From Breznakia blatticola (lineage in GTDB: Bacteria; Bacillota_I; Bacilli_A; Erysipelotrichales; Erysipelotrichaceae): a stretch of DNA of 16,785 bases. Where the stretch lies: positions 1 through 16,785 of the forward strand of contig NZ_SODD01000051.1 in NCBI RefSeq assembly GCF_004365815.1, written 5' to 3'. Below, in pieces: positions 1-16,785 of the stretch (positions are counted from its first letter, which is position 1; each line of letters opens with the position of its first letter). The position numbers and the translations under genes were made by a program. Below the pieces are notes generated by a model that was not told the origin of the DNA, did not search any database, and was given only the letters and a program-made list of their open reading frames with translations.

Positions 1-36
1 GATTAAGAAAATGAGCAATATATGGAATAAACCAAG

Positions 37-91
37 AAAAAAAGGAGCTGTGCTCCAGATTTGGCTAAATATGCCTATCTGTCACAGCCCC
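37..91 (-). terminator. Rho-independent terminator of the pyr operon, probably bidirectional
   Basis: About 20 nt after the pyrE stop, the minus-strand RNA has GGGGCUGUG (83-91) pairing with CACAGCUCC (44-52), 9 bp including one G.U. Inner helices CAGAU/AUCUG and GGC/GCC extend the stem, and U7 follows (A-run 37-43 on plus). A shorter alternative is GGAGC-aca-GCUCC (44-56) followed by the same U7. On the plus strand the same stem is followed by TTTT (92-95), so it could also stop a convergent gene. Confidence 0.7.
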
Positions 92-111
92 TTTTAACTG
101 TTTTATTTGAT

Positions 112-749
112 TTATTCTACATTCATCCAAGCATCACTTGTTGGATCTGCTTTAAATGCTTGTAGTTTCTTTAAATCTGCTTCTTGGATATAGTCATTTT
201 CTACTGCAGCTTCAAGCAAGTAATCATAATTACTTAGTGTACGAAGTTCACAGTTCATATCTTCAAATGCTTGTTTTGCTTTCGGTAATAAGTATGTAAA
301 GATTGCAGCGACACCTAAAACTTCACAACCTGCATCACGTAAAGCATCAATTACATCCTTTACGCTTCCACCAGTCGAAATAAGGTCTTCTACAACTACA
401 ACTTTCATTCCAGGTGTAACTTTACCTTCAATTTTATTTTCTTTACCATGGCTCTTATTTGAGCTTCTTACATATCCCATTGGTTTGTATAATTCTTGTG
501 CAACCATTGCAGCCCAAGGAATACCAGCAGTTGCTGTTCCCATTAGCATATCTGCATCAGGAAATTCACGACGAATCATTGAAACAAACCCACTAACAAC
601 AGCATCGCGTTTTTCAGGATATGATAAAACCAAACGGTTATCACAATAGATTGGACTTTTAATTCCACTTGCCCATGTAAATGGATCATTTGGACGTAAA
701 TATACAGCTTCTACATCTAATAGATTTTTTGCAATTACTTTTTCATTCA

Positions 750-750
<1 letters not shown>
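112..750 (-). CDS. pyrE: Orotate phosphoribosyltransferase
   Basis: 212 aa ORF with ATG start. It has the type-I PRTase PRPP-binding loop [13 protein letters not shown]. It is the last gene of a pyr operon and overlaps the pyrF stop by 1 nt (TAATG). Confidence 0.95.
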
Positions 751-3086
<2,336 letters not shown>

Positions 3087-3087
<1 letters not shown>

Positions 3088-6000
3088 TACTGATCTCCCA
3101 TTGGTAAAGCGGAGAAACTTTGTGCTTCAATTACTTTTAAAATTGCATTTACAGTATCTAAACTTGTTAGACATGAGATTCCATTTTCTGCAGAGAATCG
3201 ACGAATTAAGAATCCATCATCTCTAGAACCTTTATCTTGACTCATCGTATTTACAACATAATCAACTTTTCCTTTGATAATTAAGTCAAGTACATCATTT
3301 TCTGCTTGTTCCACTTTCGCAACTTCTTCTACACGAATACCATGATCTTTTAAGTATTTACATGTTCCACTTGTCGCAAAGATTCCATAACCGATTTCTT
3401 CAAAGCGTCTAGCAATATCTAGAGCCTCTTCTTTGTTTTCATCTGCGATTGTCATAAGTACACTTCCATGTAATGGAATTTTTGTACCTGCAGCAACCAT
3501 TGCTTTGTATAAGGCTTTTTCAAGTGTTTCATCTCCACCTAGAGATTCTCCAGTACTCTTCATCTCTGGTCCAAGTGTCGTATCTACTGAACGTAGTTTC
3601 GCAAATGAGAATACAGGTGCTTTTACATATACACGTTCTGTTTCACGTTTAATTCCTTCAAGGTATCCTTGTTTGATTAAACTTTGTCCCATGATTGCTT
3701 TTGTGGCGATATTTGCCATTGGTACATTTGTAATTTTTGATAAGAATGGTACGGTTCTTGAACTTCTTGGGTTTACCTCAAGTACAAATAAGTCATCATC
3801 TTTATCAACGATAAATTGAATATTGAATAATCCAATGAAATTGAATCCTTTACCAATTTTTGTTGTGTATTCGATAATTTTGTATTTGATATCCTTACTT
3901 AAGGTTTGTGTTGGATAGACAGAAATTGAATCTCCTGAGTGAACTCCAGCACGTTCAATATGTTCCATAATTCCTGGAATATATACGTTTTCACCATCAC
4001 AAATAGCATCCGTTTCTACTTCTTTTCCGACAATGTATTTATCGACAAGAATAGGTGCATCATGACTAATTTCCTTCATCGCATTGGTCATATATACTTC
4101 TAAATCTTTATCTGAGTGTACAATTTCCATCGCACGTCCCCCAAGCACATAACTTGGACGAACAAGTACAGGATAGCCAATACGTGAAGCAATCGCTAAT
4201 GCTTCTTCAACAGTAATTGCTGTTTCCCCTTGTGGTTGAGGGATACCAAGTTTACGTAACATCGCTTCAAACTCGTAACGGTCTTCTGCTTTATTGATGT
4301 TCTCTACACTTGTTCCTAAAATTTTCACACCACGACGTACAAGTCCATCTGCTAAGTTAATTGCTGTTTGTCCACCAAATTGTACAATCACACCTTCTGG
4401 ATCTTCTAAATCCACAATGTGCATTACATCTTCGAGTGTTAGAGGTTCAAAATATAATTTGTCAGAAATCGAGAAGTCTGTCGATACGGTTTCTGGGTTG
4501 TTGTTGACAACAATTGCCTCATATCCAGCTTCGCGTAATGCAAGCACACAGTGTACGGTTGCATAGTCAAACTCAACTCCTTGTCCAATACGAATTGGAC
4601 CTGAACCAAGTACAATAACTTTCTTTTTATCGGTACGAATACTTTCATTTTCATCTAAATACGTTGAGTAGAAATATGGCGTGTGACTTTCAAACTCACC
4701 TGCACATGTATCTACCATTTTGTATACAGGAATCATATTTTCTTTTTTACGTAAATTGTAGATGTCATCTTCACTCATATTCCATACACGTGCAATGTAT
4801 GAATCAGAGAACCCATTACGTTTCACTTTTCTAAGTACATCGACATCACCAACGTTGTATTTTAACTCTTCTTCCATTTTGTGGATGTTTTTAAGTTTCG
4901 CTAAGAAGAATGGATCAATCATCGTTAATTCAAAGATATCTTCAAATGATGCCCCACGACGAATCAATTCCATTACTGCATAAATACGTTCATCATCACG
5001 CCATTTCGCTTTCTTCCATAGTTCTTCATCACTCATATCATCCATTTCTTTGATTTGAATATGATCGACTTTCATTTCAATTGAACGAATGGCTTTAAGT
5101 AAACTTTCTTCAAAGTTACGACCAATGCTCATAACTTCTCCAGTAGCTTTCATTTGCGTTCCTAAGCGACGATCTGCACTTGGGAATTTATCAAATGGGA
5201 AACGTGGAAGTTTTGCCACAATATAGTCAATACTTGGTTCAAAACAAGCATATGATGTTTGTGTTACTGGGTTTAGTATTTCATCTAAAGTAAGTCCTAC
5301 AGCTACTTTTGCCGCAAGTTTGGCAATTGGATAACCTGTTGCTTTACTAGCTAATGCAGATGAACGAGAAACCCTTGGATTTACTTCTATAACATAGTAG
5401 TTAAATGAGTGTGGATCTAAAGCAAGTTGAACGTTACATCCTCCACAAATTTCAAGTGCACGAATGATATCCAAAGATGCATTACGTAACATTTGGTGTT
5501 CACGATCACTTAAGGTTTGCACTGGTGCAACAACGATACTATCTCCGGTGTGAATTCCAACTGGATCCACATTTTCCATCGAACAAACCATAATTGCATT
5601 ATCGTTGTTATCGCGCATAACTTCATATTCAATCTCTTTATATCCAGCAATACTTTTTTCAATCAAACATTGTGTCACTGGTGAAAGTTTCAATCCATTT
5701 TTTGCGATATCTTTTAATTCTTCATCATCTCTGGCAAATCCTCCACCAGTACCACCAAGGGTAAAGGCAGGACGCACAACTACTGGATAACCGATTTCAT
5801 TTGCAAATACAAGTGCTTCTTCTACCGTATGTACAATTAAACTATCTGGAATTGGTTGTCCCAATTCTTCCATTAATGCTTTGAATTTTTCACGGTCTTC
5901 CGCTTTTTCAATTGCATCTAATTTTGTCCCTAGAATTTCAACATTTTCTTTTTCTAAAATTCCAGCATTTGATAATTCGACAACTAGGTTTAGACCTGTT

Positions 6001-6278
6001 TGTCCACCTAGTGTTCCCAAAATTGCATCTGGTTTTTCTTTATGGATAATTTTCGATGCAAATTCAAGTGTCAATGGTTCAATATACACTTTGTCAGCAA
6101 TTTCACGATCTGTCATGATGGTTGCTGGGTTTGAGTTAATTAAGATTACTTCATAGCCTTCTTCACGTAAAGCCTGGCATGCTTGGGTTCCTGCATAATC
6201 AAATTCTGCAGCTTGTCCAATGACGATTGGTCCAGAACCAATCACCATAATTTTTTTAATATCGTTGCGTTTTGGCAT
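3087..6278 (-). CDS. carB: Carbamoyl-phosphate synthase large subunit
   Basis: 1063 aa with duplicated ATP-grasp halves: [24 protein letters not shown] at the N-terminus and [19 protein letters not shown] mid-protein. The C-terminal domain is MGS-like. TAATG overlap with the carA stop. Confidence 0.97.
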
Positions 6279-7357
6279 TATTTATTTCCCCCTTGTGCAT
6301 CCATTACTCTCATAAATGTGTCAAATAAGTAGTTTGCATCTTCTGGTCCAGGTGCAGCTTCTGGGTGGTATTGCACACTGAATAAGTTCTTTTCAGGACA
6401 AGCAAGACCTTCAACACTTTTATCATTTAAGTTACGGTGTGTAACTTCTAAATCTGTATTTGCCAAACTTTCTTCATTTACTGAAAATGAGTGGTTTTGA
6501 CTTGTGATTTCTACTTTACCTGTAAGTAAGTTCATAACTGGTTGGTTCGCTCCACGGTGTCCAAATTTTAATTTATCGATTTTCGCACCTGAAGCAAGGG
6601 CAATTAATTGGTGACCTAAACAGATTCCAAAGATTGGAATTTGTCCAATAAGGGCACGAATATTTTCAATTGCTTGAGTAAGTTCACGAGGATCTCCAGG
6701 ACCATTACTTAGCATAATTCCATCTGGTTTTAAGTTCATAACTTCTTGTACCGTTGATGTATATGGCATAATTTTCAAATCACATCCTCGACTTGATAAT
6801 TCACGAACAATTCCTTGTTTTGCTCCGTAATCAATTAAGACAACACGACGTCCGCGATTTGGTACTTGAAATGCTTTTTGCGTAGAAACTTGTGCAACTT
6901 GTCCAGTTGGATATGGTGCAGCTTTCAACATGGCAACAGTTGCATCTACATCAACATCCATATCTGCCATAATGGCTTTCATCGTACCTTCTTTACGAAT
7001 TAGTTTTGTTAGTTTTCTTGTATCAATTCCAGCAAGTCCTGGAATATCATTACTTGCTAGAAATGTATCAATACTTTCATCAGAGCGCCAGTTGTTTGGA
7101 TATTCACAGTATTCACTTACAACCAATCCGAAGATTGCTGGTTCAATACTTTCAAAATCATCACGATTGATTCCATAGTTTCCAATCATTGGATATGTCA
7201 TCAAAACAATTTGTGCACAGTAACTTAAGTCACTGATTACTTCTTGATAACCACTCATTCCGGTGTTGAAGACAATTTCTCCCATTTGATAGTTACTTCC
7301 ACCAAATCCTTCACCTACGAATACACTTCCATCTTCTAATATTAACTGTCTTTTCAT
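6278..7357 (-). CDS. carA: Carbamoyl-phosphate synthase small (glutaminase) subunit
   Basis: 359 aa. Class-I amidotransferase nucleophile elbow GICLGHQ and C-terminal HPE triad context (VQYHPEA). An AGGAGG RBS lies upstream. Confidence 0.96.
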
Positions 7358-7358
7358 T

Positions 7359-8633
7359 TTATATATCCTCCTGGCTGTTATATACTATTTTACCATCTAC
7401 TAGAACCGTTGCAATTTGGGCTGCAACTTTATATCCATCAAATGGTGTATTTTTTCCTTTGGAAGCAAATGTTGTTTTATCAATCACACCCTCTGTTTCT
7501 GACCAAACTACAAGATCTGCTTGATACCCTTCAGCAATTTTTGCAGTATGGTGTAAGCCAAAGCGTTTTGCTGCTTTTTTACTAACAAATTGTTCAAACT
7601 GTTCAAGTGTAAATATCCCAGTTTTCACAAAGTGTGTATATATCAGGGGCAAACTTGTTTCCAATGCCACTATACCAAATGGTGCTTGCACCATATCCTG
7701 TGCTTTTTCTTGTTCTGTATGTGGGGCATGATCATTCGCAATAAAATCAATGGTTCCATCAAGTAAGCCATCGATAAGTGCTTGCTTATCTTCTTTGCTT
7801 CGTAATGGTGGATTCATTTTATCATTTGCATTATGTACATCTTCTTCACTAAGTAGTAAGTGATGCGTTGTTACTTCCCCACTTACATTTGCACCTTTTG
7901 CTTTATAGCTTCGAAGTAACTGTACACTTTCTTTGCAACTCATATGACAAATGTGATATGCACACCCACTTTCATATGCAAGTTGCAAATCACGTTCAAT
8001 TTGTTTATATTCCGTTTCACTTGGAATTCCAACAAGTCCTAAAACTTTATTTTGTTTTCCTTCATGCATGCATCCTTCTTTTGGTCGATAGGACATATCT
8101 TCGGTGTGCGCGACAATCATAACATCATTTGCTTTTGCTTGTTGCATTGCTTGTTTCATCATCGTTTCACTTTGAACACCAACCCCATCATCACTAAACC
8201 AGTGAATACCAAGTTGTTTTAATCCCTTCATATCAACAAGTTCATTTCCTGCTTCACCTTTTGTAATTGTCGCATATGGATATGTATGAACCACTGCATC
8301 TTTTTTTATGCGTTCTTGATATGCTTTCATTACTTCTACATTATCTGGATACGGGTGAATATTTGGCATTGCAAAGATGCTTGTATATCCCCCATGAGCT
8401 GCAGCCAAACTACCAGTTGCTATTGTTTCCTTTGTTTCAAATCCTGGCTCACGTAAATGCACATGCACATCAACTCCTCCAGGCATCACATAAGCTTCAT
8501 TCACATCAAGAATTTGCTCGTTTTCACATGTAATATAATCTGCAATTCTTTGAATCTTTCCATCTACAATTCGAATATCTTGAACTTTTGTCTCATTATC
8601 TTTTACGAGTATTCGTGCATTTCGTATAATCAT
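7359..8633 (-). CDS. pyrC: Dihydroorotase
   Basis: 424 aa amidohydrolase with metal-binding motif GGVDVHVHLREPG and a later DHAPH motif. ATGA overlap with the pyrB stop. Confidence 0.95.
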   Translation of the reverse strand: MIIRNARILVKDNETKVQDIRIVDGKIQRIADYITCENEQILDVNEAYVMPGGVDVHVHLREPGFETKETIATGSLAAAHGGYTSIFAMPNIHPYPDNVEVMKAYQERIKKDAVVHTYPYATITKGEAGNELVDMKGLKQLGIHWFSDDGVGVQSETMMKQAMQQAKANDVMIVAHTEDMSYRPKEGCMHEGKQNKVLGLVGIPSETEYKQIERDLQLAYESGCAYHICHMSCKESVQLLRSYKAKGANVSGEVTTHHLLLSEEDVHNANDKMNPPLRSKEDKQALIDGLLDGTIDFIANDHAPHTEQEKAQDMVQAPFGIVALETSLPLIYTHFVKTGIFTLEQFEQFVSKKAAKRFGLHHTAKIAEGYQADLVVWSETEGVIDKTTFASKGKNTPFDGYKVAAQIATVLVDGKIVYNSQEDI

Positions 8634-9514
8634 TCAAATTCCTCCTGGAGTACATATTTCAACATTGCTTTGCGTACATACACACCATTTTCCATTTGTT
8701 TAAAAATTCTAGACTTACTTGCTTCCACCAAATCTGAATCAATTTCCACTTGTCGATTGACAGGTGCTGGATGCATTACAATCGTTTTTTCTTTTAATGT
8801 TTCATAACGCTGTTTTGTAAGTCCATACATATCTAAATATGTATCTTTAGATAATGCTGTTTCTTGTTCGTGTCGTTCGTGTTGAATACGTAGTAACATA
8901 ACAACATCTGCCCATTTACAGGCTTGATCCAAATCCATGTAACGCTTTGTATCAATCATCCATTTTTTAGGACCTGCAAATTTTACATTTGCTCCCAATC
9001 GAGTTAATGCTTCATCGTTACTTTTCGCAACTCGTGAATGTGCAATATCTCCAACAATTACAACATTTAAATCTTCAAATGTTTGAAAGTGTTCATAGAT
9101 TGTATATAAATCAAGCAAACACTGACTTGGATGATTTCCACATCCATCTCCTGCATTAATCATTGGTACATCAATGGATTCCAATTGTTTAAAATACTCA
9201 TCTTCAGGGTGGCGAATCACCATTGCCTCATAGCCTAACATCTGAAATGTCTTGATGGTATCATATAAACTTTCACCTTTTTTTAATGAACTGGCATTTG
9301 CATTAAAGTCTACAACTTTACAATTGAGTCCATACTCCGCACTAACAAATGAATAGTGTGTACGTGTACTAGGTTCAAAAAAAAGATTAGCAACTAAATA
9401 CGATTTCGTAAAATGCCAATCTTTATGTGAAGTTGAAAACTTTTTTGCGTCATGCAAAATGTTGATGATATCCTTGTTTGATAAATCGCTCATGGTTAGC
9501 AAACTTTTGTACAT
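8630..9514 (-). CDS. pyrB: Aspartate carbamoyltransferase catalytic subunit
   Basis: 294 aa. Carbamoyl-phosphate binding motif STRT, HPSQ, and C-terminal HPAP. ATG at 9514 is preceded by a GGAGG RBS. Confidence 0.95.
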   Translation of the reverse strand: MYKSLLTMSDLSNKDIINILHDAKKFSTSHKDWHFTKSYLVANLFFEPSTRTHYSFVSAEYGLNCKVVDFNANASSLKKGESLYDTIKTFQMLGYEAMVIRHPEDEYFKQLESIDVPMINAGDGCGNHPSQCLLDLYTIYEHFQTFEDLNVVIVGDIAHSRVAKSNDEALTRLGANVKFAGPKKWMIDTKRYMDLDQACKWADVVMLLRIQHERHEQETALSKDTYLDMYGLTKQRYETLKEKTIVMHPAPVNRQVEIDSDLVEASKSRIFKQMENGVYVRKAMLKYVLQEEFE

Positions 9515-9535
9515 CGTGTTTCCTCCAATTTTCCT

Positions 9536-9573
9536 AAAAGAAAAGGTCCTTGCAAATATGCAAAAGGACCTTT
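9536..9573 (-). terminator. Attenuator terminator in the pyrB leader
   Basis: Minus-strand RNA is AAAGGUCCUUuuUGCAuauuUGCAAGGACCUUU followed by UCUUUU. That gives 10 bp, a 2-nt bulge, 3 more bp and a U-rich tail. It sits about 20 nt upstream of the pyrB RBS, so it is a leader terminator, not an end-of-gene terminator. Confidence 0.8.
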
Positions 9574-9600
9574 ATTGTTCAAAAAAAATAAAGTCTATGA

Positions 9601-9631
9601 CCTTCTTCACCTCTCTGGATGATCTTAAAGG
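9601..9631 (-). promoter_or_regulatory. PyrR-binding anti-antiterminator hairpin
   Basis: Minus-strand RNA is CCUUUAAGAUCAUCCAGAGAGGUGAAGAAGG. It contains the conserved PyrR box UCCAGAGAGG (plus-strand cctctctgga, 9610-9619), flanked by pairing CCUU/AAGG arms. It lies between a promoter and the leader terminator, as in Bacillus-type pyr attenuators. Confidence 0.78.
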
Positions 9632-9648
9632 ACCTTTTCGTTACAACT

Positions 9649-9677
9649 ATAATACCAATACTCAAGTAAAACATCAA
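9649..9677 (-). promoter_or_regulatory. Candidate sigma-A promoter of the pyr operon
   Basis: On the minus strand: TTGATG (9672-9677), a 17-nt spacer, then TATTAT (9649-9654) with a TGn extension (TGGTATTAT). It sits just upstream of the PyrR leader. Confidence 0.55.
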
Positions 9678-9679
9678 CT

Positions 9680-9706
9680 AAAAATATCACGAATTTTCAG
9701 ATTCAT
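9680..9706 (-). terminator. Weak candidate terminator after the TMEM175-like gene
   Basis: Minus-strand AUGAAU-cugaaa-AUUCGU (6 bp, AU-rich, one G.U) followed by GAUAUUUUU. The stem is weak, so read-through into the pyr leader cannot be excluded. Confidence 0.3.
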
Positions 9707-9717
9707 TTCTTGTCGTG

Positions 9718-10305
9718 TTACGATTCAATTTCTTCTAATAGTTTTTCAATTTGTCGAGAAGGAATTAACCAAGGAAGTAAACCAAAAATATACATCATCA
9801 TAATTAGTACTGGTGAGATAAATATACCAAGTAGCACTCCGATGATATTTAATGAAATTGTAATTTTTAACTTTAGATACCCTGTAGTTGTTTTAGCAAT
9901 CAATGAATGTTTACCCTGTGCTTTTACTAATTCATGTAGTACCCATGCATATGCAAGATCTGCTAGCATCAAAACTGAAGCATAAAATAACTCAGGTGCT
10001 AAATCAAATAGATGTGAATCTACCCAACGTGTCGCAAAGGGAACCAATGTTAAGATAAAAATAAATAACATGTTAGCCCATAAGATCCGTCCATTGACTT
10101 TCTTAACTGCTTGAAACATATGATGGTGGTTGTTCCAATAGATCGCTAGTGAAATAAAGGAAATAAAATACACGATAAAGGTTGTTTTCATTTCAAATAA
10201 CGAAGCGAAGGTTGGCTCCCTTGGCAGTTCTAATTCCAAAACCATGATTGTCATAATAATGGCAATAATTGCATCACTAAATGCCTCTAATCTACTTTTA
10301 CTCAT
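9718..10305 (-). CDS. TMEM175 / DUF1211 family membrane protein (putative K+ channel)
   Basis: 195 aa with six predicted hydrophobic helices. The TM1 signature RLEAFSDAIIAIIMTIMVLE matches the RxxxFSD motif of the TMEM175/DUF1211 family. ATG start with a GGAGG RBS. Confidence 0.85.
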   Translation of the reverse strand: MSKSRLEAFSDAIIAIIMTIMVLELELPREPTFASLFEMKTTFIVYFISFISLAIYWNNHHHMFQAVKKVNGRILWANMLFIFILTLVPFATRWVDSHLFDLAPELFYASVLMLADLAYAWVLHELVKAQGKHSLIAKTTTGYLKLKITISLNIIGVLLGIFISPVLIMMMYIFGLLPWLIPSRQIEKLLEEIES

Positions 10306-10325
10306 AGGACCTCCAATCCTCTATT

Positions 10326-10334
10326 ATTATGCCA
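10326..10334 (-). promoter_or_regulatory. Possible extended -10 promoter for the TMEM175-like gene
   Basis: Minus-strand TGGCATAAT (TGn + CATAAT) lies about 20 nt upstream of the ATG. I found no convincing -35 hexamer. Confidence 0.3.
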
Positions 10335-10344
10335 CACAGCTAAG

Positions 10345-10372
10345 AAAAAAGTGCCGCGAATGCTCACGACAC
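10345..10372 (-). terminator. Rho-independent terminator of the murF-to-flavoprotein operon
   Basis: Minus-strand GUGUCGUG-agcauu-CGCGGCAC (8 bp with two G.U pairs, 10351-10372) followed by UUUUUU (10345-10350). It starts 8 nt after the stop of the 528-aa gene. Confidence 0.8.
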
Positions 10373-10379
10373 GATAGTT

Positions 10380-11966
10380 CTACTTACTGATATTTGTATT
10401 TGTGTACTTTGTAATAATTACTTCTGCACATTTCAAGCCATCAATTGCACTTGATGTGATTCCACCAGAATACCCACTACCTTCACCAATTGGATATACA
10501 TGTTTGATAGTACTGCTTTCCATGGTTTCCTTACGACAGATACGAATTGGACATGAAGAGCGTGTTTCTACTCCTGTCAGTAAAGCATTTCCATTTTTAA
10601 ATGCTTTGTTTTTCTTTTGAAACGCTCGAATTCCTTCTTGCAACTTATATGTAATGCTTTCTGGTAATAAGCGATGTAAATTCGTGTATGTTACACCTAA
10701 TGGGTATGATGGTTCAATCATTTCCCCTTCGCTATGTTCTTCTAAGAAATCACTTACGCGTTGTGCTGGTGCTTTATATGTGCTTCCAGCAAGTTCATAA
10801 GCGAGTCGCTCTAGTTTCTCTTGAAACTCGATACCCTTGAATATTCCTTCACCATAGTCACTTTCATCTACTTGCACAAGTATTGCTGCATTTGCATTTT
10901 CTTTGTCTCTTGCATAATTAGACATTCCATTAACAACAACATGTCCTTGATTACTTGTTGCTGCTACTACTTGTCCACCAGGACACATACAAAACGTATA
11001 CACGCCACAGCCTTCCACGTTATGCGTCAATCGATAACTGGCTTGCGGTAAACTTTCATGCATTGCATATTTATGGTACAGTGCTTCATTAATCGCTTTT
11101 TGCGTATGTTCAATTCGTAGTCCAACAGCAAACGGTTTACTTTCCATGAGCAATCCTTGTTTATGAAAACGATAGAAACTATCACGGCTACTATTTCCTA
11201 AGGCAAGAACAACAACATCACTACAGATTTCTTGCGTATTCACAACAATTCCCTTACATACATCATCTTCAATAATCAACTTTTCCACTTTTGAATCAAA
11301 ATGAAGCGATCCACCAAGTGCAATGATTTCCTTTCGAATACTGCGAACTACATCAATTAAAATATCACTACCAATATGTGGATATGCATCATATACAATT
11401 TCTTTAGGTGCACCATGTTCTACAAACATGTCATAGACATCTTGTACGCGATAATCTTTTGTGCGTGCTGTTAATTTTCCATCGCTGAATGTACCAGCAC
11501 CACCTTCACCGAATTGAATATTACTTTCTTCATTTAGCGTACGTGTTTGATAAAATGTTTCCACATCTTTCACCCGTTTTTCAACCTGACTTCCACGTTC
11601 AAATACACGGGGTTTATATCCTTGTCTAGCAAGTTGCAATGCACAAAACATCCCTGCTGGACCAAAGCCAACAATAATTGGTCGCGTATGCAATTCAACA
11701 ATTCCACCAACAAGCTCACTTCGTGGTTCAACAACAAGTTTACGCACATTTTTTATCTTCCTTTGTAAGATGGCATTTTCATTAACAACTTCAACATCTA
11801 GACTATAACTATACGAAACTTGATGATGCCGTGCATCGATGTTCTTTCGATAGATGGAAAAAGATTGAAGATCACTTTTCGCAATCTTCAACTTTTTTAA
11901 GATCTTTTCTTGTAAGTCACTTTCCTTTTCATCCAAGGTAAGTTTGATTTGATCCAGTCGTAACAT
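10380..11966 (-). CDS. FAD-dependent protein of unknown function (COG2509 / VP0956-like)
   Basis: 528 aa with dinucleotide-binding motif IVGFGPAGMFCALQLARQG. Family-typical blocks as I remember them from COG2509 proteins are QFGEGGAGTFSDGKL, FCMCPGGQVVAA, VVNGMSNYARDKENANAA, LLTGVETRSSCPIRI and YPIGEGSGYSGGITSSAIDG. The ATG overlaps the upstream stop (TAATG). Confidence 0.85.
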   Translation of the reverse strand: MLRLDQIKLTLDEKESDLQEKILKKLKIAKSDLQSFSIYRKNIDARHHQVSYSYSLDVEVVNENAILQRKIKNVRKLVVEPRSELVGGIVELHTRPIIVGFGPAGMFCALQLARQGYKPRVFERGSQVEKRVKDVETFYQTRTLNEESNIQFGEGGAGTFSDGKLTARTKDYRVQDVYDMFVEHGAPKEIVYDAYPHIGSDILIDVVRSIRKEIIALGGSLHFDSKVEKLIIEDDVCKGIVVNTQEICSDVVVLALGNSSRDSFYRFHKQGLLMESKPFAVGLRIEHTQKAINEALYHKYAMHESLPQASYRLTHNVEGCGVYTFCMCPGGQVVAATSNQGHVVVNGMSNYARDKENANAAILVQVDESDYGEGIFKGIEFQEKLERLAYELAGSTYKAPAQRVSDFLEEHSEGEMIEPSYPLGVTYTNLHRLLPESITYKLQEGIRAFQKKNKAFKNGNALLTGVETRSSCPIRICRKETMESSTIKHVYPIGEGSGYSGGITSSAIDGLKCAEVIITKYTNTNISK

Positions 11967-13000
11967 TAATATAAGTTCCTTAAGATTTTAAACTCTTTAC
12001 GTTTGGAAATATTATAAATTAAATATGCCAAATCAACTACGATAACTAAAACGATTACAGTTGTAAAGAAGTTATTGAATTCAATTGGTAGTATAGAAAT
12101 AATCCAAGCAAATAAAGCAAATAAGAAATAAATCAAAATACTATATGAACGATAATTCACAAAACGTGGATTGTAGTTCAAATTGAATGTTAAAACCAAA
12201 CAGAAACAATAGTAGTGTAAAGGTACTAATGTAATTAACATATACGTTTGATCACTAAATAGTCCAAGCCCTTTAATAAAGAAACCTTCAATTAAAAGTA
12301 ATACAACACATACAATGATGCGTTTTACATAGAATTCACGGTTTGTTGATACGGGTGTTTGTGCAATATAAGCACCTAGTAAAGTAAATATCGTTCCATA
12401 GAATAGTCCATTACGGGCAGTTCCAAATATATCTAAATATAGTTTTACAAGTTGTGAAATACCAGGAATTTCAGCTAGCACTGGTGTATAGACATTAATC
12501 ATCATACCAACAACAAATAAAGCCAGTCCGATTTCCAATACACGAATTGGACGTAGTTTATGCATCATGATATAGATTAGTACAGTTGAAAACATCATTG
12601 CTGGAAATATCCATAAGTGATAATAACTTCCAGTAAAGAAGAAATCACGAACGAGAAATAACAAGGCTTGTGCACTAAATTTAGCTTGTGCTAAGTTATA
12701 AATAATCGGAACAATATAGATTGCCGTCCAAATTACATACAGCTTCGCTTGACGCCATAAATAGTTCCGTAAATACATACGATTTTCGCGTTCACTTTCC
12801 TCATGGAAATCGAGTTTTCTAAAAAAGAAATATGCACTTGCAACAAAGAAAAATGGTACAGCAACTCTTCCCAAAATAAATGAGACAAAAAAGTTAGCAA
12901 TATCACTCACTCCTTTAAATGGTTGCAAGTATGCAAGAATTGCAAAAATTGCAGCAATCAACTTGAGGATATCGATTAGATAATTCTTATGGTTCTTCAT
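11966..13000 (-). CDS. Polytopic membrane protein, acyltransferase-3-like, homologous to the N-terminal membrane domain of VanT
   Basis: 344 aa and very hydrophobic, with about 10 helices. The blocks GRVAVPFFFVASAYFFF, YHLWIFPAMM and TARNGLFYG resemble the VanT membrane-domain/AT3 blocks as I recall them. An AGGAGA RBS sits immediately after the racemase stop. Confidence 0.75.
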   Translation of the reverse strand: MKNHKNYLIDILKLIAAIFAILAYLQPFKGVSDIANFFVSFILGRVAVPFFFVASAYFFFRKLDFHEESERENRMYLRNYLWRQAKLYVIWTAIYIVPIIYNLAQAKFSAQALLFLVRDFFFTGSYYHLWIFPAMMFSTVLIYIMMHKLRPIRVLEIGLALFVVGMMINVYTPVLAEIPGISQLVKLYLDIFGTARNGLFYGTIFTLLGAYIAQTPVSTNREFYVKRIIVCVVLLLIEGFFIKGLGLFSDQTYMLITLVPLHYYCFCLVLTFNLNYNPRFVNYRSYSILIYFLFALFAWIISILPIEFNNFFTTVIVLVIVVDLAYLIYNISKRKEFKILRNLY

Positions 13001-13009
13001 AGGTTCTCC

Positions 13010-14164
13010 TTAATCTTTTTTTATATAAAATCTAGGTACACGTGAAGCCAGTAAAGTAAACGATTCATTGTTTATCGTATTTGCAGCTCTTGAAAGCTCA
13101 TCAATTTTAATTACTTCATCCCCATCTATCCCCACGATGGTTACTTCATCTTCACAGTGTACATCAAGTCCAGTTGCATCAATCATAAATTGATCCATAC
13201 AAATGTTCCCGATGATGGTACAACGTTTTCCTTTTACGAGCACTTGTAAGCCTTTATGCGAGGCATTACGGTTTAATCCATCTGCATATCCACATGCAAC
13301 CGTTGCGACTTGTATATCGCTTGTTGCTTGATAATTACGCCCATATCCAATATACGTACCAGCTTTTACTTGCTTTACACAAGATATTTGTGCTTTCCAG
13401 GTAAGAACAGGTTCAAGATCACAAGGAACTTTTAATGGTTGTGCATCATCACTTGTATTTCCTAACAGTAGAATTCCAATACGTGCATAATCATATGGTA
13501 AATTTGGATAGTTAATTGCTCCATAACTATTTTGAATATGTTTAATCTTCACTGGTAAATTTGCAACTGCTAAATCTTGTAAGACTCTTTCATATAATTC
13601 AATTTGATGGAATGTATATGCTTCATCGTCATCTCGGTCAAACGTATCTGCTACACTAAAGTGCGAGAATACCCCTTCAACTTCCAAATGATCACATGTA
13701 TAGACTGCTTTTACTTCATCAATATGATAGTTATCATCTAAACAAGGAAAGCCAATACGTCCCATTCCTGTATCTACTTTAATATGTACACGAATCTTTA
13801 CATTTTGTGTAGTTGCATATGTATTCAACGTTTGTGCAAACTCTGTTGAAAACACACATTGTACAATATCTAATTCATGTAAGTAATGAAAGTGTTCACT
13901 TGGTGTAAATCCAAGGATTAAGATATTTGCTTTGATCCCGTTTTGACGTAAACGCACAGCTTCATCCACACTACTTACAGCAAAGAAATCACAACCCTCA
14001 TTTTCTAAAAGTGAGGCAACTTTTACATCTCCATGATGATACGCATCAGCTTTCACTACTGCCATAATCTTCGTATCATGAATATGCTTATCCATCACAT
14101 GATAGTTATGAACAATCTTGTTTTCGTCAATTTCGACCCAAGTTCTTTTTTTACTTTGTAGCAT
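13010..14164 (-). CDS. alr: PLP-dependent alanine/serine racemase (VanT catalytic-domain-like), soluble
   Basis: PLP-lysine motif MAVVKADAYHHG, second catalytic region YIGYGRNY, and CGYADG. I start it at ATG 14164 (MLQSKKRTWVEID, 384 aa), which has a GGAGAA RBS 7 nt upstream. The track starts it at TTG 14188. Confidence 0.9.
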   Translation of the reverse strand: MLQSKKRTWVEIDENKIVHNYHVMDKHIHDTKIMAVVKADAYHHGDVKVASLLENEGCDFFAVSSVDEAVRLRQNGIKANILILGFTPSEHFHYLHELDIVQCVFSTEFAQTLNTYATTQNVKIRVHIKVDTGMGRIGFPCLDDNYHIDEVKAVYTCDHLEVEGVFSHFSVADTFDRDDDEAYTFHQIELYERVLQDLAVANLPVKIKHIQNSYGAINYPNLPYDYARIGILLLGNTSDDAQPLKVPCDLEPVLTWKAQISCVKQVKAGTYIGYGRNYQATSDIQVATVACGYADGLNRNASHKGLQVLVKGKRCTIIGNICMDQFMIDATGLDVHCEDEVTIVGIDGDEVIKIDELSRAANTINNESFTLLASRVPRFYIKKD

Positions 14165-15221
14165 TTGCTTTCTCCAAAGCAAGTTCAAGTAATGTATCTA
14201 GTAGTTTTGGAAAATCATAACCAACATTTGCCATCATACTTGGATAACGACTTGCTGATGTAAATCCTGGAATTGTATTAATCTCATTGAAGAATATTTT
14301 TTCATCATCATCAATAAACATATCAATTCTTGATAATCCACTACATCCAAGCACATGATAGATCGTTTTCGCATATGCTTTAATTTCTGCTTTTTTCTCA
14401 TCTGATATTCTTGCAGGACAATGTATTTGTGTATTTTCTAATTCATATTTTGCATCATAATCAAAGAAAGAATTATGTGTTTCAATTTCATCCACATCTC
14501 CAATAATTAGTGCATCATTTCCTAATACTGAACTTCCTACTTCAAATCCAGAAATTCCACTTTCAATGACAATTTTATCATCATATGCATATGCAAAATC
14601 GATCGCTTTTTCTAAATCATCCATAACATTCACTTTACTAATTCCAAAACTACTTCCTGCATTTGCAGGTTTCACAAATAATGGAAATTGAAGTTTTGCT
14701 TCAACTTGTTTTACGATCTGTGCCATTGTTTGTGGCATGTTTTTACGTAAAGCGATATATGGTGCCATTGGAATTCCTGCACTCTCACAAATGATATGTG
14801 TGTATTCTTTGTCCATTGCAATTGCACTACTTACATGATTACAACCAACGTATGGAATTTGTGATAATGTGAAAAGTCCTTGAATCGTTCCATCTTCTCC
14901 ATTTTTACCATGTAAAATAGGAAGTAAAACATCTAACTTTTTCGTTGTATATGTTCCATTTTCAAGAATCAATAATCCTTCTTGTTTTGAAGGAGATAGT
15001 AACGCACGTGTCGCATGTCCACTTTCTAACCAGTGATCATGTTCAAGTGTATCAATATCACCATCATATACATACCAGTTTCCATTTGGATCAATTCCAA
15101 TCATGGTTACGTCGTATTTATTTGCATCTAAGTTACGCAAAACACTAGCGACAGAGTGTAAAGATACAGGATATTCACTTGAATTCCCACCAAAAATAAC
15201 TCCTACTTGTAGTTTACTCAT
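14151..15221 (-). CDS. ddl: D-alanine--D-X ligase of the Van clade, predicted D-Ala--D-Ser ligase
   Basis: 356 aa ATP-grasp Ddl fold (VIFGGNSSEYPVSL, FNEINTIPGFTSASRYP). Van-type rather than housekeeping motifs are HGKNGEDG, PYVGC and GFEVGSSVLG, plus an omega-loop SFFDYDAKY with Phe at the DdlB Tyr216 position. Family membership is certain. The D-Ser specificity is inferred. Confidence 0.9.
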   Translation of the reverse strand: MSKLQVGVIFGGNSSEYPVSLHSVASVLRNLDANKYDVTMIGIDPNGNWYVYDGDIDTLEHDHWLESGHATRALLSPSKQEGLLILENGTYTTKKLDVLLPILHGKNGEDGTIQGLFTLSQIPYVGCNHVSSAIAMDKEYTHIICESAGIPMAPYIALRKNMPQTMAQIVKQVEAKLQFPLFVKPANAGSSFGISKVNVMDDLEKAIDFAYAYDDKIVIESGISGFEVGSSVLGNDALIIGDVDEIETHNSFFDYDAKYELENTQIHCPARISDEKKAEIKAYAKTIYHVLGCSGLSRIDMFIDDDEKIFFNEINTIPGFTSASRYPSMMANVGYDFPKLLDTLLELALEKANATK

Positions 15222-16596
15222 ATTTACCTCTTAATTTATCAACAACTTTATCTAGTTGCATTCCTCGACTTCCTTTAATCAAAACTGCAATTGAATGATT
15301 TTCTAGACTTTCTAAATAATCAACAATTGCATCATGACTATCCATATGCTGATACACCTTGTTTGGTGCAATTTTACTTGCTTGTTCAATATAATACTTT
15401 GATAATGGTCCATATGCAATCAATTCATCAAACGAACTATTTGCTACATATGCTCCAACTTGTTTGTGATACATTTTCTCATCTGGCTCTAAATCTAACA
15501 TATCTCCTAAAATAACAACACGATATGCACCTTCAATACCAGCAAATGCATCAATTGCAGCTTGTGCACTTTCCGGGTTTGATTTATAACTGTCATTCAA
15601 AATTGTAAAACGATCAATTTTAACTACTTCATTACGCATACCTGTTGGCTCATACATATCAAAGCCAGCTTGGATTTGTTGATCTCTAAGACCTAGCTTT
15701 TTTAAACACGCAATTGCTGCTAAGGCATTAATTGCTTGATGTTTTCCAATGGTTTGGATATGAAATGTAGCGTTCGTAGCGCTTGTTGTAAAGTAAATCA
15801 TATCATCTTTTTGGGTAAATGAAGTCAGTTGAATTTGATTATCATCCTGTTCTCCATAACGTATACGTTCTACTGGTACATCTTGTTTTTCATCAATAAC
15901 TTTGGCAAGAAATGGATCATCTCCATAATAGACAAAAAGACCATCATTAGGTAAATCATCCATAATTTCAAGTTTTGCACGAGCAACGTTCTCTTTCGAA
16001 CCCAGAGTTGCTAAGTGTGCAGCACCAACACCAGTTAAAATCGACATCGTTGGTTGTACCATCGGATTTAAAAATGCGATATCTCCGACATTTTCAACAC
16101 CCATCTCACAAACGATAACATCTGTGTCTTTGCTTGCTCTTAGTAAAGTAATCGGAACACCGATTTCATTGTTTTGATTTCCTAATGTTTTTGTTACTTT
16201 GTAAGTAGCCATTAAACCAGCTGCAAGAATATCTTTTGTGGAAGTCTTTCCATTACTTCCCGTGATTCCAATTACTTGTATGTCCAATGACTCACGATAC
16301 GCCTTTGCTAAGTCCTGTAAAGCTTTTACACTATCTTCTACAAGTAATGTAGCTATACTGCTTGTCACAAATGCTTCGTTATCAATAATTGCTAGTACTG
16401 CACCTTGCTTGCTGGCACTATCGATATATGTATGTCCATCAACACGTTCTCCAGCAATTGCAATATATATATTGTCCTGTTCGATGATTCGCGAATCTGT
16501 TGAAACTCCAGCAACTCTTTGGTCTGCTGCAGCTCCATTTAATTGTAATGAACCACCAATCATTTCTTGAATACCTTGAATGGTATGAATTAACAT
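15214..16596 (-). CDS. murF: UDP-N-acetylmuramoyl-tripeptide--D-alanyl-D-alanine ligase
   Basis: Mur ligase P-loop GITGSNGKTSTKD and MurF-like N- and C-terminal domains. I start it at ATG 16596 (MLIHTIQG, 460 aa) with an AGGAGG RBS at 16602-16609. The track's TTG start at 16680 would run through the promoter. Confidence 0.93.
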   Translation of the reverse strand: MLIHTIQGIQEMIGGSLQLNGAAADQRVAGVSTDSRIIEQDNIYIAIAGERVDGHTYIDSASKQGAVLAIIDNEAFVTSSIATLLVEDSVKALQDLAKAYRESLDIQVIGITGSNGKTSTKDILAAGLMATYKVTKTLGNQNNEIGVPITLLRASKDTDVIVCEMGVENVGDIAFLNPMVQPTMSILTGVGAAHLATLGSKENVARAKLEIMDDLPNDGLFVYYGDDPFLAKVIDEKQDVPVERIRYGEQDDNQIQLTSFTQKDDMIYFTTSATNATFHIQTIGKHQAINALAAIACLKKLGLRDQQIQAGFDMYEPTGMRNEVVKIDRFTILNDSYKSNPESAQAAIDAFAGIEGAYRVVILGDMLDLEPDEKMYHKQVGAYVANSSFDELIAYGPLSKYYIEQASKIAPNKVYQHMDSHDAIVDYLESLENHSIAVLIKGSRGMQLDKVVDKLRGKYE

Positions 16597-16624
16597 AGGT
16601 AAGCCTCCTATAAATATCTTTATA

Positions 16625-16652
16625 ATTATAGCATAATCGCTATCTAGGTGAA
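16625..16652 (-). promoter_or_regulatory. Sigma-A promoter of the murF operon
   Basis: Minus-strand TGCTATAAT is a perfect extended -10 (TATAAT at 16625-16630, TG at 16632-16633). The -35-like hexamer TTCACC (16647-16652) sits at a 16-nt spacing. The predicted leader to the RBS is only about 20 nt. Confidence 0.6.
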
Positions 16653-16678
16653 CATCTTTTCTAAAAAAGGTGCAACAC

Positions 16679-16705
16679 AAAAAAAGACACCCGAAATGGA
16701 TGTCT
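16679..16705 (-). terminator. rRNA operon terminator
   Basis: Minus-strand AGACAUCC-auuuc-GGGUGUCU (8 bp, 16685-16705) followed by a U-run (A7 on plus at 16679-16685). It lies directly 3' of the 5S rRNA. Confidence 0.8.
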
Positions 16706-16710
16706 AATCA

Positions 16711-16785
16711 ACTGGCGATTTGCTATTTTCACTTGGGCAGGCCAAGCTATCGTCGCCGTTAAAGTGCTTAACTTCTGTGTTCGAG
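16711..16785 (-). rRNA. rrf: 5S ribosomal RNA, 3' portion (5' end lies outside the window)
   Basis: Minus-strand CUCGAACACAGAAGUUAAGCACUUUAACGGCGACGAUAGCUUGG...AAGUGAAAAUAGCAAAUCGCCAG matches the conserved bacterial 5S core. Compare the Bacillus 5S CCGAACACGGAAGUUAAGCUCUUCAGCGCCGAUGGUAG...GUGAGAGUAGGACGCCGCCAAG. The 3' boundary is approximate. Confidence 0.85.

Follow-up and report, generated by a model that had tools for sequence, protein, structure and literature searches.

The window, by which we mean the whole stretch of DNA analysed, comprises 16,785 nt of Breznakia blatticola (Erysipelotrichaceae), contig NZ_SODD01000051.1. It contains a tightly packed five-gene unit on the minus strand, which encodes MurF, a VanG-like ligase, a racemase, an acyltransferase-3 (AT3) membrane protein and a VP0956-like FAD protein. 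The features are as follows, in the direction of transcription.

16685-16705, upstream of murF: terminator-like hairpin ending the preceding unit
16625..16652, minus strand: promoter-like site 5' of murF (TTCACC, 16 nt, TG-TATAAT)
15214..16596, minus strand: murF (UDP-MurNAc-tripeptide:D-alanyl-D-X ligase; TIGR01143), 460 aa, ATG at 16596
14151..15221, minus strand: ddl, VanG-like D-Ala:D-X ligase, 356 aa
13010..14164, minus strand: soluble VanT-type Ser/Ala racemase, 384 aa
13001..13009, minus strand: racemase-AT3 spacer of 9 nt, read from the sequence
11966..13000, minus strand: AT3 polytopic membrane protein, 344 aa, ATG at 13000
10380..11966, minus strand: VP0956-like FAD-dependent protein (DUF8436 and FAD-depend_C), 528 aa
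10351..10372, minus strand: terminator-like hairpin and T-run, 8 nt past the FAD-gene stop

The promoter-like site, recognised by consensus match alone, agrees with the consensus at 10 of 12 positions and has an extended -10 element. The murF start was picked from the length of homologues (452-460 aa), and the product scores 377 bits against the TIGR01143 murF model, exceeding its cut-off. There is an overlap of 8 nt between the murF stop and the ddl start, and one of 14 nt between the ddl stop and the racemase start. The racemase reading frame (13010-14188) opens at a TTG codon; starting at the ATG at 14164 gives a protein of 384 aa (MLQSKKRTW...), in agreement with a homologue length of 380-390 aa. 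The racemase stop codon (TAA, 13010-13012) is overlapped by a ribosome-binding site, AAGGAG (13006-13011). It can be seen that both genes and the 9-nt gap between them, as well as the order of racemase followed by AT3, lie exactly where the original prediction had placed them.

The ATG of the FAD protein in turn overlaps the AT3 stop codon (TAATG), so that this junction is no looser than that between the racemase and AT3 genes; the FAD protein matches structure 3NLC with 460 bits. The 3' hairpin has a 9-pair stem with 5 G-C pairs followed by TTTTTT, and is predicted to mark the end of the five-gene unit. A pyrimidine operon lies downstream of the unit and a promoter region on the other flank. 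Neither a vanRS two-component regulator nor a VanXY/VanX D,D-peptidase, which together would mark an acquired van resistance operon, was found in the window by Pfam and NCBIfam profile searches.

The racemase and the ligase

The racemase has an Alr-type PLP fold, matching Pfam Ala_racemase_N with 204 bits and Ala_racemase_C with 146 bits, and the VVKADAY motif with the PLP-lysine and the conserved Tyr are unchanged throughout the racemase alignment. Its top NCBIfam model is vanT-G-Cterm (402 bits, under the cut-off of 460), and it scores 256 bits against vanT-L-cat (cut-off 750); it therefore does not reach an NCBIfam VanT cut-off, and it also passes the generic TIGR00492 alr model. The best solved-structure match is 4ECL, the VanT_G catalytic domain.

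VanT_G carries the signature Tyr543-Ser567-Thr695-Asn696, in which Asn696 is decisive for L-Ser; Asn at the Tyr354/Asn696 position, together with Tyr543 and Ser567, is a serine determinant proven by mutation, and VanT enzymes retain alanine racemase activity (PMC4542195). [quoted passage not shown] Equivalents of Tyr543, Ser567 and Asn696 are present in 28/28 Erysipelotrichia racemases, whereas ordinary Alr proteins have Ala-Pro-x-Tyr.

All trees, for the racemase, ligase and AT3 protein, were built by neighbour-joining with limited sampling that covered no VanT-C/E/L/N references. The Erysipelotrichia racemases are monophyletic (100/100) and form a clade with VanT racemases in 99/100 bootstraps when a small outgroup is used. 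Support for this clade was 26/40 with 75 extra Alr sequences, and the sole additions to it were sequences with Tyr-Ser-Thr-Asn. The VanT-like character proposed for the racemase is thus borne out by its signature residues and by its grouping with VanT catalytic domains. We conclude that the window racemase is of the VanT type, and that, judged from residues and trees, it and the VanT catalytic domain probably have a common ancestor.

The ligase scores 462 bits against the NCBIfam VanG model, narrowly short of the cut-off of 495, and passes the NCBI generic D-Ala-D-Ala ligase subfamily model. VanG (4FU0) is again the best solved-structure match, and the ligase falls within the Van-type clade with 100/100 support. 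Asp243, Phe252 and Arg324 are said to have been described by Meziane-Cherif et al. in 2012 as VanG ligase determinants. All three have equivalents in 25/25 Erysipelotrichia ligases, and housekeeping-type ligases in the sample have Gly-Phe-Met at these positions. VanA likewise has Asp-Phe-Arg, and the triad is therefore a marker of Van-type ligases generally and not of D-Ser ligases specifically. The likeness to VanG suggests that the enzyme may have D-Ala:D-Ser specificity.

The membrane protein

The AT3 protein matches Pfam Acyl_transf_3 (PF01757) over its full length (residues 8-329), as expected for an AT3 fold of ~330 residues. Among NCBIfam models it matches those for VanT membrane proteins alone, namely vanT-CELN (positions 4-326 of the 697-position model, E 2e-30) and vanT-L-mem (E 4e-21, 76 bits, cut-off 675). 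However, the subfamily is large, with 1480 cluster representatives at E<1e-10, and only 4 of the best 150 representatives are of fused length. Stand-alone AT3 proteins without a nearby racemase score 98-145 bits against the VanT model, compared with 106-151 bits for those of the operons. Likewise, the identity of window-clade AT3 proteins is 29.2% with fused VanT N-domains, 28.4% with proteins consisting of AT3 only and 27.5% with distant AT3 proteins, whereas true VanT-type membrane parts share 39-43% identity with one another; among themselves the Erysipelotrichia AT3 proteins average 44%. A split separating VanT-type AT3 proteins from the Erysipelotrichia and other stand-alone ones was recovered in 99/100 bootstraps, and a joint Erysipelotrichia and VanT-type clade in 0-8/100. 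Monophyly of the Erysipelotrichia AT3 proteins is unstable (16/100), and they evolve fast, so that a true VanT relationship could be hidden by long-branch effects.

By identity, model scores and trees alike, then, the AT3 protein is no nearer to VanT N-domains than to AT3 proteins unlinked to a racemase. Similarity beyond generic acyltransferase-3 membership does exist at the level of the subfamily, but nothing closer to VanT N-domains was found. The nearest stand-alone relatives lie in EpsG/GT4/flippase polysaccharide clusters and resemble polysaccharide O-acyltransferases. The TM1 His of AT3 acyltransferases is required for acyl transfer. This residue is present in 87/91 relatives and in 21/21 fused VanT N-domains, but is replaced by Tyr24 in the AT3 proteins of the window, Erysipelotrichaceae bacterium MTC7 and B. 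pachnodae; its loss in the window clade speaks against a standard acyl-transfer role.

Conservation of the operon and relation to known systems

[Clostridium] innocuum is one of the more than 20 Erysipelotrichia species in which the murF-ddl-racemase-AT3-FAD block was found. With varied chromosomal flanks, all five genes occur in Breznakia, Longicatena, Faecalicoccus, Ileibacterium, Merdibacter, Floccifex, Holdemanella and Absicoccus, and also in [Eubacterium] hominis, strain MTC7 and a C. innocuum MAG; the pair of racemase then AT3 was seen at about 27 Erysipelotrichia loci. MTC7 is the nearest relative of the window (79-89% identity). Ratios of dN/dS are 0.10-0.12 for the genes concerned (0.12 for AT3 against its MTC7 orthologue), indicating purifying selection, and the dS of ~1.2-1.6 between the window and MTC7 indicates that the genes are old.

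The original prediction had argued that the gene order excludes a frameshift or stop-codon split of a fused vanT, and the stable layout in these species together with the dN/dS values agrees with this: a layout common to many relatives is not that of a broken VanT gene. Its adjacency check is borne out in that the pair is conserved in many relatives, though three of four racemase-seeded look-ups returned no AT3 gene. AT3 is missing from the operons of Dielma, Anaerorhabdus and one further locus (L093), the racemases of which retain Tyr-Ser-Asn-Asn. The FAD gene stays linked to murF-ddl-racemase in Erysipelotrichia operons without AT3, and therefore the AT3 and FAD proteins are not an obligate pair. 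In VanT the AT3 part lies N-terminal to, or upstream of, the racemase; here it is a separate downstream gene. Since the protein also falls outside the VanT-type membrane clade, is equally near to stand-alone AT3 proteins and is missing from some operons, the description of the locus as a split and inverted VanT does not hold; what is shared with VanT N-domains is only the large AT3 subfamily.

The linkage itself is not restricted to this lineage. Among 80 Alr-family racemases on metagenome contigs, AT3 adjoins just the three of the VanT type and 0 of about 75 ordinary ones, and hence the adjacency is not due to chance. Four layouts were seen: fused, AT3-racemase, racemase-AT3 and racemase-vanXY-AT3; splits in the canonical order of membrane part then racemase are present at six loci (L020, L040, L058, L063, L072 and L080).

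The closest counterpart is C. innocuum, for which PMC11409672 cites David et al. 2004 (J Bacteriol 186:3415) for serine-ending precursors; the literature ascribes the intrinsic vancomycin resistance of the organism to them. Its MAG (locus L088) has the five genes in identical order, with 49% identity to the window for ligase and racemase and ~40% for AT3, and its ligase nests within the Erysipelotrichia clade. In both cases the Van-type ddl is chromosomal and the gene for a soluble VanT-type racemase comes directly after it, while vanRS and vanXY are missing from the vicinity; the window is from a different species. David et al. in 2004 reportedly described just a ddl-racemase fragment of ~2.5 kb; a literature search found no description of the downstream AT3 and FAD genes or the murF linkage of that pair. 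The housekeeping murF-ddl context of the C. innocuum kind, without vanRS/vanXY, had been overlooked in the original prediction.

The VanG operon of E. faecalis BM4518 and its clostridial homologues provide the nearest characterised relatives of the ligase and racemase (4FU0 and 4ECL); the D-Ser determinant residues are shared, and VanT_G-type domains form the sister group of the racemase clade. However, that operon (vanRS-vanG-vanXY-vanT) is inducible through vanRS and has vanXY, both of which are also present in a genuine vanG cluster in our sample (locus L033), whereas the window has neither regulator nor peptidase and its operon includes murF. The vanG cluster encodes a fused AT3-racemase of ~710 aa, in contrast to the soluble racemase and distant, separate downstream AT3 of the window. 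VanL resembles the window in having two neighbouring genes, one for the membrane part and one for the catalytic part, but in the order vanTmL then vanTrL (PMC4542195), and the window AT3 falls far below the vanT-L-mem cut-off. VanC of E. gallinarum and E. casseliflavus is likewise a D-Ala-D-Ser pathway that is encoded on the chromosome throughout the species and confers intrinsic resistance at a low level; its genes are ordered vanC-vanXY-vanT-vanRS, its VanT is fused and a normal ddl is present alongside it, whereas the Van-type ligase of the window lies inside the murF operon. The inverted order exists elsewhere, since in ddl-racemase-vanXY-AT3 clusters of Paenibacillaceae (L029 and 11 others), of which we know of no description, AT3 has a gene of its own that lies downstream of the racemase.

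Proposed role and competing explanations

We consider it probable, from comparison of sequences, that the locus is a conserved Erysipelotrichia housekeeping operon for cell-wall precursors of the D-Ala-D-Ser type, in which the racemase gene comes third and that of AT3, a separately recruited accessory partner, comes fourth. The soluble racemase would convert L-forms to D-Ser (and D-Ala), the ligase would couple D-Ala and D-Ser, and the co-transcribed MurF would put the dipeptide onto UDP-MurNAc-tripeptide. The outcome would be a constitutive, chromosomal supply of serine-ending precursors, amounting to low-level intrinsic vancomycin resistance as reported for C. innocuum. The AT3 protein would have been drawn separately from the broad AT3 subfamily, be translationally coupled to the racemase and be dispensable in some lineages; most likely it would support substrate supply to the racemase by L-Ser uptake or channelling, uptake being the role attributed in the literature to the VanT membrane domain (PMC4542195).

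An operon that includes murF, as a normal ddl-murF unit does, and whose products pass the generic ligase and alr models, might instead serve the ordinary D-Ala-D-Ala pathway, with the racemase as the cell's alanine racemase (an activity that VanT enzymes keep) and the VanT/VanG likeness as phylogenetic noise. We regard this as very unlikely, given that the mutationally proven serine determinant (PMC4542195) is invariant in the clade, that the ligase has Asp243 and Arg324 where sampled housekeeping-type ligases have Gly and Met, and that C. innocuum, with the same operon, is reported in the source noted above to produce serine-ending precursors. A fused vanT acquired from a vanG-type element and recently broken apart and inverted would account for VanT_G and VanG being the best structural matches, but is scarcely credible: the racemases are lineage-wide, monophyletic and in a core chromosomal context with murF, the vanRS and vanXY of genuine vanG clusters are missing from the window, AT3 is only ~29% identical to VanT N-domains, and the dS values are those of old genes.

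The remaining explanations concern the origin and role of AT3. Of the two origins initially put forward, independent recruitment fits the data better than an ancestral unfused state, in which the pair would be orthologous to both halves of VanT, fusion would have followed rearrangement and AT3 would appear unrelated only through fast evolution. The sister-group position of the racemase, the matches of AT3 to VanT models alone and the divergence of the AT3 proteins even among themselves are all in keeping with such a state. However, we judge it quite unlikely, because the trees separate the two AT3 groups, identity to VanT N-domains equals that to unlinked AT3 proteins, deriving an AT3-racemase fusion from a racemase-AT3 pair requires an extra rearrangement, and several Erysipelotrichia operons have no AT3. 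Alternatively, AT3 might have no connection with the racemase and be a chance member of a cell-wall operon, an ordinary O-acyltransferase that acts on a cell-envelope polymer (peptidoglycan, teichoic acid or polysaccharide), possibly partnering the FAD protein; its absence from some operons, its close relatives in polysaccharide clusters and the tight TAATG junction would be explained. This too seems unlikely, since four independent layouts link AT3 proteins of the subfamily to Alr-family racemases, and no ordinary racemase in our sample is so linked, the AT3 and FAD genes can be separated, and the TM1 His has become Tyr in the window protein despite purifying selection.

Beyond the accessory-partner reading that we favour, we suggest tentatively, as a possibility that we hold to be less than even, that the Erysipelotrichia core operon was the source of the vanG-type ligase and serine racemase, and that AT3-racemase coupling arose independently at least twice, once in the VanT/Paenibacillaceae type and once in Erysipelotrichia. 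If so, such convergence would imply that AT3 is mechanistically necessary for D-Ser supply, and an AT3 protein working without the TM1 His in the window clade would point to a non-acyltransferase role in transport or channelling; the long-assumed role of the VanT membrane domain might then gain a tractable two-gene system. In Paenibacillaceae, by contrast with the window, AT3 does belong to the true VanT-type membrane parts (238 bits, with 39-40% identity to VanT N-domains), and it accompanies a housekeeping-type ligase (Gly-Phe-Met) and a racemase with Ala-Pro-x-Gln, the reverse mosaic of the window.

The murF operon of the window

Every long ORF of the window lies on the minus strand, and five of the genes, among them those for the racemase and the acyltransferase-3 membrane protein (AT3), are tightly packed:

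15214-16596, minus strand: murF, first of the five packed genes
14151-15221, minus strand: VanG-like ligase (ddl), between murF and the racemase gene
13010-14164, minus strand: VanT-type racemase (rac), 384 aa from the ATG at 14164, with both Alr domains
11966-13000, minus strand: AT3, polytopic, 344 aa from the ATG at 13000, with an acyltransferase-3 match over its full length
10380-11966, minus strand: VP0956-like FAD protein (FAD), last of the five

ORF reading and domain matches confirmed the gene pair of the original prediction in its sizes and order, with 9 nt between the racemase and AT3 genes; the operon context, murF-ddl-rac-AT3-FAD, had not been used there. The racemase ORF can be read from a TTG codon (13010-14188); the ATG at 14164 gives the 384-aa protein of the original prediction, a length that fits those of over 100 homologues (380-390 aa). 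Its TAA codon (13010-13012) is overlapped by an AAGGAG and followed by the 9-nt spacer, and the other junctions are overlaps, of 8 nt (murF/ligase), 14 nt (ligase/racemase) and 1 nt (AT3/FAD, TAATG). Ahead of murF is a promoter-like sequence whose -10 element is extended, and a hairpin with a T-run lies 3' of the FAD gene. Further on are a TMEM175-like gene and then the pyrimidine genes, pyrB to pyrE. No vanRS, vanXY or vanW gene was found in the window, and an Rfam scan of the window gave no match.

The TMEM175-like gene, of the potassium-channel type, separates the cell-wall operon from the pyrimidine operon; no Rfam element, PyrR included, was detected 5' of pyrB (window 9515-9717 and 9718-10305). 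In both loci of the type found in the closest relative, Erysipelotrichaceae bacterium MTC7, an ISL3-family transposase lies immediately 5' of murF (L001 4798-6134; L002 213-1585), where the window has only a terminator and the promoter-like site.

Van-type relationship of the ligase and racemase

The best solved structures for the two enzymes are VanG (4FU0) for the ligase and the VanT_G catalytic domain (4ECL) for the racemase. The ligase keeps Asp243, Phe252 and Arg324 of VanG, which we take to be its determinant residues, whereas housekeeping-type ligases have Gly-Phe-Met, and it belongs, with 100/100 support, to a clade of Van-type ligases that also holds VanG and VanA and whose internal branching is not resolved. 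Both enzymes score just under the NCBI curated cut-offs for VanG and VanT-G, and are therefore relatives, not members, of the named resistance families.

The residue signature of VanT_G is Tyr543-Ser567-Thr695-Asn696, in which Asn696 was found by mutagenesis to decide serine use (PMC4542195). The window racemase and all 28 Erysipelotrichia racemases examined have Tyr-Ser-Asn-Asn at these positions; clostridial VanT domains have Tyr-Ser-Thr/Ser-Asn. The relatives recovered from metagenomes with Erysipelotrichia racemases as queries were all at 42% identity or below, and these were reused as a background of ordinary racemases. Among the 78 without an AT3 match, the Asn696 position was Tyr in 70 and Asn in five, three of the latter carrying the full Tyr-Ser-Thr-Asn.

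All trees were built by neighbour-joining, with a reference set lacking VanT-C/E/L/N sequences. The Erysipelotrichia racemases were monophyletic (100/100) and grouped with VanT catalytic domains (99/100) when three solved Alr enzymes and Paenibacillaceae racemases formed the outgroup. After 75 further Alr sequences had been added, the smallest clade holding Erysipelotrichia and VanT racemases had 26/40 support and gained three members only, all with Tyr-Ser-Thr-Asn.

Residue 43 of the window racemase (14035-14037) gives AYHHG beside the PLP-lysine motif, at a place where the clade consensus, like other Alr/VanT enzymes, reads AYGHG. The neighbour-joining sister of the Erysipelotrichia clade is a stand-alone racemase (L094 3248-4417) in which the VanT signature is complete, Tyr-Ser-Thr-Asn; its contig ends directly after the gene, and an adjoining ORF (1851-2654) has an odd combination of Shikimate_dh_N and HATPase_c.

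Descent and state of the AT3 protein

In NCBIfam the window AT3 matches nothing but the two models of the VanT membrane part: vanT-CELN, at E 2e-30 over model positions 4-326 of 697, and vanT-L-mem, at E 4e-21. The likeness to the VanT N-domain noted originally holds at the level of the AT3 subfamily. An exhaustive AT3 profile search gave 3253 cluster representatives with E<1e-3, of which 1480 had E<1e-10, and only four of the 150 best matches had fused length. Stand-alone AT3s with no racemase nearby scored 98-145 bits against the VanT model, as compared with 106-151 bits for Erysipelotrichia operon AT3s. Several stand-alone members of the same subfamily lie in polysaccharide clusters, among EpsG, GT4 glycosyltransferase and flippase genes; in three such loci (L028, L036 and L061, AT3 at about 6001-7040) the VanT-model scores equal those of operon AT3s. 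Matches to these models alone thus over-call 'VanT'. One operon AT3 (P0033) bears the JGI label 'serine/alanine racemase', and in another locus (L064 5070-5990) a VanW-domain gene lies directly 5' of an AT3 gene with no racemase or ligase nearby.

The mean identities are decisive in setting the Erysipelotrichia AT3 apart from a detached VanT N-domain. Between fused VanT N-domains, AT3s of canonical-order splits and those of Paenibacillaceae the identity is 39-43%, whereas Erysipelotrichia AT3s share 28-29% with each of these VanT-type groups and just as much with unlinked or distant AT3s. In unrooted split tests, used since the outgroup chosen for the first AT3 tree was not monophyletic, the VanT-type AT3s were separated from Erysipelotrichia plus other stand-alone AT3s in 99/100 bootstraps, and Erysipelotrichia grouped with VanT-type AT3s in 0-8/100. 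We conclude from these comparisons that the window AT3 is not a detached VanT N-domain. The label of a VanT split in inverted order, racemase first and membrane domain second, is not supported for the membrane half. The original prediction was right that no simple split of a fused vanT had occurred, and of its two readings, independent recruitment of the parts or an ancestral unfused state, recruitment is the better one.

The conserved His of TM1, which AT3 enzymes require for acyl transfer, is Tyr24 in the window AT3 (codon 12929-12931); Tyr is also found here in MTC7, in Breznakia pachnodae (L008) and in one further homologue (P0004), and His is kept in 87/91 relatives and in 21/21 fused VanT N-domains examined. 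Such a change could mark a pseudogene or decaying gene, a reading that we reject: all other conserved residues are present, and dN/dS against MTC7 is 0.12, like that of murF (0.13) and the racemase (0.10), which indicates a functional gene. Loss of the His under purifying selection leans, if weakly, towards a non-acyltransferase role in the window's clade.

Gene layouts, distribution and a proposed pathway

The AT3-racemase partnership was found in four gene layouts:

Fused VanT, about 710 aa, in vanRS-vanG-vanXY-vanT clusters: Clostridia
Canonical-order split, VanL-like: L020, L040, L058, L063, L072, L080
rac then AT3: Erysipelotrichia
ddl-rac-vanXY-AT3: Paenibacillaceae

VanL is a canonical-order split of VanT, like six of our loci, whereas in Erysipelotrichia the racemase gene precedes the AT3 gene. 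Among the Paenibacillaceae it is the membrane part that is truly of VanT type (AT3, 238 bits), and neither enzyme is of Van type: the ligase shows Gly-Phe-Met, as in housekeeping ligases, and the racemase carries Ala-Pro-x-Gln, as does T. tengcongensis Alr1. These ddl-rac-vanXY-like-AT3 loci (L029 2926-6999; L042, L049, L052, L053, L055, L065, L067, L070, L077, L086; the order differs in L031) may represent an undescribed cluster type, and because of them the inverted order is not unique to Erysipelotrichia; the parts have been mixed and matched. The partnership is therefore not peculiar to fused VanT, and its AT3 member in the present case has a separate origin. No ordinary racemase of the background sample had an AT3 neighbour, which argues for a real functional tie of AT3s of this subfamily to the supply of D-amino acids, irrespective of their ancestry.

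One genome per species was scanned and then searched by tblastn with the five window proteins; the murF-ddl-rac-AT3-FAD block was recovered in 18 species representatives, including Breznakia, Longicatena, Faecalicoccus, Ileibacterium, Merdibacter, Floccifex, Holdemanella and Absicoccus. MTC7, Breznakia sp. PF5-3, [Eubacterium] hominis and a MAG of [Clostridium] innocuum carry the block too, and its chromosomal flanks differ. MTC7 is 79-89% identical to the window proteins; its AT3 is the closest (79%), followed by that of Breznakia (46%), and an exact search of public assemblies for the window AT3 gave no match. Look-ups seeded with the racemase instead of the AT3 showed that some operons lack the AT3: in Dielma the block is murF-ddl-rac alone, in Anaerorhabdus FAD-murF-ddl-rac, and in one MAG murF-ddl-rac-FAD.

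The FAD protein, a 3NLC homologue, is about 50% identical across Firmicutes (window 10380-11966; L091 1133-2494; L093 4098-5678; L090 6001-7593). Its gene stays linked to murF-ddl-rac in Erysipelotrichia even without an AT3, 5' of murF in Anaerorhabdus and directly 3' of the racemase gene in L093, and is monocistronic in Crassaminicella. An obligate AT3-FAD module is accordingly rejected.

Peptidoglycan precursors that end in serine have been held responsible for the intrinsic vancomycin resistance of [C.] innocuum (David et al., 2004, cited in PMC11409672). The window operon is an intrinsic operon of the C. innocuum type from a new species, in a fuller form than we found described: our literature search, which did not cover David et al. 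(2004) itself, found no description of the AT3, the FAD gene or the murF linkage in C. innocuum or Erysipelotrichia. Observed directly were the anatomy and conservation of the operon, its signature residues and where its proteins fall in the trees. We propose that the racemase would supply D-Ser and D-Ala, the ligase would make D-Ala-D-Ser and the co-transcribed MurF would load it, giving constitutive serine-ending precursors of low vancomycin affinity. The AT3 would assist substrate supply, on analogy with the VanT membrane domain, for which that role is proposed but not proven (PMC4542195); separate genes and natural AT3-less relatives make the function of that domain cleanly testable.

A VanG-like ligase and VanT-like serine racemase pathway is thereby placed in a housekeeping murF operon across a class of gut bacteria. 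This location may explain the intrinsic vancomycin tolerance of [C.] innocuum and possibly of many relatives, and the operon is a plausible evolutionary source of vanG-type genes. Such genes should be annotated neither as 'split VanT' nor as acquired resistance.

In the C. innocuum MAG (L088 6801-10642) the racemase, AT3 and FAD genes each came in two tblastn pieces, probably through assembly frameshifts rather than as real pseudogenes. In an Ileibacterium sp. MAG (L016 2433-4787) murF and the Van-type ddl form one uninterrupted 784-aa ORF, which is either a genuine fusion of MurF with Ddl or an artefact of assembly.
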